Sequence record: MH675927.1
Direction: 5' to 3' (one strand)
Origin: Escherichia phage vB_vPM_PD114
Length of the DNA: 64,000 bases
In this document: piece after piece, positions 1-64,000 of the stretch
How the letters are laid out: each line of letters starts with the position of its first letter
Position numbering within the stretch: the stretch's first letter is position 1
Notes under the pieces: generated by a model
Told to the model about the DNA's origin: nothing
Databases searched by the model: none
The model's input: the letters and a program-made list of their open reading frames with translations, nothing else
Position numbers and translations under genes: made by a program

Positions 1-747
1 AGCCTACTTTCTTAAAAGCGCAATAAATTAGAATTATCTTGATTTTTAGGGCGTTTTATAGTATAGAAAATATGCAAATGATAATCATTATCAGCTATCT
101 TCCACGGGTGGCACTATTTCACGCAGGAGCATTTCATTTGGCAAGGTGTATATAGATGTTTAGAAATGCCAAGCCATTGATTTACTTAAGATTTATTTGT
201 TTTATTGGGAATAGTGCCTTTATTGCTCAGAAAATAATCAAAAGTCTTATAAGTCATTGAATGATAATGCAAATGATAATAATTCTCATTGATATTTGAG
301 GGGGACGGTCGGCAGAAATCGGGGGGGCGCTAAAAATCGCGTTAAGCACCTCTCGCAAGCGAGCAGTATTTTGCGGCAAGTTATTGATATTATTGACTTT
401 ACGCTTATGAAAAGGGGGTGTGTCGAAATAAATCGGGTATACCGGAAAATTTTTGTGGCATAGATATTTATTTGTCTATATTATGTACAAAGGGGTGTGT
501 TAAAAATAATAGGTATATATAGAATAATTGATAGGGAAATCCTATACTAAATCCTTCATTAATGATGTTCCTATGTTGCTGTTCTTGTAACAGATGAAAA
601 GAAGCTATATGATGTGTGGCATGAAACGTAAATTTATAAGATGCAAATAATGCTTGCATTGAATAGAAATGTCTGTATAGTGGTTTGCATACCGCGCACG
701 ACGCGTTTCCATTTTCAATAAAATGTTAGCATTATGGGAGGTAGAAA
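1..747. other. AT-rich noncoding region with direct repeats upstream of the first + strand gene
   Basis: no ORF with SD; atgcaaatgataat present twice (approx 72-86, 269-283); two copies of aaGGGGTGTGT..AAATAA..GGTATA (approx 410-441, 489-520); promoter-like TTGCAT-N16-TATAGT approx 653-690. Confidence 0.5.
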
Positions 748-1209
748 ATGAGACAACTATCTATACTGGAAGCACATGTGCAATGTGTTGCAGATTATGT
801 CAAAGAACACTCAAGTTTGTTGGATGTAACCTGTGCAGTGCAAAATGATGTAGGTATTGTCTGTGTGCGACATATCTTATCTGAAACTCGTTATGAAGTA
901 TTTCGTGCCAAGTTGTTTGGATGTGATCAAGTGCATGTAAACTTCTTGGATTCCAATTTTCGTTATGCTTTAGAAAATATTGATGATTATCTTCCTTGCT
1001 CTCCGACCGGATATGTGATGATGGCAGCAAATGAAGTAACACCAAGCAACAATGAGCGGGAAACTTTGTTACGGAAGAAAATACGCCAACTGCAAGTGTT
1101 GAATGAAATGAAAGAAGAGATTGAAAAAGAACTGAAAGAAGATTTTGGTATGCTTCCAAAAGATGCTTTGAAATGGTATGATGAACTAGGAGAGGAAAGT
1201 TATGAATAA
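748..1209 (+). CDS. hypothetical protein (paralog of 7246..7497)
   Basis: track ORF; SD ggaggtagaaa before ATG; shares SLL.VT..V.N..G.V.V.H.LS.T.Y.VF pattern with 7246..7497. Confidence 0.6.
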   Translation: MRQLSILEAHVQCVADYVKEHSSLLDVTCAVQNDVGIVCVRHILSETRYEVFRAKLFGCDQVHVNFLDSNFRYALENIDDYLPCSPTGYVMMAANEVTPSNNERETLLRKKIRQLQVLNEMKEEIEKELKEDFGMLPKDALKWYDELGEESYE

Positions 1210-1378
1210 AGAAACTACTGTGTACTTAGTAACAAAGAATACCCCAGGCTGGAGCCAATGCAGCACTGTTCCTTACAAAATCTGTGCAACACTCGAACTA
1301 GCACAACGTGCAGAAGCAGAAGTGAATGCCATGCAATACAGCTATGGTGAAATCATTCCTTTTACTCTTGAACAATAA
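1202..1378 (+). CDS. small hypothetical protein (58 aa)
   Basis: ATG overlapping previous stop (ATGAATAA); fills gap to next gene; below track size cutoff. Confidence 0.35.
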   Translation: MNKETTVYLVTKNTPGWSQCSTVPYKICATLELAQRAEAEVNAMQYSYGEIIPFTLEQ

Positions 1379-1389
1379 GGAGTTGTGTA

Positions 1390-1845
1390 ATGTTTGAAAT
1401 TGGTAAAGTATATCGTTTTAAAAACGCATCTTATATCCGTAAGTTTGCTAATGTGTCTGAGTGCAATAGCAGAATTGCTTCTTTCTTAGGTGATTCCTGC
1501 TTTCGTGTATTAGATGTGGATGATTGGTATGGTGTCACTTCTTTGCAATCCTTAGCAGGAGAACAAGAAATTATCACTCAAAACGAAGGAGACTTTGTTC
1601 TGTGTTACACCTTACTTGCAGAAGCTGAGTTTGAATACTTTGTAGAAGTAGTAGTAGAGGAAGCACCAAAAAGTAAACATGAAGAGAAATACCTGCTCGT
1701 AGTGGACGGAGTTCCAATCATGGAAACCATCTACCGTGAGGAAGTTGAAAAAGAGGCAAAACGTTACAAGCTGGATCGTACACAGAGCGTAGTTGAAGTA
1801 TATTCTCTTATTGGTGTTGCAGATATTCATGTGAACATTGTATAA
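1390..1845 (+). CDS. hypothetical protein
   Basis: track ORF; SD aaggag upstream. Confidence 0.6.
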   Translation: MFEIGKVYRFKNASYIRKFANVSECNSRIASFLGDSCFRVLDVDDWYGVTSLQSLAGEQEIITQNEGDFVLCYTLLAEAEFEYFVEVVVEEAPKSKHEEKYLLVVDGVPIMETIYREEVEKEAKRYKLDRTQSVVEVYSLIGVADIHVNIV

Positions 1846-2059
1846 TATGTGTAATGATAGATACATTCTTCGTGTATCTGATAAGTCTCCAATGTTTGAC
1901 TGGCGGGGCTGGTGGTTACTAGCTCCGATGCAAGGTCTAACAGACGTGGAAAAGGAGGCTTATGTGTATACAAAAGAAGAGATAGAAGATAGCCTTTATT
2001 TGACAGATAATATTAAGAATGGTATCTTTGAGTGTAAATTGAAAGGAGAGGAAGAATGA
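1838..2059 (+). CDS. hypothetical protein
   Basis: track ORF in compact same-strand array; start uncertain. Confidence 0.45.
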   Translation: MYNMCNDRYILRVSDKSPMFDWRGWWLLAPMQGLTDVEKEAYVYTKEEIEDSLYLTDNIKNGIFECKLKGEEE

Positions 2060-2355
2060 CTGTTACAGAAAAACTGCGCTGTATTGCAAAGCAAAGTGGA
2101 GAAGGCTTGTGGTTTCCTATTGATGAAGTTATTCAGGATTGTTATGATCAGGCAAAAACTGGCAAATACTCCAAGGCATTTAAACCATCTGTTTTCGGTT
2201 TGGATGACTATCCGACAAATGAACAAGCAAGGAAACGCCAAGTGGATTTGATTGATCTTGCTATGGAAGCACTGCGAGAGCGTGGACTTAGTAAGGTGTA
2301 TGCTTTAAACACCAAAGAAGGTTTTGTAGATTCAGTGATCGTAGACTGGCATTAA
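2056..2355 (+). CDS. hypothetical protein
   Basis: track ORF; SD aggagaggaaga before ATG; ATGA overlap with upstream stop. Confidence 0.6.
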   Translation: MTVTEKLRCIAKQSGEGLWFPIDEVIQDCYDQAKTGKYSKAFKPSVFGLDDYPTNEQARKRQVDLIDLAMEALRERGLSKVYALNTKEGFVDSVIVDWH

Positions 2356-2364
2356 GGATAGATC

Positions 2365-2733
2365 ATGCAAGAGAATAATAAAGTGTGTAACATGAAAAGC
2401 AGCCCCTATTTGCTACAATTTTATGAGTGGTGGTTAGAACAAGAAGATACAAACTTTAGCAAAAAGCATTATGGTCTTTGCACGTGTCTTGTAGACTTCT
2501 TATACAATATTGCTTGGATAAAAGACGTTGAGAATGTAGCAAACCTTCAAGCCTCTGTACGAGAGGAAATGAAGGAACAGTTTAAGAAAGCAGGTTTGAA
2601 CCATTTACATCCATTTAATACAGATTTCTCACATTACTTTACGGAAACAGAGTTAGGCATTGCACACCTTAACAAAGAACGTGTACAATGGGTGATTGAT
2701 CGTATTCGTGATATGGAGGAATACAATGGTTAA
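2365..2733 (+). CDS. hypothetical protein (paralog of 3643..4227)
   Basis: track ORF; shares LLQFY, LHPFN and HLN.KR..WV motifs with 3643..4227. Confidence 0.6.
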   Translation: MQENNKVCNMKSSPYLLQFYEWWLEQEDTNFSKKHYGLCTCLVDFLYNIAWIKDVENVANLQASVREEMKEQFKKAGLNHLHPFNTDFSHYFTETELGIAHLNKERVQWVIDRIRDMEEYNG

Positions 2734-2935
2734 GTTTAAAACTTTCTGTGCAATCTCTGTTTGTCTTATTCTTGCATACGTGTTATTCTCTGGTATCATT
2801 CGTTTAGGTGAGCATATGGCAAGAGAAGCTCGTGAAAGTGAAGCTAAAAAAGAACAGTGTATTGTGTTCAAGCATCAAAGGGATGCTGAAAAATTTCTTG
2901 AACAGGATTGTGGGCGCTATGTGAATTATAATTAG
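2726..2935 (+). CDS. small membrane protein (paralog of 7721..7945)
   Basis: internal ATG overlapping upstream stop chosen over track start 2696; one hydrophobic helix; C.I.KH..AE.FL..C motif shared with 7721..7945. Confidence 0.5.
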   Translation: MVKFKTFCAISVCLILAYVLFSGIIRLGEHMAREARESEAKKEQCIVFKHQRDAEKFLEQDCGRYVNYN

Positions 2936-2944
2936 GAGGGAAGT

Positions 2945-3193
2945 ATGTTAGATATTTTTACCTTTGATCGTGTTGGTACACCGATTACCGAAGAAGAACG
3001 TACCAAAATTGAACAAGAATTGGATGCTTTACGTGCGTCTCTTACAGACACAGCCTCACTACAACGTGAAGCTGCACATCTCACAGAGATCACTGGTATT
3101 CAGTGGAGCACGGAGTGGGTTGTAATTACAATTGAAGCGGATATTTGGGGACATGAAGAGACGCTACGTACCGGAGTAGTAACGATTTGGTGA
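2945..3193 (+). CDS. hypothetical protein
   Basis: track ORF; SD taggaggg upstream. Confidence 0.6.
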   Translation: MLDIFTFDRVGTPITEEERTKIEQELDALRASLTDTASLQREAAHLTEITGIQWSTEWVVITIEADIWGHEETLRTGVVTIW

Positions 3194-3239
3194 TAGATGT
3201 TATTCTTTTGTGTTTCTTGATATATAAATAGGAGGGTTT

Positions 3240-3464
3240 ATGGTAAAACGTCTGGAATGGGATGCGTGTACTGTTCACGCTTGTCACTGCGATATTGTGG
3301 AAGATCCTAATGGAGAAATGGTGTATTATGAAGATTACGAAGCATTGCACAATGCTGTGATTGCTTTGCTGGATGATATTAGCTCACGCTACCCAGGACA
3401 ACAGTTTACGTGTCCACATATTCAACTGTTAGCCAAACTTACGGAGTATCCAAGTGTTCCATAA
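3240..3464 (+). CDS. hypothetical Cys/His-rich protein (paralog of 8606..8869)
   Basis: track ORF; SD aggaggg; shares CDIV.DP.G..V...DY motif with 8606..8869. Confidence 0.6.
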   Translation: MVKRLEWDACTVHACHCDIVEDPNGEMVYYEDYEALHNAVIALLDDISSRYPGQQFTCPHIQLLAKLTEYPSVP

Positions 3465-3465
3465 T

Positions 3466-3633
3466 ATGGGTGTCCCTGAACAACTACTCTTTATTGTAGG
3501 ACTAGTAGGCTTATTGGCGGCTGGAGCTAAAGCCGCTTCTCACACGCGTCACATAATGTTAAGATTTCTATTCCTGCTCCCTTCTATCCTCGTACTACTA
3601 GTCATACTGATCGATAACATTTTTCACAATTAA
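3466..3633 (+). CDS. small hydrophobic protein (55 aa)
   Basis: ORF filling gap 3465-3642; strongly hydrophobic; no clear SD. Confidence 0.3.
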   Translation: MGVPEQLLFIVGLVGLLAAGAKAASHTRHIMLRFLFLLPSILVLLVILIDNIFHN

Positions 3634-3642
3634 GGAGAGGTC

Positions 3643-4227
3643 ATGAGTAAAATTATACCAAGCAGTTATGAATTATTGCAGTTTTATGTATATTATATAG
3701 ACTGGGTTACTAGATCGAATGTTAAAGACAATGCGATGTTTAGTAAAAATATCTGTTTAACGGAAAGTATCTTCCGTTATTGGCACACAGGCAGAAAGTG
3801 TACACACAGTGAAGCTATGCGCATTGTAGGAGAATATCTGGAGCAATTACAAAAAGCAGAACTTCCTGTCCTTCACCCATTCAACGAATCTAAAGAAGAA
3901 TTAGAACAAGAGTGTAGAGAAGGTAAGTGCCATTTGAATGAAAAACGTATTGAATGGGTAAGGCAACGTTTAGCCGATGCAGGAAAGACTCCTAGTGACT
4001 CTGACTATACGTGGTACGATGTAGAGGGTTTAGTTCAAGGTTTTGAGGCTTGTGCTATAGATAATACCAACTTTGCCAAAGTTTTATGCGAGGTTTATGA
4101 TCTGGCAGATAAAATCCGAAATCAAGGATGGAAACAAGAGCATAAAGAATCATATGAACGTCTTGACAAGATTTTCAAACAGATCTATTCTAACCACAAA
4201 GAGATGTTCCAAATGGAGGATGTGTAA
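3643..4227 (+). CDS. hypothetical protein (paralog of 2365..2733)
   Basis: track ORF; SD taaggagagg. Confidence 0.6.
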   Translation: MSKIIPSSYELLQFYVYYIDWVTRSNVKDNAMFSKNICLTESIFRYWHTGRKCTHSEAMRIVGEYLEQLQKAELPVLHPFNESKEELEQECREGKCHLNEKRIEWVRQRLADAGKTPSDSDYTWYDVEGLVQGFEACAIDNTNFAKVLCEVYDLADKIRNQGWKQEHKESYERLDKIFKQIYSNHKEMFQMEDV

Positions 4228-4910
4228 TGAAAGAGACTATGTTTGAAGGTCATCGTTACGAAGTTCCAGACAATGCAAATTTTATGGCTCGTGATATCAC
4301 TGGAGATGTGTTCTGGTTTGAAGATGAACCTGTGTTTTCGAACAAACATTGGTTTTCACAACAATCTTCTTCTGAAAATATGACTTTTGGCTACGTAGAA
4401 CCTAAAGTCCGTTGCAGAGCAGCTTCTTCTTTGGTAAAAATTTCCCAAGATAATGAAGAAAATACTCCAGATGTTGTTAGTGCACTACTGAAGTACATTG
4501 CAGAACTTGAGAAGAAAATTAAAGAAGCAGAAACTAAGGTGAAAGCACGATCAGCAATCATTGAAGCTATGTCTGAACGTATTTTAGAACTAGAAGATTT
4601 GTGTGGAGAGGCTTATCAAGTGGTTGGTGCACTGGCTTGTGAAGCACAAATGTTTGAAACTTCAGAGCAAGTTTCACATATGTTAGATAATTTGAGTGAA
4701 TGTAAAATGATTCATGATGATGTATTGCCATTCTGTTGCAATGTTAACAAAACAGAGCAAACAGAAGATTCAGAAACAGTTTATGTTCCGCTAATGTGTG
4801 TTCCAGATCATCTAAAAGGTGTATTCTCTTGCAAATGGTCACTGTTGAGCGTTACTAATTGTGGTGAAAACTATTCTGCTAACATTGAATTGCTAAAACA
4901 CGTTAAATAA
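4227..4910 (+). CDS. hypothetical protein
   Basis: track ORF; TAATG overlap with upstream gene. Confidence 0.55.
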   Translation: MKETMFEGHRYEVPDNANFMARDITGDVFWFEDEPVFSNKHWFSQQSSSENMTFGYVEPKVRCRAASSLVKISQDNEENTPDVVSALLKYIAELEKKIKEAETKVKARSAIIEAMSERILELEDLCGEAYQVVGALACEAQMFETSEQVSHMLDNLSECKMIHDDVLPFCCNVNKTEQTEDSETVYVPLMCVPDHLKGVFSCKWSLLSVTNCGENYSANIELLKHVK

Positions 4911-4920
4911 GGAGAGTAAG

Positions 4921-5325
4921 ATGTGGTCTGTTAAAATCAAATATAATGCGCAGTATTATGGTGGAAAACCTTACGAAGTTGTTATTTGTGACTGTATCTC
5001 TAAAGAAGTTGCACAGCTTTGTGGTGCTGGTGTTAGTGAAGCTATGAACAAAATGCATAATTCTACTGTGCGTTTCCTGGATCGGGATATTCCAGAAGAT
5101 GTAAATGACTATGGTTACGAAGTTATTTACAGTGAAGGTAAGAAGCTCTCTATTGAAGATGCACTTAAAGCACTACCTGCTATGTGCAACCCGACACCAG
5201 AAGCAGTTAAAGAGATTTTACCAGAATCCAACCCCGATGAATATGCTTCTATGGTTGCTTCAGATATGTGGAATCTCTGTCGAGAAACTATGATTAAAAA
5301 TCTTGTGGAAATGGCACATGAGTAA
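4921..5325 (+). CDS. hypothetical protein
   Basis: track ORF; SD taaggagag. Confidence 0.6.
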   Translation: MWSVKIKYNAQYYGGKPYEVVICDCISKEVAQLCGAGVSEAMNKMHNSTVRFLDRDIPEDVNDYGYEVIYSEGKKLSIEDALKALPAMCNPTPEAVKEILPESNPDEYASMVASDMWNLCRETMIKNLVEMAHE

Positions 5326-5536
5326 AACGCACTTTATACATCCGTTTGATCCAAAGAACAAGGCGGTTATACACCGCCGTTGGACTGAAACGCGCATTAC
5401 AAAATGTCCTGTGCCAGCAGCACAGGAATATAACAAAACATATAAAGCAGAATTTGTGGAGTACACCTTTGTGAATAACAAAGGGAAGGAGGTTTATGTT
5501 CCAGAATACTGCCTTTGGATAAAATGGGAGGAGTAA
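5318..5536 (+). CDS. hypothetical protein
   Basis: track ORF 5303..5536 trimmed to ATG overlapping upstream stop. Confidence 0.5.
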   Translation: MSKTHFIHPFDPKNKAVIHRRWTETRITKCPVPAAQEYNKTYKAEFVEYTFVNNKGKEVYVPEYCLWIKWEE

Positions 5537-5703
5537 TGCAAACATTTTTTATCGACAAGTTCAACAAAAATATGAACACGTGGATGGCAACATTCACTAT
5601 GCAATTTGCGTCATTTAAAGAGGCTCAAGAATGGTGCGATCAACACAAGGATTTTGATTTTTACTATCAAATTAATCCAAATCTCTCTCCAGAGGAGAAA
5701 TAA
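5536..5703 (+). CDS. hypothetical protein
   Basis: track ORF 5515..5703 trimmed to internal ATG preceded by ggagg. Confidence 0.5.
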   Translation: MQTFFIDKFNKNMNTWMATFTMQFASFKEAQEWCDQHKDFDFYYQINPNLSPEEK

Positions 5704-5704
5704 C

Positions 5705-6055
5705 ATGTTGGCTGATATTGAAATCCTTATGTACCGACAAGGTATGATCAAGATGTGGCTGGATTCTTTTAGCAACATATACTGCACAGTGCGATCAGCA
5801 GAGGAGCGTAAAACGCTTATTTTATCTGCTATTGTTGATAAACAACGTTTCTTCAAAGAAGTTTTGCAAACAGGATTCTCCGATGCAGGAGTAGAGATTG
5901 CAACTCTTAGTCTTGGGGTGCTGTCTTACTTGGAGTCCGTTGTTTTATATGTCTTCTCTTTAGAAGAAGACTTGCAATTGGAAGCATTAAAACTTATTCT
6001 AAATGCTGCAATTGACATAGAACAAAACAGAATTGATTCTTTTGAAGAAAAATAA
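5705..6055 (+). CDS. hypothetical protein
   Basis: track ORF 5606..6055 trimmed to ATG just after upstream stop. Confidence 0.5.
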   Translation: MLADIEILMYRQGMIKMWLDSFSNIYCTVRSAEERKTLILSAIVDKQRFFKEVLQTGFSDAGVEIATLSLGVLSYLESVVLYVFSLEEDLQLEALKLILNAAIDIEQNRIDSFEEK

Positions 6056-6065
6056 GGAGAAAACT

Positions 6066-6524
6066 ATGCAAGAGGTTAAACATTATCCACATGGTCGTAG
6101 TTTTGTAGCTGTATGGCATGTTCCGGCTCGTAATGAACTTTTTTGTGCATCTTTTCATTATAAAGATGGACAATATTTCACCTATGACGAAACGATGGAT
6201 GATTTTATCCCAGAGTGCGATCATGGGTATACACCAATGTTCTTTAAACGTATGAAAGCTCGTTTCTTCGTTACAGATGTTGATGGTGAACCTACTTGGC
6301 ACATCGAAGAAGATTGGCAAGATTCTGTGGATATTAAAGAAGCCCCAGAATGGGCTACACTACTGGTACACGTCAAAACCCCTACCCTTGACGTTATGGC
6401 GTGGGTTAATCATGATGACACCCATTTCCAATACATAAATAGTAGCACAGAAATTTCTGGCGAGATTATTGGTCGTTGGAAGCCTACGAATCAGGTTGCT
6501 ATTGTCGGGTATAAGACTGTATAA
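6066..6524 (+). CDS. hypothetical protein
   Basis: track ORF 6033..6524 trimmed to ATG preceded by aaggagaaaac. Confidence 0.55.
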   Translation: MQEVKHYPHGRSFVAVWHVPARNELFCASFHYKDGQYFTYDETMDDFIPECDHGYTPMFFKRMKARFFVTDVDGEPTWHIEEDWQDSVDIKEAPEWATLLVHVKTPTLDVMAWVNHDDTHFQYINSSTEISGEIIGRWKPTNQVAIVGYKTV

Positions 6525-6525
6525 T

Positions 6526-6720
6526 ATGAAAAATAGCGTAGATTGGGATGATTTATCCGATTTTGAAAAATGGTTCTTAGGTAGTGGTTGTTATGCAGAT
6601 GAGGATCTCGAAAGAGATCCTTCTGGAAACTACACTATGCCATTAACCCAAGGTTTTTATGAGTGCTGGTGCGCAGCACAAGACAACGTACTGAATAAGG
6701 AGACAACACAATGCAATTAA
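6526..6720 (+). CDS. hypothetical protein
   Basis: track ORF 6469..6720 trimmed to ATG after upstream stop. Confidence 0.5.
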   Translation: MKNSVDWDDLSDFEKWFLGSGCYADEDLERDPSGNYTMPLTQGFYECWCAAQDNVLNKETTQCN

Positions 6721-6950
6721 ACATCGGACAACCAATTTTTGATGCAGATACTGGTCAATATGCAGTAATTGTTGCTCGTATGAGCAATGATGACTTTATT
6801 GTTTCAGAACTACTTGAATCAGATCCGCAACTGCGCGTAGTTTGTGACCTATATCTTCGAGACGAAAGTGATCGCATTGCACTGAAAGAAGATGGTGTGC
6901 TCTACTACACCTGGACTAGAGATCCTGGGGTAACGGAGGTAGAGGTATAA
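6711..6950 (+). CDS. hypothetical protein
   Basis: track ORF; SD aaggagac upstream. Confidence 0.55.
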   Translation: MQLNIGQPIFDADTGQYAVIVARMSNDDFIVSELLESDPQLRVVCDLYLRDESDRIALKEDGVLYYTWTRDPGVTEVEV

Positions 6951-7249
6951 TGGTAAGGAATAGGGGTTTACATAAAAGAAGACACCTTACTTACTGGCAT
7001 CGCAAAGTACATGAACCTGTATCAAAGAAAGAATGGCAATACCTGCCTTATGGAAAGGAGCGAAGAAAGTATTTGTTGGCTCATTTAAGGGTACATGGTT
7101 CGCTTCCTGTTAACAGTAAGTGGCAATTGCAAACAGCTTATGACGAAGATATGAAATATTTGTTAAAGAGAGGCATTATTTGCCTTGTTAAGATAGGGCG
7201 ATGGAAATCTCGTCAATCCTATATCGTACTTAAACAGGAGAAACCATGA
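6950..7249 (+). CDS. hypothetical basic protein
   Basis: track ORF; SD ggaggtagagg; Lys/Arg/His-rich. Confidence 0.55.
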   Translation: MVRNRGLHKRRHLTYWHRKVHEPVSKKEWQYLPYGKERRKYLLAHLRVHGSLPVNSKWQLQTAYDEDMKYLLKRGIICLVKIGRWKSRQSYIVLKQEKP

Positions 7250-7497
7250 ATATCAAAGATGTTGTAGCATACGTAGAAGATGAAGTTAAAAACCATACAA
7301 GTTTACTGAAAGTAACGGTTGTGGTTAAAAATGGTATTGGACAAGTAAACGTACAACATGTCTTATCTGACACTGTATATAATGTGTTTGAATGTAAAGA
7401 AACACCTCATGGAGTACGTGTGGTTTATATTGATAACAATTTCAAAGAATGTGTGAGACATACTTTAAAAAATGAGCTAAGGATCACAACCTTATGA
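7246..7497 (+). CDS. hypothetical protein (paralog of 748..1209)
   Basis: track ORF; SD caggag. Confidence 0.6.
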   Translation: MNIKDVVAYVEDEVKNHTSLLKVTVVVKNGIGQVNVQHVLSDTVYNVFECKETPHGVRVVYIDNNFKECVRHTLKNELRITTL

Positions 7498-7667
7498 GTT
7501 ATTATGTTGTACCTTATGCCAATAAGTGGAGAGTAAGAGAAACTTGTTTTCTATTCTCCTGGTGGGCTACATTCGGAGATGGTTGTGGAAATGATACAGG
7601 AAAGCCTGTAGAGTATGACACAAAAGAAGAATGTGAACAGTGGATAAAATTAACACAAAGATGTTGA
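7494..7667 (+). CDS. small Cys/Trp-rich hypothetical protein (57 aa)
   Basis: ATGA overlap with upstream stop; fills gap before promoter at 7664. Confidence 0.4.
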   Translation: MSYYVVPYANKWRVRETCFLFSWWATFGDGCGNDTGKPVEYDTKEECEQWIKLTQRC

Positions 7668-7692
7668 CACGATCTTAACTTCTTGTTAGTAT
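7664..7692 (+). promoter_or_regulatory. sigma70-like promoter (TTGACA-N17-TAGTAT)
   Basis: near-consensus -35/-10 with 17-nt spacer upstream of 7721 gene. Confidence 0.5.
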
Positions 7693-7720
7693 CAATGTGT
7701 ACTAACGATAAGGAGGGTTT

Positions 7721-7945
7721 ATGAAGTCTGTAAACAAGTTGCAACAATTTTTGTTATCAACAGCAATCTTTTTGCTTTTGTTAATTGGTATTCTGTATGG
7801 TGCATCTAACTTATACAATCTACACAACAATGTAGAACATAACATAGAGAAGTGCACCATTCTAAAACACAATAAACAAGCAGAAGATTTCTTAAAGAAT
7901 AAATGTTACAACTACATTGATTATGAGGAGACAAATAATGATTAA
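7721..7945 (+). CDS. small membrane protein
   Basis: track ORF; SD taaggaggg; N-terminal hydrophobic helix. Confidence 0.6.
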   Translation: MKSVNKLQQFLLSTAIFLLLLIGILYGASNLYNLHNNVEHNIEKCTILKHNKQAEDFLKNKCYNYIDYEETNND

Positions 7946-8180
7946 AGAATTAGGCATGCGAGTATACAGTGAGTGGACTCCAAGCAATGGCCCAGGAGTT
8001 GTTGCAGCTAAGTGTATCAATGGTCGTATTGAGTACCTGGAAGGTTATGAAGATAATGAAGAGTTAGTAGATTATGCTAAATCTTTTATTGAAGATGATA
8101 CAGACTTTATTGTATTATATGATACAGGAGAGTTAGAGTATGGATATGATGGAGATGGGGATATCTTTGAACTTCAATAA
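7938..8180 (+). CDS. hypothetical acidic protein
   Basis: track ORF 7917..8180 trimmed to ATG after gaggag. Confidence 0.55.
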   Translation: MIKELGMRVYSEWTPSNGPGVVAAKCINGRIEYLEGYEDNEELVDYAKSFIEDDTDFIVLYDTGELEYGYDGDGDIFELQ

Positions 8181-8387
8181 GAGTAGTAAGTAAGATATAA
8201 AGAGTATATAGTTAGTTATAGAGTTAGTAACATTACATATACTCTTTCCATGTATAACATGGAATATTCTCTACCTCGCTATCGCTCGGTATATAAGATT
8301 AGGGTAGCATGTTTTTTACGAAAAGTAAAACTGTTTGTACCGATTGATAGCAGGTTTTTAATAGATTTTATCTATGAGGAGTAGAAA

Positions 8388-8606
8388 GTGTACAAATTAT
8401 ATAAAGCAAAAGATAAGTTTACGGGTAATACATCTGGTTTTTATGTAACACCTCGTGGTGTTGCTGTGTTCGATTGGATCTCCGGTACTCCAGATCGTGA
8501 AATGATCTCTCTTGTAAAACTGTCGGAACAAGAGTACACTTACGGTGACATTACAACATTCTATTCTCGTGCAGAAAATCCAAAACTGATTGCGGAGTGG
8601 GAATAA
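8388..8606 (+). CDS. hypothetical protein
   Basis: track ORF; GTG start after gaggag. Confidence 0.5.
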   Translation: MYKLYKAKDKFTGNTSGFYVTPRGVAVFDWISGTPDREMISLVKLSEQEYTYGDITTFYSRAENPKLIAEWE

Positions 8607-8869
8607 TGGTTACACGATATGGCTTAGAGGTGTACAGCCAAGGTGCTGCTGGTCAGTGTGATATTGTACCAGATCCAGAAGGGGATTATGTTCTTCTTGC
8701 TGATTACAATAAACTAGAAGAAAGACTTCTGGCTGTGTATGCTAAAGAGAACAAAACAATCTGCCCTTATTGCAGTGGAATGGGTTGGGTAGTTGCAGAT
8801 GTTGGACAAATGTATGAATGTGTGCCTTGTAAAACCACAGGATTTATTGAAAAGGATACTGACAAATGA
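8606..8869 (+). CDS. hypothetical Cys-rich protein (CxxC pairs)
   Basis: track ORF 8597..8869 trimmed to ATG overlapping upstream stop; CPYCSG and CVPCK motifs. Confidence 0.55.
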   Translation: MVTRYGLEVYSQGAAGQCDIVPDPEGDYVLLADYNKLEERLLAVYAKENKTICPYCSGMGWVVADVGQMYECVPCKTTGFIEKDTDK

Positions 8870-9114
8870 CTGTAGCAGATAAAATGAGAGAACTGGCAGA
8901 AAACGCAGAACTTAACAAAGCAAAGGATAGTCTACAAAATATCTACTCGTATATTGAGAGAGCAGCTAAAGATGGAGACAGAGAAGTTGCTATATACACG
9001 CTTTATCCAACTTTTGTAAAAGTTAACTTGGATGCTGAAGGTTTTTCAACTTTTATTGATACAGAAACATCTCATTACGATGAAAACTTTACTCGAATAG
9101 TTATTCGATGGTAA
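8866..9114 (+). CDS. hypothetical protein
   Basis: track ORF; ATGA overlap. Confidence 0.55.
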   Translation: MTVADKMRELAENAELNKAKDSLQNIYSYIERAAKDGDREVAIYTLYPTFVKVNLDAEGFSTFIDTETSHYDENFTRIVIRW

Positions 9115-9129
9115 ATTTCTGACATTTAT

Positions 9130-9190
9130 GCGCCCTGGCTACCTGGGCGTAATAAATTCAGCTTATATTTGATCCGCGCCTTCGGCGCTT
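9130..9190 (+). promoter_or_regulatory. two GC-rich hairpins in intergenic region (second with UUCG tetraloop)
   Basis: cgccc-N9-gggcg and gcgccTTCGgcgc; no downstream T-run. Confidence 0.35.
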
Positions 9191-9219
9191 AGGCAAAGCC
9201 ACGCCACACAGGAGGGTTT

Positions 9220-9630
9220 ATGTTCAAATGGTTAAAAGGGTTTCTAACATCTTTGGCAGAACCTAAGCAAGATGTTATTAAAAGCTCTATCACAGGAAAA
9301 CCGCTTGTTATAGTCACAGGCGGCTTTGGTCATGGGTTTTCTCTTAAACAAACAGATATAGGTTTACAGGGGTGTCTGATTAGCTTTAGAATCACTCAAT
9401 TAGGAGATAATAGACAAACAATCTTAGATCTTTTCAATGGGGAGTTTGATGATTATTTATCTAAGAGTGATAAAGAACGTCTGATCGAGCATATAAAACA
9501 CCGATATGAGCGTGGTGGCTACTATTTAGAGACAAAACGTAATTCACAAGGTGATCTTGACATAGTTAGCATAGCGTGGGATAATGAATTTAAAACTAAA
9601 CTTGGTAAACTTCTGGAGGAGTTATGGTAA
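9220..9630 (+). CDS. hypothetical protein
   Basis: track ORF; SD caggaggg. Confidence 0.6.
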   Translation: MFKWLKGFLTSLAEPKQDVIKSSITGKPLVIVTGGFGHGFSLKQTDIGLQGCLISFRITQLGDNRQTILDLFNGEFDDYLSKSDKERLIEHIKHRYERGGYYLETKRNSQGDLDIVSIAWDNEFKTKLGKLLEELW

Positions 9631-9806
9631 ATATTAAAACAGGTGATATTGTACGTCTTGCCAGCGAAGAAATGTTAATGACTGTAATGGTATCTACTTA
9701 CGATACTTGCGAAGTGGTGTGGTTTGATGTTAATGAGCAACTACAGAAAGCTACATTTGATAAACGTATGCTTCGTAAAGTTGAAGAAGTGAAGGAGGAA
9801 GAATAA
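9624..9806 (+). CDS. hypothetical protein
   Basis: track ORF; SD ggaggag. Confidence 0.55.
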   Translation: MVNIKTGDIVRLASEEMLMTVMVSTYDTCEVVWFDVNEQLQKATFDKRMLRKVEEVKEEE

Positions 9807-9807
9807 T

Positions 9808-10020
9808 ATGGGAATGTTGCTTCGTGTTTTTGTGTTTCTTATGTTCTGGATTATCGTTGGTAACGGTATTGTATTTTTGATTTTTCCTGAAGTGATGACA
9901 GGTAATGAAAATAAGGCAGTGCCTTACATTATGCTTATCGGTTACGGTATTGGTACACTTGGACTATTGTTTGCTGATTGGTTAATCAATACTTTGTTCT
10001 CTAAGTACAGGAACAACTAA
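9808..10020 (+). CDS. small membrane protein (two hydrophobic helices)
   Basis: track ORF; hydrophobic segments. Confidence 0.55.
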   Translation: MGMLLRVFVFLMFWIIVGNGIVFLIFPEVMTGNENKAVPYIMLIGYGIGTLGLLFADWLINTLFSKYRNN

Positions 10021-10021
10021 T

Positions 10022-10294
10022 ATGTCGGAAAACTTACCTAATGTTTTCTTTTGTTTTGTAGATTGTGTTACACAAGAAATTATAGTTGACGAAGAAGGTA
10101 TGTTTACTTATTTTGCATCTGAAGAAGAGGCAAAACTATCAGCTATGAAATGTATAAGCCAATTGTCAGTACCTGCTGTCAACAGGTTCGGTATTGCCCA
10201 GGTGTATAAAACAGTAACAGAGTTTACACCAGATCGAAAACTAACTTTTCTTAACGTTCACTTTGTTTGTAAGTTTAGTGAACTACGACATTAA
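10022..10294 (+). CDS. hypothetical protein
   Basis: track ORF directly after upstream stop. Confidence 0.5.
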   Translation: MSENLPNVFFCFVDCVTQEIIVDEEGMFTYFASEEEAKLSAMKCISQLSVPAVNRFGIAQVYKTVTEFTPDRKLTFLNVHFVCKFSELRH

Positions 10295-10308
10295 AATCAG
10301 GAGTAAAA

Positions 10309-10908
10309 ATGAAAGAATATTGGAGTGGTGAGAAGGGCTTGCTAAAGCCAGGAATGCTTTTGCGAGTAAAGAACATGTTGATCACACAAGATTACATAAT
10401 GCCTAATCCTGGAGCATTAGTGGAATTCCTTACTGCGCGAGATCAACCTGGGGTTGGTGAAATGTGGATTGTAACGTGGATATCTCTCGATAGTAAATTG
10501 CGCGTTGCTCCTATTGACCCAAAACACTTGGAATCTCCTTACGCCAGCATTGATTCTCGGATCATAGATTTGGCTAGAGTTTATAAGGCTAGGACTGGTG
10601 TAGAATTAGATGTAGAAATTTTAAATCAATGTATTGACTTCTTACCTGAAAAAGTGCATAATGCACAACAAGAAGATAGCGGTTTAGAAGTTATTCTTCT
10701 GAATGATGGGATGTTCTCTGGTTTGGCATCTGTAGATTTTCCAATAACATTAAGATTGTTACCTGGGGAATACGTACTGGATGAAGATACTATTGCTATA
10801 TCCTCTAAAATTTTAGAACTCATTCCAGGTGCAAGGTGTGTTGGTGATACATCTTCCTTGCTGTTTACTCTGAATGAAGAAGCCATTATAGTTAAAAAGG
10901 AGAAGTAA
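10309..10908 (+). CDS. hypothetical protein
   Basis: track ORF; SD caggag. Confidence 0.6.
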   Translation: MKEYWSGEKGLLKPGMLLRVKNMLITQDYIMPNPGALVEFLTARDQPGVGEMWIVTWISLDSKLRVAPIDPKHLESPYASIDSRIIDLARVYKARTGVELDVEILNQCIDFLPEKVHNAQQEDSGLEVILLNDGMFSGLASVDFPITLRLLPGEYVLDEDTIAISSKILELIPGARCVGDTSSLLFTLNEEAIIVKKEK

Positions 10909-11013
10909 ATGATGACGTTTATTGTTGGTGTTGTTGTTGGTTATTTTGGTCACAAGTATCAGGATGTTATCATCGCTAAAGTTGACGAAGTAATCGAAAA
11001 ATTTAAACACTAA
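10909..11013 (+). CDS. small hydrophobic peptide (34 aa)
   Basis: ATG immediately after upstream stop; hydrophobic N-terminus. Confidence 0.3.
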   Translation: MMTFIVGVVVGYFGHKYQDVIIAKVDEVIEKFKH

Positions 11014-11064
11014 TTTTCTAAAAGGCTGTACTATTGTGCAGCCTATCTTTTAAAGGAGAGTAAA

Positions 11065-11238
11065 ATGTTCAAAGATACCAATTATAAATGTGTACATTGT
11101 GGTAAATCTTTTGGTGATCACCAAGCTAAGACGTTCAATTGTCCACGAAAAGGGCGAGGTAGCTTTAAAGGTTTTAATCCATCCCACGTTTATTCTCCCA
11201 ACTACGAGAAACCAGAAGAAGAAAAATTTGTAATCTGA
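11065..11238 (+). CDS. small zinc-ribbon-like protein (57 aa)
   Basis: SD taaaggagag before ATG; CVHCG..NCPRKG Cys pairs. Confidence 0.45.
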   Translation: MFKDTNYKCVHCGKSFGDHQAKTFNCPRKGRGSFKGFNPSHVYSPNYEKPEEEKFVI

Positions 11239-11247
11239 GGAGGCAAT

Positions 11248-11535
11248 ATGGAACTAGTACAAGAAGTTTATGAAAAACTAAAAGAAGAGAATCTTGATTG
11301 GCCTGAACATGCTCTTATTGTCGTCAAAGATACTAATGGTGAAATAAAATTCTCAAGTGTAAGTGAAGACGATGTTGTTTTAAGTCCTACAGGATATTAT
11401 ATGAGAGGTGTTACGTGTCTGTTCAACACCAAAGTGTATCCTGAAGTTAAACTTAGTTACGGTGAACCTGATCATCCAGAAATCGTTACACGTAATGAAT
11501 ATGAAAATTATTATTTTGCTCGTGAAAGCAAATAA
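11248..11535 (+). CDS. hypothetical protein
   Basis: track ORF; SD gaggagg. Confidence 0.6.
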   Translation: MELVQEVYEKLKEENLDWPEHALIVVKDTNGEIKFSSVSEDDVVLSPTGYYMRGVTCLFNTKVYPEVKLSYGEPDHPEIVTRNEYENYYFARESK

Positions 11536-11543
11536 GGAAAACT

Positions 11544-11867
11544 ATGCAAAAAATAAATACTGGTTCTCGTCCTAAACAGAAGCAAACAAAAGCAAGGGTA
11601 TCTTATGTTGATAACTCTTGTTATAATTTCAAAAATGTTAAAGAAGTTATCATTGATGAAAAAGAAGGTTTGATTCACATTTCATCTGAACGTTTGAAAG
11701 GTAGTGTTACTCTTCGTGAGAATGTATCTATACCTATGAAAGTTGTGGTTACACTCTGTGTTGATAAGCCCGATGTTGTTAACTATTATGTGTTCCGTGA
11801 TAGTTGTATTTCATCACATAATAAGATTTTTAAATCTTCGCACGTTAAAACAAAACACATTGTGTAA
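11544..11867 (+). CDS. hypothetical protein
   Basis: track ORF. Confidence 0.55.
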   Translation: MQKINTGSRPKQKQTKARVSYVDNSCYNFKNVKEVIIDEKEGLIHISSERLKGSVTLRENVSIPMKVVVTLCVDKPDVVNYYVFRDSCISSHNKIFKSSHVKTKHIV

Positions 11868-11872
11868 CACAT

Positions 11873-11897
11873 AAACCCGCTTCGGCGGGTTTTCTTG
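11873..11897 (+). terminator. rho-independent terminator
   Basis: cccgcTTCGgcggg hairpin followed by TTTTCTTG. Confidence 0.6.
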
Positions 11898-11952
11898 TAT
11901 ATACGCTCTTTATCTGTTATAAACACTTTTACCATAAACAATAGGAGGTATT

Positions 11953-12174
11953 ATGTCTGTAGTTGTAGAAGGTAGTATTGGTTTCTTAGTAGATAACCCT
12001 CACCCTTTCGTGGTTAAGGTTCATATTCAAGAAAAGGTAAGCAACAATACGTGGCTGTGTTTGTTAGATAGTAAGATACACTCTTATACAGAGGTTTATC
12101 TTCACACTTGGCAAATTGGTACGATAACAGCAGAGGATGAATTGATAATTGAACTATATGAACGAGATCTATAG
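11953..12174 (+). CDS. hypothetical protein
   Basis: track ORF; SD ataggagg. Confidence 0.55.
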   Translation: MSVVVEGSIGFLVDNPHPFVVKVHIQEKVSNNTWLCLLDSKIHSYTEVYLHTWQIGTITAEDELIIELYERDL

Positions 12175-12254
12175 ATGACTTTACTAGAGAGTATCGTAGT
12201 GTTAATCATCTTTATCATTGTTGTCATAGGATATTTTACAGAAGACTAAAATAA

Positions 12255-12284
12255 AGCCCCTAGAAGCGATTCTAGGGGCTTTTG
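12255..12284 (+). terminator. rho-independent terminator ending the + strand early block
   Basis: gcccctaga-agcgat-tctaggggc hairpin then TTTTG. Confidence 0.6.
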
Positions 12285-12349
12285 TTTGCATTAGGTAGGG
12301 AAACGTATTACTAAAATAAAAAGTGCGTTAGAATGCGTTACAGGAGGTT

Positions 12350-12607
12350 TTAGGAATGCATAAAATCTTCTTCAGGGCAGGTTGAGAGATAAGAGATGCA
12401 CGTTGGGACAACAACAACATTATCTTTAAGGTTTTCAACCAAGCCTTTTGTGATTCCAGCCACTGCCCCGTTAATATCTGCTTGACGGATACCAAAACCT
12501 TGTTGTGCGGATAGATAACAAAATCCCTCACCTTTCTGTTGATTGTTATTGAAGTAATAAACGTAGTGCATCATAAAATGGTCTTTAACGATTTGTTCTG
12601 TGGTCAT
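12350..12607 (-). CDS. hypothetical protein
   Basis: track ORF; SD aggag upstream. Confidence 0.5.
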   Translation of the reverse strand: MTTEQIVKDHFMMHYVYYFNNNQQKGEGFCYLSAQQGFGIRQADINGAVAGITKGLVENLKDNVVVVPTCISYLSTCPEEDFMHS

Positions 12608-12618
12608 AATATTCTCCT

Positions 12619-12644
12619 ATAAGAAAAGGGGCTTTCGCCCCCTT
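12619..12644 (-). terminator. rho-independent terminator downstream of SIR2-like gene
   Basis: ggggc/gcccc hairpin followed by T-run on the - strand. Confidence 0.45.
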
Positions 12645-12651
12645 GGTTAAG

Positions 12652-13464
12652 TTATTTAGTCAAATGATCTTCTATCATTTTTATGAAAGCAGGATTGCTA
12701 AAAGCATCTGCGGCCTTTTCTCGATAAACAAAGACTCCTCTATCTTCGTAAAGAAGAGTTTCTTCGTAATTAATTCCTGGGTTAACAACAATCATTTTTG
12801 TACCCATACTAAGTGCAGGGAATAATTCCCAATTAAAATTGATAACTTGGTTTGAACATCCCACTACAACAACCAAATCTTGCATGGTCAAAGTATCAAA
12901 AATATGATACATATCCGTGTAAAGTGGAGCAGCTTCCCCAAAGAAAATTACATTAGGTTTTACATAATGGTAGTCATCTACATCTATAGCTTGATAACCA
13001 ACATCTTTTACAATTGTAGGTTGTCCAGCTTTTCTTTGAAAAGTAATTTCAGGAAGAAAACCGTGCACATGTAGCACTTCTTCCCTATCTACTCCTGCTC
13101 GTTCAAGGAGGTCATCCACGTTAGTAGTAATGTTAATAATTCGTTCTGGGCCATATTTTTTGAACCATTCTCCAATCTGAAGATGTGCTGGATTCGGGTC
13201 AACTTTCTCTAATTCCACGCGACGTTTATTGTAAAAGTCGTGAGTTTTACGGTAGAGGTTATATCCTTCTGCATCTAAACCACCCATAGCATCAAGAACA
13301 CCTTGTTCTTGCTGATAACCGTCACGGAAGTTGAAAATGTCACAGACCTCAAAAAGATCATAAGAAGACCATAACGCCTTCCCTGAAGAAGTATCTGTTC
13401 TAAAAGCTGAGATACCGCTATCCACAGATAGTCCTGCACCACTGACAAAAATTACTCTTCGCAT
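12652..13464 (-). CDS. SIR2-like (sirtuin fold) NAD-binding protein
   Basis: GAGLSVDSGISAFR glycine-rich NAD loop near N-terminus, VHG and VIFFGE motifs as in sirtuins; no Zn-ribbon Cys pairs; SD aagagga. Confidence 0.6.
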   Translation of the reverse strand: MRRVIFVSGAGLSVDSGISAFRTDTSSGKALWSSYDLFEVCDIFNFRDGYQQEQGVLDAMGGLDAEGYNLYRKTHDFYNKRRVELEKVDPNPAHLQIGEWFKKYGPERIINITTNVDDLLERAGVDREEVLHVHGFLPEITFQRKAGQPTIVKDVGYQAIDVDDYHYVKPNVIFFGEAAPLYTDMYHIFDTLTMQDLVVVVGCSNQVINFNWELFPALSMGTKMIVVNPGINYEETLLYEDRGVFVYREKAADAFSNPAFIKMIEDHLTK

Positions 13465-13475
13465 TCAATATCCTC

Positions 13476-14006
13476 TTAGTAATCATCATCCCAAGAAGAT
13501 GCGTCGTAACGCTCTTCCTCTTCGAAATCCCAATTAATTTCTACTCCAAAATCTAAAAACAATTTAACAATGTTTTCTGTAGAGTAGTATTTATCATAAG
13601 CGTTAGCTAGTTCCCAATACTTGTCACTCAATTTTTTATAATTAGGATCATTATAATCATGAGCTACTTTATCACCATAATCATACATCTCTTGTTCAGC
13701 TTTAAGCATAGCTTCTGGTGTAAGAAGATTAGGGAACGGACGATTTCTTTCTTTTAACTTAAAAGCAATCCAGTTTGCAACATTCGCCACTTCACCATCT
13801 CGATTATCACCTAAACAACTTGCATAATCTCCATCTTCGTAAGTGCCTAAATCCCCACTGACTTCATGTACAATAGATGAATACGATCCACACGTTTCAC
13901 AATCTGAAAAAGTGTCTACTGTTGTAATATCAATAGATAAAACTGGTAAAGCCATAGCTTCTTTCACACAAGCCTCCTCATATAATAACATATCATCAAA
14001 ACCCAT
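13476..14006 (-). CDS. hypothetical acidic protein
   Basis: track ORF trimmed to ATG after ggagg; very acidic C-terminus. Confidence 0.5.
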   Translation of the reverse strand: MGFDDMLLYEEACVKEAMALPVLSIDITTVDTFSDCETCGSYSSIVHEVSGDLGTYEDGDYASCLGDNRDGEVANVANWIAFKLKERNRPFPNLLTPEAMLKAEQEMYDYGDKVAHDYNDPNYKKLSDKYWELANAYDKYYSTENIVKLFLDFGVEINWDFEEEERYDASSWDDDY

Positions 14007-14017
14007 ATATCCTCCAG

Positions 14018-14043
14018 ACAAATAAAGCCCCTGGTTGGGGGCT
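14018..14043 (-). terminator. hairpin with T-rich tail
   Basis: agcccc/ggggct stem, T-rich downstream on - strand. Confidence 0.35.
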
Positions 14044-14061
14044 TTGGTTAAGTTTTACGGA

Positions 14062-14673
14062 TTATACCAGACTTTTAAGGTAGTTGTCAAGGGCTTCTTG
14101 ATCACCTTGACAAACATAGCAACGGAAATCTTGAGCAGAAGGTTCTTTGTCCTCCTCCCAATCCCAATAGACAGTACCTTTATAGCGTGAGCCTGGGAAC
14201 TCGAAGTATGCTACATGGGTAATATGGTGTGGGCCACCCCAAAACTCTGTAAAAGTAAATTGAGGATACGCTGCTTTAACTGTATTTTCAAACCAAGTTT
14301 TACGATCTAATGCTTCGTTTATAAAATAAGCATGGCGTTCCATTTCATCCCAATCTTTCCAAACGCATTTTTCATCCAGAGAAAAAACAAAATTTTCACT
14401 GTTAAAATCGTCTGTATCTGATTCCAAAATATCATAATCATGTGCGCTAGGTATCCACCATCCAGCTTCTAATAGTGCTTTCGCAGGTACAAAACCTTTT
14501 TCAGCGTATTGATCAAATTCTTTTACTCTACGTACAGTGCAGTATTCATCTTCACCACCAATGTCCAGTAGACAAGCGCCTTTGCGTCTTGCTGCAAGAC
14601 CATGTGTATCAAAAACTACAACACTACCTTCACCATCTTCACGATCTACTTGATATGCAACTTTTTGAGTCAT
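14062..14673 (-). CDS. hypothetical protein (Trp/acidic-rich)
   Basis: track ORF. Confidence 0.5.
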   Translation of the reverse strand: MTQKVAYQVDREDGEGSVVVFDTHGLAARRKGACLLDIGGEDEYCTVRRVKEFDQYAEKGFVPAKALLEAGWWIPSAHDYDILESDTDDFNSENFVFSLDEKCVWKDWDEMERHAYFINEALDRKTWFENTVKAAYPQFTFTEFWGGPHHITHVAYFEFPGSRYKGTVYWDWEEDKEPSAQDFRCYVCQGDQEALDNYLKSLV

Positions 14674-14796
14674 ATTACCCCCAATGTATATGGGAAATTA
14701 ACCAAAAGATAAATTCCCAAAAACACCAACCAAGAAAAGTTAATGGAATTATAAAAGCTATCAGAGCAGTCTTCCAGCCTTTCCACAATGTTTCCA

Positions 14797-15786
14797 TCAT
14801 TCCTCCATACACTTAAGAATATGTGCAATGACAGGTATAGTCCAACCATTACCTAACATCTTATATGCTTGTGTGTTACTACTCACTTTAAAGTAATCAT
14901 CTGGAACACCTTGTAAGCGGCAACACTCTTTAACCGTTAACTTTCTATAATGCACACCTTCACTCAATTTTTCAAAGGCATCCAGATATCTTCCAGGTGG
15001 AATGTAAGCTAACAGTACGTCTTTAGGCACAGTCGTGAGGCAACGAGTTTTTTCACTGTCCTGAACTTCCAAGCAATGTACCAAACGATCAGCTTTAGAT
15101 GTACTACGTTTGCCATTTTCATTAATTCTACGCCCATATATTGCTGCCGGATAAAAAGCTAGTTGTCTGCGGCTCTTTTCAAAATACTGTTCTATATTAC
15201 CACCTTTGGCATAATTTGCATCTATGCAATAAGCCTTATCCCTGTCTACAATACTATCATCTTCAATGATATCTTGCAACACTTCATTGGTAATATCCCA
15301 AGGTTTTATTTCCCAATTGCACCAGTATAAACGTTGTCTATTCTGTGCAGTGAAATCTGCGGAGTTAATGAATACGGGATCAACACCTAAGTAACTTGTG
15401 ATCACGTTTTCCCACTCCACCTTCATCTTAACGTTTTCAAGCATGAACTTAACATTAGGGTTAAACTTTTTAATATGTTCAAGAATTTCAACATATTCAA
15501 AGAACAGTTTAGATCGCGGATCTTGAAAGTTCAAACCCTTACCAGAAGAAGAGAAGCCTTGGCACGGGCTACCGCCTAACAAAATATCAATTTCTCCCCA
15601 CGGGATATCCCATTCTCTCCATTTTGTAACATCACCTAATTGAATAATATCTGGAAAATTGGCTTGGCTTTCAGCTATGGCAAATTTGTCCAATTCTGAG
15701 GCATAATACTTATCTACTTCAATACCTGCACTTTTTAGTGCAAGCATTCCTCCTGACATACCATCAAAAAGACTTAAAACTTTCAT
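14797..15786 (-). CDS. DNA cytosine-5 methyltransferase
   Basis: motif I FDGMSGG, motif IV GGSPCQGFS, motif VI ENV in canonical order. Confidence 0.8.
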   Translation of the reverse strand: MKVLSLFDGMSGGMLALKSAGIEVDKYYASELDKFAIAESQANFPDIIQLGDVTKWREWDIPWGEIDILLGGSPCQGFSSSGKGLNFQDPRSKLFFEYVEILEHIKKFNPNVKFMLENVKMKVEWENVITSYLGVDPVFINSADFTAQNRQRLYWCNWEIKPWDITNEVLQDIIEDDSIVDRDKAYCIDANYAKGGNIEQYFEKSRRQLAFYPAAIYGRRINENGKRSTSKADRLVHCLEVQDSEKTRCLTTVPKDVLLAYIPPGRYLDAFEKLSEGVHYRKLTVKECCRLQGVPDDYFKVSSNTQAYKMLGNGWTIPVIAHILKCMEE

Positions 15787-16199
15787 TATTGCTTCTTCTC
15801 CTTAACACTAGCTGGTAATTCTGCCTTAAGGCAGAAGTTTAAACGGTAAGCCTCATTTTCATTTAAAAGTACAGATTCACACGATAACCAGAACAAGAGA
15901 TCCTCAATACTAGGACTGTGAAGCCAACAGTGCAGAAGAGAATGTTGTTCTATATCAATGTAATTTAGCAACAAGCCTTGTAAGGCGTAACTAGTTCCTG
16001 TCGTTTTTGCTTTTTCAAGGATGATATTGTGTTTACTAACAACCTTCTTTCTAAGACCAAACCATTTATTAACAACAACAGTCTCTTCTTGTAGTTGTTT
16101 TCTTATTTTCTCACATTCTTTAACTACAATCTGCATCTTATCCACTGCTGATTGAAGTTGTTCTTTTGTTGGGTTTACAAAATAGTCACTATAATACAT
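15786..16199 (-). CDS. hypothetical protein
   Basis: track ORF; SD gaagaggag; TAATG overlap with methyltransferase. Confidence 0.55.
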   Translation of the reverse strand: MYYSDYFVNPTKEQLQSAVDKMQIVVKECEKIRKQLQEETVVVNKWFGLRKKVVSKHNIILEKAKTTGTSYALQGLLLNYIDIEQHSLLHCWLHSPSIEDLLFWLSCESVLLNENEAYRLNFCLKAELPASVKEKKQ

Positions 16200-16225
16200 A
16201 CTAATCTCCTCTTCTGTTTTTGTGT

Positions 16226-16254
16226 AGTTTATTCGAAAAAACTGGTGTTGTCAA
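16226..16254 (-). promoter_or_regulatory. sigma70-like promoter on - strand (TTGACA-N17-TAAACT)
   Basis: reverse complement of 16226-16254 upstream of gene starting at 16199. Confidence 0.45.
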
Positions 16255-16277
16255 CAAAAAACCCGCCGAAGCGGGTT
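16252..16277 (-). terminator. rho-independent terminator
   Basis: aacccgcCGAAgcgggtt hairpin with T-run on - strand. Confidence 0.55.
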
Positions 16278-16281
16278 TATA

Positions 16282-16539
16282 TTATTCTACAGGAATTTCT
16301 TCACCAAGAGAAACTTCCAAACGGAATGCTTTACTTTCAATACATTCACTACCTTTTAAGAAATCGAATTGCACTATAGACTGACTTAATAGAATAGATA
16401 GAATCACATCGCAATCTTCACTAGGAGCCAGATGTTTGTATTCTTCCTTCAAGGTAACATCATAAAAACATAAATCCCCTACTCCTAGTTCATCCCATCC
16501 TTCCCACGCATCTACAAAGTTAAACTCTAAACCTTTCAT
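16282..16539 (-). CDS. hypothetical acidic protein
   Basis: track ORF; SD gaggagg. Confidence 0.55.
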   Translation of the reverse strand: MKGLEFNFVDAWEGWDELGVGDLCFYDVTLKEEYKHLAPSEDCDVILSILLSQSIVQFDFLKGSECIESKAFRLEVSLGEEIPVE

Positions 16540-17060
16540 ACAACCTCCTCGTAATTGTTATTGTGTTTTACTGTCTCAACATACAATAAAGATTCCATCT
16601 GTAAGACATTACCAGAAATAATAAACCCATAAGCCATTTCAGATGTGTCTATATCGTATGCCCCATCTTCCGGTTTAGCAAAGTGTAAAACCATTTCATC
16701 TGGGTTTTCTTCATCCCATATTTTAGAAATTTTCCGAACCAGAATATTAGCTAAAATAGTTGACATTCGGGATAAAGCTGTATCCTCGTATCTTTTAAAA
16801 CCTAACCAATAGAGGTTAAGAATTTCTACTTCTTCTTGTGTTAAGTTTTTGTCTAAAGTAATCAGATCTGTAGTGCACGGCGTTTTTGTTGAACCTACTG
16901 TTACAAAACCTGGAGTGTTATGAAAAACAATCTTAACTTTATCACGTATGAAGTTTAAACCTTGTGCCTCCACTATATATTGTATTGTAGGTACAATATC
17001 GTTTGTTACATCAATAAAGCTATCTTTGATGACGCTTATATTATTTCTGGACAAGACCAT
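16536..17060 (-). CDS. hypothetical protein
   Basis: track ORF; SD agaggaga. Confidence 0.55.
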   Translation of the reverse strand: MVLSRNNISVIKDSFIDVTNDIVPTIQYIVEAQGLNFIRDKVKIVFHNTPGFVTVGSTKTPCTTDLITLDKNLTQEEVEILNLYWLGFKRYEDTALSRMSTILANILVRKISKIWDEENPDEMVLHFAKPEDGAYDIDTSEMAYGFIISGNVLQMESLLYVETVKHNNNYEEVV

Positions 17061-17619
17061 TCTCCTCTAAAATAGGTTTAATAAATTCGAAGATTTGTTT
17101 TTTACTTTTACCTCGAATATTAAAACAAGGAACATTAAACTTTTTAGCCAACATCCAAGCTGTTCTTGTACCACCCAAAGGATCTCCATTTTTATCTGTA
17201 TTTGCACAAGCTAAAAGAAAACAAGACGGTTTTGGATTCTCAAGATCTTTGCCAAGAACTTGGTGGATATTCCTTTGATGTAATTTTTTAGCACCTTGAG
17301 ATAATCTGTCCCAAGCCGGATGCAATTCTTTTGCATATTGCAAGGTTAGAGCATAGTTTACACTATCTGGTCTGTCAAGAACAATAACCTCTCCCTCTAT
17401 CTCATTACCTTTAAACGAAGGCCAAGGAATGTATATTTCTTTCTTTGTATTATTTCCACTATCATATACCCCGCATTCAAATGCGGAATCTGCACCTTCT
17501 GCTTTACCAGATCGCAAAATGAACCATGTAGATAACCATTTTGCAACAGCTACCATAGTGTCCCATTCTTCGTCTGTAATATCTCTGCTACCAACACCTG
17601 TGTAGAATAAATCGCTCAT
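17041..17619 (-). CDS. DprA/Smf-like Rossmann-fold protein
   Basis: GVGSR and SGKAEGADSAFE motifs resembling the DprA nucleotide-binding core; track ORF 17041..17724 trimmed to ATG after taaggagaaaac. Confidence 0.45.
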   Translation of the reverse strand: MSDLFYTGVGSRDITDEEWDTMVAVAKWLSTWFILRSGKAEGADSAFECGVYDSGNNTKKEIYIPWPSFKGNEIEGEVIVLDRPDSVNYALTLQYAKELHPAWDRLSQGAKKLHQRNIHQVLGKDLENPKPSCFLLACANTDKNGDPLGGTRTAWMLAKKFNVPCFNIRGKSKKQIFEFIKPILEENGLVQK

Positions 17620-17629
17620 GGTTTTCTCC

Positions 17630-17938
17630 TTAACAAGTAATACTGGGAGTAACAATTGGATTAATAGGATACGTATACCAAGGGCTTCCAATTTCCCAAG
17701 GGTTATAAGGTGTACGAGGATCAAATGGAGGCGTTACTTGAGGCTTTTTCCAAATCTCCGCTAGTTGTTTCTTCCATTTATCCCTTGCTGTATCGTTATC
17801 TTCATCCAACTGTTCGTCATTATCTTTTATTTCTGATTTTGGAAATAAAAGCTCTTTGACTAACTCAACGTCTTCCGTTTCAATAGTAGTTTCTTTCGTA
17901 ATATTCCCTACCGTCTCTTTAATTGTGACTTTATACAT
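17630..17938 (-). CDS. hypothetical protein
   Basis: track ORF; SD agaggagg. Confidence 0.55.
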   Translation of the reverse strand: MYKVTIKETVGNITKETTIETEDVELVKELLFPKSEIKDNDEQLDEDNDTARDKWKKQLAEIWKKPQVTPPFDPRTPYNPWEIGSPWYTYPINPIVTPSITC

Positions 17939-18684
17939 TAGTCCTCCTCTAAAGTAGAATAAAATTGTAACGTATTTGAATCATCAAAATATGCAAAGGT
18001 TAAATTACCATTGAACACAGACCCAGTATCCATATATACCCTATTACTGCTAATTACAGGTTTAGGAACATAAGAATGCCCGTGAAATACATAATCTACT
18101 CCTGAAACTCTAGGAAGAAGAATCCCTTCAAGTGCGCAATCTATCATATCACGATCCCACATTAAAGATTCTGTGAATCGAGAAACTTGCTCTTTATCCA
18201 TATTCAAACAAAATGGCAAAACTTCTGTCACTGGTAAATGTTCCAAAACTGAAGGATATCCACCGTGAATAAAGCCTAGTTTCATATTACGATAATTGAC
18301 AACAAGTACAACAGGTAAGTCTTCTAGCATCAAAGCAAGAGCAGTTGCACCTTCTTCTCCACACTCGTTTAGAACTGTATGGCCTCCGTTCTGAAACCAA
18401 CATTCGTAATATCGCCTATCACCTTCTAGCAACCCTTTAATCATCATATCTTCGTGATTTCCACGAATAGCATAGCGATTTAGTTTTCTGGTGAATTCAA
18501 CGGTACAACGAAAATTCTGCTTGCCGCGATCTGTAAGATCTCCTAAAGATACAACAACATCTTGATCTCGGATACCTAAAGTATTAACACCTTTCTGGTA
18601 TAAATCAAAGCAACCATGTAAATCACCAATAATAAACAGGTCTTGATCATCTTTTACACTAATTTCTTGATATACTAGCATCAA
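17938..18684 (-). CDS. Ser/Thr protein phosphatase (PPP, calcineurin-like)
   Basis: GDLHG, GDLTDRG and RGNHE metal-binding motifs in canonical order. Confidence 0.8.
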   Translation of the reverse strand: MMLVYQEISVKDDQDLFIIGDLHGCFDLYQKGVNTLGIRDQDVVVSLGDLTDRGKQNFRCTVEFTRKLNRYAIRGNHEDMMIKGLLEGDRRYYECWFQNGGHTVLNECGEEGATALALMLEDLPVVLVVNYRNMKLGFIHGGYPSVLEHLPVTEVLPFCLNMDKEQVSRFTESLMWDRDMIDCALEGILLPRVSGVDYVFHGHSYVPKPVISSNRVYMDTGSVFNGNLTFAYFDDSNTLQFYSTLEED

Positions 18685-19007
18685 CTCTCCTCAAAATCCA
18701 TAAGTATAAAGATATTAACTTTACCTTCTATATTATGTTCTACAACAAGATCTGCAAATTCTTTGTAGGCTTTTTCTTCTATTTGTTCAATGTGAGACGC
18801 TACATCTTTATATATAGCGTCACCATCTACTTTAACAAGGAGGAATAGAGATCTTACCTCAATCTCTTTATTTTTGCGGGGTAGAAAATCGACGGCTTCT
18901 TGTATACGCCAGCCGAGATACCCTGGAGTCCTTTGAATATCCTCCAAATGACTTTCTAAGATTTCCCTTCCTTTGTCTATTAAAGCCTGTTCTGTCGTTA
19001 TTTTCAT
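18681..19007 (-). CDS. hypothetical protein
   Basis: track ORF; SD taaggagaagggg. Confidence 0.55.
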   Translation of the reverse strand: MKITTEQALIDKGREILESHLEDIQRTPGYLGWRIQEAVDFLPRKNKEIEVRSLFLLVKVDGDAIYKDVASHIEQIEEKAYKEFADLVVEHNIEGKVNIFILMDFEES

Positions 19008-19017
19008 CCCCTTCTCC

Positions 19018-19590
19018 TTAATGTGTTAATGAAACTGCGTAACTAAACACAGGTTCAGATATTACATCGGCTACAGTAATAAAAACGTCCTCATCTTGCG
19101 TTGTTTCTACACGACATACAGTTACACCATTTACTACAAATTCAACGCAATGTGGAATATCTTCACAAACGAATGTAGTGTAAGTAACACCCAAAGCATC
19201 ATACAAAGATTTAACAGTATTTGCAAGTGCCGCAGTTTCTTCTTTTTCTGAGACAATGAATGCTGTAACAACAAGATTGTTTGCATAGTTTAGACTGTCC
19301 TCTATAGCCAATGATTTACAAGGTAGTAATGCAAAATATTTACCTGGTTTAATCAGACCTGCTTCCCATTGATTCAAAATTGCCTGGGATGGTTTAGTAA
19401 TATAAAACAGATTTTCACTTGGGTTATCAATATTACTTCTGGCGATACAACGTGAAGGATTATTAATATCGAACACATGATCAAAATCTACACAAACTGG
19501 TAAACTGAAAGGTGTAAATTTTTTACCTAATAATCCTACTGCTGACAATATGTTTGCTGTGCTTATCTTCCCGTTAAAAGCTAAACGCAT
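19018..19590 (-). CDS. hypothetical protein
   Basis: track ORF; SD aaaggag. Confidence 0.55.
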   Translation of the reverse strand: MRLAFNGKISTANILSAVGLLGKKFTPFSLPVCVDFDHVFDINNPSRCIARSNIDNPSENLFYITKPSQAILNQWEAGLIKPGKYFALLPCKSLAIEDSLNYANNLVVTAFIVSEKEETAALANTVKSLYDALGVTYTTFVCEDIPHCVEFVVNGVTVCRVETTQDEDVFITVADVISEPVFSYAVSLTH

Positions 19591-19601
19591 ATTTAACTCC
19601 T

Positions 19602-19805
19602 TTAACTAGCAACCGTAACTTCCGAACTTTCTTCTTTCGTACTGTCTACGATATGCCTGGTGGCAATATACGAGACTTGCCAGTTACCATCTGGTGTAGT
19701 CTCAATAAGTACCCTATCTACTTCGAGAAAATGCAAAAATTCAACCATCGCTCGCTTCGATAGGAATTGTTTTTTAACAGTCTCCTCAAAAGATTGAACT
19801 GCCAT
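19602..19805 (-). CDS. hypothetical protein
   Basis: track ORF; SD aaggagg. Confidence 0.55.
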   Translation of the reverse strand: MAVQSFEETVKKQFLSKRAMVEFLHFLEVDRVLIETTPDGNWQVSYIATRHIVDSTKEESSEVTVAS

Positions 19806-19814
19806 GTTTCCTCC

Positions 19815-20477
19815 TTATTTAATATTCAATTTTGCACAAAGACGTTGTACCGCTTTGGCATCGAACAAACTCCCACGAATAGTTCTCTTTCCTGATTCAT
19901 TCAGATGCTTTGCAATCGTCATATATGGCGTTTTACAAGCTCTGTATGCAACTAAAGAATCTTTTAAAGAAAGCGCAAACTCTTTTGAGCGTTTTGCTTC
20001 TTCCGTTTTCGTATAATCTGTTCTTTTGTATTTAGGGTTTGCTGCACCAAGAAGCGTTCCCTTCGCTTTTGCTACCTTAAGGCTCTTCTTAACACGATCA
20101 GATATTGCACGAGCCTCTTCTTCTGCCAGAACTGCTAAAATATTTATTATCATATTTTCAGCGGAGGGCATAGTTGCTATCCGTACATTAATCATCTCTA
20201 ACAAGGTTGCAACAGAAGCTGTGTTACGTCCAAGACGGTCAACCTTAGCAACAACAAGTGTAGCACCTGTTTCTTTGCAAAGATTAACAGCTTTTACAAG
20301 CTCTCTACGTTGCTTCCAATCGCCTTTACCAGAATAAAACTCTGCAAAGCTACCTACAATAGTATAGTTTTCTTGTGAATCCAGGAAGCGTTGGATATCT
20401 GCTTCCTGTGATTCTATACCATACTGGTTGCCTTGTTGTTTCTTCTTAGAAAGTCGATGATACAGTACAAACTTCAT
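19815..20477 (-). CDS. serine recombinase (resolvase/invertase family)
   Basis: N-terminal YHRLSKKKQ with candidate catalytic Ser, VVAKVDRLGR motif, C-terminal helix-turn-helix-like region. Confidence 0.7.
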   Translation of the reverse strand: MKFVLYHRLSKKKQQGNQYGIESQEADIQRFLDSQENYTIVGSFAEFYSGKGDWKQRRELVKAVNLCKETGATLVVAKVDRLGRNTASVATLLEMINVRIATMPSAENMIINILAVLAEEEARAISDRVKKSLKVAKAKGTLLGAANPKYKRTDYTKTEEAKRSKEFALSLKDSLVAYRACKTPYMTIAKHLNESGKRTIRGSLFDAKAVQRLCAKLNIK

Positions 20478-20534
20478 AATACCCTCCTGTTCTGTTGCAG
20501 GAAGTATGCACTACCTTAATGTTAAAGTCAACAG

Positions 20535-20738
20535 TTAAGTAGTGGTAATATCATCTTCTTGAATACCAGGGTCAACTTCTGCAAAGATAGCCTCTACAGG
20601 AATTTCTTCACCTGCTATTCTAGAAAGAAGCACTGAACCAATAGCTTTTGCGTGTTCTTCGGATTCCGCATAAACATTAGTTCCTGTGTCTTTTTTCTTA
20701 GTTTCGTTAAAATATACCAGATAGTAATTGTATGCCAT
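20535..20738 (-). CDS. hypothetical acidic protein
   Basis: track ORF. Confidence 0.45.
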   Translation of the reverse strand: MAYNYYLVYFNETKKKDTGTNVYAESEEHAKAIGSVLLSRIAGEEIPVEAIFAEVDPGIQEDDITTT

Positions 20739-20968
20739 TATTCATCCCAATCGTTGTTGCGAGCACTTTCAAGAACCTTGACAACTTCTGCATACTCTAC
20801 AGCTAAACCAGCACACACTTCAGCTTGTTTTGCAATTGCTTGCTTAAAGAACATAGCGATTGCAACACTCTGTGTTGTGTGAATGTTATCTGCTTTAGTT
20901 GATACATGAAGATCAAAATCTTCTTCATCAAAGGTGAGTTCCATAGTAACAATAAATTTCTCGGTCAT
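20738..20968 (-). CDS. hypothetical acidic protein
   Basis: track ORF 20738..20989 trimmed to ATG after aagaggag. Confidence 0.5.
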   Translation of the reverse strand: MTEKFIVTMELTFDEEDFDLHVSTKADNIHTTQSVAIAMFFKQAIAKQAEVCAGLAVEYAEVVKVLESARNNDWDE

Positions 20969-20981
20969 AAAAATGCTCCTC

Positions 20982-21491
20982 TTAAACAAAATAGAAAGGT
21001 TGAGTTAAACCCAGCCTGTTTTTTGGGTCGTAGACGTACCAAGCATATGCTGTCTTATCAGTACCACCTGCAACAAAAGATGGTCGTTCAGAAAGAACAA
21101 TCAAATTTGTTGGTGGGTTCTGTTTATGGAATTCCCTTCGTTTAATAGACTCTAGGAACCCAAGACGCAACAAGTATATGCAAACGTCTGCTTCTTTTAA
21201 GCTCTTTTGCAAGAACTCAAGTGCAAGTCTGAATGGTGGATTTGTGATTATAATATCCGGCTTAGTATGCCATTCGTGGTTAAAATAATCCTTCCCCTCT
21301 TCTAACTCACAATATTCTGATCCTTCTGGAAAATGTTGATAAATTGCAGCAGCAGCGCCTTTACACGGTTCTGCAAAAATAAAACCTTCTTCTTTAAGGT
21401 TATTAAAATCTATTACACTAAATAATGCATTTATACATTTTTGTGGAGTAGGATAGTAATCAGTTGGTGGACGATCATACTTATTTGCCAC
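20982..21491 (-). CDS. DNA N6-adenine methyltransferase (phage Dam-like)
   Basis: DYYPTP near N-terminus and catalytic IITNPPF (NPPF) motif; about 170 aa; GTG start. Confidence 0.65.
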   Translation of the reverse strand: MANKYDRPPTDYYPTPQKCINALFSVIDFNNLKEEGFIFAEPCKGAAAAIYQHFPEGSEYCELEEGKDYFNHEWHTKPDIIITNPPFRLALEFLQKSLKEADVCIYLLRLGFLESIKRREFHKQNPPTNLIVLSERPSFVAGGTDKTAYAWYVYDPKNRLGLTQPFYFV

Positions 21492-21909
21492 TACTTAAAA
21501 TCTCCTCTTTTGTGATTTCAGGGTTTTCTTCAAAAACCATAATATCTCTTAAGAACGTTAATTCTTCCATAGATACTGGTATTGTATCTTCTTCTGTTTT
21601 TCGTTTACATAAGTCGTCAAGAAAGTTTTTAACGCTTTCTGACACATCGTAAAATTTCAACCGTTGATAATCACAGGAGGAGATCCTATCTAGTTCTAAC
21701 ATTCTTTCTAAGATATTTTCTGTGTTGCCGTACAACACACGAACTTCTCCGAAAGGGTTGACTAAATATTGTGAAGTTCTGAACCATCCCTTTTTAGATA
21801 CAGTATAACGCTGTTCTGCTAAACTTTCAATAAAATTTTTAGCCCTTTTACAGTTTTGTTCTAAAGAGTAGTAGGCTTTTTCTACAAAGATTACAGGTAC
21901 TGGTAACAT
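21481..21909 (-). CDS. hypothetical protein
   Basis: track ORF; SD aggaggag. Confidence 0.55.
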   Translation of the reverse strand: MLPVPVIFVEKAYYSLEQNCKRAKNFIESLAEQRYTVSKKGWFRTSQYLVNPFGEVRVLYGNTENILERMLELDRISSCDYQRLKFYDVSESVKNFLDDLCKRKTEEDTIPVSMEELTFLRDIMVFEENPEITKEEILSSGK

Positions 21910-21948
21910 ATCTCCTCCTAATAACCCCGTGAGGGGGTTTATGTTAGA

Positions 21949-22602
21949 TTAATTATCAGAGGATACTTTATCAAGTTTTTCAGAGACTGTCAATACTTTT
22001 TCTTGTGATTCTTTCATTTCTGCTAAAATACTTTCAGCTTCATCACTATCAGGATCACCAGTCAACAGCATACTAATTAGTTGCTCCTTGCTGAAGTTCA
22101 GAATATCTTCCGCTGTTAGCTCCAGTTGTTCTTCGATCTCTTCAACAAAAGTTTCACCGCCTGAAAAAGCATCTCGTAGTTTTGCAACTTCCATCGCTTC
22201 TTCTGGGGTTGCCCCAGCGTCTAAAGCTGCTAAAGCAAAATCTGCCCCACTACCAACAGCATAGTAATCTTCAGTTAAAGGATATGCTCGCGTTGGATTA
22301 TTACCCTCGTGCATATAAATTTTACCGTCTGGGTGAACAACCAATGCCACAAACTCTTCATCTTCTTTATCAGGGTCTGATTGGATCACCAAACCTGGGA
22401 TTGTCTCTTGTGCTGCCTGGCACTGTAAGTTTTGTTCAAACCAAGAAAAGAAAGTCAGGATAGAAGACAGACGTCCTGCACCACCAACAAGGTAATCCCC
22501 AATTTTACGCACTTTCTTGAAATTTAAAGTGTCTACTCGATTACCTACTGTTACTTTACCGTCAGATAGAATTTTGTTATGTGTTGCAATAATTGTTGTC
22601 AT
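21949..22602 (-). CDS. HslV/proteasome beta-like Ntn-hydrolase peptidase
   Basis: N-terminal MTTIIA (Thr directly after initiator Met), GGAG and AVGSGA motifs as in HslV. Confidence 0.55.
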   Translation of the reverse strand: MTTIIATHNKILSDGKVTVGNRVDTLNFKKVRKIGDYLVGGAGRLSSILTFFSWFEQNLQCQAAQETIPGLVIQSDPDKEDEEFVALVVHPDGKIYMHEGNNPTRAYPLTEDYYAVGSGADFALAALDAGATPEEAMEVAKLRDAFSGGETFVEEIEEQLELTAEDILNFSKEQLISMLLTGDPDSDEAESILAEMKESQEKVLTVSEKLDKVSSDN

Positions 22603-23093
22603 TGTACTTCCTCCTGTAGTGTTTTAAGGACTGCTTTACCACCGCTTACATACTTACGTAGGTAATCAATAGCTCTTAGTGTTTCTTTATCCACAAGAAT
22701 TTTATTGGTTCTTGTTAGTGGATGATTTAGTAAATCACTGCAATTTCTTACTAACATAGATTTCTTGTGAAAGATACTGCTAAGAAAAAGAAGTTTAGAA
22801 TCTTCTTCATCAATCAGGAGTAATTCTGAATTAGACCCAGCTACATTTATTATACACTCAAACAAGCCTTCTTGACTATCAGATAATTCCTGGTAATATT
22901 TAGTTAGCCAATCCTCTCCTTTTAACCAACTAAAAAACATCTGAACTTTTTGCAAAGTTGTCATGTTCTCTAAACGAAGAGATATTTCTTTTTCAATCTT
23001 GTCAATATAAATCTGTCTAAACTCATTCGGCTTAACTAAGCCAGCTTGATAGCATTCATCAATACCATTGCGATCAATCTCAATTAGCGTCAT
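22599..23093 (-). CDS. hypothetical protein
   Basis: track ORF; SD tggagg. Confidence 0.55.
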   Translation of the reverse strand: MTLIEIDRNGIDECYQAGLVKPNEFRQIYIDKIEKEISLRLENMTTLQKVQMFFSWLKGEDWLTKYYQELSDSQEGLFECIINVAGSNSELLLIDEEDSKLLFLSSIFHKKSMLVRNCSDLLNHPLTRTNKILVDKETLRAIDYLRKYVSGGKAVLKTLQEEVQ

Positions 23094-23129
23094 TTAACCT
23101 CCATAATAGGCATCCTTGCCTTGTAATTA

Positions 23130-23882
23130 TTAATATACTTCCGTGATGAACTGAGACAAACGGGAACGTTGGTTATCAGCAGTTGTCATTTCAACATAAC
23201 CAATAAAATCTACAATAGCTTCCCTTTCTCCTTCTTCGTTAATAGGAACAACACGATCTAACAAATCACCTAACCCGTTAGCTCTTCGTTTAATTGCATA
23301 TGTTTGATTAACATCGCCCATAATGACAATACGTGTATTAAGACCTGCTCGCTCAAGGAGAAGTTTTACTGTGTTTGGTGACATAAGTTGAACTTCATCA
23401 ATAAGAATAATGCTGTTATCCCACGTAGCACCTAGTGCATAGTTCGGAATATTAAGTTCAATTTTGCCACTTGCAATATCGTTTTCCAATTTATTTGCAG
23501 TCATAAACTGTTGGAAAATTCGTTTAGTTGATTCGTAGTGTGCTGCTAGTTTATCAGTCTTATCTCCAGATAAGAAACCGATTTGGTCATCACCTACTTC
23601 TGTCGGGTTTTTAAGGAAAATCAACTTTCTGAAGTCACCAGCTTTAAGCATTTGTAATGCTTTCCATAGTGCTGTTGTCGTTTTTCCTGTTCCTGCTGGG
23701 GCATTAACAATGGTTAAATCATTCCAAACCATGCTTCTTACAATAGCTTCTTGATTCCCAACAGGGGTAAATTCATCAAGACGGTAATCATCATTTCCTA
23801 CTGCTTTAGCCGCATAACGACTGGCACGTTTGTCATCATTGGCTGCTGATTGACGACGAGCCTTTGCGGTTTTATTTCCCAT
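23130..23882 (-). CDS. phoH: PhoH-like ATPase
   Basis: Walker A APAGTGKTT, Walker B ILIDEVQ. Confidence 0.8.
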   Translation of the reverse strand: MGNKTAKARRQSAANDDKRASRYAAKAVGNDDYRLDEFTPVGNQEAIVRSMVWNDLTIVNAPAGTGKTTTALWKALQMLKAGDFRKLIFLKNPTEVGDDQIGFLSGDKTDKLAAHYESTKRIFQQFMTANKLENDIASGKIELNIPNYALGATWDNSIILIDEVQLMSPNTVKLLLERAGLNTRIVIMGDVNQTYAIKRRANGLGDLLDRVVPINEEGEREAIVDFIGYVEMTTADNQRSRLSQFITEVY

Positions 23883-23892
23883 GTTTGCACTC

Positions 23893-23918
23893 CTTATAAA
23901 AGGGGCTTTCGCCCCTTT
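23893..23918 (-). terminator. rho-independent terminator after lysozyme gene
   Basis: aaaggggcTTTCgcccctt hairpin with T-run on - strand. Confidence 0.5.
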
Positions 23919-23920
23919 GT

Positions 23921-24421
23921 TTAGTTATAAGCGTCTAATGTTCCAGTTTTAAGCACCTGAATTACACGCTCTGCGCGATTAGGCGTTTGGCGATACCATT
24001 TACTTTTACGTAAATTTATAGAGGCTTGAGTATAATATGAATTACTCACTAAAGTCAAGCTATTTTTGAAAGATTCTGCACCTTTCAATCCCATTTGAAA
24101 TACCATATTGATAATAGCCATTTTACGATTAGGACTTACTTTATCGTAAATAGGAGATAATATGGTACTTGAATGGATTTGTTGTATCGCTTTCTTTACG
24201 TCACCCTCAAAGATTTTTCTAGCTTCCGCTTCAGTAATAACCCCATTAGTTTTTCTACCTACTAAGTTATCAAGAATGCGTATAGCTTCTGATTTATCTT
24301 TAAGTTTTGTCAGAAGGTGTCCAATACCAACCGTCCAATACCCTTCGGTATCAGTATATACAGTTAGCTTTAGTCCTTCATCAAAACGTAACATATCAAA
24401 CACATCAACTACTTTAGCCAT
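23921..24421 (-). CDS. endolysin, T4 e-type lysozyme (GH24)
   Basis: DEGLKLTVYTDTEGYWTVGIGHLLTK catalytic region and INMVFQMG, WYRQTPNRA blocks matching T4 lysozyme. Confidence 0.85.
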   Translation of the reverse strand: MAKVVDVFDMLRFDEGLKLTVYTDTEGYWTVGIGHLLTKLKDKSEAIRILDNLVGRKTNGVITEAEARKIFEGDVKKAIQQIHSSTILSPIYDKVSPNRKMAIINMVFQMGLKGAESFKNSLTLVSNSYYTQASINLRKSKWYRQTPNRAERVIQVLKTGTLDAYN

Positions 24422-24433
24422 GTTTTCCTTATA

Positions 24434-24577
24434 TTAGTCGCCCTCCCCATGATCTAGCTCTTGAAACAGTAGGTGTTCAGGAGACATTTCACGTTTAGGC
24501 TTCGTCTTTTTAGTTTGGGACTTAAGCTCTGTTGCCAAAGCACGAGAAAAGATCTTACGTTTCTGTTTACCTTTCAT
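24434..24577 (-). CDS. small basic protein (47 aa)
   Basis: ATG after SD ggagtaac; fills gap between glutaredoxin and lysozyme. Confidence 0.3.
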   Translation of the reverse strand: MKGKQKRKIFSRALATELKSQTKKTKPKREMSPEHLLFQELDHGEGD

Positions 24578-24581
24578 ATTG

Positions 24582-24848
24582 TTACTCCGCAATCTGAGCC
24601 ATGAATTCACGTAGTTCAGAAAAACCTCCTACGTGGGTTAGCTGTTCACCATCTTCCACAAAAATCTGAGGGAATGTGCGTGGTAGAACACCTGTTTTCT
24701 CTAAAACCAGATTCTGAATCTGATCTAAAGAATAGTCTTCATCTAAGGTAAGATATTTAAAATCCTGTTCACGCTGTTCCAGTAGAATCTTAGCGTTAGT
24801 GCAGAAAGGACAATTTGGTTTACCGTAGATAATAAAATTCATTTTCAC
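24582..24848 (-). CDS. glutaredoxin/NrdH-like redoxin
   Basis: CPFC active site near N-terminus, about 88 aa; SD aaggag. Confidence 0.75.
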   Translation of the reverse strand: MKMNFIIYGKPNCPFCTNAKILLEQREQDFKYLTLDEDYSLDQIQNLVLEKTGVLPRTFPQIFVEDGEQLTHVGGFSELREFMAQIAE

Positions 24849-25675
24849 TCCTTGTTTAAAAGTATAGTTAAAGTTCTTACAATACCGCTATCAACACTTC
24901 GCGGATTTAAAGTAGGATCTGTTTTTAAATAAGATGTTGCTGGTCTGACTGCTTTAGAATTATAGGTTGAAGCAGATACAGGATTAACTGTAACAGATAA
25001 ATCTATAACAAGAAATATCTTACGTGCAAAATCATACCAAGAAATATAATCTGCACCTGCATAGTGTACAATTTTACTATTTACACCATCTTTTACAAGT
25101 TTAAAAATTGTTTCTGCCAGATCAGGTGCATAAGTAGGACATGATAAATGATCACATACTACATTAAATTCTTTTTGACCACCGTTGTAGCGTTCCAACA
25201 TAGTTTTCAAAAAGTTATGTCCAAATTCACTATAAACAGAAGCTGTTCTGATAATAAGTGCTGTAGGACAAACTGTTTGTACTAAAGTTTCACCTAATTG
25301 TTTACTGTAACCATAGGTGTTCAAGGGGTTTGTTTTACTATCTTCTGTGCCAGCGACATGCCCATCAAAAACATAGTCTGTTGAAATATGTACAAACTGT
25401 ATCAGTAAATCATTACATGCTTTGGCAATGTTTGTTGCACCGTATGCATTAACATTTATACAGGTGTTAACATCTTCTTCAGCTTTATCTACTGCCGTGT
25501 AAGCCGCACAATTCACAACAACATCAGGCACATGCTGTACAAGACTATTCATAACATCTTTAAAGTTGGTAATGTCTACATCACTTGCTTCAATCAAAAT
25601 AACATCTTCGGGCGCAACTTTTGCCAAAGACTGTCCTAATTGACCTTTTGAACCAAAGATTAAAAATTTTGTCAA
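24845..25675 (-). CDS. rmlD: dTDP-4-dehydrorhamnose reductase
   Basis: N-terminal Rossmann FGSKGQLG; RmlD-like length; non-ATG start per track with SD aaggagatc. Confidence 0.7.
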   Translation of the reverse strand: MTKFLIFGSKGQLGQSLAKVAPEDVILIEASDVDITNFKDVMNSLVQHVPDVVVNCAAYTAVDKAEEDVNTCINVNAYGATNIAKACNDLLIQFVHISTDYVFDGHVAGTEDSKTNPLNTYGYSKQLGETLVQTVCPTALIIRTASVYSEFGHNFLKTMLERYNGGQKEFNVVCDHLSCPTYAPDLAETIFKLVKDGVNSKIVHYAGADYISWYDFARKIFLVIDLSVTVNPVSASTYNSKAVRPATSYLKTDPTLNPRSVDSGIVRTLTILLNKE

Positions 25676-26226
25676 AATATGATCTCCTTTAGTGTTTTGG
25701 CTTGCTGATCTTTTTGTGACAAGATAGGTTTAAAATTAATATCATTAAAGATTAAATCAAAACCCCAGTCTATATTGATATCTGGATCATTCCACGCAAG
25801 ACTACACTCTGAAGTCGGATCGTAATATTCTGTACATTTATATTCAAAATCAGCAATGTCGCTAATCACAACAAAGCCATGAGCGAAACCAGGAGGAATC
25901 CAAAATTGTGTTTTATTCTTTTCAGATAAGAGAACACCTACCCATTCTCCAAATGTTGGACTACCAACCCTAATATCTACAGCAACATCATAAACTTCAC
26001 CACGAACACAACGTACTAACTTCCCTTGTGGGTTTTTCTTTTGAAAATGAAGCCCACGTAGAACTCCTCGAATAGAACGTGAGTGGTTATCCTGGACAAA
26101 GTTTTGTTTACCTATGTATTGATCATATAAAGCCTGATTAAAACTTTCTAAGAAAAAGCCACGTTCATCTCCGTAAACGTCAGGTTGAATGATCAACAAA
26201 TCTTCGATTTTTGTTGCTTGAATCAT
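25672..26226 (-). CDS. rmlC: dTDP-4-dehydrorhamnose 3,5-epimerase
   Basis: DERGFFLE and cupin-type RmlC blocks; 184 aa. Confidence 0.75.
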   Translation of the reverse strand: MIQATKIEDLLIIQPDVYGDERGFFLESFNQALYDQYIGKQNFVQDNHSRSIRGVLRGLHFQKKNPQGKLVRCVRGEVYDVAVDIRVGSPTFGEWVGVLLSEKNKTQFWIPPGFAHGFVVISDIADFEYKCTEYYDPTSECSLAWNDPDINIDWGFDLIFNDINFKPILSQKDQQAKTLKEIIF

Positions 26227-26238
26227 TTAATTCCCCCT

Positions 26239-27108
26239 TTATTTTAATTTAAGTAAATACTTACCGTAGTCTGTTTTACTTAAAACCTCTCCAGAACTTT
26301 TTACAGAGTCTAAAGTAATCCATTCATTTTTAAAAGCAATCTCTTCTAGGCATGCAACCTTCATACCTTGTTGCTTTTCTATCGCATGAACAAATTGAGA
26401 TGCTTCCATAAGACTTTCATGTGTTCCTGTATCCAGCCAAGTGAAACCTCTTCCTAGTTTACAGACACGTAAAGTCTTTTCTTTCCAGTACATCTCATTT
26501 ATATCTGTAATCTCTAACTCCCCTCTAGCAGAAGGTTTAACGCTCTTAGCTTTCTGTATAACAGAATTATCGTAAAAGTACAAGCCTGTGATTGCGTAGT
26601 TGCTTTTTGGTGCTTTTGGTTTTTCTTCAATACTCACCACTGTACCTTCAGAATCAAACTCAACAACACCAAATCTTTCAGGATCATTTACGTGATACCC
26701 AAAAATATTAGCTCCACCATTCTTTTCAATATGTTCTTTAGCAGAATCTAAAATGCTACCAAAACTCTGACCAAAGAATAAATTATCACCTAGCACAAGT
26801 GCTACAGAATCTTCACCAATAAAGTTCTCACCAATAATAAATGCTTCTGCTAAACCTTTTGGGCTGTTCTGTACTGCATACTGTAGGGAAATACCAAAAG
26901 AAGAACCATCACCTAAAAGATTTACAAAATTAATTTGATCTTCTGGTGTTGTAATTATTAGTATTTCCCTAATTCCAGAAAGCATTAGGACAGAGAGTGG
27001 ATAATAAATCATAGGCTTATCGTAAATTGGTAATAGTTGTTTACTAACCCCTTTAGTAACTGGGTAAAGTCTTGTTCCGCTACCACCTGCTAAGATAATA
27101 CCTTTCAT
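26239..27108 (-). CDS. rmlA: glucose-1-phosphate thymidylyltransferase
   Basis: [38 protein letters not shown]; high similarity to enterobacterial RmlA as recalled. Confidence 0.85.
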
Positions 27109-27116
27109 ACTCCTCC

Positions 27117-28106
27117 TTAAACTTTATTTTCCCACCACTCTTTGTTATCTACATACCAATCAATGGTTGAATAAAGTTTTTCTTCAAATGTGCCTTTAGC
27201 TTTCCACCCTAATTCCTTTTCGATCTTATAAGGATTCACTTCATATCTCAGATCATGCCCAGGTCTATCTGTAACCATCTCAATTAGGCTACAAGCATCT
27301 GTTTCAGATGGATACACCGCATCCATATAATCACAAATCATATAGATTACATCAATATTAGTTCTAGGGTTTCTGCTTCCAATATTATATGTCTCTCCAG
27401 ATTTGCCTTTAGTTACTACTAGGTGTAATGCTTCTGCGTGATCGTCAACGTATAACCAGTCTCTTACTTGAAGACCATTGCCATAAACAGGGATTGGTTT
27501 ATTCATCAAGATATTTGTTATCGTTTTAGGTATTAGTTTTTCTGGATGATGATATGCTCCAAAATTATTTGAACAATTTGTTATAACTGTCGGAATACCA
27601 TAAGTACGATGCCACGCTCTTACCAAATGATCGCTTGCTGCCTTAGATGCAGCATATGGACTACTTGGCTTATAAGGATTCTGTTCTGTAAACGGATAAT
27701 CCCCTTCTTCCATATCACCATATACTTCATCTGTTGAAATATGATGGAACATTTTAAGATTTGATTTATCTCCCATTAAACGAACAGCTTCTAGGAGATT
27801 AAATGTCCCAACAATATTTGAATTTATAAAAACACTCGGTGATGCTATTGAATTATCTACGTGACTTTCTGCTGCAAGATGCATTATATAATCTGGATTA
27901 ACATCTGCCACAATCTTAGCAGTTAACTGCGCATTTGTCAAGTCAACACGACAAAACTTTACATTGGGTGTTTCTGATAAATTTCTAGGGTCTGAAGCGT
28001 AACCCCATTTATCTATAACGTAAATATCATTTTTAGTATTTTTAGCCAGGAAACGAACTACCGCACTTCCAATAAAGCCTAAACCACCTGTTACTAAGTA
28101 TTTCAT
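27117..28106 (-). CDS. rmlB: dTDP-glucose 4,6-dehydratase
   Basis: TGGLGFIGS Rossmann, [20 protein letters not shown] (YxxxK) SDR motifs. Confidence 0.8.
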
Positions 28107-28300
28107 TTAGTCTCCTTCCAATTATTCCCTTCAGTAAAAATAATACCTTCATAAAACAACCATCTGGAACCTTTTTCAACAGGAACAGGAAGCTCTTCTT
28201 CAGTAAAGTTATAAACCTCTTTAGCATCTTCTAAAAGTGATGCAAATGTTTTTGGACTTACTGTTACGCGAGGAGCATTGATCAGTTGATCTAGCATCAT
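28103..28300 (-). CDS. hypothetical protein
   Basis: track ORF 28103..28393 trimmed to internal ATG after aaggagg to remove overlap. Confidence 0.45.
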   Translation of the reverse strand: MMLDQLINAPRVTVSPKTFASLLEDAKEVYNFTEEELPVPVEKGSRWLFYEGIIFTEGNNWKETK

Positions 28301-28313
28301 TCTACTATCCTCC

Positions 28314-28640
28314 TTACCAAACGTGTTGAGAAATAATAGTTTCCGTTTCAATGTTATATTTTTCAAGAAGTTGTGCATAGGCTTCTTTTGCATTCTTATT
28401 TAGTTGCTCAAGATCTACAGCTACACTTCCTTCGCCACCTTCTAAATAAATCCCATATATGCAATAAGATGCATCAGCGTCATAGAAAGGTGAGATACGG
28501 CTTAAATCAAGACCTTCTTGTAAGAACCAATTAAAATCTCCATCAAATTCTTCTTCAATTCTAGGATCTTCTCCTACAGCCTCTTCCCATTTATTAAAAG
28601 GTGCACCCTGTAACATACGCCATTCAGTGGCAACTCCCAT
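28314..28640 (-). CDS. hypothetical acidic protein
   Basis: track ORF; SD gaggagg. Confidence 0.55.
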   Translation of the reverse strand: MGVATEWRMLQGAPFNKWEEAVGEDPRIEEEFDGDFNWFLQEGLDLSRISPFYDADASYCIYGIYLEGGEGSVAVDLEQLNKNAKEAYAQLLEKYNIETETIISQHVW

Positions 28641-28776
28641 TATCTTCCTCCTCTTCTTTTTCTTCCGTGTGAACGAAGCCTAAACCGTTACAATTCCAAC
28701 ACGGAATAAATTGTTCCATACTAACAATAAAATTCCCAGTACCACCGCAGATAGGACAAATACTTACATCATCCAT
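28624..28776 (-). CDS. small zinc-ribbon protein (50 aa)
   Basis: CPICGG..CWNCNG Cys pairs; SD gaggag; overlaps downstream start by 17 nt. Confidence 0.4.
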   Translation of the reverse strand: MDDVSICPICGGTGNFIVSMEQFIPCWNCNGLGFVHTEEKEEEEDNGSCH

Positions 28777-28778
28777 TA

Positions 28779-28961
28779 TTAAAGCTCCTCAATCTTTTCT
28801 AACATCTGTTTTAACTCATTCTCTGTTAACAGAATTTCTGTGATACCATCATAAGTTTCTACCATCAGAGTAAAACATTTTTCTCCATCTGAACACACAA
28901 AAGCACCACCTTCATCTTCTGTTAAGTCAGAATTAATATCTACATCAACAAAATCAATCAT
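28779..28961 (-). CDS. hypothetical acidic protein
   Basis: track ORF 28779..28985 trimmed to ATG overlapping upstream stop. Confidence 0.5.
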   Translation of the reverse strand: MIDFVDVDINSDLTEDEGGAFVCSDGEKCFTLMVETYDGITEILLTENELKQMLEKIEEL

Positions 28962-29172
28962 CTTTTTCTCCTTTGATAATTTCAAACTTGGCTACACCAT
29001 TAACTATAATGTGACCACAAGACATAACTCCTAGCCAATGATCACCATTCTTTTTTAAACGTTTACCGTAAACATCACAGAAACCATTCTGTAATTCGGA
29101 AGCCTCATAAGAGGCTCCCTTTTCGAAAACGTCTTTGAAGTCAGAAATTAATCCAACACAAAGTAGTTTCAT
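28954..29172 (-). CDS. hypothetical protein
   Basis: track ORF; SD gaggag; ATGA overlap with nrdB stop. Confidence 0.5.
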   Translation of the reverse strand: MKLLCVGLISDFKDVFEKGASYEASELQNGFCDVYGKRLKKNGDHWLGVMSCGHIIVNGVAKFEIIKGEKDD

Positions 29173-30257
29173 TAAAAGTCTAACTCCTCGTCATCACTTA
29201 CATCTTTATTTGCTGAATTCAGTTTGTAAGCTGTAATTTGGATCTCCTGTGCTGCTGCTTGAATTTGATCTGGATTTAACCAAACATCCATCCAAGGCAG
29301 TGGACTTTTCTTCGGTGCACGGAATTTGTGTTTCATTTTCAGTCTGCGATAGATAGGCGCAGCATTGAAGTAAACCCAAAGTTTGAACAACTCTGCGTTA
29401 CCACCAACGATAATCCTTCCTTCACTAAACAGATAGTCACACCAGTCTTCCTCTTGTCCAACTACCGTGTCAAGAATTTCTGTCAGAACGTCGATATTAT
29501 CTTCGTATACTTTTCTCCAAACAGGATCTTTCAGCAGTGCATCAATAATAGCATAATCCATTTTAACGTGCAATAGTTCATCCAACATAATTTTTTGAAT
29601 GAGTTTAGCTGCACCTACAAACAGTTGCTGCTCTGCTAAAGCAAATGTTGCAGCAAAAGAGGATATGAATTGAATGCCTTCCAGACCGATAAGTGCAATC
29701 ATTCCTTTCAGGATCAGTAGACGAAGGTTATCATCCTTCTCAATCAGACCTAGAGCATATTTATGTCCTGCTTCTGCCAGATCACTCATTACCTCTTCAA
29801 CTATACCCATCCTCTGGAAGATTCTTTCATTCTCCATAATCTGATCGATAACTTCATTTGGATTAGGGATACACTGACGAATAATTTCAGAATATGTCAA
29901 AGCGTGTAAAACTTCCATTTCTGATTGCTTCATCATCATTGCACATGCTTCGTTGTTGCTTAAAAATGGTGCAAACAAAGTGATGATTGATTTAGCAAGT
30001 GAATCATTTTCCCATTGGAAAGATAGGTTTTTGATCATAACATCGTAGTTGCTTTTAGAACAAGCTACGAAATCTTTTCGTGTCTGATCTAAGTCTACTT
30101 CGTTTTCATCCCAATCTTGCTGTTTTTGTAGTTTGTACAGACGATGCATTTCTGGGTATGTTACATTAATAGAATCAAAAATACCTAACTGTTCTCCCAA
30201 AAATACAGGATAGAAACCTTCTTTGTAAGTGTCGTTGTATAAATTAATTGCTGCCAT
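29172..30257 (-). CDS. nrdB: ribonucleotide reductase class Ia beta subunit
   Basis: ferritin-like di-iron protein with EVLHAL and DELLHVK carboxylate/His blocks, acidic C-terminal tail; adjacent to nrdA. Confidence 0.8.
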   Translation of the reverse strand: MAAINLYNDTYKEGFYPVFLGEQLGIFDSINVTYPEMHRLYKLQKQQDWDENEVDLDQTRKDFVACSKSNYDVMIKNLSFQWENDSLAKSIITLFAPFLSNNEACAMMMKQSEMEVLHALTYSEIIRQCIPNPNEVIDQIMENERIFQRMGIVEEVMSDLAEAGHKYALGLIEKDDNLRLLILKGMIALIGLEGIQFISSFAATFALAEQQLFVGAAKLIQKIMLDELLHVKMDYAIIDALLKDPVWRKVYEDNIDVLTEILDTVVGQEEDWCDYLFSEGRIIVGGNAELFKLWVYFNAAPIYRRLKMKHKFRAPKKSPLPWMDVWLNPDQIQAAAQEIQITAYKLNSANKDVSDDEELDF

Positions 30258-30271
30258 TTAAAATTCTCCTC

Positions 30272-30296
30272 AATAAAAAAGGGGCCGAAGCCCATT
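30272..30296 (-). terminator. hairpin with T-run
   Basis: gggcTTCGgccc followed by TTTTTTATT on - strand. Confidence 0.4.
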
Positions 30297-30301
30297 TATA
30301 T

Positions 30302-30958
30302 TTAGCCTCGAAATACTGTTTTTGTTTCCGCCAGGTGACAATAGAAATCCGCTTTGTTTACAAGAGTGTTGTACACCTCTGGATAAAAATGTTCTTCCTC
30401 TTTGTAACGATCCGCTGTTTCCCTGATTGACTTAGCTTTATCCTTTAGCCAAGCAAAGTGTGCCTCTTCCTCTGTAGCGAAGTAGCCTAAATGCTTACCT
30501 TTACTTCCAGAGGCTTTTGCATAAATCTTACCATCTTTCCTAACATGTGCTCCTAGTAAGTATTTTCTTTCATACCTTTTAGCATAACTTAAGAGTGTAT
30601 TTATGTAAGGAGGAACAAACCTACAATATTCAGGACAATAAACAGTATTTCCTTCAAGAACAAGATCTTTATCTAAAACAAAGCCTTCCACGCTATGTTC
30701 CTGATACCAGTTATCAAAGTTTGAAAAGGTGAACCAAGCATCACACACGGTAACATCTTTATAACCTGGTCTAATGTTTTCCATATTATATGCACGATTA
30801 AACATACCCTTCCAAGCTGCATAAGAAGGGTCTATGAATGTATTAACCCTTTTCCCATTGATAACACCACCTTCCCACAATCTACGTTCAACATCCACAA
30901 TCAAGGGGATTTCTCCCCTCTCTGTGAGAACGGTAACTTTACGTTTACCCTTCTTCAT
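30302..30958 (-). CDS. putative homing endonuclease with AP2-like DNA-binding domain
   Basis: free-standing ORF between nrdA and nrdB; HLGYFATEEEAHFAW resembles AP2 domain; SD aggagaa. Confidence 0.45.
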   Translation of the reverse strand: MKKGKRKVTVLTERGEIPLIVDVERRLWEGGVINGKRVNTFIDPSYAAWKGMFNRAYNMENIRPGYKDVTVCDAWFTFSNFDNWYQEHSVEGFVLDKDLVLEGNTVYCPEYCRFVPPYINTLLSYAKRYERKYLLGAHVRKDGKIYAKASGSKGKHLGYFATEEEAHFAWLKDKAKSIRETADRYKEEEHFYPEVYNTLVNKADFYCHLAETKTVFRG

Positions 30959-30969
30959 CTGTTCTCCTA

Positions 30970-33234
30970 CTACATTTTACAGGCACTACATCCTTCGTCT
31001 TCAGAATCTTCTTGTGCAAAAGAGTCTGCTGATTTTGTTCTACTATTTAGATAGTACAAAGATTTACCACCAAGTTTTGCAAACTGAAGGATATATTGCA
31101 TTTCTGATTTAATGGATAAACGACCACCTTCCATCTTAGAATAGTCAATCCACTTATCACATGATGCGCCTTGATCTAAGAATTTAGTCAATAGTCCATA
31201 TGCTTCAGCCATATCTTTATCTGGCGTATCCCAAGCCGATTGGTAAATATCTTTTAGTTTATCATAGTCTGGCACAATAAACAGGACATTACCTTTTTGG
31301 CTTTGTTTATAAACTATAGTATCACGTACAGGATACACAGAGTTAGTCGTATTACTTACAAGACTACTGGACTCATTCGGAGCAATAGCTGCTAATACAC
31401 TATTTCGGATACCGCCTTGTGCAATGATATCTTGTCGTAAACCTTCCCAATCCATTTTAAGTTTAAAATTGCCAATATCGTCTACAGCTTTAGCGTAGGT
31501 GTCAATAGGCAACCATCCTTCAGGCCATTTGGTTTTATGCATCCATTCTGCATTACCCTTCTCTTTTGCCAAACGAAGAGAAGCTCTTGCTAACCAGTAA
31601 TAATGCCTTTCTGCTAATTCGTGAATTAGTTTTTTGCCGTAAGGATCTGAATAAGTAACAAAATTACTTGCCAGATAATGTGCAAGGTTTGTAATACCTA
31701 CACCGATAGACCTACGTGCTTTAGCAGTGATTTCGTTATGTTTAAACGGATACTGCATTGTTTCAATAACATTATCAATAGTTAGAACTGTATAATATGC
31801 AACATCTTCATATTCTTCTGGTGTAACACGACCAGCTACAATAGAAGACAGGAAGCATAATGCCAATTCTTGATCTTCTGTATTCTCACCTGTGAAAAGA
31901 TCAGTCATATTGTGAAATGCTTTCGTAGGTAAGAAAATTTCTTGGCACAAGTTTGACTGATAAATAACATCCTTAAACGGAGTATGCCTATTAGCATTAT
32001 CCGCAAAGAACATATAAATACGTCCTGTCTCTGCTCTTTGTGTAATAATTTCTGCCAGAAGATCTCGTGCTTTTACAAACTTCTTCTTAATACGTTTGCG
32101 ACTAACTTTTTCATATACTTCTTCAAACTCTTCCTCGCTTTTATAAAGCGCCTCATAGAGTTCTGGTGCTTCGTCATAACTAACTAGCATCCAATCTTTA
32201 CCTTTTGCTGCACGGCGCAGGAAAGCATTGTTTACTACGATAGAGTAATCAAGTTTATCTACTCGTTTTTCACTAACAGTAGTTGGGTTTTTCAAACGTA
32301 CCAAATCTTCAAAATCAGGTTCTAATATTGTAAACGTTACTGTTGCACTTCCACCACGACTTGCTTGTTTTGATGCTCCAACACTTGTCTCCATCCATTT
32401 CAGATATGGTAAAAGACCACCGTGAACGATACGGTTGTTCTTAACACCTTGTCCTGTGGCACGGGTTTGAAGGTTAACACCAATACCTGCATTATTCAAT
32501 GTATATTCATGCGCAAGATAGTTAGCAATTGCTAAAGATTCTGCTGTATCATCTGCTCTAAACAGACAACAAGAAGCACTACCTTTAATCTTAGTACGCA
32601 AAGTTGTTAAATAAGGCGATGGTAAATTAATCTTAAGATCACTTACGTAGGTATATAGACGTTTAATGTCTTCTACTCTGCGATCTTTTGGTTGGATTTC
32701 CATTACCTTCATTGCTACACCAATGAATAAAAACTGTGGTGATTCAAAAACAACATCATTGATCGCATCTTTCACAAGATACTTATCAACCATCTGGCGC
32801 AGTACGGAATAACCATAAGTTAGGTTTTTATCGTGATTGACAATTTTACCAATCTCAATAATTTCTTCTTCTGTATAATCCATTTTTCCCCAATAGCCTT
32901 TACTTACAGACATATTGTAGAAATCCAGGAGGGAGGGGATATTATGATATCCCCCATGAGCCTGTTTATAAATCATACCAAGAAGTAACCGACCTGCCAT
33001 ATCACTATATGCCTGATCTTTCTTATCAATACATGCTGCTATCATAGCTTTATGTAAATCACGAGTAGGCACACCGTCGTAACAACGTTTAACAGCTTCA
33101 AGTTCAATTTCAGACCAATTTAATTTACCAGCAGCAAACTCTGACCATTTACGAAGTTTTTCTGGATTAAATTCTTCTTTCTTGCCGTTTGTTTTTGTTA
33201 CATAACGGATAGATTTGCTTAGATACTGAGTCAC
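30970..33234 (-). CDS. nrdA: ribonucleotide reductase class Ia alpha subunit
   Basis: 754 aa; active-site NLCQE, C-terminal CSACKM redox pair; start codon at 33234 not verified. Confidence 0.85.
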   Translation of the reverse strand: MTQYLSKSIRYVTKTNGKKEEFNPEKLRKWSEFAAGKLNWSEIELEAVKRCYDGVPTRDLHKAMIAACIDKKDQAYSDMAGRLLLGMIYKQAHGGYHNIPSLLDFYNMSVSKGYWGKMDYTEEEIIEIGKIVNHDKNLTYGYSVLRQMVDKYLVKDAINDVVFESPQFLFIGVAMKVMEIQPKDRRVEDIKRLYTYVSDLKINLPSPYLTTLRTKIKGSASCCLFRADDTAESLAIANYLAHEYTLNNAGIGVNLQTRATGQGVKNNRIVHGGLLPYLKWMETSVGASKQASRGGSATVTFTILEPDFEDLVRLKNPTTVSEKRVDKLDYSIVVNNAFLRRAAKGKDWMLVSYDEAPELYEALYKSEEEFEEVYEKVSRKRIKKKFVKARDLLAEIITQRAETGRIYMFFADNANRHTPFKDVIYQSNLCQEIFLPTKAFHNMTDLFTGENTEDQELALCFLSSIVAGRVTPEEYEDVAYYTVLTIDNVIETMQYPFKHNEITAKARRSIGVGITNLAHYLASNFVTYSDPYGKKLIHELAERHYYWLARASLRLAKEKGNAEWMHKTKWPEGWLPIDTYAKAVDDIGNFKLKMDWEGLRQDIIAQGGIRNSVLAAIAPNESSSLVSNTTNSVYPVRDTIVYKQSQKGNVLFIVPDYDKLKDIYQSAWDTPDKDMAEAYGLLTKFLDQGASCDKWIDYSKMEGGRLSIKSEMQYILQFAKLGGKSLYYLNSRTKSADSFAQEDSEDEGCSACKM

Positions 33235-33245
33235 TTCCTCTCCTA

Positions 33246-33506
33246 TTAATTGTGCATGTTTAGAACATCTACATCATAACCGCCACGCATCTCATTATAT
33301 AAGCCATTTGCGTATAGAAAACCTTCAAAATGATCTATACCTTCAAAACCTTTTGCCTTTGCTTTGCGGTCTGCTTCTTGTCTTTTTGGGGATAATCTTT
33401 TAGATGTATCAAGGATAACTGTTACATTGCAACCTAATGTTTCATCAAAATAGACTTCAATTTCACAGCCTTCATATTTATTACTTTCTGTCATTTGGCC
33501 TCTCAA
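33246..33506 (-). CDS. hypothetical protein
   Basis: track ORF. Confidence 0.5.
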   Translation of the reverse strand: MRGQMTESNKYEGCEIEVYFDETLGCNVTVILDTSKRLSPKRQEADRKAKAKGFEGIDHFEGFLYANGLYNEMRGGYDVDVLNMHN

Positions 33507-33917
33507 TTAGAATTCAGAATCATCATCTCGTGATGGATCATGTTCATTTCCGAAGTCTTCCATTTTGATATGAGAGCTACCCCAACCTGTAAAATCTTCT
33601 TCTCCAAAGTGCAAAATATCTACACCTTGATAGATTCGCTTATATTTATAGTCTTGTCGAACTGGGAAAGTATACAATGTAGTATTTGCAAACACCACAC
33701 GTCGATTGTTGTTACTACGAATATTAACACCACGTTCTACTGTATAATGTCCATCGGTAGACATACCAAGCATTACTAATGCTGCTCGCAATGTAGTGTT
33801 ATGATACTCGTGAGGAATTTTTCCTCCGTGTTTTTTAGCCATTTCTTTCCAGATCGGTGTAGCCTTAATGGTAGACATACTTACGGTCGCCCAAATGGTT
33901 GTATTAATTAGTGACAT
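33507..33917 (-). CDS. hypothetical protein
   Basis: track ORF; SD gaaggag. Confidence 0.55.
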   Translation of the reverse strand: MSLINTTIWATVSMSTIKATPIWKEMAKKHGGKIPHEYHNTTLRAALVMLGMSTDGHYTVERGVNIRSNNNRRVVFANTTLYTFPVRQDYKYKRIYQGVDILHFGEEDFTGWGSSHIKMEDFGNEHDPSRDDDSEF

Positions 33918-34014
33918 AAATTCTCCTTCTCTCTTTTAAGGAGAGCATAGCTCTCCTAACGTTAGCCTATACTACACGAATCTCAATTAAAAGTCAACTA
34001 TAATTTTAAGTTGA

Positions 34015-34986
34015 TCACCATTTTGTATGGTTAGTCAAAAGTTGACGATGTTGAATCCAACCACAGAAGTTTCCACTCCATAAACGATGTTTACGATCCA
34101 TATGTGTAATACCTTCTTCCCAAGAAGTAGGGAACGGAGGAATATTAATACCACCTTTCTGTTGTTTTAATCCTGACAAATCCATTTCTTTCATTGGTGT
34201 TGCCTGGTGTTCAAACGGGGATGCATGTACCTTTTGTCCAGACAGCAAACGAGAATAGATATCCAATGCTTTATCTTTAGTATCATTCAACTTACGATAA
34301 CTTACCTGAGCGCAACAAGAAGCTGAAATAGCTTTTGCTTCATCTTCTGTCAACATTTTCTCGTTGGAGAAGGTTTCACCCAAGAAATAACGGATCATAC
34401 CAGTTTCTGGATCTCGATCACGATTAACGTAAGGTGTATGCCATTCTCCTGGGAAAAGAAGATATGGTTCAGAAGATTCATACAGTTTTTTAATTTCTTT
34501 AGCAAGAGCCTCAATAGTAGGATCTGCATCAGCATCTACGCGCAACCACAAGAAGTTTTCTAGCTCTGTAGTGGTTACTACAGTCTTCATACGCTGAAAT
34601 GGTTCTAGTAGTCGGTTTGCAACCTGTTTATGATAACCAGCAAGGGCAAACTCTTCTGCAAAACGTGCAGCACTTAGCGCAGCCAAGTCCCACCATTCTT
34701 TTGCAGTATAACCTGCATCAATCAGGGCATCGTGATCTGTGCCTTTATCTTGCATACCTGGTTGGTTAGCACCAAAGCGATAAGGACGTGCTGGAGATTG
34801 CCGTACCATTTCAATTAGAGTTTTAACAGGGATAGCTCGACTTGATGCGGCATTACGAGAAAACAAACGATGCGTCATCAATTCAGAGTGAATGATTCGA
34901 GGATATTCAAGTTCAAAGGTAACAATATCCTTACCTTCGGATGTTTGAGAGTGTGCAATAATTTTTGCTGAAATAGAATTTGTCAT
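34015..34986 (-). CDS. thyX: flavin-dependent thymidylate synthase
   Basis: ThyX signature MTHRLFSRNAASSRAIP (RHR...S). Confidence 0.8.
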   Translation of the reverse strand: MTNSISAKIIAHSQTSEGKDIVTFELEYPRIIHSELMTHRLFSRNAASSRAIPVKTLIEMVRQSPARPYRFGANQPGMQDKGTDHDALIDAGYTAKEWWDLAALSAARFAEEFALAGYHKQVANRLLEPFQRMKTVVTTTELENFLWLRVDADADPTIEALAKEIKKLYESSEPYLLFPGEWHTPYVNRDRDPETGMIRYFLGETFSNEKMLTEDEAKAISASCCAQVSYRKLNDTKDKALDIYSRLLSGQKVHASPFEHQATPMKEMDLSGLKQQKGGINIPPFPTSWEEGITHMDRKHRLWSGNFCGWIQHRQLLTNHTKW

Positions 34987-34995
34987 TATTTCTCC

Positions 34996-35586
34996 TTAAG
35001 GTAGTAAAATACTTTCAATTTCTTCCCACTGATTATCTAAACCAGTGATAATTACATTAGGAAGTTTCTTTAACTCTTCCAAATATGGATCTTCGTAAAT
35101 AGTGTTGAAATATATTTTCAACGTTTCATCTGGAAACAGGACAAGATTTTCAGCCCTATCGTCAATAGTTACATCGCAAGGTAATAAGTATTTTTCTTTT
35201 GTTGCGAAAAAACCATTACCAGATGTTCTACTAAAATCCACTTTATCTAAAGATCGTGTTACGTGTCTATATTTAGAACTAAGGTGTCCACCCTTAGTGT
35301 GGCTTGCTATAGATATATTAGCTCCATTTGCAATTATACGATGAACAACATCTGTACTATTAGGTACTACTCCCATAGTATCATATAGATGTTGGTTATC
35401 CCAAAAAGAGTAAGGATCTACACCAAATTGCTTTTTAAAATCAGGGAAATATTTCGTAATATCATAGTGCACAGTTTTATGTGTCTTATCAAATTTGATA
35501 TTAGATCTACTTACCGCATTTAACCAATTTAACCATTCTATATCCGCTGGAGCTATTACTAAATCCCAATCACATACTAGACGCAT
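34996..35586 (-). CDS. putative HAD-family 5'-nucleotidase
   Basis: DWD (DxD) near trimmed N-terminus and IDDR near C-terminus; track ORF 34996..35700 trimmed to ATG after aggagaa. Confidence 0.4.
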   Translation of the reverse strand: MRLVCDWDLVIAPADIEWLNWLNAVSRSNIKFDKTHKTVHYDITKYFPDFKKQFGVDPYSFWDNQHLYDTMGVVPNSTDVVHRIIANGANISIASHTKGGHLSSKYRHVTRSLDKVDFSRTSGNGFFATKEKYLLPCDVTIDDRAENLVLFPDETLKIYFNTIYEDPYLEELKKLPNVIITGLDNQWEEIESILLP

Positions 35587-36133
35587 TATTTCTCCTGTTA
35601 TAACATTTTCTACACATTGTTTCGTAAATGTCTTCTCCTCCAATAACAATCTGTTCTTTAGAGTCGATAAGTCTAGCATTGAAAATAGCTTTTCTTCCAC
35701 ATTTACAAATGCTTTTCAATTCTGTAATTGAATCTGCTATGGCTAATAACCGTTCAGAACCTTCAAACAATTCTGTAGCAAAATCTGTTTTAAGTCCATA
35801 GCAGAATACAGGAATATCGTAATTATCTACCACATCTCCAAGAATGTCAACCATATCTTTAGTTAGGAATTGTGATTCGTCCACAAATACTGCATCTACT
35901 GGATTTTCTTTAAGTTGTGTATAAATTTCCAGCATATCTTCTTTTGTTTTAACTGGTTTTGCTTCCTCTTTAATACCTATCCTGGAAGCAATAGCACCAC
36001 CAGATCTGGTATCTAAAGCTGAAGTTAAAAGAAGAACTTTCATATTTCTTTCTTTATAGTTCCAAGCTGTTTGTAGCAGATGTGTGCTTTTACCACTGTT
36101 CATTGGACTATATCGGAAATAAAGTTTAGCCAT
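35570..36133 (-). CDS. tdk: thymidine kinase
   Basis: P-loop YSPMNSGKST, C-terminal CKCGRK...CRKCY zinc site. Confidence 0.85.
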   Translation of the reverse strand: MAKLYFRYSPMNSGKSTHLLQTAWNYKERNMKVLLLTSALDTRSGGAIASRIGIKEEAKPVKTKEDMLEIYTQLKENPVDAVFVDESQFLTKDMVDILGDVVDNYDIPVFCYGLKTDFATELFEGSERLLAIADSITELKSICKCGRKAIFNARLIDSKEQIVIGGEDIYETMCRKCYNRRNNASSM

Positions 36134-36178
36134 ATTTTCTCCTCTAACGCTCCCATTTGTGGGAGCGATAATACTTTA

Positions 36179-36754
36179 TTATTTTTCTTCATCAAGAAGA
36201 ATTTTTACTATTTGTTTTCTTCGCTTACTTACTGTACTTTCTGGTGAAATTCCGCGCTTCGTTAGCCAATTTTTATCCTTTTTAGACTGGCATAAAGCTA
36301 TCGCTTCCTTCTCCGCTTTTGCTTCCCTGAATGTCATATCGTGCTTGTCAGCATAAGCTAGGATAGCGTTACACTGCTTACAAACTACACGCAGGTCGTC
36401 TTCTGTTACATACAATAGGCGTAAAACAAAACTTGGGATATCTTCATAACAGGTTAATGTACCTGCTGCATTAATATGGTCTACTTGAAAGTCTTTCATA
36501 CCTCCTGTATGTCCACACAATTCACATTTACAATTCCAAACCTGTTTCGGTTTGCCTGTTTTCTTATCTAAAACTACATTGCCATCTTTGTCCAACCTAT
36601 CGGCTTTAAATCGTACAGATTGGATCTTTTTTATCTTATTCGGGTGTCTCACCCATGCTTTCCTTAAGCAACCCCTTAAATATGTATAAAAGGCTGCTTG
36701 AGTTTTCCAAGGTGTTCCATCTCCCCAAATAATTTTAGGTTCTTTATTTTCCAA
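36179..36754 (-). CDS. HNH endonuclease (free-standing)
   Basis: CELCGH...DHINAAG...CKQCN HNH/zinc motifs; alternative start codon per track. Confidence 0.65.
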   Translation of the reverse strand: MENKEPKIIWGDGTPWKTQAAFYTYLRGCLRKAWVRHPNKIKKIQSVRFKADRLDKDGNVVLDKKTGKPKQVWNCKCELCGHTGGMKDFQVDHINAAGTLTCYEDIPSFVLRLLYVTEDDLRVVCKQCNAILAYADKHDMTFREAKAEKEAIALCQSKKDKNWLTKRGISPESTVSKRRKQIVKILLDEEK

Positions 36755-36938
36755 TAGTGCTCACCTTTTTAGCTACATAATCTCCAGGTGGAATGTTATA
36801 TTTAAAGAAAAGCATACGGTCTAAACCAGCCTTACACATGTTTTCTGGGATTGTGATTGTATATAGGAGTTTATCTCCACGTTTATTGTATATTTTATAT
36901 ACTTCACCCTCTCCGTATTGTTTACCGTGAGAAGCCAT
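36744..36938 (-). CDS. hypothetical protein
   Basis: track ORF; SD gaaggagag. Confidence 0.5.
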   Translation of the reverse strand: MASHGKQYGEGEVYKIYNKRGDKLLYTITIPENMCKAGLDRMLFFKYNIPPGDYVAKKVSTIGK

Positions 36939-37323
36939 CTACACTCTCCTTCAATTGTTCAATAGCATCTGCTGCTTCAATATACTTACCTTTATACATT
37001 GCTTTTAAAGCCTTACGAACAAGATTATCGTCTGTGTATAAATCAATTAGCTGATTAGCTAACTCAATTTTTACAGGATTTTTTAAGTTAGGGTAGGCTT
37101 CATACAACATATTGTAATATTTATCACTCAATTCTTTTTCAATATGAATAACGTGAATCGCTTTGTTTAGGTTGATCACACGATCACCTTTGTTTCGACA
37201 AGCATACTTAGCTAACTTAGTGAAACAAGGAGTTGCACCAATTAGATATGCAAGTTCCAAAGGTTGCATACGCATACGTTTGTAGTGATCACCATCAATT
37301 TGAATATCCAGTGCTGTAGTCAT
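36922..37323 (-). CDS. hypothetical protein
   Basis: track ORF; SD tggagg. Confidence 0.55.
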   Translation of the reverse strand: MTTALDIQIDGDHYKRMRMQPLELAYLIGATPCFTKLAKYACRNKGDRVINLNKAIHVIHIEKELSDKYYNMLYEAYPNLKNPVKIELANQLIDLYTDDNLVRKALKAMYKGKYIEAADAIEQLKESVDGFSR

Positions 37324-37332
37324 AAATCCTCC

Positions 37333-37362
37333 AAAAATAAAGGGGCTTTCGCCCCTTTTTAT
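37333..37362 (-). terminator. hairpin terminator, possibly bidirectional
   Basis: aaaggggcTTTCgcccctttt with T/A runs on both sides. Confidence 0.5.
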
Positions 37363-38324
37363 TAAATTCCAATAACAGTGTTTACACGCTTCTCTTTGCT
37401 ACGCAAATTAACACGTCCACGAGACAGGCTATTACATGATGTGCATCTTAGCACTTGGAATGTACTAACCGCTGTTGTGTAAACCTTACCAGGAACAACT
37501 TCAAGGTGCTCTTTACCGCAACGAGGACAACGAAGTTTTTCATCGTCATAGAATGCAGATACGTTAGGATGTTGTGGAATCCACGCACGAAGTTTGATGT
37601 AAAGATCTCTAAGAGAAACAACATCACCATCGTTGTATGTTTGCATACGGAAGAAGGCGTGTCTGTCTCCTTCACAACATGCTTTCCACAAAGGAAAACC
37701 TTCATTATCAAGTTTAAAGTTTTCTGTATCAAAATACAAACACATTTCTTTAAGCGCATTAGAAGGTAGTGCAAACTGCTTCTTAGCTGCCTTGAGTGTA
37801 TCAATCACAACATAGTGTGATGGTGGCTCCATACCGTGAAAAGCAAAACGTTGGTTAATATAAGCCTTATCAAACTTAATACCGTTGTGTGCGATCACAA
37901 TATCTGCATCGTCAAGCAAGTGCCACAGATCTTGACATAATTCCCAATCATCTGTATGATCTATGTCAAACAGAGGATAATTGCTAAGGTTCTTACCTTC
38001 TACTTCTCCTGTTTCTAAATCAGCAGATGAATAGGAAAGCAAGTAACCTCGACGAATAACTTGTTCAGGTGCAATAAAGGCTTTGAAACGTGAGAAGCTA
38101 TACACAATCTCCGGTGCTGTCTCTACGTCAATAATTTTAATTACTGGCCCACCTTTATCTTGGGGAGCACCGCGATGTGGTGAATTTACACGAGCTAAGT
38201 AATCATTTACTGTGCTCTTCTTAGTAGAACTTCCCAACACCTCTTGTGCAATCTTACGCGAAGAATAACCTTGTGCTTTCATAGATACAATCAAGGCTTT
38301 CTGTTCGTCTGTTAATTTACTCAA
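37362..38324 (-). CDS. 3'-5' exonuclease (DEDDh/DnaQ-like)
   Basis: Exo I IIDVETA, Exo II HNGIKFDKAY; C-terminal Cys pairs. Confidence 0.65.
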   Translation of the reverse strand: MSKLTDEQKALIVSMKAQGYSSRKIAQEVLGSSTKKSTVNDYLARVNSPHRGAPQDKGGPVIKIIDVETAPEIVYSFSRFKAFIAPEQVIRRGYLLSYSSADLETGEVEGKNLSNYPLFDIDHTDDWELCQDLWHLLDDADIVIAHNGIKFDKAYINQRFAFHGMEPPSHYVVIDTLKAAKKQFALPSNALKEMCLYFDTENFKLDNEGFPLWKACCEGDRHAFFRMQTYNDGDVVSLRDLYIKLRAWIPQHPNVSAFYDDEKLRCPRCGKEHLEVVPGKVYTTAVSTFQVLRCTSCNSLSRGRVNLRSKEKRVNTVIGI

Positions 38325-39355
38325 TGTTCCTCCTGCTCTGAAATATATGCTTGTAGCATACTTTCAAAAGTTGTTTCATCATTCGCCCAACGTTTCATAT
38401 ATACCAACTGAAAAATTGTCTCTATCCATTCATCAGTTGTCATCTCTACTTCTTCACCATCCCAAGAAGTAAATTTAACGCCATCTGGGAACCATTCATA
38501 ATACTGATCTTTAACTGTCTGAAAAAGTTCAGCCTGTGTTTTACATTTGGAAATAAGATTAAAGCAAGTAATATCTCCAAACTTAACATCGAAATCTTGG
38601 TAAGGTCGAATACTATCTGTCTTATCGCCCATTAGCATTTGATAAGCTAACCAGTAACTACCCCAACCCTTAATTTCTTTTTTCTTACCTTTTTCTACGA
38701 TCCAGATATCGCCAATAGATTCATCAATCAGAATAATACAAGGATTTTTATAAACACCATCCTCTTTATAAAAGTTAAAGAGTAAACTTGGTGTGTGCAA
38801 GCTATCTTTGTCGATAGATGCTACAATATGAGAAAACTTACCAGTTTCCTTGTAGGCTTTATACCCTGCATATCCATAGATTTCTAAAGCATCATCTGCC
38901 TCAATACCAGTAACAACGTCACCGTTATGTTTTTCAACTAGATAATCTTTAGTATCTGATAAATGGATTGGTCTTAAATCTGATCGTTCTGATTTATATT
39001 CTTTTGGCATTTTGAAAGAATGCCGGAAGGTTTTTCCTACCCCGATGACACCGCAATACTTTTGAAGTTTTAGGTGATCCATCATCTGGGTTATTTTTGT
39101 CTTTGCAGCTTGAAACGTAAAAGAAATATTATCTGGGACTATTTGAACATCTTTTATTTCAAAATCTTCTCTAGAGAACAACTTTTTACCAGCAGCTTCG
39201 CGTTGCGCGTTAAGTGCTCCTAACCATCCTCCAATATTTTTTGAAGATTTACCCCAAAAATCTGTTCTTGTTTCAAACTCTTTTACATTACCGGAAGCCT
39301 TGTGTACAGCGTGGATTTTTCTTTGTTCTAAAGCTGAAGACGCTTGGAACGCCAC
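38321..39355 (-). CDS. 5'-3' exonuclease / RNase H (FEN family)
   Basis: GIEADD and MGDKTDSI motifs as in T4 RNase H; alternative start, no clear SD. Confidence 0.65.
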   Translation of the reverse strand: MAFQASSALEQRKIHAVHKASGNVKEFETRTDFWGKSSKNIGGWLGALNAQREAAGKKLFSREDFEIKDVQIVPDNISFTFQAAKTKITQMMDHLKLQKYCGVIGVGKTFRHSFKMPKEYKSERSDLRPIHLSDTKDYLVEKHNGDVVTGIEADDALEIYGYAGYKAYKETGKFSHIVASIDKDSLHTPSLLFNFYKEDGVYKNPCIILIDESIGDIWIVEKGKKKEIKGWGSYWLAYQMLMGDKTDSIRPYQDFDVKFGDITCFNLISKCKTQAELFQTVKDQYYEWFPDGVKFTSWDGEEVEMTTDEWIETIFQLVYMKRWANDETTFESMLQAYISEQEEH

Positions 39356-39447
39356 TTGATCGTAGTCTATTGCAAGAATTGTGTTCTCGTCAACATATTT
39401 GTGCAGGTCTTCCGGTTGGATTAAAATGTAACCGCTAATATTACCTC

Positions 39448-39660
39448 CTATTCATCATCTGAACTCTCTGTTGAGAATGTTCGTGTGTAGGGACACTGAC
39501 GACTTGCAGAAACCTCTATAACCTTGTCGTACATACCGTTAGAGTAAAAACAGTATTTTGTACTTCCAGAAACTTGTTCTCCAGAATTAATTAAAGTTAT
39601 TTGACCAGCATAAGAATAAGAACTGATTACTAAAAGTAAACCGACAAGAAGTTTTTTCAT
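39448..39660 (-). CDS. small secreted protein with signal peptide
   Basis: MKKLLVGLLLVISSYSYA signal-like N-terminus; SD aaggagac. Confidence 0.55.
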   Translation of the reverse strand: MKKLLVGLLLVISSYSYAGQITLINSGEQVSGSTKYCFYSNGMYDKVIEVSASRQCPYTRTFSTESSDDE

Positions 39661-39734
39661 GGTGTGTCTCCTTAAAAGCCCACCTAACTAAGTAGGTAGG
39701 CATATTAACACATATTAAATTAGTAAGTCAAGTA

Positions 39735-40619
39735 TTATTTTTGAATAGTTGACTTGATAAGGTCTTGCATAATACCACGGATTTCGTTAAAGCACAGAAG
39801 GACAGATGCTTCAAAAGATCCTTCTTCATCATTAAAGTATTTAGGGAATTTAATACCACTCAACTTAAATTCTTTATCAACAATAAAGTTAACGAAACCG
39901 TCATATTCCAGGCCAATGGCAACAACGTGCTTACCATCTTCCATAAGTTCTACTGCACGAGATTCATAAAGGGACTCTTTACTCCATACAACCACACCTT
40001 CCGAATCTTCAAGTTTAATATAATTACCCAGGGTCAGTCGTTCAGCCTCATGTTCTTCTAAGATGGTATCAAAACCTTTAATAATGGCTTCTTCGTGTAC
40101 ACTAAACGGCAGAACTGGGAAAGTACCCAACACCTCACGAAGAAATACAGCAATATCTTCACTAATTTTCTTAGTACCATTAAGAACATAGGTAATACTG
40201 TTTTCAGTGTCTACAACAACATAGTTATAGAAATCATCTGCCTCTGTTTCTGGGAGCAGAGAAAACACAATATCAGCCTCAATTGCTTTTTTGCTTTCTT
40301 TGTCCAAGAAGAACTCTTTAGTAGGATTTGCAGCAATAAACTCTTGTTCCATCTCCTGGAGTTTTTCATTAAGAATGCGTTTAACTTTCTTCTTATTAAC
40401 TTTCTTAACAGACTGCCCTACTTTAATAACCTCTAAACCAGAGAACACTTTTACATAGGAACCATCATCTTCAAAACGAACAAGACCAATGGTATGTGCT
40501 TGTTGCCCCTGTGCCACAACAAAATCCAGCGGTTTGTCTGTTACTGTGTTCAGTGCTGAAATAGACAGACCATCACCAGAAATCAGGGTTACGCAAGATT
40601 TGAAATTTTTAGCAAACAT
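39735..40619 (-). CDS. hypothetical protein
   Basis: track ORF 39735..40640 trimmed to ATG after gaggag. Confidence 0.55.
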   Translation of the reverse strand: MFAKNFKSCVTLISGDGLSISALNTVTDKPLDFVVAQGQQAHTIGLVRFEDDGSYVKVFSGLEVIKVGQSVKKVNKKKVKRILNEKLQEMEQEFIAANPTKEFFLDKESKKAIEADIVFSLLPETEADDFYNYVVVDTENSITYVLNGTKKISEDIAVFLREVLGTFPVLPFSVHEEAIIKGFDTILEEHEAERLTLGNYIKLEDSEGVVVWSKESLYESRAVELMEDGKHVVAIGLEYDGFVNFIVDKEFKLSGIKFPKYFNDEEGSFEASVLLCFNEIRGIMQDLIKSTIQK

Positions 40620-40629
40620 AGTTTTCTCC

Positions 40630-40908
40630 TCAAATAACAACTACAAAATATTTTACACCATCATATTCGACAATATGATCAGGATATTTAAATCCTTTAT
40701 AAGATTTACCAAACAGACTAACAGCTTCATTAGCTTTGTTTTGCGGATTACTCAACCACTGTTCTTCTGTGTAAAACTTAAATTCTGTTCTCTTACCTTC
40801 TTTTTCTAAACCAACAATTTCCTGTGTGATATCTTCAATACCTGCATTCTTCAAGGATTTGATCACCTGACGCAAACCGTGTTTAAAGATATCTTCTGCT
40901 GTTAACAT
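40630..40908 (-). CDS. hypothetical protein
   Basis: track ORF; SD tggagg. Confidence 0.55.
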   Translation of the reverse strand: MLTAEDIFKHGLRQVIKSLKNAGIEDITQEIVGLEKEGKRTEFKFYTEEQWLSNPQNKANEAVSLFGKSYKGFKYPDHIVEYDGVKYFVVVI

Positions 40909-40944
40909 AATACCTCCAATAAGCCCCCGAAGGGGCTTTATTTC

Positions 40945-41667
40945 TTAAGCAATGATTGCTGCGATATTAGGTTTAACAAAGGTAGATGGCTTCATAATTT
41001 TACCTTTGTCATCAAAGAATACGTATACCTTTTGAACTTCGTTATATACAGCATGTACTCCAGTATAAGAACCTTCTGCACGATCTTTGCTTCGCATCTC
41101 GATAGCATCACACTCTTTTTCAAGAGCTTCAACAATATCCTTAGTTTCCCAAATAGCCAGGAGTTGCTTCTTGGTAGGATACTTGGACTCATTGCTATTC
41201 AACACTTCACGCATAACCTTCTTCTCGTTATAAACAGAACGCACCAAAGTATCTCGTGCCATACGTGTAAGTGTAAGAGACATTAGGGCAAATTGCAAGT
41301 CATTTTCTACCATTTTATCAAATTCAATGATAACATCGTAAATGTTTTCTGCCAGAACATCTCCTGTCGGCATTTCCAGGGCTTTATCAACACCTTCTTT
41401 ACCAAAGAACATAAATGCCAGGTAGGATGCTACCACAAAAATATCTGCTGCTGCATCAAGTAATTCAACGTGATCATTTTCCTGTGCTGCTGCTTGGAAC
41501 TCTTTTAGTTCTTCTCGTACAAAAGAAAGTTGAGCTTCAAACATCTCTTGAGTAAATTCTGGGGTTACGCCACCACGTGCCTTAGCATTCCAAGCAACAA
41601 TTTGATCGGCAGCTTTGATAAAGAAGCTATTGTCCACTTTTACTTGTTTGAAAAAATTCTCGATCAT
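40945..41667 (-). CDS. hypothetical protein (possible nucleotide pyrophosphohydrolase)
   Basis: track ORF; SD aaggagaa; function is a weak guess from helical EEL..E..DA composition. Confidence 0.5.
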   Translation of the reverse strand: MIENFFKQVKVDNSFFIKAADQIVAWNAKARGGVTPEFTQEMFEAQLSFVREELKEFQAAAQENDHVELLDAAADIFVVASYLAFMFFGKEGVDKALEMPTGDVLAENIYDVIIEFDKMVENDLQFALMSLTLTRMARDTLVRSVYNEKKVMREVLNSNESKYPTKKQLLAIWETKDIVEALEKECDAIEMRSKDRAEGSYTGVHAVYNEVQKVYVFFDDKGKIMKPSTFVKPNIAAIIA

Positions 41668-41865
41668 TGTTTCTCCTTATTTAAAATATTGTTCTAACAA
41701 AACACTAATGCGAACTACCGATTCGCCCATATACGCCCCAGCACAGAGGAAAACAACAAATCTACAAAAATTGCAGTACCATTTGTTCACTGGAAACGAG
41801 GCTAACATTATAATTGCAATAGCAATTAACATCATAAGAACTGTTACTAATACCATATTTACCTC

Positions 41866-42981
41866 TTACTCTGCTGGTTCCCAAGTACCTGGAATCATCT
41901 TACGTACACGTACCCCAACAGGCTTGGTAGGAATACCTTCGTCTGAAAATTCTTCGTACTCAATTTCAACAAATTGACCAATAAGTGTCAAAGCATTTTC
42001 TTCTTTACGATAGTTAATGGTTTCATCTGAATCCTTACGCATCAGGAATTCGACTACTTTACCATTTTCCATCTCGCCTGTCAATACCCCGTCACCATTT
42101 TTATCACGCTTTGCACTTACCACCTTAACTTCAAGCGTCTGCCGTGGTTTACGTTTAATAACATCATAAGAACGTTTATCAAACTCGTAAACACCTTGTG
42201 CATTACGATACACCACACCTTCCGCTTTCTCACGCAGAGCTTTTGCATAGAATTCATCAAACTGCTCTTGGTTTTCAATGTACTCTGTATGTACTACACA
42301 AATAAGTTCGTCTAAACCTTTATCTTGAACAACTTCTTTTAGAGCAGCCAAAACTTCAACCCTCTTCTCAAATGGTACAGATGGCACAGGAACATCATAT
42401 ACATAGTATTTAAGAAGCGGAGTGTTAGCATTATGCTTTTTCCACGCACTATTAATTTGTTGAAGGCTAAGAACACCCAAACCAGCAAAAACTTCACCGT
42501 CAAGAGGATGACCAACTACTTCTTTAATGAAGGTTGGAATTTCTTTCCAGTGAGGTGGAAGTTTATATACTTCCCCAGCTTTAGATAAGCATTCACCTTG
42601 CATGTTAATCATTGAACGTAGACCATTCAATTTATACTGTGCATAACCTGGAAACAAAACACGATCAGCATAATCTTTATAATCCTGACATTTCATGGGT
42701 GTGGAAGGAACATGGTTTTCAGCTTCCTCTTTTGTTTTATAATACCCATTCTTAAGTTGCTTTGTCCATTTGGCAAGAGCTTCTATTTCAGCTTGTTCTT
42801 CTGCTGTTGTTTCATTTGAGCGACCAATATTTTTAGGTTCTGCTGTATAAGATTTGCTAGTAATCTTTCCACCTAATTGACCATGAGTAACAGTTACAAC
42901 ACTACCTTCGGTATAGACTGACCACTGTTTAATTTTACCTGTAGAAGTTTTACCATACAATGTAGGATTAGTTTGTTTCAT
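41866..42981 (-). CDS. ATP-dependent DNA ligase (nucleotidyltransferase superfamily)
   Basis: motif I YKLNG (KxDG-type lysine), size about 370 aa; track ORF trimmed to ATG after tggagg. Confidence 0.6.
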   Translation of the reverse strand: MKQTNPTLYGKTSTGKIKQWSVYTEGSVVTVTHGQLGGKITSKSYTAEPKNIGRSNETTAEEQAEIEALAKWTKQLKNGYYKTKEEAENHVPSTPMKCQDYKDYADRVLFPGYAQYKLNGLRSMINMQGECLSKAGEVYKLPPHWKEIPTFIKEVVGHPLDGEVFAGLGVLSLQQINSAWKKHNANTPLLKYYVYDVPVPSVPFEKRVEVLAALKEVVQDKGLDELICVVHTEYIENQEQFDEFYAKALREKAEGVVYRNAQGVYEFDKRSYDVIKRKPRQTLEVKVVSAKRDKNGDGVLTGEMENGKVVEFLMRKDSDETINYRKEENALTLIGQFVEIEYEEFSDEGIPTKPVGVRVRKMIPGTWEPAE

Positions 42982-43156
42982 CTTTAACCTCCAGTTGCGA
43001 AAGAACCCATTTAGCCATTTCAATTTCACCGTGTAGTCTGCCTAGTTCATAGGCATCATCAATATTACCACCAGTGTAATCATCCACCATAAAGTAAGGA
43101 TCTTCGCTACTGTTAGGTGCGTTTGCAATTCTCGTTAGTTCTTCAATAAATGTCAT
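42968..43156 (-). CDS. hypothetical protein
   Basis: track ORF trimmed to ATG. Confidence 0.45.
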   Translation of the reverse strand: MTFIEELTRIANAPNSSEDPYFMVDDYTGGNIDDAYELGRLHGEIEMAKWVLSQLEVKDETN

Positions 43157-43164
43157 AGTTACCC

Positions 43165-43389
43165 TTACCAATTATACACAAGAGTTTGAATCTCTTCCAT
43201 CAAATCTTCAAGATCTGTATCAACGTATTCAGAAGATGTTGCCATAAAGTATGTAATCATTGTGAACCCTTCCGAAGAAAGAGCATCAAGGATATCATTA
43301 AACATATCTTCCATTTCAGTATTCTCACCAAATGAGAATAACATTTGTTGGTCTTCGCTTACACCTTTAACATAGATAGCTGTACTCAT
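43165..43389 (-). CDS. hypothetical acidic protein
   Basis: track ORF; SD aaggatt. Confidence 0.5.
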   Translation of the reverse strand: MSTAIYVKGVSEDQQMLFSFGENTEMEDMFNDILDALSSEGFTMITYFMATSSEYVDTDLEDLMEEIQTLVYNW

Positions 43390-43392
43390 ATA

Positions 43393-43713
43393 TTAATCCT
43401 TAAGACGTTCATTTAAATCTGCAATAACATCACCTAAATCTTCACATTCCAGTGTTAACTCTGAAACTTGTTCATTCAAACAAGAAACTTCTTCGTTTAG
43501 ATCTGAAATAATGTTTTCTAATGAATCTACTTGGTCATCATATGAACGTTTTGTTTCTTCAAGTTCTTCCGTAAGATCATTAATCAAACGGAGCAAAGAT
43601 AAGATATAGCCGTCTCCTGTCTCGTTCCTCCACTCACTTCCGTAGCGATAAATAATAATTTCACCATTATCGACTACTGTAAAATACTTACCTTCACCAG
43701 AATAAATTTCCAT
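43393..43713 (-). CDS. hypothetical coiled-coil protein
   Basis: track ORF; SD aaggagag. Confidence 0.55.
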   Translation of the reverse strand: MEIYSGEGKYFTVVDNGEIIIYRYGSEWRNETGDGYILSLLRLINDLTEELEETKRSYDDQVDSLENIISDLNEEVSCLNEQVSELTLECEDLGDVIADLNERLKD

Positions 43714-43722
43714 ACACTCTCC

Positions 43723-44127
43723 TTATTGTAGCTTAAGTGAACTGCGAAGACGTTTCTCTTGCTGATCACGAATATGTTGTGGAACCTCATGAATTGAGTC
43801 GTTACCGTGCCTATTTTCAACAACTAAAGAGATAACTTGATAACCAAACTCTTCAGCAAGAGTAAAATAAGGTTTAAGTTCTTTCTCTGTGGTTGAAGTG
43901 TTAGAGACAATAATCTTTTTAATATTAGATGCCATAGCATCACGAACAATACTCTGACACCATGCGTGTGCTTTACCTACATTTTCTGGCTTCCAATCGT
44001 AAACACCACTTTCTGTGTAATGATATTGATCTGCCTCACAGATAGGCCAATAACCTTCAGAAATAATTTCTGCTACTGTAGATTTACCTGCACCTGAAAC
44101 ACCACGTAAAATGATAAGTTGTTTCAT
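43723..44127 (-). CDS. P-loop polynucleotide kinase-like protein
   Basis: N-terminus MKQLIILRGVSGAGKST resembles T4 Pnk kinase domain start; SD tggagg. Confidence 0.6.
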   Translation of the reverse strand: MKQLIILRGVSGAGKSTVAEIISEGYWPICEADQYHYTESGVYDWKPENVGKAHAWCQSIVRDAMASNIKKIIVSNTSTTEKELKPYFTLAEEFGYQVISLVVENRHGNDSIHEVPQHIRDQQEKRLRSSLKLQ

Positions 44128-45060
44128 TTAGCCTCCAAAGAAGTTTTCTATTTCTTTACGTCGCTCTTGTGGATCTAAAGCAGCCCATTGAGTCTTGGTA
44201 AAGTTGTTTCGAAGCCATTCTAGCAAAGTATAATATTCTTCGTCAACAATTTGTTTAGCATTTTTTGGGTTGTCCCAAATCATATCCCACTTCTTATTGC
44301 CACCACGCATAAGGAATTTCTTAGCAAGATAGTATGGTGACTTAATCTTTAACAGCAAGTTAAACGGATAGTTTGTTTCACGAACTACAAACCCTTCGTG
44401 CTTACATTGTTTAGACATTTCAACAACATCTGAAAATTTAATCATCTGATAAACTTCAGGACGTTTAAATTTTGTAACAGATGCAATCCCATCGAGCACA
44501 CCTTCAGGTAGCATGAAACTTGTCCCATCATCATTTTGAATTCTTGCTCCGATTAAGTATGCACCTGGTTCTTCTTCAACAATATGTGGATCAGAAGGAT
44601 CACAGATTTCAAAAAGGAAAGTTGCTTTTGCACTTTCTGTCCACTTAATGAAATATTCTATGTCATCACACTCGGAAACAATATGGTTCTTGGCAAGAGT
44701 TGCAAAATCTGACTCTAGGCTCCCTGTTGTTGATACAATAAGTTGCCCTTTGTACACACCTACAGATGCCATAAAACCGTTTACTTTACGGACAGCATCT
44801 ACAAGTTGGTCTGCTGGAAGATCTGTACCATTCTCAAAACGATTAAAGATTTTAGTAAAAGGCCAAATAACAACATTGTCTTCTGAGTCAACAACCAACC
44901 CACGACAATCTAGAAGTCGTTTGTCAACGTTCCACAAGTTATCCCAGAATACATTGTTTTTGTATTTAAGTACAGCAAGACCAGCATACTCTCCAGATTT
45001 AACTTCTTTTTTATGCACTAAACCTTTTGCAATCAGGTCATCACAATTGAACTTAGCCAC
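44128..45060 (-). CDS. RNA ligase (Rnl1-like nucleotidyltransferase)
   Basis: motif I KVNGFMASV followed by Gly-rich segment as in T4 Rnl1; GTG start after aaggag. Confidence 0.55.
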   Translation of the reverse strand: MAKFNCDDLIAKGLVHKKEVKSGEYAGLAVLKYKNNVFWDNLWNVDKRLLDCRGLVVDSEDNVVIWPFTKIFNRFENGTDLPADQLVDAVRKVNGFMASVGVYKGQLIVSTTGSLESDFATLAKNHIVSECDDIEYFIKWTESAKATFLFEICDPSDPHIVEEEPGAYLIGARIQNDDGTSFMLPEGVLDGIASVTKFKRPEVYQMIKFSDVVEMSKQCKHEGFVVRETNYPFNLLLKIKSPYYLAKKFLMRGGNKKWDMIWDNPKNAKQIVDEEYYTLLEWLRNNFTKTQWAALDPQERRKEIENFFGG

Positions 45061-45061
45061 C

Positions 45062-45613
45062 TTAATCTCCTTTGATTATCTTATGATGGTCTACAACAAC
45101 AATATCACGCTTATCCATAATAGAGATGATTTCGTCAAAATGCAAGATTTTTCCGTGTGCGTCCCAACCAACGTCCAACATTTTCCCATACAAATGATCA
45201 GGGAATGATCCGTGAGAGTGCCCGTGTAGCATGATTGATCCATGCCCTTGTTTATTCCAGGAAGCCATAGGGTAATGACTTAAGACGAAGAACAGTTTCT
45301 GATATTTCACTTCGTCATAATACACCACCTCGCCATATTCTGCAAGCACTTCTCGGTGTTTGCTGTAATCATGGTTCCCAACACAGTAAGTGATATCACC
45401 TTGAAGACGTGAAGCAATTTTACGGGTATCTTCTTCAGTCCCGAAACAGAAGTCGCCCAAGTGCCACATCTTGACACCAGGACTCGTAGCACATTTATTC
45501 CATGCTTCAATCAGTGCTTCTGTCATATGATCCATATCTTCCCACGGGCGATATTCAGGAGCAAACTCTCGAATACGTTTGTGCATAAAATGCAAATCAC
45601 TTGTAATAAACAT
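45062..45613 (-). CDS. calcineurin-like metallophosphoesterase
   Basis: DLHF, GDFCFG and GNHD metal-binding motifs. Confidence 0.7.
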   Translation of the reverse strand: MFITSDLHFMHKRIREFAPEYRPWEDMDHMTEALIEAWNKCATSPGVKMWHLGDFCFGTEEDTRKIASRLQGDITYCVGNHDYSKHREVLAEYGEVVYYDEVKYQKLFFVLSHYPMASWNKQGHGSIMLHGHSHGSFPDHLYGKMLDVGWDAHGKILHFDEIISIMDKRDIVVVDHHKIIKGD

Positions 45614-45972
45614 TAGTATAATCCCTCGCTGAATAGTTCACTGTCGTGACCATTTCTTTCATAGTTAATTTGTTTGGCGTTATCTGCAATGATATAAGCA
45701 TCTTTGCGACTCCACCAATTATAATACTGATCAATAAACCCTTGATTATCAGGTAAGCAAAACAGCTTATCAATCAATCCTGCATCTTTTAAAACATTAA
45801 GTTGTGCAGATAGTACAGGATTTGCATGCCTAACACAAAGAATAATCAATTCTTCGCCATTGTTGAGAATATACTTATTCGCAGCGCATACTATAACACG
45901 TTGAGCATAGTGATCCTCACCAATCCAAGTAAGAGGTTGGTAACAAATATCATGTTGATTAGTAGCGCACAT
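45613..45972 (-). CDS. hypothetical protein
   Basis: track ORF 45613..45975 trimmed by one codon to ATG. Confidence 0.5.
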   Translation of the reverse strand: MCATNQHDICYQPLTWIGEDHYAQRVIVCAANKYILNNGEELIILCVRHANPVLSAQLNVLKDAGLIDKLFCLPDNQGFIDQYYNWWSRKDAYIIADNAKQINYERNGHDSELFSEGLY

Positions 45973-46121
45973 CAATTTTCTCCGTACTCTTTTAATCTAT
46001 CAGCGAAAAAACTGTAATCAGGAAGTAAAAGATCATTACTCGTATCGTTACAGTTTTCTTCATCTTTATAGATAAAACGCCCTTCATCCTCTTCTTGCTC
46101 TGACCAAACTGAGTAATGCAT
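45972..46121 (-). CDS. small acidic protein (49 aa)
   Basis: ORF filling gap; stop overlaps downstream start. Confidence 0.3.
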   Translation of the reverse strand: MHYSVWSEQEEDEGRFIYKDEENCNDTSNDLLLPDYSFFADRLKEYGEN

Positions 46122-46130
46122 AATACCTAC

Positions 46131-46472
46131 TTAATAGTTAACACGTTTAATTTCAACACCATAGGATGAAATAAAATTTTCCTTAGCTAACATATATTTA
46201 CCGGCAGCAGAAGGATTTGATGTATGAACATAGATAGTTTTAAGAGCATCCCATTCACCAGCGTACAACATACATTCTACGTCTAAGAACGCATGATATC
46301 CTTCTTGATCTTCTCCAAGATCATTATCGAAGTGTATCTCTGAGATATTATTGAAATTATCTTCATCTGAAACAAAAGATAACCAATCCTCAAAAGATTT
46401 TAACCAAATGGCATCCTCATAACCATAATCTTTAGGATCTCTTAAATCGTCTAACCAAAGAATTTTAGCCAC
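46131..46472 (-). CDS. hypothetical protein
   Basis: track ORF 46131..46505 trimmed to GTG after aggaagggg. Confidence 0.5.
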   Translation of the reverse strand: MAKILWLDDLRDPKDYGYEDAIWLKSFEDWLSFVSDEDNFNNISEIHFDNDLGEDQEGYHAFLDVECMLYAGEWDALKTIYVHTSNPSAAGKYMLAKENFISSYGVEIKRVNY

Positions 46473-46474
46473 TA

Positions 46475-46666
46475 TCAACCCCCTTCCTGTTTCTCTTCTT
46501 TCCAAGTTTTACCATTATCTACCAACTTCTTAGAAACAGCAAATCTTTCTCCATTGATATAAAACAAATAAAGAATAAAGGATTTTCCTATAGTTACAGT
46601 ATCTACTACTTTTACACGCTTCACACCTTGCATGTATTTGGCTTTACCTGAATAAATAAGGAACAT
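46475..46666 (-). CDS. hypothetical protein
   Basis: track ORF; SD aaggaata. Confidence 0.5.
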   Translation of the reverse strand: MFLIYSGKAKYMQGVKRVKVVDTVTIGKSFILYLFYINGERFAVSKKLVDNGKTWKEEKQEGG

Positions 46667-46944
46667 TACTTATTCCTTTTGTTGTTGATCACATCTAAAG
46701 CTGTGTAAGGTTTGTTTGTACCGCTGTATTCAAGAATAATTGGTACATATTCATAGACCAACTCAAAAGTACCATACATAGAATCTGCAACTGAAATAAG
46801 CATTTCAGTGCCTTTGTCGTTCTTAATTAATGAAAATCTTGCCCCTGGTTTATTGAGCACTTCATATTTCTTACCTGCTGTCAGCAAACCTGAATACCAT
46901 TCATTTTGCACAACAGACAAACACTTCAGATAAGTTTTTCTCAT
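46666..46944 (-). CDS. hypothetical protein
   Basis: track ORF; SD gaaggag. Confidence 0.55.
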   Translation of the reverse strand: MRKTYLKCLSVVQNEWYSGLLTAGKKYEVLNKPGARFSLIKNDKGTEMLISVADSMYGTFELVYEYVPIILEYSGTNKPYTALDVINNKRNK

Positions 46945-47276
46945 TTCTTTTTGCTCCTTCTTTTAGGTTTCTCGTATAAACCTAACACAGCCGATTCTTT
47001 TGCGCAAATAGGAACTGACTTCATTCCTCGTTTTTTAGCTTCTGGTAGATTCAAAACCCACCAGCCAAACCAGTACAATTCATCTTCTGTGAAAGGATCT
47101 GCCATAGGATCTGCATCACGTTCCTCAAATTTAGCAAGAGCTTCTTCTATCTTTTCTATTGGAGTATCAAAGACAAAAGCCTCTGTGTCAAATTTTTGTT
47201 TCTTAGGAGCGGCTTTTGCCGCCCCATCTTTAGATGCGCGCTTTGTTACGGATCGCTTCTTCGGTGTTTTCGCCAT
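46941..47276 (-). CDS. hypothetical Lys-rich basic protein
   Basis: track ORF 46941..47282 trimmed to ATG after ggagg; overlaps end of upstream gene by 47 nt. Confidence 0.5.
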   Translation of the reverse strand: MAKTPKKRSVTKRASKDGAAKAAPKKQKFDTEAFVFDTPIEKIEEALAKFEERDADPMADPFTEDELYWFGWWVLNLPEAKKRGMKSVPICAKESAVLGLYEKPKRRSKKK

Positions 47277-47469
47277 CAACAACCTCCATGCGGTGTAAGA
47301 AATCTTGCTGGAATCGCCAATACTGTTGACCAGTCCTTACATCTTCGTAGATCACAACAGGATCAAATACTTTAGATACACCCGCTGGTTTAGGAAAGCC
47401 AACTACACGATATAAACCGCCTTTGCTAATACAAGAATATGTTACATCAGTTAAAATTTCTTTTTTCAT
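47230..47469 (-). CDS. hypothetical protein
   Basis: track ORF; SD ggag. Confidence 0.5.
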   Translation of the reverse strand: MKKEILTDVTYSCISKGGLYRVVGFPKPAGVSKVFDPVVIYEDVRTGQQYWRFQQDFLHRMEVVDGENTEEAIRNKARI

Positions 47470-47663
47470 TTCTTAATAAACTCCAATACAGGTACGTGAT
47501 CAGCAGTTAAAGTTACACAATTGTAACTTACCTTTTCAACTTCAGAGAATGCTTCAACCCATAGCAAGAAATTCTCTTTAGCTTCTTCATAATTCAATGT
47601 TGACTTAACAACATGGAACTCACCAAGGATTACTCTATAGATTGTTTGCATAGTTTGATTCAT
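47466..47663 (-). CDS. hypothetical protein
   Basis: track ORF; SD aaagga. Confidence 0.5.
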   Translation of the reverse strand: MNQTMQTIYRVILGEFHVVKSTLNYEEAKENFLLWVEAFSEVEKVSYNCVTLTADHVPVLEFIKK

Positions 47664-47729
47664 TTATTTTTCCTTTGTTTAAAATGTGTTAAACAATCGC
47701 AAATGCTTGTGACGCACTTTGTGATCCCA

Positions 47730-48098
47730 CTAATTAACGTCAGCACTATGATTGTTGAGAGTATAGGATACTCCATCGCCCAAGTCAACATGAATCTCAA
47801 CTCCTAATTGTCTTTCTAATGGTAAACGTTTTGAGAATTGATAATTACAAAGTTTACAGTCTAAGTCAAGCAACTCATGTTTGCTTAAACCTGCAACGAT
47901 AACTTTGCTTCCTACTGTCCACTCAATACCTTCAAAGTTATCTCTTCTTTTCAAAATGTCAAGTAAGAAGATGATTTGTTGCCATTCCGTAGACAAGTCT
48001 TCTTCATAGAATGCAGAACAAAAAGTTTTATCATCGTAGAAAGCATACATTATGCCTCCATCTATTGTTTCACTTCTAACGTAACGTGTGACCCTCAT
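47730..48098 (-). CDS. hypothetical protein
   Basis: track ORF 47730..48137 trimmed to internal ATG after caggaggg; first gene of the - strand block. Confidence 0.5.
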   Translation of the reverse strand: MRVTRYVRSETIDGGIMYAFYDDKTFCSAFYEEDLSTEWQQIIFLLDILKRRDNFEGIEWTVGSKVIVAGLSKHELLDLDCKLCNYQFSKRLPLERQLGVEIHVDLGDGVSYTLNNHSADVN

Positions 48099-48437
48099 TA
48101 TTCCCTCCTGTATGGCTCTGTAACGAGCTAATAGCACCTAAGATATGCAATCACCTTACCTCACAGTAAAACTCGTTACAATCGTTTTTAGGAGGTTCAG
48201 GTTGTACTTAAAAATAATCTAAAAGGTGTTGACAAACGCAAAAAAGTATGCTACCCTAACCCCCGAAAAACGCCGAGCGCAGCGAGGGGGTGTTATCTAA
48301 TCTTGTGATACATGATCTAACAGACAACTGAGTAGTCTACATATAGCACTATGTTATGTCTATAATACTAACATACATGCTCTATACTAACAATAGATTA
48401 TTTATTAATTTTATTATTAATTAAATAATAAATATCT

Positions 48438-48466
48438 ATTGACTTTAGATCTATCTGTATGTAGAG
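48438..48466 (+). promoter_or_regulatory. sigma70-like promoter (TTGACT-N17-TAGAGT)
   Basis: near-consensus hexamers upstream of 48507 gene, preceded by AT-rich tract. Confidence 0.5.
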
Positions 48467-48506
48467 TAGAGAACATAAAGTCCTAACGCAACTAAGGAGA
48501 TAAAGA

Positions 48507-49400
48507 ATGAAAGTTAGTATTCTGCATGGTGTTGACTGTTATGTTACTGATGTAGACGTTAAAGTGTTTACATTCTCTGGTGGAGAACAACATGTTCAAT
48601 TAGATACGAATCTATCAGGTTTCAATCATGCTACAGACAGAATCTTACTCACTTTAGAAGTAAGATCTGCTAAAGACTTGATGACTTTGGTTATGACTAA
48701 GAATGCATTGGACAATATGCTATATCATAAACCATATTGTGTTGATTTACTCATGTTGTATGTGCCGTATGCACGACAAGACAGAGTGTGTGAGCCTGGG
48801 GAAGCATTCGGAGTTAAAGCATTTGCTTCTATAATTAATTCATTAAATTTCTCACGTGTTATCGTTGCTGATCCGCATAGTGATGTTACTCCAGCAGTGT
48901 TTGACAGACTCTGTGTAATACCTCAAGAGGAGATTGCTTACGAAACTTTAAAGTGGAAGTTACGTATGGAGAATTTTGCTCTTGTTAGCCCTGATGGTGG
49001 TGCTCTTAAGAAAATATTTAAATTATCTAAGAAAATGTCTTTAGATGTGTTCTGTGCAGAGAAGGTTAGAGATACCGCAACAGGTGCTATTGTTCGTACA
49101 GACATTTCTGTACAGGATTTCAATAAGCGTAACCTGATGATCGTAGATGATATCTGTGATGGTGGTAGAACTTTTATTGAATTGGCTAAAGTGCTACGTG
49201 CTCGTAACGCAGGTAAGATTGAGTTATATGTTACACACGGTATCTTCTCTAAAGGTCTTAAAGAGTTGAGTGAACACTTTGACTGCATTCATTCTCTTAA
49301 TGTGTGGGAAGATAACATCCAAGAAGATTCCGGTGTTCTTGTTAAGAATCAGTCAGATTTGCAACAACAAATTGTATCTCCATACGTGTGGAATTTTTAA
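48507..49400 (+). CDS. ribose-phosphate pyrophosphokinase-like enzyme (Prs homolog; Adps-type candidate)
   Basis: YARQDR motif and PRPP-binding loop LMIVDDICDGGRT; SD taaggagataaaga. Confidence 0.75.
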   Translation: MKVSILHGVDCYVTDVDVKVFTFSGGEQHVQLDTNLSGFNHATDRILLTLEVRSAKDLMTLVMTKNALDNMLYHKPYCVDLLMLYVPYARQDRVCEPGEAFGVKAFASIINSLNFSRVIVADPHSDVTPAVFDRLCVIPQEEIAYETLKWKLRMENFALVSPDGGALKKIFKLSKKMSLDVFCAEKVRDTATGAIVRTDISVQDFNKRNLMIVDDICDGGRTFIELAKVLRARNAGKIELYVTHGIFSKGLKELSEHFDCIHSLNVWEDNIQEDSGVLVKNQSDLQQQIVSPYVWNF

Positions 49401-49410
49401 ATAATAAGTG

Positions 49411-49439
49411 TTGACAATAGGGAGTATGCTTAGTAAGAT
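49411..49439 (+). promoter_or_regulatory. sigma70-like promoter (TTGACA-N17-TAAGAT)
   Basis: near-consensus hexamers upstream of 49472 gene. Confidence 0.5.
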
Positions 49440-49471
49440 ACTCCCACATTAACAAACAAGGAGACATAACT

Positions 49472-51205
49472 ATGAATATTTTTGCACCTTTTGCTACTGA
49501 TTGGTACAAACCTGGTCACAAGCAGATGTACAATCAAAATACAAAACTCATTTTCTCTAATTTAACTCCTCGTAATGATAAAAACTTTGCACACTATGCA
49601 GATCGTGAAGCACGTGGTGTGATTGTTTTAGGTATTCGTCGAGCAGTCACTGATGCTCTTGTAACTATGTGGGATAGCTTCTTTAAAATGTCTCGTAGTG
49701 CAGCAGTAAATAAATTTTATCGTATGTCTAAAAATGCATTAGGTGCTTCTGCTCCTTCTGCTGAATGTTGGGGAGAATTGCACGATTTAGGTTATCTTCC
49801 GCTGGAAGTTCGATCTCTGCCAGAAGGTGTTTTGTGTCCTATTGGTGTTCCTGTGTTTACTGTGCATAATACTTTAGAAAAATTCTTTTGGTTAACTAAC
49901 TATGTGGAAACACTGTTGTCAGATGAAACTTGGAAGACAATGACTAATGCCACAGCAGCTTTTCAGTATAAGCGTATCGCTATGGCATATGCGATGGCAA
50001 CGTGTGATAATATTGATCACGTTAACTTCCAGTGTCATGACTTTAGCCTACGTGGTTTAAGTAATATCGAAGATGGTTATAAGAGTGGTATCGCTCACTT
50101 GGCATCGTTCACAGGAACAGATAATATTCTGGCTATTGAAACTGTGCATGACTATTATGGTATTGATTATGATCAGTTTGTTGCAGGTTCTATTCCGGCA
50201 ACAGAACATTCAGTAGCAACGACTAACATTGGAGCTATTGTTGAAGATCTGAAGAAACATTTCCCACATCTTAAAGATGATGTAGATGGGCTTCGTTATG
50301 TAGCAGAAAAAGAGTTTCTTCGTCGTTATATCGAAGAAATTGTTCCAGAAGGTTTTTGTTCATATGTAGCAGACTCTTATGACTATTGGGCTGTATTGAC
50401 TCGCATTCTGGTAGAATTGAAAGATTCCATTATGTCACGAAATGGTCGTCTTGTTATTCGTCCAGATTCAGGAGATCCGGTTAAAGTTGTTGCAGGATAC
50501 AATGTTGAATCTTTTGATAACTATGAAGACCTCTTAAATAATGGTATTGCGACAGCCACTGAAGTAGTTCATTTGGCTGATGTTAATAAGTATTACAATG
50601 TTCTTCAGGATTGCAGTGTTGCTGACTGTATTGATGAAACTTATGAGATTCCTTATTGTGAAGCAGTAGGTTCTATTCAAATCCTTTGGGAAGTGTTTGG
50701 TGGTACTATCAACCGAAAAGGCTACAAGGTTCTTGATCAGCATATCGGTATGATTTATGGTGATTCTATTACTGTTGAACGAGAACACGAGATCTTACGC
50801 CGACTGAAGAAGAAAGGTTTTGCAGCTTCCAATATTGTATTTGGTGTTGGTAGTTATACTTATCAGTTCAATACACGAGATACTTTTGGTTTTGCTGTTA
50901 AAGCAACAGGTAGTATTATCGGTGAACACGAAATTTTGGTAAGTAAGGAGCCTAAAACTGATCCTGGTAAACGCTCTGCAAAAGGTTTTATTAAGGTTGT
51001 TAAGGATACCAATGGTAATCTGTCTCTTGTAGATAATCTTTCTTTTAAAGATATCCAGGATGAAGACAATGAGTTACAAGTTATCTTCAAGGATGGTAAG
51101 GTTATTACACCACAAGTAGAAGGCCGTGATGAAACATTCACTGATATCCGCAACCGTGTTGACGTAGAGGTTCTTCGTACTATGGGAACCATCCAGGTTG
51201 ACTAA
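49472..51205 (+). CDS. nicotinamide phosphoribosyltransferase family enzyme (Nampt homolog; Namat-type candidate)
   Basis: Nampt-family blocks HDFSLRG, LVIRPDSGDP, GMIYGDSIT, KTDPGKRSAKG; 577 aa with N-terminal extension. Confidence 0.8.
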   Translation: MNIFAPFATDWYKPGHKQMYNQNTKLIFSNLTPRNDKNFAHYADREARGVIVLGIRRAVTDALVTMWDSFFKMSRSAAVNKFYRMSKNALGASAPSAECWGELHDLGYLPLEVRSLPEGVLCPIGVPVFTVHNTLEKFFWLTNYVETLLSDETWKTMTNATAAFQYKRIAMAYAMATCDNIDHVNFQCHDFSLRGLSNIEDGYKSGIAHLASFTGTDNILAIETVHDYYGIDYDQFVAGSIPATEHSVATTNIGAIVEDLKKHFPHLKDDVDGLRYVAEKEFLRRYIEEIVPEGFCSYVADSYDYWAVLTRILVELKDSIMSRNGRLVIRPDSGDPVKVVAGYNVESFDNYEDLLNNGIATATEVVHLADVNKYYNVLQDCSVADCIDETYEIPYCEAVGSIQILWEVFGGTINRKGYKVLDQHIGMIYGDSITVEREHEILRRLKKKGFAASNIVFGVGSYTYQFNTRDTFGFAVKATGSIIGEHEILVSKEPKTDPGKRSAKGFIKVVKDTNGNLSLVDNLSFKDIQDEDNELQVIFKDGKVITPQVEGRDETFTDIRNRVDVEVLRTMGTIQVD

Positions 51206-51276
51206 ATAAAAACTTCGTGATAAGATTAAGGTAAGGAGAGCCTACAACTGCCCTGGATGGGCTTCACGAAGGATTT

Positions 51277-51498
51277 ATGAAACAACATAATTTTTATTTT
51301 CGTTGCCGAGCCTGTAACAGACACTTGACTAATCATTCCCGTAGAGACAGGAATGGTAATATTCAAGAGTCGGATCTATGCTCGATTTGTACAAGTTTGG
51401 CATTCGATGACAGTCCCGAAAGGGTTTATCAACATCAAAGTGTAACTGATCTTCTTCTAAATTACACAACACCAGAGGAGGAATTAGATTTCACATAA
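51277..51498 (+). CDS. hypothetical Cys-rich protein
   Basis: track ORF; CRACNRH and CSICTS Cys pairs. Confidence 0.5.
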   Translation: MKQHNFYFRCRACNRHLTNHSRRDRNGNIQESDLCSICTSLAFDDSPERVYQHQSVTDLLLNYTTPEEELDFT

Positions 51499-51511
51499 TT
51501 AAGGAAACAGT

Positions 51512-51622
51512 ATGTCTACAGAAATTATTTTTGGCTTATCTGTTTTTATTGCTATTGTATCTTTTGTATGCGGTTATACACTAGGTTACAGATCAAGAAA
51601 AAATATTGTAAAAACTAGTTGA
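51512..51622 (+). CDS. small hydrophobic peptide (36 aa)
   Basis: SD taaggaaacag before ATG; hydrophobic. Confidence 0.35.
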   Translation: MSTEIIFGLSVFIAIVSFVCGYTLGYRSRKNIVKTS

Positions 51623-51648
51623 CAACATAGCTAGTTATTTGCTAAGAT
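51619..51648 (+). promoter_or_regulatory. sigma70-like promoter (TTGACA-N18-TAAGAT)
   Basis: upstream of 51679 gene. Confidence 0.45.
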
Positions 51649-51678
51649 AAGCACAAGTTAAACAAAAAGGAGAAAACT

Positions 51679-51945
51679 ATGACAGAACGTACTTATGGTA
51701 AAGAATTGATTGAGAAGCACGTATTGATTGATAATAAAGGTGGAGCAATCTTTATTTTTGAACCTGAATCAGTTCTTACTGAAAACGAAAATGGTAGCGT
51801 TAGCCTTAAAACAGAAAGTTTGGTAATTGACTTCCTTGCTCTTCTGGATGAAATGGGGCTTCCGCACGAAGAAGAAGCAGCTATTGCTTTGATTACAGTT
51901 CTTCTGGAGAAACGCGAAGCTGGTGAAATGACCCAGTATGCTTAA
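51679..51945 (+). CDS. hypothetical protein
   Basis: track ORF; SD aaaggagaaaac. Confidence 0.55.
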   Translation: MTERTYGKELIEKHVLIDNKGGAIFIFEPESVLTENENGSVSLKTESLVIDFLALLDEMGLPHEEEAAIALITVLLEKREAGEMTQYA

Positions 51946-51952
51946 TATTCAA

Positions 51953-52028
51953 GGTTCCATAGCTCACTGACGAGAGCGCACACCTCATAAGTGTCGAGGG
52001 CAGGGATTGTAACCCTGGGGAACCACCA
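51953..52028 (+). tRNA. tRNA with CAT anticodon (Met or Ile-lysidine), atypical T-loop
   Basis: acceptor GGTTCC/GGAACC, D-arm GCTC-actgacga-GAGC, anticodon loop CTCATAA, 3' ACCA; T-loop ATTGTAA non-canonical, 7:66 mismatch. Confidence 0.45.
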
Positions 52029-52059
52029 TTTAAAAGGAGATGCTATGCATCTCCTATAT

Positions 52060-52145
52060 GCAAGTGTGGTGGAATTGGTGATACACATTGTGCTTAAAAC
52101 GCAACGCTTAAATGATTGAGGGTTCGAATCCCTCCACTTGCACCA
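52060..52145 (+). tRNA. tRNA-Leu (TAA)
   Basis: 7-bp acceptor GCAAGTG/CACTTGC, anticodon loop CTTAAAA, long variable arm, T-arm GAGGGTTCGAATCCCTC, encoded CCA. Confidence 0.7.
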
Positions 52146-52147
52146 AC

Positions 52148-52253
52148 GCCTAGTAGGGTATTTGGTAATTCCGAGGCCATCAAAGCCTGAAAAATATGTT
52201 AGACCGCTTTGTCTAACTAAATACGAAATATGGTTCGATTCCATAACTAGGCT
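52148..52253 (+). ncRNA. atypical 106-nt tRNA-like RNA (possible TCA anticodon hairpin, long extra arm)
   Basis: perfect 7-bp acceptor GCCTAGT/ACTAGGC and canonical T-arm TATGGTTCGATTCCATA but about 30 nt too long; 7-bp extra hairpin gttagac-cgcttt-gtctaac; fold not computed. Confidence 0.3.
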
Positions 52254-52285
52254 TCAATTTAAATAATAATTTTAGTAAAAATATC

Positions 52286-52314
52286 TTGACATTCACTTAG
52301 TTTTTTGTTATAGT
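52286..52314 (+). promoter_or_regulatory. sigma70-like promoter (TTGACA-N17-TATAGT)
   Basis: about 12 nt upstream of tRNA-like gene at 52326. Confidence 0.5.
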
Positions 52315-52325
52315 TACTGTGAAAA

Positions 52326-52407
52326 CGGGGTGTATCTCACCTGACTTCTAATCAGGCGTTAACCGAGTAATTGGAGTATGCAGGTTCGAATCCTGTCACC
52401 CCGACCA
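52326..52407 (+). ncRNA. atypical tRNA-like RNA with TCT (Arg-type) anticodon hairpin, no canonical D-arm
   Basis: 7/7 acceptor CGGGGTG/CACCCCG, T-arm GCAGGTTCGAATCCTGT, ACCA end; anticodon-like hairpin cctga-CTTCTAA-tcagg begins at position 15. Confidence 0.35.
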
Positions 52408-52425
52408 AAAAGTTTTAAAAACTAC

Positions 52426-52454
52426 TTGACAAGCAAGATAGTTTTATGTTAGAT
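52426..52454 (+). promoter_or_regulatory. sigma70-like promoter (TTGACA-N17-TTAGAT)
   Basis: upstream of tRNA-Ser at 52471. Confidence 0.5.
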
Positions 52455-52470
52455 TTAAAGTATGATAACG

Positions 52471-52560
52471 GGAAGGTAGGGCGCAGCGGTGCGCAACCAG
52501 GTTTGAACCCTGGCCCATTGTAGCGATACGGTGATGGTTCGACTCCATTATCTTCCTCCA
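52471..52560 (+). tRNA. tRNA-Ser (TGA)
   Basis: acceptor GGAAGGT/ATCTTCC (one GU), D-stem GCGC, anticodon stem CCAGG/CCTGG loop TTTGAAC, long variable arm, T-arm, CCA; anchored to ORF track at 52531. Confidence 0.65.
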
Positions 52561-52578
52561 AATTCAACTAGGAGCTTT

Positions 52579-52731
52579 ATGAATTATAAAACTATTGGAC
52601 AGGTTGTTACCGGAGTTAAGATTGTAGATAATAAAGTTGTTTATGAGTATTCTAATCTTCAACAATCTGAAGATGGTAAAAATATTCGTATGGTAAAAGC
52701 AGAACAAAAAGATTCCGGTTGTTTTGAATAA
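52579..52731 (+). CDS. hypothetical protein (50 aa)
   Basis: track ORF 52531..52731 overlaps tRNA-Ser; trimmed to ATG after taggagc. Confidence 0.45.
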   Translation: MNYKTIGQVVTGVKIVDNKVVYEYSNLQQSEDGKNIRMVKAEQKDSGCFE

Positions 52732-52739
52732 TTAAGAAC

Positions 52740-52825
52740 GGTAGATTGGTGAAATGGTAGCCACAACAGTTTGCTAAACTGTCGTCGGAAACGGCGTGTA
52801 GGTTCAAGTCCTACATCTACCGCCA
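52740..52825 (+). tRNA. tRNA-Ser (GCT)
   Basis: perfect acceptor GGTAGAT/ATCTACC, anticodon stem ACAGT/ACTGT loop TTGCTAA, long variable arm, T-arm GTAGGTTCAAGTCCTAC, CCA. Confidence 0.7.
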
Positions 52826-52845
52826 AATTTATGCGAGGAGGATGT

Positions 52846-53226
52846 ATGCCAAGCAATGATTATATGCGGGAATACATGAAAACTCGGTGGCAGAAGCGAA
52901 GAGCTTCCGCAATCCTCCAGCTTGGAGGTAAATGTGTTAATTGTGGGTCTGTAGATGACTTGGAATTTGATCATAAAGATTCAAGCGAGAAGAAGTTTTA
53001 TATTAGTCGAATGAGTTCATGCTCTGAGGCTAAATGGCAGGAAGAACTTGCCAAATGTCAACTTTTGTGCCATGACTGTCACATGAAGAAGACAAGAATA
53101 TCCCAAGACATGGGAAACAGAATTAGAACAACGGTGTGTGTTTGCGGGGCAGTATTTTATAGTACAAAGGCTTATGCTGGACATACACGGTGGTGTAAAG
53201 AGTATGCATCGTTAGCCAAGCGGTAA
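52846..53226 (+). CDS. HNH endonuclease (free-standing, inside tRNA cluster)
   Basis: CVNCGS..DHKD..CHDCH HNH motifs; track ORF 52771..53226 begins inside tRNA-Ser, trimmed to ATG after gaggagg; 3' end overlaps tRNA-Lys by about 21 nt. Confidence 0.65.
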   Translation: MPSNDYMREYMKTRWQKRRASAILQLGGKCVNCGSVDDLEFDHKDSSEKKFYISRMSSCSEAKWQEELAKCQLLCHDCHMKKTRISQDMGNRIRTTVCVCGAVFYSTKAYAGHTRWCKEYASLAKR

Positions 53227-53280
53227 GGCACTTGACTTTTAATCAAGGGAGCGAAGGTTCGAATCCTTCACGATGTACCA
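53206..53280 (+). tRNA. tRNA-Lys (TTT)
   Basis: acceptor GCATCGT/ACGATGT (G1-U72), anticodon stem CTTGA/TCAAG loop CTTTTAA, T-arm GAAGGTTCGAATCCTTC, CCA. Confidence 0.7.
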
Positions 53281-53285
53281 AACAC

Positions 53286-53372
53286 GTAGGTATCGCATAG
53301 CGGCAATTGCTGGAGACTGTAAATCTCCTGCCCTTCGGGGCTTCGTTGGTTCGAGTCCAACTACCTGCACCA
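53286..53372 (+). tRNA. tRNA-Tyr (GTA)
   Basis: acceptor GTAGGTA/TACCTGC, anticodon stem GGAGA/TCTCC loop CTGTAAA, long variable arm, T-arm, CCA. Confidence 0.7.
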
Positions 53373-53379
53373 AATTAAA

Positions 53380-53463
53380 GATGGATTGGCCTAGTGGTTG
53401 GGCGACGGACTGTTAATCCGTGAACGAAAGTTCTAGCAAGGTTCAAATCCTTGATCCATCGCC
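53380..53463 (+). tRNA. type II (long variable arm) tRNA with GTT anticodon (Asn-decoding)
   Basis: perfect acceptor GATGGAT/ATCCATC, anticodon stem ACGGA/TCCGT loop CTGTTAA, extra arm gaac-gaaa-gttc, T-arm CAAGGTTCAAATCCTTG, CCA. Confidence 0.5.
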
Positions 53464-53471
53464 AGAATTAT

Positions 53472-53548
53472 GGACTTGTAGAGTTAAGGTAAACCCTCAG
53501 TCGCAAAGAGGCTTCTGGAATTGCAGGTATCGAATCCTGCCGAGTCCA
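53472..53548 (+). ncRNA. degenerate tRNA-like element
   Basis: acceptor GGACTTG/CGAGTCC and 8-nt T-loop GCAGG-TATCGAAT-CCTGC but no canonical 5-7-5 anticodon arm; no CCA. Confidence 0.3.
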
Positions 53549-53554
53549 ATTATT

Positions 53555-53629
53555 GCTCCTATCGTATAACGGCTATTACGGTTGCCTTGTAAGCAACTTA
53601 TCAGGGTTCGAGTCCTTGTGGGAGCACCA
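53555..53629 (+). tRNA. tRNA-Thr (TGT)
   Basis: acceptor GCTCCTA/TGGGAGC, D-arm GTA..TAC, anticodon stem GTTGC/GCAAC loop CTTGTAA, T-arm, CCA. Confidence 0.7.
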
Positions 53630-53652
53630 ATTTTAACTCTAAAGGAGTGTAT

Positions 53653-53976
53653 GTGACAGAAAAAGAGTTAGAGAAATATTTTAATATCAATGTTTTCGAT
53701 GGTTTTGATGATATTGAAGATGTTGAAAGATATTATGAAGTAGAGTTAGATAAGGATAACATTGTAATTCTTTCTGCCACTTATGATTGTGCATATTATG
53801 AAGGTGAATCTCACGTTTATTTTTATGATATGAAAACATCTTTGTTTTATGAAGTACACGCATATCATTGTTCTTGTTATGGTTTAGAAGGTCAGTGGGA
53901 ACCTGAAGAAATAGGTGATTTGAGCTTTACGGTTGCATATCTAAACAGACGTGGTGCATCTACTATTTTAAAATAA
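53653..53976 (+). CDS. hypothetical protein
   Basis: track ORF 53647..53976; probable start at second GTG after aaaggag. Confidence 0.5.
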   Translation: MTEKELEKYFNINVFDGFDDIEDVERYYEVELDKDNIVILSATYDCAYYEGESHVYFYDMKTSLFYEVHAYHCSCYGLEGQWEPEEIGDLSFTVAYLNRRGASTILK

Positions 53977-53990
53977 ATATTAAAAGCCTC

Positions 53991-54020
53991 TTGACAAAGG
54001 GGCTAATAATATGTTAGAGT
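53991..54020 (+). promoter_or_regulatory. sigma70-like promoter (TTGACA-N17-TTAGAG)
   Basis: upstream of tRNA-Gly. Confidence 0.5.
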
Positions 54021-54031
54021 AATATTGTTAA

Positions 54032-54106
54032 GCGGGTATAGTGTTAATGGTAGCATATGAGGTTTCCACCCTCCAGGTGCAGGTTCAAGTCCTGTTACTC
54101 GCTCCA
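54032..54106 (+). tRNA. tRNA-Gly (TCC)
   Basis: acceptor GCGGGTA/TACTCGC (one GU), anticodon loop TTTCCAC, T-arm GCAGGTTCAAGTCCTGT, CCA. Confidence 0.7.
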
Positions 54107-54537
54107 AGATTATTTAAATGGAATCGCTAGAGAAAATTTCTCTTTTCGCTCATGGTTTTCTCCTTCAAACTCTAGCGGTTCTTTTTAAGTGATTTTTTAG
54201 TTTATTGGAGATTCACTGCCTTAGTGTGAGCTAAAATCGAGGAGCCATCGAACTGTCTGATTAATGATTTGCGAATCATTATAGTTTTAAGACCCCGGCA
54301 GTTTTATGGTGTACCTCTTGAATGTGAATGATGACGGGTTTATGGTTATCCTGGTCGTTAAATATCCAAAAACCTATGTTCCCCTTGAGGGCTTGCGCAG
54401 GCAATGCCAATAAGTCCTGCATTTTCATTTAAAAGAGAATTTATAATGGAAAAAGATGAACTTAAGTATGCTAAGCCTCTGGCTTCTGCTGCACGAAAAG
54501 CAGTTCGTCACTTTGTGGTAACACTGAAGTAATTTAT
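54107..54537 (+). other. structured noncoding spacer inside tRNA cluster (candidate small RNAs)
   Basis: 8-bp stem cgctagag/ctctagcg then U-tract (approx 54125-54190); hairpin taatgatt-tgcg-aatcatta (approx 54259-54278); gcagg..cctgc hairpin plus U-tract (approx 54393-54430); no convincing ORF. Confidence 0.35.
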
Positions 54538-54612
54538 TGGAGATTAGCCTAGTGGGAAGGCAACGGCCTTTGAAGTCGTGATGACTAGGTTCGATTCCTA
54601 GATCTCCAGCCA
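54538..54612 (+). tRNA. tRNA-Gln (TTG)
   Basis: perfect acceptor TGGAGAT/ATCTCCA, D-stem GCC/GGC, anticodon loop CTTTGAA, T-arm CTAGGTTCGATTCCTAG, CCA. Confidence 0.7.
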
Positions 54613-54619
54613 AGATTTA

Positions 54620-54695
54620 CAGTGCGTAGCGCAGTTGGTAGCGTGGGAGCCTTGGACGCTTCAGGTCGCAGGTTCGAGTCCTGCCGCACTGACCA
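54620..54695 (+). tRNA. tRNA-Pro (TGG)
   Basis: perfect acceptor CAGTGCG/CGCACTG, D-arm GCGC-AGTTGGTA-GCGT, anticodon loop CTTGGAC, T-arm GCAGGTTCGAGTCCTGC, CCA. Confidence 0.75.
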
Positions 54696-54700
54696 AATTT

Positions 54701-54775
54701 GCAGAGATAGCTGAGACGGATTAGTGCTACCCTGAAAAGGTAGAAAGGATGGATCGTTACCATCTCTCTGCACCA
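54701..54775 (+). tRNA. tRNA-Phe (GAA)
   Basis: perfect acceptor GCAGAGA/TCTCTGC, anticodon stem CTACC/GGTAG loop CTGAAAA, T-arm GATGGATCGTTACCATC, CCA. Confidence 0.7.
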
Positions 54776-54852
54776 AATAACACCATCCAAGGAGTAGACT
54801 TGGTTAACTGTCAATAGCACATTGAGGCTTCTTACAGTGGTGTACTTATTAT

Positions 54853-54937
54853 GGCTAAGTGGTGGAATGGTATACACGATACGCTTAGAACGTATTGCCC
54901 CAAGGGATTGTGAGTTCGAGTCTCACCTTAGCTACCA
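54853..54937 (+). tRNA. tRNA-Leu (TAG)
   Basis: acceptor GGCTAAG/CTTAGCT (G1-U72), anticodon stem ATACG/CGTAT loop CTTAGAA, long variable arm, T-arm GTGAGTTCGAGTCTCAC, CCA. Confidence 0.7.
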
Positions 54938-54952
54938 AATTATTACAGATTG

Positions 54953-55031
54953 CGCGGGATAGAGGAGTCTGGTCGTCCTCGCCAGTTTCATATGCTGGAG
55001 ATCATCGGTTCAAATCCGATTCCCGCCTCCA
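54953..55031 (+). tRNA. tRNA-Met (CAT), possible initiator type
   Basis: acceptor CGCGGGA/TCCCGCC with 1:72 mismatch, D-stem GAGG/CCTC, anticodon loop TTCATAT, T-arm ATCGGTTCAAATCCGAT, CCA. Confidence 0.55.
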
Positions 55032-55089
55032 CTAAATACCTCCCTTCTGGTGTAATGATTAAATTACATTGACACCTCAAGGAACTCAT

Positions 55090-55172
55090 AGCTGGGTAGA
55101 TTTAAAAGAGTATGGTACTCAATATGGCTCCAAACCATAGATCAAGGGGTTCGATTCCTCACCTTGCTGCCA
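55090..55172 (+). ncRNA. tRNA-Trp-like (CCA anticodon) with irregular 5' region
   Basis: anticodon arm TATGG-CTCCAAA-CCATA, D-like arm GAG-TATGGTA-CTC, T-loop TTCGATT, 3' CCTTGCT-G-CCA; only 6/7 acceptor candidate, separated from D-arm by about 11 nt. Confidence 0.35.
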
Positions 55173-55177
55173 ATTAT

Positions 55178-55253
55178 TGTGGTATCGTACAGATGGTTAG
55201 TACACTCGACCGATAATCGAGAAACAACGGTTCGACTCCGTTTACCACGACCA
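55178..55253 (+). tRNA. tRNA-Ile (GAT)
   Basis: 76 nt; acceptor TGTGGTA/TACCACG (U1-G72), D-stem GTAC, anticodon stem CTCGA/TCGAG loop CCGATAA, T-arm AACGGTTCGACTCCGTT, CCA. Confidence 0.6.
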
Positions 55254-55366
55254 AACTCCGTGCCAGCGGTGTCTTCGAAGAACAAGCCTAGTTCCTTCTG
55301 AGATGGAGGGGTGCGACTCCTTAACGCACAATTCTAATAAAGCATTTCAACTTAACAGTATTTATT

Positions 55367-55390
55367 AGCCTCCTTATTGGAGGCTTTTTG
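55367..55390 (+). terminator. rho-independent terminator closing the tRNA operon
   Basis: agcctcc-ttatt-ggaggct hairpin followed by TTTTTG. Confidence 0.6.
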
Positions 55391-55408
55391 CTATTTATTG
55401 AATAAAAC

Positions 55409-55437
55409 TTGACTTATTATTTTTTATATGTTATCCT
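55409..55437 (+). promoter_or_regulatory. sigma70-like promoter (TTGACT-N17-TATCCT)
   Basis: upstream of 55458 gene. Confidence 0.45.
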
Positions 55438-55457
55438 TAAGTAAGGAGGTGCATATT

Positions 55458-55748
55458 ATGCCTAAATTGAAAAGAGGTCGAGGTAGACCTACAGCCGAAA
55501 TGCAACAGATTTATGCTATGGATGCTGCACAGGCGCAAGTAAAAGAAATTTTTGCTGGTCGTTATTTAGATGCTATGCGTTACATTGCAGATCTTGTTGT
55601 AGATGAAAAGGCTTCTGCTAATATTAAGTTGACTGCTTCTAAGATCATCAAAGAACAAGTAGAAGAATGGCTGGAAGAACATTATGAATCTATGGAAGAA
55701 GAAGATATTCTTCCAGAAAATTCTCCCCCTCAAAAAATCGTTATCTAA
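55458..55748 (+). CDS. hypothetical protein with basic N-terminus (small terminase candidate)
   Basis: track ORF 55428..55748 trimmed to ATG after taaggagg; MPKLKRGRGRP basic start; function is a positional guess. Confidence 0.5.
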   Translation: MPKLKRGRGRPTAEMQQIYAMDAAQAQVKEIFAGRYLDAMRYIADLVVDEKASANIKLTASKIIKEQVEEWLEEHYESMEEEDILPENSPPQKIVI

Positions 55749-55793
55749 TTCTCCTCTCTTGGGAACTTTGTTCCCCCCTCTCCTTGTTAATTA

Positions 55794-55830
55794 ACACCCC
55801 TTTCCGAAAGGTTAGGGGGTTTTTTATTTA
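55794..55830 (+). terminator. rho-independent terminator
   Basis: acccc..ggggg hairpin followed by TTTTTTATTT; preceded by gggaac-tttg-ttccc hairpin. Confidence 0.5.
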
Positions 55831-55886
55831 TACCTATTGCTTTTATATATGTTTTTATGATATGATTAATACAGGAGGACTATAAA

Positions 55887-56060
55887 ATGAGAAACTATGT
55901 AGCTAAACACGATTTCAATAGGGCTTCTTATCACAGAGATAAGAAGAACAGTTATTCGCGTAAATGGGATCTGGAGGAAGAATTAGATTATGATTACAGA
56001 AGAACAATGGAAGGAGATTTTGGAGAATGCACAACCGATGGTAGTGAAGAAGATAGTTAA
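55887..56060 (+). CDS. small hypothetical protein (57 aa)
   Basis: SD aggagg before ATG; below track cutoff. Confidence 0.4.
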   Translation: MRNYVAKHDFNRASYHRDKKNSYSRKWDLEEELDYDYRRTMEGDFGECTTDGSEEDS

Positions 56061-56095
56061 TAATTCACCAAGTCTCCCTAAAGTAAAATTTAAAG

Positions 56096-56527
56096 ATGAT
56101 GATACTGATTATGTTAATAAACCTACTGAAGAATAAATGGGTTAGGTATTTTGTTCTTATTATAGCATTGTTTGGTGGTTTGTATATTGGTTTAAACAAA
56201 TTACACGATGATGTGTATGCACAAGGCTACAACGCAGGTGTTGCTAAACAAGAACAAATATTACAACAAAACCAAATTAAAGCAAAACAGCAATTCGATA
56301 TTTTACAAGCAAAAGCAGATTCAGAAAGATCTAAATTGAATGAAAAAATTCATTCATTAACGAAAGAAAAAAATGATCTTCTTATACAATTGGATAAGAA
56401 GAGTAATAACATAACACAAGAGAGAATAGATTATGCGAAAACATCTTCTGGCGCTATGTCTTGTTTTAGCCCTAATGATGACGGGTTGCGCATCATCAAC
56501 AACAGCTTCCCAGCCTCTACTGATTGA
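56096..56527 (+). CDS. Rz-like inner-membrane spanin
   Basis: N-terminal transmembrane helix then Gln/Lys-rich coiled coil; contains embedded Rz1-like ORF. Confidence 0.55.
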   Translation: MMILIMLINLLKNKWVRYFVLIIALFGGLYIGLNKLHDDVYAQGYNAGVAKQEQILQQNQIKAKQQFDILQAKADSERSKLNEKIHSLTKEKNDLLIQLDKKSNNITQERIDYAKTSSGAMSCFSPNDDGLRIINNSFPASTD

Positions 56528-56762
56528 GCAGTGTAAAGCTGTAGCAACACAACAAATAAAAGCCCCTGATTCTGTTAGTATGGAGAAACCATCTACCCCT
56601 GTTTTATATACTCCTAATCAAATAAAGAAAGGAGTTACAAGATCAGAGGTAGTTGATAATCAAACTTTAAACAACGCTTTGTGGGAAAAAGATAGGATAA
56701 AACTTATCAGTTTGCAAAACTATATTAAAACATTACAAAGCGAAGGAATAATTTCTAATTAG
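56433..56762 (+). CDS. Rz1-like outer-membrane lipoprotein spanin
   Basis: signal peptide with lipobox LMMTGC; starts inside Rz in another frame and extends beyond it. Confidence 0.55.
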   Translation: MRKHLLALCLVLALMMTGCASSTTASQPLLIEQCKAVATQQIKAPDSVSMEKPSTPVLYTPNQIKKGVTRSEVVDNQTLNNALWEKDRIKLISLQNYIKTLQSEGIISN

Positions 56763-56770
56763 GAGGAGAT

Positions 56771-57999
56771 GTGGCAAGGAAACCTGTCAAACAATCTTTT
56801 GAAAATGTAGATATTGAAGTTAAAGCCCAACCTGGCAAACAAACACTAGCTATGGATCTTATGCCTGAAGTAATGATTTATGGTGGTGCGGCAGGTTGTG
56901 TTTCAGCAGAAACAGAATACTTAACAAGAGACGGTTGGAAACAAATAAGTGAATATGATGGTGAGGATATTTATCAATACAATCCAAGAAACAAACGTCT
57001 TGAATTAGTTACACCATCTTTTGTAGAATATGATGCTAAAGATAATCTGTATTGTATTACAAACGGAGTAGGTGTCTTCCAAGAATTAAGTATGGAACAT
57101 CGCTTTGTTTTCTACAAGAAGAAAAAATCCAAAAAACATTTTGAAATTCTTGTTGGGGATCTTATTGCACTACAGCAAGCAGGACACCCATTACGAGGAT
57201 ATATTGAAAATCCTTTTGGTAAACGTGTTCCGTTTAACATTCAAGGTAAACCTAGCACATATCTAAAAATTCATGAGGTAATGACAAGTGATGATAAGAA
57301 ATATTGCTTTGAAACTCCAAGCAGTTATGTCGTGTTTAGACGTGGCGATCACATCTTCGTTACTGGGAATAGCGGCAAAAGCCGTCTGCTACTTCTAAAA
57401 GCACTTAAATACGCATATAAAGATCCACTGTTTGGTGGTATTCTTTTCCGTAAAAATACAACAGCTTTACGTAAATCTGGTGGTTTGTTTACTGAAGCTA
57501 AAAAACTTTATCTACCATTAAAGCCTCACGTAAGAGAACAGGCTATGGAGATGGAGTTCAGAGCCACAAAAGGTGGCACACTTAAATTTGACCATCTTGA
57601 AAATGATAACGTAACTGCTGAAACTAACCATCAAGGTACACAGTATTCGATGGTAGGGTTTGACGAACTTACACATTTTACACAATATGAAATGCTGTAT
57701 CTGTTAGGGCGTATGCGTTCTGAATCAGAAACATCTTTTATGCTGTGTACTTGTAACCCTGATGCTGACAGTTGGGTGTTGAAATGGGTACTTCCTTATT
57801 TGGATGAAGCTGGTTATCCACGGGAAGATATGTGTGGCAAACAGCTATACTTTCTTATTGTGCAAGATGAACCAGTATTTGCTGAAACAGCAGAAGAGTT
57901 GAAAGAAAAGTATCCTGAAAACTGTTTTATGCAAAACCCAAACACAGGTGAAACAGTGGTTATTGAACCACAAACATTTGTGTTCATTGGTGGAACCAT
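56771..57999 (+). CDS. terL: terminase large subunit, exon 1 (ATPase domain, contains intein)
   Basis: Walker A split as GGAAG | intein | SGKS; track ORF runs to stop at 58009 but inferred 5' splice site follows T at 57999. Confidence 0.65.
56897..57370 (+). other. mini-intein (158 aa) inserted in TerL Walker A loop
   Basis: begins CVSAETEYLTRDG (intein block A-like), internal T..H block (ITNGVGVF..MEHRFV), ends ..DHIFVTGN followed by Ser; excision gives GGAAGSGKS. Confidence 0.65.
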
Positions 58000-58064
58000 T
58001 AATCAATAGTGGCTTTGTGCAGCGATGCACATCGAATAACTTTGTTAATTGCTGGGAAGTCTAT

Positions 58065-58093
58065 TGACAAATAGATAATCAGCAGCTATAATC
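58065..58093 (+). promoter_or_regulatory. sigma70-like promoter inside intron (TTGACA-N17-TATAAT)
   Basis: consensus hexamers about 30 nt upstream of homing endonuclease ATG. Confidence 0.55.
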
Positions 58094-58124
58094 ACTTCTC
58101 CAAAAATATTAGTAGGAGAGTAAA

Positions 58125-58805
58125 ATGAAAAACTTAGATTTCATCGGATACCCGCATTATTGCGCCACATACGATGGTCGTATTTTTAGTTTATACACCC
58201 AAAAATTCCTAAGCGAAAATAAGATGCTTGGAGATTACAAGGGAGTAACCATTTGTGAAAATGGTAACAGGATAGAAGAATTACAGCACAGGTTGATAGC
58301 AAAAGCATTTGTGCCTAACCCTGAAAATAAGCCTTTTGTTAATCACAAAGATGGCAACAAACTTAATAATTGTGCAGACAATCTTGAGTGGACAACAGAA
58401 CAAGAGAATACTCTTCACGCTATGTCCACAGGGTTAAGACGAACAGAAGTCATAAATGACTACAGACCTATTCCAGACACTGTTGCTGTGGAAATTTGCA
58501 AACTGTTAGAGCAAGGATCACGTAACAAAGATATCTGTCAGATGTATAATGTGGCACAATCTGTTGTTAGTGATATAAAAGCTGGCAGAACATATAAAGA
58601 CATTTCACAAGACTTTAACTTTAGAAAAATACCCTCTTCCAACAGAATAAGTGAAGATAAAGTCTTAGGGATTTGTGAAAAGCTGCAAGAAAATATTCTA
58701 TCAATAAATAAAATAGCTAAAAAATACGGCGTAAGTTTTAATGTAGTTAAGAGTATTAAAGATAGGAAAACCTATACGTACTTATCTAATAACTACAATT
58801 GGTGA
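58125..58805 (+). CDS. HNH homing endonuclease (intron-encoded)
   Basis: HNH block HRLIAKAFVPNPENKPFVNHKDGNKLNNCADNLEW; SD taggagag; located inside the terL intron. Confidence 0.75.
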   Translation: MKNLDFIGYPHYCATYDGRIFSLYTQKFLSENKMLGDYKGVTICENGNRIEELQHRLIAKAFVPNPENKPFVNHKDGNKLNNCADNLEWTTEQENTLHAMSTGLRRTEVINDYRPIPDTVAVEICKLLEQGSRNKDICQMYNVAQSVVSDIKAGRTYKDISQDFNFRKIPSSNRISEDKVLGICEKLQENILSINKIAKKYGVSFNVVKSIKDRKTYTYLSNNYNW

Positions 58806-58992
58806 TGTAGTTCAACGACTATCCCGAAAGGGAGTAGGGCAGAAGCAAATGCTGCTCGAAAAGCAAAGCATCTCTTAGGAGATGATGATATAGTCTATTC
58901 TGCACAGTGATGTGCAGCAGTTCATAAGAGAACGTGGAGTAGAGTTGCGACTACTCCAGAATAAAAAGATTTGATAACCCTGAACTAATAAG

Positions 58993-59824
58993 ACTTAACC
59001 CTAAATACTTAGCTTCTTTGAAGGCTCAAACCGCCGTTAAGAGAGCACAGCTTTTAGATGGTTGTTGGTTTGCTCGTGCGCAAGAAGAGAGTTTCTTTAA
59101 CAGAGAATGGTTACACGTTATCAAGTTTAAAGATTTACCAAACAATCTTAAATATATGCGAGCGTGGGATAAAGCAGTATCTGTTCCAACAGAATCTTAT
59201 CGTTATCCTGACTACACAACATCTGTTAAAATGGCTAAAGACTCTGATGGAAATTATTACATTTTTGGTGATTATGATTATGATGCTCACGATGAAGGTA
59301 GTAAAATTTTTGGTAGATTCAGAAGACTACCAGGTGATCGAGATAATTTAATTCTAAACCAATGTAAGATTGATGGAGATGAAGTTACAGTTGTATTGCC
59401 AAAAGATCCTTCTGGTGCTGGTTTGATTGAATATACAGAATCAGCTAAAAAACTAATTGCTGAAGGGTTTGTTGTTAAACCAGACGCTATGCCTGGTAAC
59501 AAGAAAAAGTTACAACGCTTTATGCCATTTAGTAGTGCTTGTCAAAATGGTTTTGTTTATATTGTAGAAGAATCTTTCCCTAATAAAGAAACTCTTGATC
59601 ATTTCTATAAAGAGATGGAGTCGTTTAATGGAGAAAGATCTACAGCAACATTAAAAGATGATATTCCAGATGCTGCTGCATCTTGCTTTAATACTTTGTC
59701 AAAAGAACAGATGTTTAAAGCAGTAGCAATACCTTCTGCAACAAATGCATTAACAGGGTATGGTAAGATGGGTGGAAGATCAAGAAACTCTTTATCTTCT
59801 CCATATAGTATCAGAGGAAGATAA
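58993..59824 (+). CDS. terL: terminase large subunit, exon 2 (nuclease domain)
   Basis: open frame from 58994 continuous with track ORF 59018..59824 (alternative start); acidic DDIPDAAAS motif; joins exon 1 in frame via junction codon ATA. Confidence 0.55.
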
Positions 59825-59827
59825 ATC

Positions 59828-59857
59828 TTGACAAAACTATTTAAAATATGTTAAAGT
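59828..59857 (+). promoter_or_regulatory. sigma70-like promoter (TTGACA-N18-TAAAGT)
   Basis: upstream of portal candidate. Confidence 0.4.
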
Positions 59858-59921
59858 AGCATTATATGTCTACCCCTTCAATGGGGTAGAGTCATTTGTC
59901 CAGCATTAGCGGAGGTTCTGA

Positions 59922-61490
59922 GTGTCTACAGGTAAGCGTAAGTACACTAAAAGATCGGATTACTGGAACAAAGGCTCAACTGAAAAAGCTGCACTGTCTC
60001 CAACACAAAGTGCAACTAAAGAGAAGAACTTGGTACTTTCACCAGAAATAGGTACTATTGGTCTTAATTCGATTAAAGCCTTTACGAACTTCATGCAACC
60101 GTATGAAACTCGCTTCCCAGAAAACATCCGAACATACAAAGAAATGGGAGAAGACCCTGACGTAGCTACTGCTCTTGATGCTACGTATATCTTTGTAGAT
60201 AGAGCATTCTTTGATTTTAAAATAAAATACAATGTTAGTTCAGCTAAGTCAAGACGTGCTGCAAAGTTTGTAGACTACACACTTCGCAACATGAATGCAC
60301 CACTAAGACAGTATGTACGCTCCTTGCTAACATATAAGCAATTTGGGTTTGCATTTGCAGAAAAGGTGTATGAACTTGATGAAGATCCAAAAAGCCCGTA
60401 TTTTGGTTATTACCGTCTTGTTAAATTGGCGTTTAGACCCCAGGATACAATTGATTTGGCACAACCTTTCACCTATTCTGATGACGGTCGCACTATTCTT
60501 ACGGTAAACCAAAACATTACTAATGCAATGGTAAGCCCCGGTACTAACGCAACTCTGATAGGAAGAAAAGAAATTCCTATGGAGAAAGTTATTTACGTAG
60601 GGAGCAACATTACAGAGAATAATCCATTAGGTGTAAGCCCACTTCTTGCAGTATATAGAAGTTGGCGTGAAAAATCTCTGATTCAAGAATACGAAGTTGT
60701 TGGTGTTTCGAAAGACTTAGGCGGTATGCCAGTGTTGATGGTTCCAAGTGATATTCTCAACAGGGCATCACTAAACCCAAGCGGGGATGAAGCACAATCT
60801 TTACGTGTTCTGCAAGCAAATATCGCTAACTTACACGCAGGTGAACAATCTTATATGGTGTTACCTTCTGATGTTTATGAAGGTACTGTTATGCGCCAGT
60901 ATGATCTTGTATTCCAAGGTGTTGAGGGTAGTGGTAAGCAATTCGATACACAGGCTCTAATAAAACAACGTAAATTAGATATCTACAACAGATTTGGTGC
61001 AGGTGTTCTGATTATGGGTGATGGAGAAGGTGGTAGTTACTCTTTGTCAGATAACAAACAAACCCTTCTTTCACATTTTATTGAGCGTGATGTAGATATT
61101 ATTACAGAAGCACTAAATACTCAAGTAATTCCCCAACTTCTACGTTTGAACGGTATTTTCTTATCTCAAGAAGATATGCCTAAATTTGTTAGTGACGATA
61201 TTGGTGATCCTGATATTGAAGTTAATGCTAAGGCAATCCAACAAATCGTAGCTGCTGGTGCAATACCATTAACGCCAGAAGTAATTAATGAATTCTTCGA
61301 ACGTTTAGGTTTCAATTATAGAATACCTGATGATATTGTTGCTGATCCAGATAAGTTCCAAGAGTTCCTTGAGACTTTTATGCCAGATAAGACTTCAAGA
61401 TCTGGTGATGGTTTAGCGGCTGGTGCTGGTAATGGAACGTCAACATCTCCTGCTGCATTAGATACATCGGCAGCAAATTTGGCAAATTAA
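59922..61490 (+). CDS. portal protein (candidate)
   Basis: 522-aa ORF directly downstream of terL; alternative start after ggagg; no motif recognised, assignment by position and size. Confidence 0.5.
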   Translation: MSTGKRKYTKRSDYWNKGSTEKAALSPTQSATKEKNLVLSPEIGTIGLNSIKAFTNFMQPYETRFPENIRTYKEMGEDPDVATALDATYIFVDRAFFDFKIKYNVSSAKSRRAAKFVDYTLRNMNAPLRQYVRSLLTYKQFGFAFAEKVYELDEDPKSPYFGYYRLVKLAFRPQDTIDLAQPFTYSDDGRTILTVNQNITNAMVSPGTNATLIGRKEIPMEKVIYVGSNITENNPLGVSPLLAVYRSWREKSLIQEYEVVGVSKDLGGMPVLMVPSDILNRASLNPSGDEAQSLRVLQANIANLHAGEQSYMVLPSDVYEGTVMRQYDLVFQGVEGSGKQFDTQALIKQRKLDIYNRFGAGVLIMGDGEGGSYSLSDNKQTLLSHFIERDVDIITEALNTQVIPQLLRLNGIFLSQEDMPKFVSDDIGDPDIEVNAKAIQQIVAAGAIPLTPEVINEFFERLGFNYRIPDDIVADPDKFQEFLETFMPDKTSRSGDGLAAGAGNGTSTSPAALDTSAANLAN

Positions 61491-61521
61491 AAATATTTTT
61501 AAAAATTTTTTAATTTAGGTA

Positions 61522-61550
61522 TTGACAAATAAGCAAATATCCTGTAGACT
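61522..61550 (+). promoter_or_regulatory. sigma70-like promoter (TTGACA-N17-TAGACT)
   Basis: upstream of 61587 gene. Confidence 0.45.
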
Positions 61551-61586
61551 AAGATTTATGGGATATTTGTTTTTATGAGGAACCGT

Positions 61587-62066
61587 ATGGAACTTAATAA
61601 AGACACGCTTTGGGAACTCTATAAAACGTTCAGTGGAACGAAAGAGAAAAAGCAAACCCAACAAAATTCCACTCCAGAAGAAACACCTGCTACTATCGTC
61701 AAACAAAATAAATTTGACGAAGAAAAAATGCAAGTGATTGAAGTGATGTATTGTCCACCAGAACACGATGACCTCCACGGTGAACGTATGTCTGAAATTG
61801 AAATCAGAAAGATGGTTGACAACTTCAACGCAAATATTACTAACGTAAGTGGTAATCTTGGTCATATCAAAAACACCGATAAATTTAAACCAGTTAAGGC
61901 TTGGGTTAATGAAGTCGATTGTTATATTGGTGACGAGTTTGTTGTTGAAGGAACACCACTCGTTAAAATTCAATTCTATGATCCTGAACTGTATGAAGCA
62001 AGAAAGAACGGCGTTCTTAAAGGTTTAAGCATTGGTGCAGTAGGATGTAAAGTGAAGAAGGATTAA
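61587..62066 (+). CDS. head morphogenesis protein (function unassigned)
   Basis: track ORF 61575..62066 trimmed to ATG after gaggaa; between portal and scaffold-like gene. Confidence 0.5.
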   Translation: MELNKDTLWELYKTFSGTKEKKQTQQNSTPEETPATIVKQNKFDEEKMQVIEVMYCPPEHDDLHGERMSEIEIRKMVDNFNANITNVSGNLGHIKNTDKFKPVKAWVNEVDCYIGDEFVVEGTPLVKIQFYDPELYEARKNGVLKGLSIGAVGCKVKKD

Positions 62067-62068
62067 TT

Positions 62069-63184
62069 GTGGCACATACATATCTAGCTGACGTAGACTT
62101 TTCGGGTAAAGCTACGGAAGATTCTTGCGGAGCACACATTGCTTACACCTTCGAATTTCAAGGTGGTGCTGCTTCTGGCTTTAATACCCCTCTACTTTTT
62201 AAATCTGGCGACAACCCAGACATTAGCTTCACTAAATTAGAAGCTCTAGAAAAAATGGGTGAAGACGTTACTGAATTACGTAAATCATATATGAACCAAC
62301 TTATGGGATCATTATCTGATGCCGTTCGTGAAAAATACGAATCTGGTTGGGATTGGGTTTATGTAGTCGATGCCGATTTTGATAATGGCATTGTTATTTT
62401 CTGTTCTGACTATGGAATGTTCTCTACTGATTTTACCATTAACGGACTTCTTGTTGAAGTTGGTGATGTTGCAAAACCAGTAGTACAAACAACGGACTAT
62501 GAAGTAGTAGACGGTGATGTTTTAGTTTCCCTGGATTTCTTTGATAACTTGATTGATGATGCTCTAGGTGATTTAGTTAAGAGCGCAATTAAGTTTGATC
62601 ACGTAAAAGATTATTTAGTAAAAGCTCACGAAGCTCGTACTAATAAAGACTCTGTGATTGCAGAGGATAATCCAGCAGATCTTGAATCTGCAAACACAAC
62701 CGATATAAATAAAGGAGATACCCCTTTGGAAAATATTAACAAAGAAGAATTCCTGAAATCTGCTGAGGTGCAAGACCTTATTAAAGCACAGATTGCAGAA
62801 GCGGTAGAAAAAGCTGCTGCTGAAGCTCGTGCAGAGGCAGAAGCTAAAGCACAGGAAGAAATCAACAAAGCTAAGGCAGAAGCCGAAGAACTTCGTAAAG
62901 CAGAAATTGCTCGTATCGAAGAAGACTATACCAATGTAATTAAGTCTTATGGCTATGTTGAAGAAGACAAAGTTGAAGCACTTGTTAAATACCTAGTAGA
63001 TAACAAAGAAATTGCTGAAACTGTTGTTACTGCATTTGAAAAAGCTCGCGAAGAAGTTGAAACAGTTAAGAAAGAATTTGGCAAAGAAGTAGGTGTTGAT
63101 GTTGAAAACAAAGAACCTGTTGCTAAATCTGCTTCTGAACTGATTCGTCAAAAAGCTGCTGAACTTAAAAAAGCCCAGAAATAA
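62069..63184 (+). CDS. putative scaffolding protein (possibly protease-scaffold fusion)
   Basis: C-terminal Ala/Glu/Lys-rich coiled coil (AEARAEAEAKAQEEINKAKAEAEELRK); alternative start; upstream of capsid gene. Confidence 0.45.
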   Translation: MAHTYLADVDFSGKATEDSCGAHIAYTFEFQGGAASGFNTPLLFKSGDNPDISFTKLEALEKMGEDVTELRKSYMNQLMGSLSDAVREKYESGWDWVYVVDADFDNGIVIFCSDYGMFSTDFTINGLLVEVGDVAKPVVQTTDYEVVDGDVLVSLDFFDNLIDDALGDLVKSAIKFDHVKDYLVKAHEARTNKDSVIAEDNPADLESANTTDINKGDTPLENINKEEFLKSAEVQDLIKAQIAEAVEKAAAEARAEAEAKAQEEINKAKAEAEELRKAEIARIEEDYTNVIKSYGYVEEDKVEALVKYLVDNKEIAETVVTAFEKAREEVETVKKEFGKEVGVDVENKEPVAKSASELIRQKAAELKKAQK

Positions 63185-63202
63185 TCTAAGGAGATTTAAT
63201 TA

Positions 63203-63595
63203 ATGGCAACTGGAATTTCTTTATCAAACTACCGCCAGGAATTTGGACACCTTGTTCTGGGTGGAGTATTTAGTTCTGACCTAGGTCACTGTGTTCGTGA
63301 AGTGAACCTGGTTAAAACTGCAACCATGAAAATTGGTTCTGTACTGAAAGCTGACAACACAGAAGCTGCTTCTGCTGGTGAAGCTGTTAAAGTTCTGCTG
63401 TGGACTGACGCACTGTTCGGGATCGATGATGTTGCAGTAGGTGACACTTTCACCGCAGTTGTTGGTGTACGTGACCTGACTCTCAACCGTTATGCAGTTT
63501 ACTACAAGAGTGGTGATCTGATTGATGACGCTGGCGTTGCAGCACTGGAAACTCACGATCTGAAACTGACTGAAAAAGTTGTTTTCACTTCTTAA
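63203..63595 (+). CDS. putative head decoration protein
   Basis: 130-aa ORF with SD aaggag directly upstream of major capsid gene; positional inference. Confidence 0.4.
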   Translation: MATGISLSNYRQEFGHLVLGGVFSSDLGHCVREVNLVKTATMKIGSVLKADNTEAASAGEAVKVLLWTDALFGIDDVAVGDTFTAVVGVRDLTLNRYAVYYKSGDLIDDAGVAALETHDLKLTEKVVFTS

Positions 63596-63616
63596 TTTTT
63601 AATAGGAGATTTATAC

Positions 63617-64000
63617 ATGCCAGCTATTATCTTAGATCAGGTTGTTGACTTTAGCCCAATGATTGAGCTACAAGAAACTCCTGATACACTTATCGCAAGT
63701 CTGAACCTGTTTGATGTTCAGTATCATGCTACCACTGCTATCGAAATTGGCAGACAGAAAAATGCAGATGGTCTGATCCCAGCACGTGAACGTGGTGGTG
63801 AGCGTAACTTCCTGACTATGGACGCTCCAAGCGTTAAAGTCTTCCGTATTCCGTTCTTCCCTCTGGATAAGAACATTAAGGCACAGGATATTCAATCCTT
63901 CCGTAGCTTCGCTATGGGTGGCATCAATGATAACCTGCGTACCGAAGCGGAAGTTGTTAACCGCTATATGACTCAAATCCTGCGTGATGTTGCAAAAACT
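63617..64000 (+). CDS. major capsid protein (N-terminal part, truncated by window end)
   Basis: ORF begins ATG at 63617 after SD taggag and is open to window end; follows scaffold and decoration-like genes. Confidence 0.55.
   Translation, partial: MPAIILDQVVDFSPMIELQETPDTLIASLNLFDVQYHATTAIEIGRQKNADGLIPARERGGERNFLTMDAPSVKVFRIPFFPLDKNIKAQDIQSFRSFAMGGINDNLRTEAEVVNRYMTQILRDVAKT

Follow-up and report, generated by a model that had tools for sequence, protein, structure and literature searches.

An open reading frame that lies wedged between two tRNA genes of a phage, and whose stop codon falls inside the second of them, raises the question of whether it is a gene that serves the phage or a passenger that has lodged itself in the tRNA array. 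The locus considered here belongs to Escherichia phage vB_vPM_PD114 (sequence record MH675927.1), of which a stretch of 64,000 nucleotides was analyzed; this whole stretch is referred to as the window. The reading favored below, with a probability of roughly 78%, takes the frame to be part of a selfish mobile element: a cassette of 373 nt that carries a free-standing HNH homing-endonuclease gene and sits at the very start of the tRNA-Lys(UUU) gene.

The window contains 15 tRNA genes on the plus strand between positions 51953 and 55253, as located by ARAGORN and with agreement from Rfam. Within this cluster, the HNH ORF (52846..53226, plus strand, 126 aa; recognized from sequence, PHROGs, alignment and structural model) has tRNA-Ser(GCU) as its upstream neighbor (52740..52825, plus strand; ARAGORN), at a distance of 20 nt. 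On the other side is tRNA-Lys(UUU) (53206..53280, plus strand; ARAGORN and Rfam), which is the best-scoring tRNA of the cluster with 72.8 bits in Rfam and is referred to below as allele 2. An earlier note on this DNA had placed an HNH ORF between these two tRNAs, and the ARAGORN coordinates and a PHROG match agree on that placement. The longest frame in the ORF list (52771..53226, 151 aa) opens with a TTG inside tRNA-Ser, as the same note had observed. The gene itself almost certainly begins at the ATG at 52846, judging from its context: this codon stands 4 nt past a Shine-Dalgarno sequence, GAGGAGG (52835..52841, plus strand), that also forms the first bases of the insert described below, and the alternative in-frame ATG at 52831 is replaced by ATA in all four related copies. 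For these reasons the gene is taken to span 52846..53226.

Its TAA stop codon (53224-53226) is located in the D loop of tRNA-Lys, and therefore 21 nt are common to the ORF and the tRNA. The triplets GCA TCG TTA GCC AAG CGG TAA constitute the six final sense codons and stop of the HNH gene and, at the same time, nucleotides 1–21 of tRNA-Lys, covering the acceptor stem and D arm sequence; the overlap of seven final codons with the first ~21 nt of the tRNA, claimed from the sequence beforehand, is thus exact if the stop is counted as the seventh. The ORF is not a chance frame, since its product has 348 homologues at E ≤ 1e-5 and a PHROG HNH match at E = 2.9e-25. The ORF does not stand out as foreign by its base composition, with ~41% GC against 37–41% nearby. 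Three further endonuclease genes previously listed for the window (30302..30958 and 36179..36754, both on the minus strand, and 58125..58805) are real as well, each matching a PHROG HNH family (PHROG 953, 1985 and 59; E = 1e-49 to 1e-66). Paralogy between these three and the HNH gene at tRNA-Lys was considered and rejected. They represent separate PHROG HNH families, and none is paralogous to it.

The window region is 94–98% identical to phages of the genus Justusliebigvirus (phi92-like, Stephanstirmvirinae), for which the GenBank phage collection provides a sample of ~47–55 records. When the ORF is used as a BLASTN query, the gene is found in only four of 394 matching GenBank records (~47–55 of the genus), namely those of Serratia phage KKP_3264 and of three Escherichia phages, EC_OE_11, KKE7M and JohannJBalmer. 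Two of these four carry the annotation “putative homing endonuclease”. The gene is thereby present in ~10% of the genus, and its carriers are otherwise 97–99% identical to non-carriers. The earlier note had proposed that the tRNA locus be compared in relatives with and without the insert, and this comparison yields four filled sites, an intact empty site in ~42 records, and junctions that are exact to the base.

Relative to the empty alleles, junction alignments define an insert of 373 nt (52835..53207, plus strand). With junctions marked by a slash, empty alleles read ...GATAA(T)TTTATAC/ATCGTTAGC..., while filled alleles read ...GATAATTTATAC/GAGGAGG...ORF...GAGTATGC/ATCGTTAGC..., the filled left junction being ...TTTATAC/GAGGAGG.... 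In the window, alignments show the insert to be flanked by a 5-nt direct repeat, TATGC (52830-52834 and 53203-53207); in the other four HNH-positive phages, as in all empty sites, the left copy reads TATAC. The insertion point falls between nucleotides 2 and 3 of the tRNA-Lys gene. Because the insert brings a new G-C for nucleotides 1–2, nucleotide 1 of tRNA-Lys is G in all five filled alleles (G1·U72), as compared with A in all empty alleles examined (A1-U72). Filled sites and allele-2 empty sites have only two fixed differences, namely this nucleotide and the disrupted junction. The window lacks a 127-nt spacer that arall, EC_OE_11, KKE7M and others have between tRNA-Ser(GCU) and the point of insertion; alignments place the deletion junction at 52825..52826. 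KKP_3264 lacks the spacer too, which stops within a few bases of the left junction of the insert.

Copies of the gene are nearly identical in surroundings that are not. The four GenBank copies, from Poland, India (two) and Switzerland, show 0–1 nt differences in 381, and their surroundings fall into three spacer haplotypes on the upstream side and two, at the Asn-Thr spacer, on the downstream side. The exact allele of the window was seen on ~20 contigs in public data, and ~20 others have the common allele. Among five independent metagenomic contigs that carry the window's allele with 1.5-kb flanks, there are no differences at all over 52737..53327, an island of zero diversity of ~590 nt. Outside of this island, the same five contigs have 8–12 SNPs per 1.4 kb, include both Asn-Thr haplotypes, and vary in the presence of a ~330-nt segment at ~54202-54530. 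The island is likely the co-conversion tract of a recent gene conversion. Comparison of the adjacent 24 kb places the HNH-minus phages W22 (99.0% identity to the window), ECGD1 (98.9%) and PHB05 (98.7%) ahead of the HNH-positive phages KKP_3264 (98.6%), JohannJBalmer (98.3%), KKE7M (97.9%) and EC_OE_11 (97.7%). Since the closest relatives of the window lack the gene, the HNH-positive phages do not form a clade, at least as far as these 24 kb are concerned.

The window's allele and the common allele differ at 12 nt, of which nine are synonymous, and two amino-acid changes result (D77A and Y105H); by this pattern, the gene is subject to purifying selection and free of decay. It has not swept the genus. 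A patchy presence could in principle also arise through repeated loss, but this is countered by the identical copies on divergent flanks. Taken together, the identical copies, the zero-diversity island, the mostly synonymous substitutions and the precise junctions speak for a homing endonuclease gene that is free-standing and active. The homing-endonuclease reading of the earlier note is supported accordingly by an ORF that is not in all relatives, by a match to an HNH profile and by signs of mobility.

Whether the protein is equipped for such a role can be judged from its motifs. Profile classification of the HNH domain, suggested beforehand as a check, gives a mixed outcome: the ORF matches PHROG 4234, 3106 and 2255, all “HNH endonuclease”, with E = 2.9e-25, 6e-17 and 5.7e-16, respectively, but Pfam PF01844 reaches only 15.3 bits (E = 0.023), which is under its gathering cut-off of 21.4 bits. 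A precomputed PF01844 match exists for a minority of the homologues, and an NCBIfam search with the protein gave no match. The CxxC...DH...CxxCH core is intact. In an alignment of 74 homologues, C30, C33, D42, H43, E67, Q72-L73-L74-C75, H79 and K82 are invariant, C98 and C100 are nearly so, and position 78 is occupied by Cys in 63 sequences and by His in 10. By comparison with known motifs, C30/C33 and C75/C78 are predicted to form a Zn site of the [CxxC]2 type seen in Zn-containing HNH enzymes, and D42-H43 and H79 the catalytic pair, in which H43 would be the general base and H79 metal-binding. The H-N-H Asn of GVE2 HNH (5h0m) is matched in the alignment by K70. Because 66 of 74 homologues have Lys at this position (and two have Asn), the family is referred to as an “H-K-H” variant, and the substitution is family-wide rather than a lesion.

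An AlphaFold2 model built with the homologue alignment (pLDDT 92.7) consists of an N-terminal helix, strands 39–43 and 71–75, helix 76–86, a small hairpin and helix 107–125, with an inserted helix that splits the strands and helix of the HNH core. The residues ASLAKR, a tail encoded by tRNA-Lys, end the last helix. In a Foldseek search of the PDB, the best ranks are HNH domains, matched weakly (E 0.1–0.7, TM ~0.3–0.38): CBASS Cap5, Gme HNH nickase, T5 SciA and HNH-Cascade. C2H2 zinc fingers appear among the weak lower ranks (E 2–9), which fits a C-terminal module resembling a zinc finger. A search of PDB-chain sequences with the single protein returned a chance cytochrome match alone, and a family-profile search of PDB sequences aligned the CxxCH helix with GVE2 HNH 5h0m at E = 0.36. 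In close relatives, C98-x-C100...H113-x3-C117 is invariant, and it is read as a beta-beta-alpha zinc finger at the C-terminus, plausibly a module for DNA recognition. The protein is an intact two-module one, with an HNH/Zn nuclease core and a C-terminal zinc finger.

The tRNA that the gene abuts is itself variable. Two tRNA-Lys alleles exist in the genus, alike in their acceptor and T arms and different in their D and anticodon arms. The first of them, allele 1, is carried by ~36 records, phi92, W22 and PATM included, and allele 2, with an anticodon stem-loop like that of E. coli tRNA-Lys, by ~10 records. All five HNH-positive genomes have allele 2, as do the HNH-minus phages arall, PaulScherrer, EmilieFrey, AV123 and alia. 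The linkage (5 of 5 HNH-positive versus 5 of ~35 HNH-minus genomes) has a Fisher p of 4e-4, a value that carries no phylogenetic correction. It may mean that the HNH gene entered an allele-2 background, or it may mean that the enzyme cuts allele 1 and brings allele 2 along by co-conversion. As a separate observation, allele 2 is somewhat nearer to the tRNA-Lys genes on contigs with the closest HNH homologues (similarity 0.74–0.77) than allele 1 is (0.62–0.64). Co-import of allele 2 with the HNH gene is not claimed, as a similarity difference of this size is too weak. No DNA target common to the tRNA-Lys genes beside related HNHs can be inferred, because these genes are just 57–78% identical, with little kept beyond the anticodon loop and T loop.

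Nucleases of the PrrC, RloC and PARIS systems attack tRNA-Lys. In PARIS, the nuclease AriB has tRNA-Lys as its target, and a tRNA-Lys variant of phage T5 neutralizes the system (PMC11464382). This case makes the linkage between HNH gene and tRNA-Lys allele worth testing, and a functional connection is conjecture.

The favored mechanism is modeled on the homing biology of T4 SegB, SegE, SegF and SegG and of I-TevI. In a co-infection, the HNH enzyme would, by analogy with homing, cut or nick the allele that lacks the gene, either within tRNA-Lys or close beside it. A putative recognition site within a tRNA gene is suggested, indirectly, by the insertion at nucleotides 2/3 of tRNA-Lys, by the A-to-G change at its nucleotide 1 and by the tRNA adjacency seen across the family. 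Recombinational repair from the HNH-positive genome would then copy in the gene plus a few hundred bases of flank, which would include the start, and probably the allele, of tRNA-Lys. The marker exclusion in co-infections that the earlier note had raised would be a putative consequence. As to its expression, a promoter-like sequence, TTGACA-18-TAGATT (52426..52455, plus strand), lies upstream of tRNA-Ser(UGA), and a second promoter-like site at 52286-52314 is also upstream of tRNAs; both are consensus matches only. The former is a candidate start for a polycistronic pre-tRNA transcript carrying the HNH mRNA. No terminator-like site was found before 55367. Given promoter-like sites just upstream of the tRNAs and no earlier terminator, the ORF is probably part of a pre-tRNA polycistron and would lack a promoter or terminator of its own. 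Since its stop codon sits within mature tRNA-Lys, an RNase P cut at tRNA-Lys +1 would leave an HNH mRNA with no stop codon, and such a message should hold the enzyme at a low level, as has been proposed for T4 segB. A hairpin that would sequester the ribosome-binding site (GGAGGAU/AUCCUCC, pairing with ~52911-52917) occurs in the MFE fold; it is not claimed, because it is no better than in shuffled sequences (z = -0.9).

The association with tRNA genes extends to the wider family. Six distant GenBank homologues were inspected, in phages of Pectobacterium, Stenotrophomonas, Gordonia, Streptomyces and Mycobacterium (two), and all six are in tRNA arrays, on the tRNA strand and directly upstream of a tRNA, with four running into that tRNA. 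Among 80 IMG/VR loci, 38 have tRNAs within 1.5 kb, and 30 have a tRNA ≤100 nt past the HNH stop, which is on the HNH strand in 28 of the 30 cases. At 20 of the 80, the end of the ORF overlaps a same-strand tRNA. Such overlaps recur because the tRNA itself offers stop triplets. For instance, overlaps of 10 nt use U8-A9-G10 (as TAG or TAA) and those of 38–39 nt use a TAA in the anticodon loop, while the 21-nt overlap of the window uses the D-loop TAA of tRNA-Lys.

A link to protein architecture is also evident. Members with the CxC motif are adjacent to tRNAs in 38 of 44 cases, versus 6 of 42 for those without it (Fisher p = 1e-11, for loci that are not phylogenetically independent). A tree of ~85 relatives, made by quick neighbor-joining, parts members with the C-terminal CxC from CxC-less ones. 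Some small sub-clades hold a single tRNA isotype (Trp or Leu). Across 84 loci (80 from IMG/VR, six from GenBank and four contigs of closest homologues, less a few that were unscorable), the downstream tRNA is tRNA-Lys in 14 of 38, versus 9.3% of all tRNAs at the loci (p = 4e-6, again for loci that are not independent). This excess is not simple array synteny, because the upstream neighbor varies. A second IMG/VR census was kept out of these statistics, since it was seeded with Lys-adjacent queries and is biased as a result. The closest homologues (59–67% identity) are located next to tRNA-Lys or two genes off. In some phages with 10-kb flanks in IMG/VR, HNH gene and tRNA form a solitary pair; at one such locus (L167), tRNA-Lys(CUU) is the sole tRNA in 20 kb and is overlapped by the HNH gene by 10 nt. 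A search of bacterial and archaeal assemblies with a 4-sequence alignment as query found 20 of 64 loci to be tRNA-adjacent, some of them within tRNA arrays on contigs with an assignment to Mycobacterium or Actinomycetota.

One tentative interpretation of these patterns, held at rather long odds, is that a deep HNH clade marked by the C-terminal CxC...H...C finger is dedicated to tRNA genes and recognizes them, so that HNH gene and tRNA together make up a mobile module. Under this interpretation, sublineages would stay with one isotype, most often tRNA-Lys, and the clade would extend over phages of Proteobacteria and Actinobacteria and over bacterial arrays, sometimes as solitary two-gene units. 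The modules would build or reshuffle arrays and move tRNA-Lys alleles between phages. Neither the tRNA-Lys bias, the CxC-motif clade nor the solitary pairs are found in the HNH, homing and endonuclease passages of the tRNA-array literature.

Other explanations for the gene in the window need to be weighed against a selfish cassette. It could be a domesticated nuclease that serves the phage, whether by degrading competitor or host DNA, by reshuffling or spreading tRNA genes, or by ferrying a useful tRNA-Lys allele. Strict linkage to one tRNA-Lys allele in the genus (p = 4e-4) would be in keeping with such a role, as would solitary pairs in which 20 kb holds no other tRNA, and tRNA-Lys variants are a known anti-defense cargo (PARIS and T5; PMC11464382). 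Purifying selection on the gene can be cited in the same sense, but an actively homing element would show it too. Moreover, no benefit to the phage is evident in the analysis, and most of the genus does without the gene, including arall, PaulScherrer, EmilieFrey, AV123 and alia, which have allele 2. Domestication is therefore considered unlikely.

The opposite possibility, that the ORF is an inactive relic of HNH descent which lost catalysis when Asn became Lys and now persists or hitchhikes beside tRNA-Lys, is improbable. The protein retains every metal and Zn ligand as well as the general-base His, and there are no frameshifts or stops in ~67 public copies. Changes between alleles are mainly synonymous, and identical copies have recently spread over several haplotypes. 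A Pfam HNH score under the cut-off, the low frequency of the gene in the genus, and K70 in place of the motif Asn would each suit a relic; however, Lys is the norm of the family (66 of 74) and no recent lesion. There is very little to recommend a partner in packaging, of the kind associated with terminases or cos sites, or a genome nickase like T5 SciA. The gene is in a tRNA array far from the packaging genes, ~90% of the genus packages normally without it, and the CxC-less relatives that are not linked to tRNAs form a separate clade. These facts outweigh a weak match to phrog_4581, “terminase small subunit” (E = 5e-5), the weak fold matches to T5 SciA, and an HNH plus zinc-ribbon architecture resembling that of the cos-site nickases described in PMC3592412. 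A free-standing homing endonuclease thus remains the preferred reading.

Read as a homing gene, the HNH ORF explains local mosaicism in the tRNA array of this phage, and the region should be left out of phylogenies. The family census further suggests that one particular line of HNH enzymes follows tRNA genes, and most of all tRNA-Lys. If the enzymes recognize tRNA genes, this would help to account for the assembly of phage tRNA arrays and for their exchange, and it would provide a route for the spread of anti-defense tRNA-Lys variants. The stop codon within the tRNA offers a testable case of tRNA processing that limits a potentially toxic nuclease. A convenient system for such work consists of the HNH-positive JohannJBalmer (Bas62) and the HNH-minus PaulScherrer (Bas60) and EmilieFrey (Bas61), which belong to one public collection and all grow on E. 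coli K-12.

Several known systems resemble this locus in one respect or another. The small HNH core, [CxxC]2 Zn site and extra zinc module are shared with zinc-ribbon HNH nicking enzymes (PMC3592412), and the CxxCH...K helix aligns with GVE2 HNH (5h0m). The zinc-ribbon and GVE2 enzymes, however, lie beside terminase genes or cos sites, serve packaging and retain the Asn, in contrast to the Lys of the window's family. HNH genes are also reported from tRNA arrays of mycobacteriophages and mycobacteria (PMC5966550, PMC6409571) and from cyanobacterial L-arrays (PMC8421152), and it is proposed there that HNH spreads or diversifies arrays. Homologues of the window's protein with 30–47% identity occur in arrays of this sort, for example in Cali, MkaliMitinis3, PegLeg and Mycobacterium alsense. 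The three surveys deal with gene content and with hosts among Actinobacteria and Cyanobacteria rather than with enterobacterial phages, and their HNH and homing passages do not mention a stop codon inside a tRNA.

Closer in layout are hegA, hegC and hegD of phage T5, ORFs of the HNH type that lie in a phage tRNA array and share its strand. Two of them run into the 5′ end of the tRNA that follows, hegC by 14 nt and hegD by 23 nt. In contrast to the HNH protein of the window, these are F-Tfl enzymes of ~190 aa from another HNH subfamily that are annotated with IPR002711 and IPR010902, and the T5 Heg proteins are without its C-terminal CxC zinc finger. Homology to hegC was rejected beyond an 8-residue DH motif (BLASTP, E = 0.046).

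The parallel that serves as the experimental model is SegB of phage T4, a free-standing homing endonuclease in the T4 tRNA cluster that is absent from T2L, RB1 and RB3 and drives preferential inheritance of the tRNA region (PMC2330249). Experiments have established both its target, the T-psi-C motif GGTTCRANTCC of tRNA genes, and its homing, and maturation of tRNA-Arg cuts segB between the final sense codon and the stop, which has been proposed to limit expression (PMC2330249). Like segB, the HNH gene of the window is a free-standing ORF in a phage tRNA cluster and is absent from close relatives; and as segB is co-transcribed with tRNAs, the HNH gene is putatively part of a pre-tRNA polycistron. 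The two differ in that SegB belongs to the GIY-YIG nucleases and is unrelated in sequence to the HNH protein, and in that the HNH gene overlaps its tRNA by 21 nt, into the D loop. What the window's gene has in common with SegB and the T5 Heg enzymes is an arrangement and not an ancestry, and with that arrangement it belongs to a known phenomenon, namely free-standing homing endonucleases in phage tRNA clusters.

The tRNA array of Justusliebigvirus carries more than one kind of HNH endonuclease gene. In some members of the genus, a different HNH gene, encoding 119 amino acids and belonging to PHROG 2255/3106, lies between tRNA-Gln and tRNA-Pro (nucleotides 3210-3569 of the PATM locus, L098, and 2983-3342 of locus L267), and its product is a distant relative of the window's HNH protein. 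tRNA-Pro begins 1 nt past the end of this gene. The 119-aa tRNA-Gln/tRNA-Pro HNH is absent from the window, and its presence in other members indicates that a single array offers at least two alternative sites of HNH insertion.

Three further endonuclease genes occur in the window, each assigned to a different PHROG HNH family: 30302-30958 (minus strand), 36179-36754 (minus strand), and 58125-58805 (plus strand), the last with Pfam HNH_3 and helix-turn-helix domains. An essentially full-length match (99-100%) to window 28000-52000 was found only in UAB_1, VivaForever, phi92, and VEcB (four phages, five database records). In most records the match is split into two pieces that cover 97% of this region, so one or both of the first two genes may likewise be inserts that some phages have and others lack.

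Other parts of the array vary as well. A segment of ~330 nt between tRNA-Gly and tRNA-Gln (~54202-54530) is shared by the window and arall, and is missing from KKP_3264, EC_OE_11, and several metagenomic contigs. For the 42-aa ORF within it (54404-54529), similarity to PHROG 1457 ("lysis inhibition; accessory protein"; E=2.5e-12) is confined to the C-terminal third of that family; the ORF may be a truncated gene. Between tRNA-Ser(UGA) and tRNA-Ser(GCU) lies a 50-aa ORF of unknown function (52579-52731, plus strand; PHROG 22441, E=1e-39), most of which is removed by a 134-nt deletion in EC_OE_11, KKE7M, and JohannJBalmer, all of which carry the window's HNH gene, and in alia, which lacks it. 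The 90-nt tRNA-Asn/tRNA-Thr spacer (53465-53554) exists in the genus as two strongly divergent haplotypes that include an 8-nt indel, and the HNH gene is found with either. A tRNA-like sequence at 52326-52404 (plus strand) scores 40 bits in Rfam, above the gathering score, with no ARAGORN call; its apparent counterpart in PATM is annotated "tRNA-Undet".

In three unrelated IMG/VR contigs (L012, L018, L035), the HNH homologue is flanked by two tRNA-Lys genes, with CUU and UUU anticodons. In L010/L169 (IMG/VR contig 3300048834_000246), the tRNA that the homologue overlaps is called by ARAGORN as a suppressor (anticodon tta), with a loop, CTTTTAA, resembling that of tRNA-Lys(UUU); it would be a tRNA-Lys whose anticodon was called out of register, or else an ochre suppressor that arose from tRNA-Lys.

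Within the genus, tRNA-Lys(UUU) occurs as two alleles (window 53206-53280 versus PATM, L098; W22, L100; and phi92, L101), with identical acceptor and T arms and differing D and anticodon arms, a chimeric pattern that suggests recombination within the tRNA gene. In the window's allele, the minority form, the anticodon stem-loop resembles its counterpart in E. coli tRNA-Lys.

Follow-up and report, generated by a model that had tools for sequence, protein, structure and literature searches.

In this phi92-like coliphage, the 431-nt spacer between tRNA-Gly and tRNA-Gln (54107-54537 of the window, i.e. of the whole 64-kb stretch of DNA that was analysed) is, by comparison with related phage genomes, a composite of two unrelated parts, a native hairpin and a piece of imported T4-type DNA. 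The best overall explanation is a native hairpin followed by a permuted T-even import which bears an RNA module, and we consider this reading quite probable. No ORF longer than 49 aa was found in the spacer, which is essentially non-coding as originally predicted, and neither ARAGORN nor the Rfam tRNA model (RF00005) called a tRNA or tmRNA inside it. The three inverted repeats on which the original prediction was built are all in place: i) cgctagag (54125-54132) and ctctagcg (54170-54177), followed by gttcttttt; ii) taatgatt (54262-54269) and aatcatta (54274-54281), with the loop tgcg; and iii) gcagg (54397-54401) and cctgc (54416-54420), followed by attttcattt. Conservation across related phages had been proposed as a check on these hairpins, and its lack as a refutation; they are conserved, the second and third of them across phage genera with compensatory changes, and covariation favours RNA on the tRNA-sense strand. 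A structured non-tRNA RNA within the tRNA cluster is a fair description of the region. The recent T-even import, which makes up about three quarters of the spacer and includes two of the three hairpins, had been overlooked. The features are listed in Table 1.

Table 1. Predicted features in and around the tRNA-Gly/tRNA-Gln spacer, with positions in the window.
Feature	Position	Strand	Basis or remark
Sigma-70-like promoter, TTGACA-18-TAGAGT with TG	53991-54020	+	Consensus match only
tRNA-Gly (tcc)	54032-54106	+	ARAGORN and Rfam; 5' boundary of spacer
Native Stephanstirmvirinae trailer hairpin, long imperfect stem	54108-54194	+	z-score and conservation
Left 13-bp direct repeat TTTATTGGAGATT, crossover site	54201-54213	+	BLAST against T4 and 92CQ
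T-even (Tequatrovirus) insert, 332 bp, circularly permuted	54214-54545 (equivalently 54201-54532)	+	BLAST
H0, hairpin CACTG-cct-TAGTG	54214-54226	+	After rIII stop codon in T4
D1, four stacked helices P1-P4	54239-54317	+	Covariation, covariance model
D2, hairpin TGATGACG.GG / CC.GTCGTTA, loop GGTTATCC	54329-54374	+	Covariation
H3, hairpin CCCC-ttga-GGG	54381-54391	+	Position conserved, loop variable
H4, gcagg...cctgc hairpin (54397-54420) with tail ATTTTCATTT	54397-54430	+	Stem covaries
Chimeric 28-codon 30.9::rIII ORF	54446-54532	+	Profile match, junction
Right 13-bp direct repeat	54533-54545	+	Covers first 8 nt of tRNA-Gln
tRNA-Gln (ttg)	54538-54612	+	ARAGORN and Rfam; 3' boundary of spacer

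The native hairpin is about 87 nt long, with the arms of the first inverted repeat forming its core. Its loop of about 37 nt (54133-54169) is pyrimidine-rich and conserved, and a T-run follows the stem. The hairpin folds with z = -5.06 relative to 200 dinucleotide shuffles, none of which folds as well; the insert, folded as a single sequence, is not unusually stable (z = -1.3), and the other two hairpins gain nothing. Sibling phages without the insert also possess the native hairpin, and it follows tRNA-Gly in three Stephanstirmvirinae lineages, including those of Klebsiella phage phi1_175008 and Phapecoctavirus ESCO5, where the equivalents have z = -4.05 and -5.16, respectively. Across these lineages the stem sequences differ and the loop is nearly invariant. 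In the tRNA precursor it would most likely serve as a processing, termination or stability hairpin, and its loop may additionally act as a small RNA.

The second part of the spacer is, as judged from the alignments, a recent import of T-even origin. In BLAST comparisons, 54198-54454 corresponds to positions 1583-1838 of the T4 locus (L001) and 54448-54545 to positions 1501-1598 of the same locus. The region 54201-54545 is 99.7% identical to the Tequatrovirus phages AR1, RB27 and GiZh, 54214-54446 being 100% identical to AR1. Read along the insert, the entire intercistronic region between rIII and 30.9 comes first, and the terminal 83 nt of rIII come after it. Since the gene order rIII, spacer, 30.9 is syntenic in all Tevenvirinae examined, the T-even arrangement is ancestral. 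Both the permuted layout and the 13-bp repeat emerged when the spacer was aligned by BLAST with T4 and with 92CQ, a sibling that lacks the insert. The repeat occurs as a single copy at the empty site of siblings and as a single copy in T4, just after the rIII stop. We take the origin of the insert and its junctions as established by these comparisons.

Permuted donor sequence, flanked by a direct repeat which is single-copy both in the donor and in the empty recipient, is the pattern by which the product of a mini-circle or a tandem duplication is recognized, and it is the pattern found here. In its topology the layout is the footprint of a circle or tandem duplication of about 331 bp which integrated via short homology; the circular intermediate itself we infer from the topology alone. 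A circle of this size, or an equivalent tandem duplication or template switch, would be the simplest route. The circle would close where the 30.9 start and rIII share a GG microhomology, and a single crossover in the 13-bp identity would integrate it during mixed infection. The circle-closing microhomology amounts to 2 bp only, or to 6 of 7 matching positions. The contiguous circle-closing junction (ATGG/AAAAAG, 54446-54455) was detected only in phi92-like records; tandem duplication in a sampled donor was rejected, since this junction is present in no T-even record. The same product as from a circle would result if a donor outside the sample had a tandem duplication, or if the template was switched during replication.

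Among the 55 Justusliebigvirus records, 16 contain the insert and 39 (92CQ and 38 others) have the empty site. In the A150-type relatives the junctions are identical but the T-even allele between them is another one, and a later exchange with T-even phages is therefore indicated. D1 is single-copy in each of 767 phage records. A 21-nt core pattern had no match in 185,579 bacterial genomes, and a bacterial origin was rejected on this ground.

The insert carries a multi-hairpin RNA (H0, D1, D2, H3 and H4), oriented like the tRNA genes. The folded RNA in the imported piece is very conserved and apparently undescribed; a search of the literature on RNA in the T4 rIII-30.9 region and on phi92 gp113 returned nothing relevant. 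The helices of D1, D2 and H4 are backed by compensatory changes in the alignments. D1, in which the second inverted repeat forms P4 (54262-54281), has 25 pairs, with 99% of cells paired and with 6 pairs and 16 cells changed on both sides, as compared to 28-63% of cells paired in slid controls. None of 500 shuffles reaches the values observed for D1, or the 18 double-change cells of D2, although these shuffle statistics overstate independence because the sequences are close relatives whose changes are mostly a few lineage-shared events. A covariance model of D1 built from T-even and Vequintavirinae sequences only, with the phi92-like phages held out, matched 54232-54323 on the + strand at full length with P1-P4 intact (117.8 bits, E 8e-30), and this was its only match in the window. 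A long-range helix CCGTC/GACGG drawn by eye was rejected, as the A/G polymorphism at 54247 covaries with 54316; this covariation (CCAT/ATGG vs CCGT/ACGG) supports P2 as drawn by RNAalifold.

The core pairs of D2 covary across genera (AU10/UA8/GC1 and CG15/GC4); its loop GGTTATCC is conserved, and it has the tail AAA..AAACC. The invariant pairing GGTT/AACC would make a pseudoknot in D2 possible; of the candidate tertiary pairings, this one and that between the D1 bulge ACCYCG and CGRGGU in D2 are invariant or poorly supported, and we make no claim for either. The H3 stem is likewise invariant and provides no covariation evidence. The H4 stem reads GCAGG/CCTGC here, GCGGG/CCTGC in L033, and GGGAG(C)/(G)CTCCC in PEi26, Marfa, L050 and L056, and the equivalent in Erwinia phage Gravdalen, GGCTCTA.../...TAGAGCTC followed by TTTTATT, has a terminator-like shape. 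G-U pairs at fixed positions, such as 13-88 and 19-82 in all sequences and 27-74 (UG in 11 of 20), fit only the + (tRNA-sense) strand; read from the opposite strand, or in a cruciform, they would become A-C mismatches.

Judging from sequence identity, this RNA is constrained more strongly in T-even phages than the adjoining genes (97-99% for D1 vs 83-86% for rIII and 74-92% for 30.9). Coding potential was rejected: no ORF is conserved across the variants, and indels in the element are not multiples of three, with 1-nt indels occurring. The imported RNA should be transcribed as part of the tRNA precursor, and the 3' end of the spacer RNA would be set where RNase P cuts at tRNA-Gln. Our best guess is a self-contained RNA module for processing, stability or protein binding, and not a messenger. 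The Rfam scan that the original prediction proposed did not place it in a family: Rfam 15 covariance models run on 54107-54537 matched nothing even at a permissive E <= 10, scans of 51500-56500 at E <= 10 and of the whole window at gathering thresholds found only tRNAs near the spacer, and the homologous regions of JS98, SHFML-11, RB69, A7_1, W70, L032 and PEi26 gave no match.

It is plausible, at somewhat less than even chances, that the T-even segment is instead a neutral scar, i.e. an accident of illegitimate recombination which, transcribed or not, serves no function in the phage and is tolerated because the tRNA spacer that it entered is non-coding. The insert is missing from 39 of the 55 sibling records, its junctions ignore the borders of genes and RNA modules, an rIII tail and the broken start of 30.9 having been taken along, and the fusion ORF is frameshifted in A150-type phages; by our own estimate, chance 13-bp identities between two genomes of about 150 kb are expected in hundreds. 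However, about 12 distinct isolates, which come from several countries and several decades, have the insert intact and 99-100% identical, and one lineage has swapped it for another full-length T-even allele with no erosion. Moreover, H0/D1/D2 modules lie beside tRNA genes in several phage groups, and such repetition of an accident is hard to credit. As to a benefit of the insert to the phage, nothing shows one, and 39 sibling records do without it.

The original prediction saw in the spacer one or two small transcripts with intrinsic-terminator 3' ends. In the form of one or two independent small RNAs, each with its own start and its own terminator, ending at the ctctagcg hairpin with its T-run and at gcagg/cctgc with ATTTTCATTT, this appears unlikely to us. 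Both hairpins are conserved and followed by U-rich tracts, the Gravdalen equivalent of H4 resembles a terminator in shape, and a promoter-like site lies upstream of tRNA-Gly. That site, the nearest one to the spacer, is likely, from its consensus match, to be the source of the transcripts which enter the spacer. A consensus scan for sigma-70-like promoters, a tool whose coverage does not extend to phage-specific promoter classes, found none within 54107-54537, and no canonical intrinsic terminator (a GC-rich stem of at least 5 bp and a loop of 3-8 nt, then at least 5 T in 8) was found in 53600-54700, so that this part of the prediction found no support. The loops of the native hairpin and H4 (37 and 14 nt, respectively) are both beyond the range usual for terminators, and H4 with its tail ATTTTCATTT was not called by the scan. 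In T4 the equivalent of the imported DNA lies between the cistrons, inside the rIII-30.9 mRNA; neither a promoter nor a terminator is predicted within this region, and the terminator and the next early promoter (PeSL-like) come after 30.9, not in the rIII-30.9 gap. A promoter picked by eye within D1/D2 (TTGAAT-N17-TATGGT) was rejected, as a variable insertion splits the match in most T-even phages. The native hairpin with its T-run could halt many transcripts short of the insert.

In the chimeric ORF, which is probably a by-product, T4 gene 30.9 contributes the start codon and rIII its final 25 codons and stop. That the functional product would be a peptide of 28 aa (or 42 aa) bearing the RIII C-terminus, modulating lysis timing or ribosomal protein S1, with translation starting from the 30.9 ribosome-binding site, we hold to be very unlikely. 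The ORF possesses the translation-initiation region of T4 30.9, it aligns with RIII-family residues 60-86 (PHROG 1457, E 7.6e-12), phi92 gp113 is annotated as a lysis-inhibition accessory protein, and RIII binds S1 and holin (PMC9409239). In contrast, just the last third of the 82-aa protein is there (a full-length RIII has about 82-86 aa, and the match of this 28-aa ORF is confined to profile positions 60-86), the frame is broken in four A150-type records, the fusion was made at a 2-bp microhomology, and the far stronger conservation of the non-coding part would be left unexplained. Pfam searches with gp30.9, RIII and the fusion ORF found nothing, and gp30.9 belongs to a PHROG to which no function is assigned. 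The phi92 gp113 is a gene fragment which should not be read as a lysis function.

Still less credible is a DNA-level element (a replication origin, a recombination hotspot or a homing-endonuclease target) whose repeats would be protein-binding or cruciform sites. Its extreme conservation, which extends to unpaired stretches, and its repeated involvement in recombination events would fit, but the helices are maintained by compensatory changes, the fixed G-U pairs would be lost as mismatches in such a structure, and the T4 segment has no adjoining nuclease gene. Contamination of the phi92-like assembly by T4 reads can practically be dismissed: the same studies do co-isolate T-even phages, but the same junctions are present in 16 records from independent laboratories, phi92 itself included, and a permuted order with a precise 13-bp duplication is unlike a product of mis-assembly.

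The region is worth noting in two respects. First, the T4 rIII-30.9 gap of about 245 nt, for which the T4 records examined have no annotated feature, becomes a concrete and testable candidate RNA in the best-studied phage, T4. Second, the permuted insert is a rare sequence-level footprint of DNA movement between unrelated virulent phages; what it implies is a circle or duplication a few hundred bp in size, homology over 13 bp and, subsequently, an exchange of alleles within the shared patch. Patches of this kind could seed more recombination between phage families co-infecting E. coli. The donor DNA is heavily modified, and the recipient is from another subfamily.

Related modules (H0, D1 and D2) adjoin tRNA genes in other phage families, namely in the Vequintavirinae phages A7_1 and W70, in Phapecoctavirus, in Certrevirus CR3 and in a T5-like phage, and an H0-related motif is present in the tRNA spacers of ESCO5, CR3 and TrudiGerster. 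A tRNA relic in the 150-nt module was rejected, none being called by ARAGORN. We tentatively suggest that the T4-type rIII-30.9 spacer and the tRNA-cluster spacers of several unrelated large coliphages might share an undescribed family of small modular structured RNAs which moves from one phage family to another as short DNA circles and lands preferentially beside tRNAs. Its members would perhaps be H0, D1, D2 and the M150 module of about 140 nt, possibly more constrained than neighbouring genes and reshuffled between genera. If true, the shared RNAs would act in trans or in processing and would serve phage infection in general, e.g. by controlling host RNases, ribosomes or defence systems, and the window would record one transfer nearly in the act.

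In T4-type phages, recombination between short homologies in intergenic regions gives rise to small DNA circles, about 400-1400 bp in size (PMC2839356); the crossovers map near SD/ATG, and re-insertion elsewhere has been proposed (Arbiol et al. 2010, PMC2839356; Comeau et al. 2014, PMC4122927). Integration of such a circle is predicted to leave what is seen here, a permuted insert (332 bp) and a duplicated crossover site; as in the PeSL mini-circles, one break of the insert lies at an ATG, that of 30.9. Unlike those mini-circles, it has entered an unrelated phage subfamily instead of a T4-type genome, the homologies (13 bp and the GG microhomology) are not PeSL repeats, and the cargo is a non-coding RNA region with a gene fragment instead of an ORFan. 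PeSL cassettes consist of a stem-loop, then an early promoter, then SD and ATG, and the T4/PST PeSL promoter consensus is TTTACW-N17-TAYWAT (PMC4122927); membership was rejected, as this consensus is absent from the segment, the window and T4.

The original prediction compared the region in position with the stable RNAs of the T4 tRNA region, rnaC and rnaD (species 1 and 2). The positional parallel holds, both being structured non-tRNA RNAs co-located and co-oriented with phage tRNA genes, but there is no homology: comparison of rnaC and rnaD with the spacer and the T-even element gave only chance matches of 7-10 nt, with nothing significant in the window. In T4, moreover, the element is part of an mRNA and some 60 kb away from the tRNA cluster. 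In the Vequintavirinae phage A7_1, one tRNA cluster holds both a D1-D2 copy and an rnaD homologue. Structured RNA pieces are freed from polycistronic precursors by tRNA and mRNA processing enzymes in the cases of the E. coli 3'ETS-leuZ, a regulatory RNA derived from a tRNA spacer, and of the T7 RNase III sites, which are processing hairpins between cistrons. The long irregular hairpins of about 20-25 bp between functional units are similar in the two settings, and the native hairpin and the stacked D1 helices may be likened to those systems in architecture only. Large conserved ncRNAs associated with phages and often located beside tRNAs are known as GOLLD and ROOL, both of which are in Rfam. 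In contrast, no Rfam model matches the modules described here, which are much smaller, about 45-140 nt each, and rearranged between genera.

The phage is a phi92/muut-like coliphage (Stephanstirmvirinae, Justusliebigvirus), and near the tRNA-Gly/tRNA-Gln spacer the window is 99.8–100% identical to phi92, muut, SD2 and PD06. This 431-nt spacer was originally predicted to be noncoding and to carry three hairpins. The three inverted repeats were found where they had been placed (54125–54132/54170–54177, 54262–54269/54274–54281 and 54397–54401/54416–54420), and the longest ORF is at most 49 aa, in keeping with the claim that no convincing ORF is present. An Rfam search of the spacer at E ≤ 10 matched no family. 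The spacer is composite, consisting of a native part after tRNA-Gly and an imported T4-type insert (54214–54545).

Comparison with T4 and with 92CQ, a sibling phage lacking the insert, gave four BLAST alignments. Window 54198–54454 corresponds to positions 1583–1838 (97.7% identity) of L001, the T4 locus with rIII and 30.9, which comprise the rIII stop codon, the entire rIII-30.9 intergenic region and the first 30.9 codons. Window 54448–54545 corresponds to L001 1501–1598 (99.0% identity), covering the final 85 nt of rIII and a further 13 nt, and 92CQ aligns to 53900–54213 and then to 54533–54700. This layout places the 13-mer TTTATTGGAGATT at each end of the extra DNA (54201–54213 and 54533–54545). 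Both 92CQ and T4 have it as a single copy, which in 92CQ shares 8 nt with the 5' end of tRNA-Gln and in T4 lies immediately 3' of the rIII stop codon. Within the insert, the T4 blocks have swapped places relative to T4 and meet at ATGG/AAAAAG; since the 30.9 start reads ATGGCAAAA and rIII reads CAGGAAAAAG at this junction, the blocks have GG, or 6 of 7 positions, in common. Among Tequatroviruses, AR1, RB27, GiZh and teqhad match window 54201–54545 at 99.7% identity, and AR1 matches 54214–54446 at 100%. All T4-type genera examined keep rIII, a long spacer and 30.9 in this syntenic order, so the T-even order is ancestral and the phi92-type order derived.

That the donor segment is permuted, with the crossover site duplicated around it but single-copy in donor and empty recipient, is what would be expected had a circle of ~331 bp (L001 1503–1833) integrated through one crossover within the 13-bp identity. 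The same product would be expected from tandem duplication plus a double crossover, or from two template switches. In T4-type phages, DNA circles of ~400–1400 bp arise by recombination at short intergenic homologies, with crossovers near SD/ATG (PMC2839356). By our estimate, hundreds of 13-bp identities are expected by chance between two ~150-kb AT-rich genomes, so the choice of site needs no special explanation.

Of the 55 Justusliebigvirus records covering the site, 16 (about 12 distinct phages) have the insert, the other 39 having an empty site. The contiguous closing junction is confined to phi92-like records, its halves lying 212–490 bp apart in all T-evens. In A150 and relatives (4 records) the junctions are exactly as in other insert-bearing phages, while the interior is the allele of another T-even, the ESh25 type, which has an additional stem region of 44 nt. 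Our reading is that the insert integrated once and later underwent allelic exchange over the shared patch when T-evens co-infected. The four records (MG065639 and three sister records; "Campylobacter phage" A150, A145, C3 and A110a) are UNVERIFIED and unannotated; their genomes are Justusliebigvirus, nearly identical to E. coli phages, and the host label looks doubtful. The small ORF of the insert is probably a by-product, being frameshifted in the A150-type phages. It is annotated as "lysis inhibition; accessory protein" in NC_023693/FR775895 (PHI92_gene_113), NC_052653 and SD2000024, a misleading name because the ORF holds only the last ~27 RIII residues joined to the 30.9 start.

Features of the spacer and related modules (plain coordinates, window; L-numbers, loci of other phage records)
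Feature	Location	Strand	Description
tRNA-Gly	54032–54106		left bound of spacer
D1	54239–54317	+	four stacked helices P1–P4; P4 is the predicted perfect hairpin
D2	54329–54374	+	hairpin with covarying core pairs
H4	54397–54420	+	third predicted hairpin
28-codon ORF	54446–54532	+	30.9 start fused to RIII C-terminus
tRNA-Gln	54538–54612		right bound of spacer
H0-like motif, then mini-D1	L071 587–663 (ESCO5)		between tRNA-Gln and tRNA-Pro
~80%-identical D1, also D2	L005 2501–2637 (Vequintavirinae A7_1)		head of tRNA cluster
~80%-identical D1	L017 1501–1600 (Vequintavirinae W70)		head of tRNA cluster
H0	L072 701–734 (Cronobacter phage CR3)		between tRNA-Gly and tRNA-Gln
H0	L073 701–739 (T5-like TrudiGerster)		between tRNA-Ile and tRNA-Met
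M150	L024 600–741 (JS98)		not in window; also L025, L045, L046, L048, L050, L056, L059, L062

In T4 the segment is located within the rIII-30.9 transcription unit. A scan of the spacer there found neither promoter nor terminator, and no feature is annotated in it in the T4 records examined. After 30.9, L001 has a strong terminator, the hairpin GAGGACTCC-TTCG-GGAGTCCTT with a T-run behind it (2010–2031), and past it an early-type promoter, TTTACA-17-TAGTAT (2061–2089), a PeSL-like (promoter-early stem-loop) cassette that bounds the unit. Alignment of 24 distinct versions revealed near-invariant blocks broken by indels of 1, 2, 5, ~55 and ~150 nt, which indicate that the spacer is non-coding.

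Helices of D1, D2 and H4 were assessed by RNAalifold and explicit pair counts. In D1, 99% of cells are paired over 25 pairs, with both-side changes in 6 pairs (16 cells); in 500 column shuffles the real alignment was never equalled in pairing, cell count or covariation score, and slid controls were 28–63% paired. Its compensatory changes include CCGU/ACGG vs CCAU/AUGG, ACUGUC/GACAGU vs AUUGUC/GACAAU and CUGUU/AACAG, and UAAUGAUU/AAUCAUUA vs UAGUGAUU/GAUCACUA and UAUCGAUU/AAUCGGUA. Core pairs of D2 vary as AU10/UA8/GC1 and CG15/GC4 when genera as far apart as Marfavirus, Muldoonvirus and Kanagawavirus are compared, and its 18 double-change cells were matched by 0 of 500 shuffles. In the H4 stem, GCAGG/CCUGC is replaced by GGGAG(C)/(G)CUCCC in distant genera. 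The analysis supports all three structures, D1 and H4 containing the second and third predicted hairpins, and fixed G-U pairs indicate the plus strand only (mRNA sense in T4, tRNA sense in the window). Between T4 and RB69, JS98, P8, PSD9 and ESCO10, D1 is 97–99% identical, compared with 83–86% for rIII and 74–92% for 30.9. The element occurs once per record in 767 phage records, and its 21-nt core pattern was found in none of 185,579 bacterial genomes. The single-sequence folding energy of the insert is unremarkable (z = -1.3), and the case for a T-even RNA structure rests on comparative evidence from close relatives representing few independent events.

A D1 covariance model built without any phi92-like sequence scored 117.8 bits in the window, its sole match in the 64 kb. 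In Phapecoctavirus ESCO5 it detected a 50-nt "mini-D1" (P1 and P2) with CCGC/GCGG compensation (39.5 bits, E 5e-8). About 46 Phapecoctavirus records have this version as the standard one, and some Tequatroviruses (PinkRuby, G50, teqskov, IME339) have it as an allele. The copies in A7_1 and W70, two Irish isolates, end at a 30.9-type SD motif, AAGAGAATTTA, directly 5' of a tRNA. Just past tRNA-Met (L005 about 2847–2938), A7_1 carries in addition a T4 rnaD homologue (91% over 44 nt, 96% over 25 nt). H0, a ~33-nt motif, GAGTCACTACC(G)TTAAGTGTGAAGTTAAAAA, with little structure of its own, keeps almost the same sequence in the tRNA spacers of phages from unrelated families and is also found in T4-type rIII-30.9 spacers (Gravdalen). 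Many T4-type genera have a further ~140-nt non-coding module, M150, in their rIII-30.9 spacer; 407 phage records contain it, with identity mostly ≥91% and with most host genera represented, among them Klebsiella, Enterobacter and Edwardsiella. RNAalifold predicts 43 pairs for it, 19 of them with compensatory changes, and Rfam has no matching family; it appears to be a structured RNA in its own right, as yet undescribed. The distribution of H0, D1, D2 and M150, and a module order that varies between genera, suggest separable RNA modules recurring beside tRNA genes.

The native part (54108–54194) is an extended hairpin (z = -5.06), also found in siblings without the insert. The same architecture occurs 3' of tRNA-Gly in Klebsiella phage phi1_175008 (z = -4.05) and ESCO5 (z = -5.16), the stems being GGAAUCGCUAGAG/CUCUAGCGGUUCU in the window, GGAAUGUUAGAA/UUCUAGCAUUCC in phi1_175008 and GGGUUGCCAGAA/UUCUGGUUGCCC in ESCO5, around an almost invariant, pyrimidine-rich loop (..AAACUUUCUCUUUUCGCUCAUGGUUUUCUCCUUC..). 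Differing stems with a retained loop in three lineages are suggestive of conservation, not a statistical demonstration of it. By our own reading, the loop includes CUCCUUC, which could pair with a Shine-Dalgarno sequence.

Transcription would start at a promoter-like site (53991–54020) or further upstream and proceed through tRNA-Gly, and the native hairpin may be a processing, partial-termination or stabilising element. Read-through would carry the T-even RNA, with RNase P at tRNA-Gln setting the 3' end. There is an appreciable, somewhat less than even, chance that the insert is a neutral passenger in this phage. Most likely, the T-even RNA is a self-contained module for processing, stability or protein binding, since its structure is kept when detached from 30.9 (the window, A7_1, ESCO5), its modules have been shuffled from one genus to another and the genes beside it are under less constraint.

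Elsewhere in and near the tRNA cluster, Rfam identified a tRNA at 52326–52404 (+; 40.0 bits, gathering score 29) absent from the ARAGORN output, and a hypothetical 109-aa ORF homologous to muut_9 lies between tRNA-Thr and tRNA-Gly (53647–53976, +). A tRNA-like match between tRNA-Met and tRNA-Ile (55109–55169, +; 22.9 bits, threshold 29) and a weak RyhB-like match just beyond the cluster (55338–55392, +; 27.6 bits, threshold 55) may be due to chance or to decayed genes.

The original comparison with the stable non-tRNA RNAs of the T4 tRNA region holds for genomic position, rnaC and rnaD being the closest precedent, but not for homology, as the spacer has none to either. We found no paper on an RNA in the T4 rIII-30.9 spacer in a search that covered little of the subscription-journal T4 literature, so that an earlier description is possible. 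The RNA modules of the insert, which match no Rfam family, constitute a candidate RNA family in the model phage T4. PeSL mini-circle shuffling is the nearest precedent for how the insert was acquired, but the segment does not conform to the PeSL definition and the recipient belongs to another subfamily. We rate the finding as a phage non-coding structured RNA combined with short-homology circle-type transfer, both of known kinds, the latter here with an unusually clean footprint.

Follow-up and report, generated by a model that had tools for sequence, protein, structure and literature searches.

The tRNA cluster of Escherichia phage vB_vPM_PD114 (MH675927.1) contains a tRNA-like sequence that tRNA gene finders pass over, raising the question of whether this locus holds a damaged tRNA gene or a working RNA built to a different plan. 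We analyzed the locus within a 64,000-nt stretch of the phage genome (here, the window), whose coordinates are used throughout. Direct reading of the sequence places an 83-nt tRNA-Trp(CCA)-like gene at 55090 to 55172 on the + strand. A preliminary description had likewise taken this sequence for a Trp-type (CCA) tRNA-like gene and had named AGCTGGG, paired at 6 of 7 positions and lying about 11 nt upstream of the D arm, as the best 5′ partner for the 3′ acceptor strand. Both points hold, and AGCTGGG is the true 5′ acceptor strand. The suggestion that the gene may carry an insertion was also correct: extra sequence of 9 nt lies between the acceptor and the D arm. The parts of the gene are as follows.

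55090 to 55096 (+): 5′ strand of the acceptor stem, AGCUGGG (tRNA positions 1 to 7), pairing with 55162 to 55168.
55097 to 55107 (+): connector, TAGATTTAAAA, 11 nt versus the canonical 2, giving the 9 extra nt.
55097 to 55098 (+): U8 and A9, the canonical connector pair of nucleotides.
55099 to 55101 (+): 5′ strand of an extra helix, GAU (connector nucleotides 3 to 5), the Watson-Crick complement of 55141 to 55143.
55102 to 55107 (+): linker from the extra helix to the D hairpin, UUAAAA (family motif UU(U/A)AA(N), minimally UAA).
55108 to 55120 (+): D hairpin, GAGUA-UGG-UACUC, a 5-bp stem closed by the triloop UGG.
55121 to 55122 (+): junction AA, the second base being position 26.
55123 to 55139 (+): anticodon arm, UAUGG-CUCCAAA-CCAUA, with the CCA anticodon at 55130 to 55132 and U33, A37, and A38.
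55140 to 55144 (+): variable loop, GAUCA, in which AUC at 55141 to 55143 (positions 45 to 47) is the 3′ strand of the extra helix.
55145 to 55161 (+): T arm, AGGGG-UUCGAUU-CCUCA, with a canonical T loop of the form UUCRANY and an A.A mismatch at 49.65.
55162 to 55168 (+): 3′ strand of the acceptor stem, CCUUGCU (positions 66 to 72).
55169 (+) and 55170 to 55172 (+): the discriminator, G73, and the encoded CCA 3′ end.

Much of this layout is that of an ordinary tRNA. The acceptor stem spans 7 bp, with A1 paired to U72 and G2 to C71 (6 of 7 positions paired, one as G.U; U4.U69 is mismatched), the anticodon stem has 5 bp and a 7-nt loop with U33, and the variable loop has 5 nt. By its identity elements, the gene reads as a bacterial-type tRNA-Trp. 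The canonical cloverleaf fails at three points, namely, connector length, the form of the D arm, and detection by family models. In place of a D stem of 3 to 4 bp and a 7- to 11-nt loop with A14, R15, G18, G19, and A21, the window gene, like its closest relatives (subfamily a, below), has 5 bp and a triloop only, UGG in the window, whose GG presumably corresponds to G18 G19.

Automated detection failed in a consistent way. ARAGORN called 15 tRNAs in the cluster, the element not among them, and it also missed all of the homologues that were checked. Rfam did not detect the element at the gathering threshold (29 bits for the tRNA model). In E-value mode, the tRNA model RF00005 aligned to 55109 to 55169 at 22.9 bits, with the D arm deleted and AGUAUGG as the acceptor. 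ARAGORN, suggested earlier as a check, and Rfam thus found no canonical tRNA-Trp with another 5′ boundary, the start at 55109 in the Rfam alignment being the sole alternative. The genome record of Bc431v3 gives the Bacillus-phage homologue a tRNAscan-SE 1.21 score of 19.55 bits and the flag "possible pseudogene." tRNA finders skip the element or label it a pseudogene because the nine extra bases form an added helix with the variable loop. Thermodynamic stability gave no signal relative to shuffled sequences (minimum free energy [MFE] of −17.6 kcal/mol; z = +0.35), and the MFE fold of the window gene is the cloverleaf with an open connector. Since folding energy is uninformative, the case rests on conservation and covariation.

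About 25 distinct homologues were found in large virulent phages belonging to at least four subfamilies and infecting Gram-negative and Gram-positive bacteria: the Stephanstirmvirinae, Vequintavirinae, and Ounavirinae of enterobacteria and the Bastillevirinae of Bacillus. The window is identical to Escherichia phage vB_vPM_PD06 (Stephanstirmvirinae, Justusliebigvirus), and the region is present at 96 to 100% identity in about 55 close relatives, phi92 among them. More distant copies (73 to 80% identity, with compensatory changes) are carried by Klebsiella phages of the Stephanstirmvirinae; by Pectobacterium POP15 and Salmonella SSBI34 of the Vequintavirinae; by E. coli Av-05 (Avunavirus) and Salmonella PVP-SE1 (Seunavirus); and by Hafnia Zyzzx, "Listeria" LPML1, and CHB7 of the Ounavirinae. 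The Bastillevirinae of the Bacillus cereus group (Bc431v3, Bcp1, BM15, TsarBomba, BCP78, BCP8-2, Thurquoise, JBP901, P59, and f2b1) carry a related subfamily of 84 to 85 nt in which the first pair is G1.U72. Pattern scans of IMG/VR yielded the uncultured variants L020 (on a 216-kb contig), L009/L012, L026, L028, and L030. A strict full-length pattern scanned against metagenomes returned only three loci, all copies of known variants. In 596 Gb of cellular genomes, a loose pattern for the 5′ half gave at least 120 matches, and the complete element was present in none of the matches listed.

Comparison of the orthologous locus in related phages, another check proposed earlier, showed that homologues keep the architecture, the upstream acceptor, and the extra connector sequence. 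Homologues are 79 to 85 nt long in all lineages, with connectors of 7 to 12 nt. All of the genomes inspected have the element in a gap of tRNA size, with called tRNAs of the same strand on either side; nearly all genome records leave it blank or overlay it with a "hypothetical protein," and a few say tRNA-Trp. Homology in all relatives begins 1 to 3 nt upstream of 55090, which speaks against the earlier idea of a 5′-truncated gene. Phages SD2 and UAB_1 have an HNH homing-endonuclease gene inserted between tRNA-Met and the element; this gene stops 6 nt short of +1, and all 83 nt of the element are intact. Because the start of homology and the boundary of the HNH insertion agree, we place the 5′ end at 55090.

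We quantified pairing in a gapless alignment of nine sequences of the subfamily that includes the window gene (subfamily a), using the upstream-acceptor cloverleaf plus the extra helix as the model. Standard pairs occupied 93.3% of cells, compared to 71.3 ± 1.8% with shuffled partners and 39 to 52% when the 3′ partners were slid by 1 to 3 columns. Changes on both sides were seen at 15 of the 25 pairs (7.9 ± 1.6 in shuffles), and the covariation score was 0.633 versus 0.172; none of 500 shuffles reached any of the observed values. The anticodon stem was paired throughout (100%; both-sided changes at 4 of 5 pairs), followed by the D hairpin (95.6%; 4 of 5 pairs changing on both sides; GG invariant), the acceptor (90.5%), and the T stem (84.4%; 2 of 5 pairs covarying, with the inner four conserved or covarying). 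The acceptor stem has the normal 7 bp and covaries among the homologues, with both-sided changes at 3-70, 6-67, and 7-66, and so the "non-canonical acceptor" that had been offered as a third explanation does not apply. In the same nine sequences, the second junction base and the first base of the variable loop form G.U or purine mismatches, and 26.44 of ordinary tRNAs behaves alike.

Across 26 family members, 89.5% of cells were paired versus 58.7% in shuffles, in an alignment that was fitted to the model and therefore favors it. In this model-fitted alignment, 22 of 25 pairs were altered on both sides (7 of 7 in the acceptor), and 192 cells were changed on both sides versus 58.6 in shuffles. 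Because related sequences enter the family-wide counts, the shuffle controls make the data look more independent than they are; the slid-partner controls and the variety of distinct pair types carry more weight. Two positions depart from the model: 4-69 is often mismatched in the family, and 22 of 26 members lack a pair at 49-65. The retained architecture, the pairing, and the both-sided changes of pairs together indicate purifying selection on structure. Taking the structural part alone, we regard it as close to certain that the locus is a selected, folded RNA gene with five helices.

The fifth helix is the feature that sets this RNA apart. Connector nucleotides 3 to 5 are complementary to nucleotides 2 to 4 of the variable loop (positions 45 to 47), and the two triplets change together. 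In the nine-sequence alignment, the extra helix was 100% paired, with AU, CG, and GC at the middle pair. In the 26-member alignment, again fitted to the model, it was 97% paired, and all 3 pairs changed on both sides. Since that alignment leans toward the model, the fairer figure comes from a set parsed by hand, in which 15 of 18 RNAs had a perfect 3-bp match, nearly always in the identical register; connectors shuffled and matched in any register gave a mean of 7.3 of 18 (maximum of 14 in 2,000 trials). Nine distinct complementary triplet pairs were found across the family (connector/variable loop).

GAU/AUC: window, L026.
AGU/ACU: Klebsiella.
GCU/AGC: Hafnia, L009.
GGU/ACC: Citrobacter Tr1, L020.
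AAC/GUU: Bc431v3, Thurquoise.
AGC/GCU: L197, TsarBomba.
GGA/UCC: f2b1.
GAG/CUC: P59.
ACU/AGU: L030.

Double compensatory changes separate close relatives (f2b1 versus P59; Bc431v3 versus L197). The exceptions are Pectobacterium POP15, SSBI34, PVP-SE1, CHB7, and the Trp copy of L028, which retain 2 bp, or a bulged helix of 3 bp, at that site. Every family member thus has the long connector, and most lineages, though not every one, have a perfect helix. With a normal acceptor stem and homology starting just upstream of 55090, the phrase "disrupted 5′ end" in the preliminary description was misleading. The insert is conserved in length (7 to 12 nt) among phages whose hosts are Gram negative or Gram positive, and it is structured, being joined to the variable loop by a covarying 3-bp helix. 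The extra helix is nested and forms no pseudoknot, with the D hairpin and anticodon arm inside and the T arm outside. Because it abuts 26.44, it could stack on the anticodon stem, in the usual place of the D stem, or flank the D hairpin.

The remaining connector bases and the D arm follow family patterns of their own. A9 is invariant within subfamily a and almost so family-wide. In the linker, T12 to T14 and A16 to A17 show no variation in subfamily a, and the UAA core was seen in all members inspected. TTTAAA in the linker is palindromic in some family members but not all. Inspection of the T loop and D loop revealed no covarying partner for the linker UU(W)AA. The D arm takes two forms: 5 bp with an NGG triloop (UGU in SSBI34) in members from enterobacterial phages and 3 to 4 bp with an 8- to 9-nt loop containing GG in Bacillus-phage members, CHB7, and the L028 Trp copy; subfamilies b and c have 3 bp and a 9-nt loop.

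Features expected of a tRNA that is processed, charged, and used in decoding are the least variable. Invariant in 17 of 17 aligned members are the anticodon loop YUCCAAA (U33, C34, C35, A36, A37, and A38), A48, G53-C61 with the T-loop core, U72, G73, and the encoded CCA. Nearly every family member has U at −1 (T in the window gene), the base that bacterial RNase P prefers there. Coliphage versions have A1-U72 and G2-C71, and Bacillus-phage versions (subfamily b) have G1.U72, G2-C71, G3-C70, G4-C69, and G5-C68. tRNA-Trp owes its identity mainly to its discriminator, its anticodon, and its first acceptor pair, and G73 is a major determinant for tryptophanyl-tRNA synthetase (TrpRS) in both E. coli and B. 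subtilis (PMC9976931). B. subtilis TrpRS further depends strongly on G2-C71, G3-C70, and G4-C69 and to a minor degree on G5-C68 (PMC9976931). The acceptor pairs therefore track the determinants of the host TrpRS, suggesting selection for aminoacylation.

The element belongs to a dense cluster of tRNA genes, all on one strand (51953 to 55253), that contains the 15 ARAGORN tRNAs. Its immediate run is ordered Gly-Gln-Pro-Phe-Leu-Met-[element]-Ile, seven of these being ordinary tRNAs, and is bracketed by two candidate signals.

53991 to 54020 (+): promoter-like site, TTGACA-18-TAGAGT with TG, heading the Gly-to-Ile run (consensus scan only).
55367 to 55392 (+): intrinsic-terminator-like hairpin with a T tract, closing the tRNA run (sequence scan).

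Weak Rfam matches to RyhB and MicA near 55367 to 55392 were rejected, as they reflect merely the terminator-like hairpin. ARAGORN found no canonical tRNA-Trp in the 64-kb window. Genes for a PRPP synthetase-like and an NAPRTase-like protein lie upstream of the cluster, and terminase, HNH, and portal genes lie downstream; no synthetase or tRNA-processing enzyme gene was found among these neighbors. Separately, a second non-canonical tRNA, of a D-armless Arg(UCU) type, was observed at 52326 to 52407.

For the whole chain from gene to decoding, we consider it on balance probable that the window gene encodes a functional, structurally non-canonical elongator tRNA-Trp(CCA) with a remodeled core; we infer its transcription, processing, aminoacylation, decoding, and three-dimensional arrangement from the sequence and its relatives. 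The RNA would be transcribed as part of a phage polycistronic tRNA transcript, RNase P would cleave 5′ of 55090, and the encoded CCA end would be exposed at 55172. Host TrpRS would then charge it by way of G73, the CCA anticodon, and pairs 1-72 and 2-71, and the charged RNA would decode UGG. With no more than a UGG triloop on its compact 5-bp stem, the D arm lacks the D-loop bases 14, 15, and 21, and the GAU:AUC fifth helix presumably substitutes for the tertiary contacts 8-14 and 15-48 and for the variable-loop triples. Our favored guess is that this build gives the phage a tRNA-Trp that host or phage tRNA-targeting enzymes fail to recognize.

An alternative that we consider unlikely, though it deserves the most weight among the rivals, is that the product is a stable, non-decoding tRNA-like RNA, a decoy or regulator that titrates a nuclease, toxin, or modification enzyme targeting tRNA-Trp, or that resembles tRNA-Other. 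On this reading, the Trp identity features would be kept solely for recognition by those partners. The core is indeed far from what the ribosome and EF-Tu normally handle, the mismatches at 4-69 and 49-65 are conserved, and the cluster contains another aberrant tRNA (52326 to 52407). Furthermore, Trp has a single codon, and the usual codon-bias rationale for phage tRNAs is inapplicable. There is also a precedent in tRNA-Other of B. cereus, a poorly charged pseudo-tRNA that bears a Trp anticodon and is found off polysomes (PMC3399842), although its sequence, as derived from primers, is unrelated. Against a decoy, the features needed for charging and decoding (G73, U72, the encoded CCA, U33, the CCA anticodon, A37, and the T loop) are all invariant, and the acceptor pairs follow the determinants of the host TrpRS when Bacillus phages are compared to enterobacterial phages.

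It is improbable that the RNA is instead a Trp-inserting reader of UGA, its D-arm region rebuilt as in the Hirsh suppressors, serving to extend proteins or to counter premature stops. The Hirsh mutations of E. coli tRNA-Trp, G24A and A9C, reportedly allow the CCA anticodon to read UGA, and the phage RNA is remodeled at position 9 and the D stem, where mutations are said to loosen decoding by tRNA-Trp; the likeness is one of resemblance only. However, UGA is not avoided in the window, since TGA ends 16 of 83 open reading frames of at least 80 amino acids (19%), and the next in-frame stop follows such a TGA after a median of 2.5 codons (maximum of 34), with no readthrough extension evident.

Removal of the 9 extra nt as an intervening sequence after transcription, restoring an ordinary 74-nt tRNA-Trp, is more improbable still. 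The insert is confined to a single site, in a cluster where homing endonuclease genes are active. Nevertheless, covariation with the variable loop makes the inserted bases part of the folded RNA, and the product of excision would retain a D hairpin with a 3-nt loop and leave U8 and position 48 without partners. To our knowledge, no bacterial mechanism excises ~9 nt at position 9/10. We give hardly any credence to a decaying pseudogene or 5′-damaged remnant of a tRNA-Trp, the reading suggested by the "possible pseudogene" flag, by low gene-finder scores, and by the blanks in many genome records, given that length and architecture are kept in ~25 distinct sequences, whose phages infect Gram-negative or Gram-positive hosts, and that the homologues are not recent copies of one sequence (identities down to ~73 to 75%, with compensatory changes). 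Finally, a D-armless tRNA starting at 55109 with acceptor AGUAUGG, as in the Rfam alignment, can for practical purposes be dismissed: although 55109 to 55115 pairs with 55162 to 55168 at 6 of 7 positions in the window sequence alone, across the nine homologues this acceptor (columns 20 to 26) is 63.5% paired compared to 90.5% for the upstream one, 4 of its 7 pairs vary solely by breaking, the bases concerned covary as the D hairpin instead, and homology together with the HNH insertion boundary puts the 5′ end at 55090.

Returning to a working tRNA-Trp with a remodeled core, we asked how far the plan extends. The viral contig L028 carries, in addition to its Trp copy, a 79-nt tRNA-Gly(UCC)-like RNA with U73, connector AA-GCU-AA, a 5-bp D hairpin, and variable loop AGC-A, a plan shared with the Trp family. 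ARAGORN called 19 tRNAs in the L028 cluster and missed both the Trp copy and the Gly-type RNA; no canonical Gly(UCC) or Trp gene was found in that cluster. Because no full-length relative of the Gly-type RNA was found among isolated phages, it stays a single example. We therefore offer only tentatively, as a possible though doubtful generalization, that these RNAs form one class of working tRNA, undescribed before, in which a lengthened 8-9 connector and the variable loop make a Watson-Crick helix that replaces the tertiary core. Such a class would be shared by horizontal transfer among large virulent phages, whether their hosts are Gram negative or Gram positive, and serve more than one amino acid (Trp, and Gly(UCC) in L028), and it may be kept since it can be charged by host synthetases yet is invisible to host or phage enzymes that cleave, deplete, or modify host tRNA.

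If the RNA is charged and decodes, then TrpRS, EF-Tu, and the ribosome can all work with a tRNA whose core has an extra helix built into it, which would bear on how the L shape is specified and on the design of orthogonal tRNAs. The tRNA inventories of well-studied groups, namely, phi92-like, rV5/PVP-SE1-like, Felix O1-like, and Bastille-like phages, would be systematically short by at least one gene. Since the element is missed by ARAGORN and Rfam and is labeled a pseudogene by tRNAscan-SE, analyses of the rationale for phage tRNAs have proceeded without the Trp case. Trp has one codon, and therefore codon bias cannot explain a phage tRNA-Trp; such a gene points to the supply or replacement of host tRNA during infection and to a link with tRNA-targeting defense systems.

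Compared to known tRNAs, the window RNA is closest to canonical tRNA-Trp(CCA), as in E. coli trpT and the 76-nt tRNA-Trp genes of phages, the latter also found in tRNA arrays. Shared features include the 7-bp acceptor, A1-U72 and G2-C71 (or the Bacillus-type G2-G5 pairs), G73 and the encoded CCA, the CUCCAAA loop, a 5-nt variable loop, and a canonical T loop. The window RNA differs in its 11-nt connector (versus 2), its D arm of 5 bp with a 3-nt loop, the extra 3-bp helix to positions 45 to 47, and the mismatches at 4-69 and 49-65. In the 76-nt canonical phage genes, the long connector, extra helix, odd D arm, and mismatches are all absent.

tRNA-Other of B. cereus resembles the window RNA in being a Trp-anticodon tRNA-like RNA that is aberrant to gene finders. 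It is a pseudo-tRNA, poorly charged, absent from polysomes, and embedded in larger transcripts (PMC3399842). It is also linked to mobile DNA in the B. cereus group, and subfamilies b and c of the present family occur in phages of that group. Nonetheless, with its 3′ half rebuilt from published primers, tRNA-Other has the loop CUCCAGA, the T arm GUGGG-UUCAAUU-CCCGC, and the acceptor 3′ strand CAUCCAC; given these differences in anticodon loop, T arm, and acceptor, we rejected it as a homologue.

Natural non-canonical tRNAs offer partial parallels. A review covering tRNA-Sec, allo-tRNAs, tRNA-Pyl, and mitochondrial tRNAs includes no such build (PMC7609411). In the full-text literature searched, outside which most subscription journals fall, we found no description of the architecture, and an earlier description is possible. 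In D-armless mitochondrial tRNAs, the connector touches the variable and T loops (PMC7609411). Type III mitochondrial tRNAs have no D hairpin and are shorter than normal, whereas the window RNA, which is from a phage of bacteria, has a GG-containing D hairpin and exceeds the normal length. The irregular soil allo-tRNA-like sequences reported in 2017 carry extra sequence at the identical site, between the acceptor and the D arm, and were likewise puzzling to, or missed by, search tools (PMC7609411). These have 8/4 or 9/4 acceptor/T geometry, a long variable arm like that of tRNA-Ser or tRNA-Sec, and a self-contained fifth stem-loop (PMC7609411). Set against that description, the window RNA has 7/5 geometry, effectively 7/4 plus a mismatch, and a short variable loop, and its insert pairs with the variable loop, whereas the allo-tRNA-like insert folds on itself (PMC7609411).

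The tRNA cluster of the window (51953-55253) holds, besides the Trp-type RNA (a non-canonical tRNA-Trp(CCA)-like gene with a long acceptor-D connector), a second non-canonical tRNA, of tRNA-Arg(UCU) type, at 52326-52407 (+). This RNA scored 40 bits with Rfam and received no ARAGORN call. We observed the following features in and near it:

52286-52314, strong promoter-like site, TTGACA-17-TATAGT, near the Arg(UCU)-type RNA
within 52326-52407 (+), acceptor stem, CGGGGUG/CACCCCG
within 52326-52407 (+), D region lacking a D arm, with 7 nt (UAUCUCA) instead
within 52326-52407 (+), anticodon arm, CCUGA-CUUCUAA-UCAGG
within 52326-52407 (+), variable region of 23 nt, in which a hairpin is possible
within 52326-52407 (+), 3' portion with a normal T arm, followed by A73 and CCA

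The Arg(UCU)-type RNA is kept, without annotation, in 253 phage records (coverage of at least 80%), and its carriers include Felixounaviruses, jumbo phage Ecwhy_1, and Klebsiella KNP2. Among the homologues, covariation was found in the acceptor and anticodon stems, while the connector and variable region were nearly invariant.

Directly 5' of the cluster, two proteins are encoded at 48507-51205 (+), and together they constitute an NAD-salvage module:

within 48507-51205 (+), phosphoribosyltransferase/PRPP-synthetase-like protein
within 48507-51205 (+), nicotinate/nicotinamide phosphoribosyltransferase-family protein

On the 3' side, the stretch from tRNA-Ile to the terminator (55254-55330, +) is ~98% conserved in relatives up to ~55330, beyond which homology breaks. 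It includes the T-arm-like GGAGGGGUGCGACUCC; neither an Rfam match nor a significant fold was found within it.

In some relatives, phage SD2 (locus L240, 517-825) and Salmonella phage UAB_1, tRNA-Met and the Trp-type RNA are separated by an HNH homing-endonuclease gene that fills the spacer, and in both phages this gene ends 6 nt short of the first base of the Trp-type RNA; the tRNA cluster is thus a target of mobile endonuclease genes. Farther downstream in the window, an HNH open reading frame (ORF) lies between the terminase large-subunit reading frames, suggesting that a homing endonuclease has inserted in or beside the terminase gene (56771-59824):

56771-58009 (+), terminase large-subunit reading frame
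58125-58805 (+), HNH endonuclease ORF, between the terminase large-subunit reading frames
59018-59824 (+), further ORF

The host stated in some public phage records appears to be at odds with the sequence. "Campylobacter phage A150..." (MG065639 and others) shares 98% identity with Justusliebigviruses of E. coli, "Listeria phage LPML1" (OK283618) is an Ounavirinae phage near Hafnia phage Zyzzx, and "Phage f2b1" (MN940411, labelled host S. aureus) is a Bastillevirinae phage. The hosts of these records are probably mislabelled, or the sequences are contaminants.

Other odd tRNA-Trp loci occur in viral contigs. In many contigs of temperate-phage size, the D region of the tRNA-Trp(CCA) gene is shortened or unusual in some other way (loci L195, L199, L203, L213, L216, L219, and others). 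Several loci (L016, L022, L047, and L048) hold only tRNA-Trp 3' halves, which are probably remnants of integration sites.

A tRNA-Gly(UCC)-like RNA of 79 nt lies at 6576-6654 of L028 (IMG/VR contig 3300023301_000031), a viral contig with its own Trp-type copy. ARAGORN did not call this RNA, canonical genes for tRNA-Gly(UCC) and tRNA-Trp are both absent from its tRNA cluster, and full-length relatives were not found among isolated phages. The Gly(UCC)-like RNA has U73 and, as in the Trp-type RNA, an extra helix between connector and variable loop (GCU/AGC).
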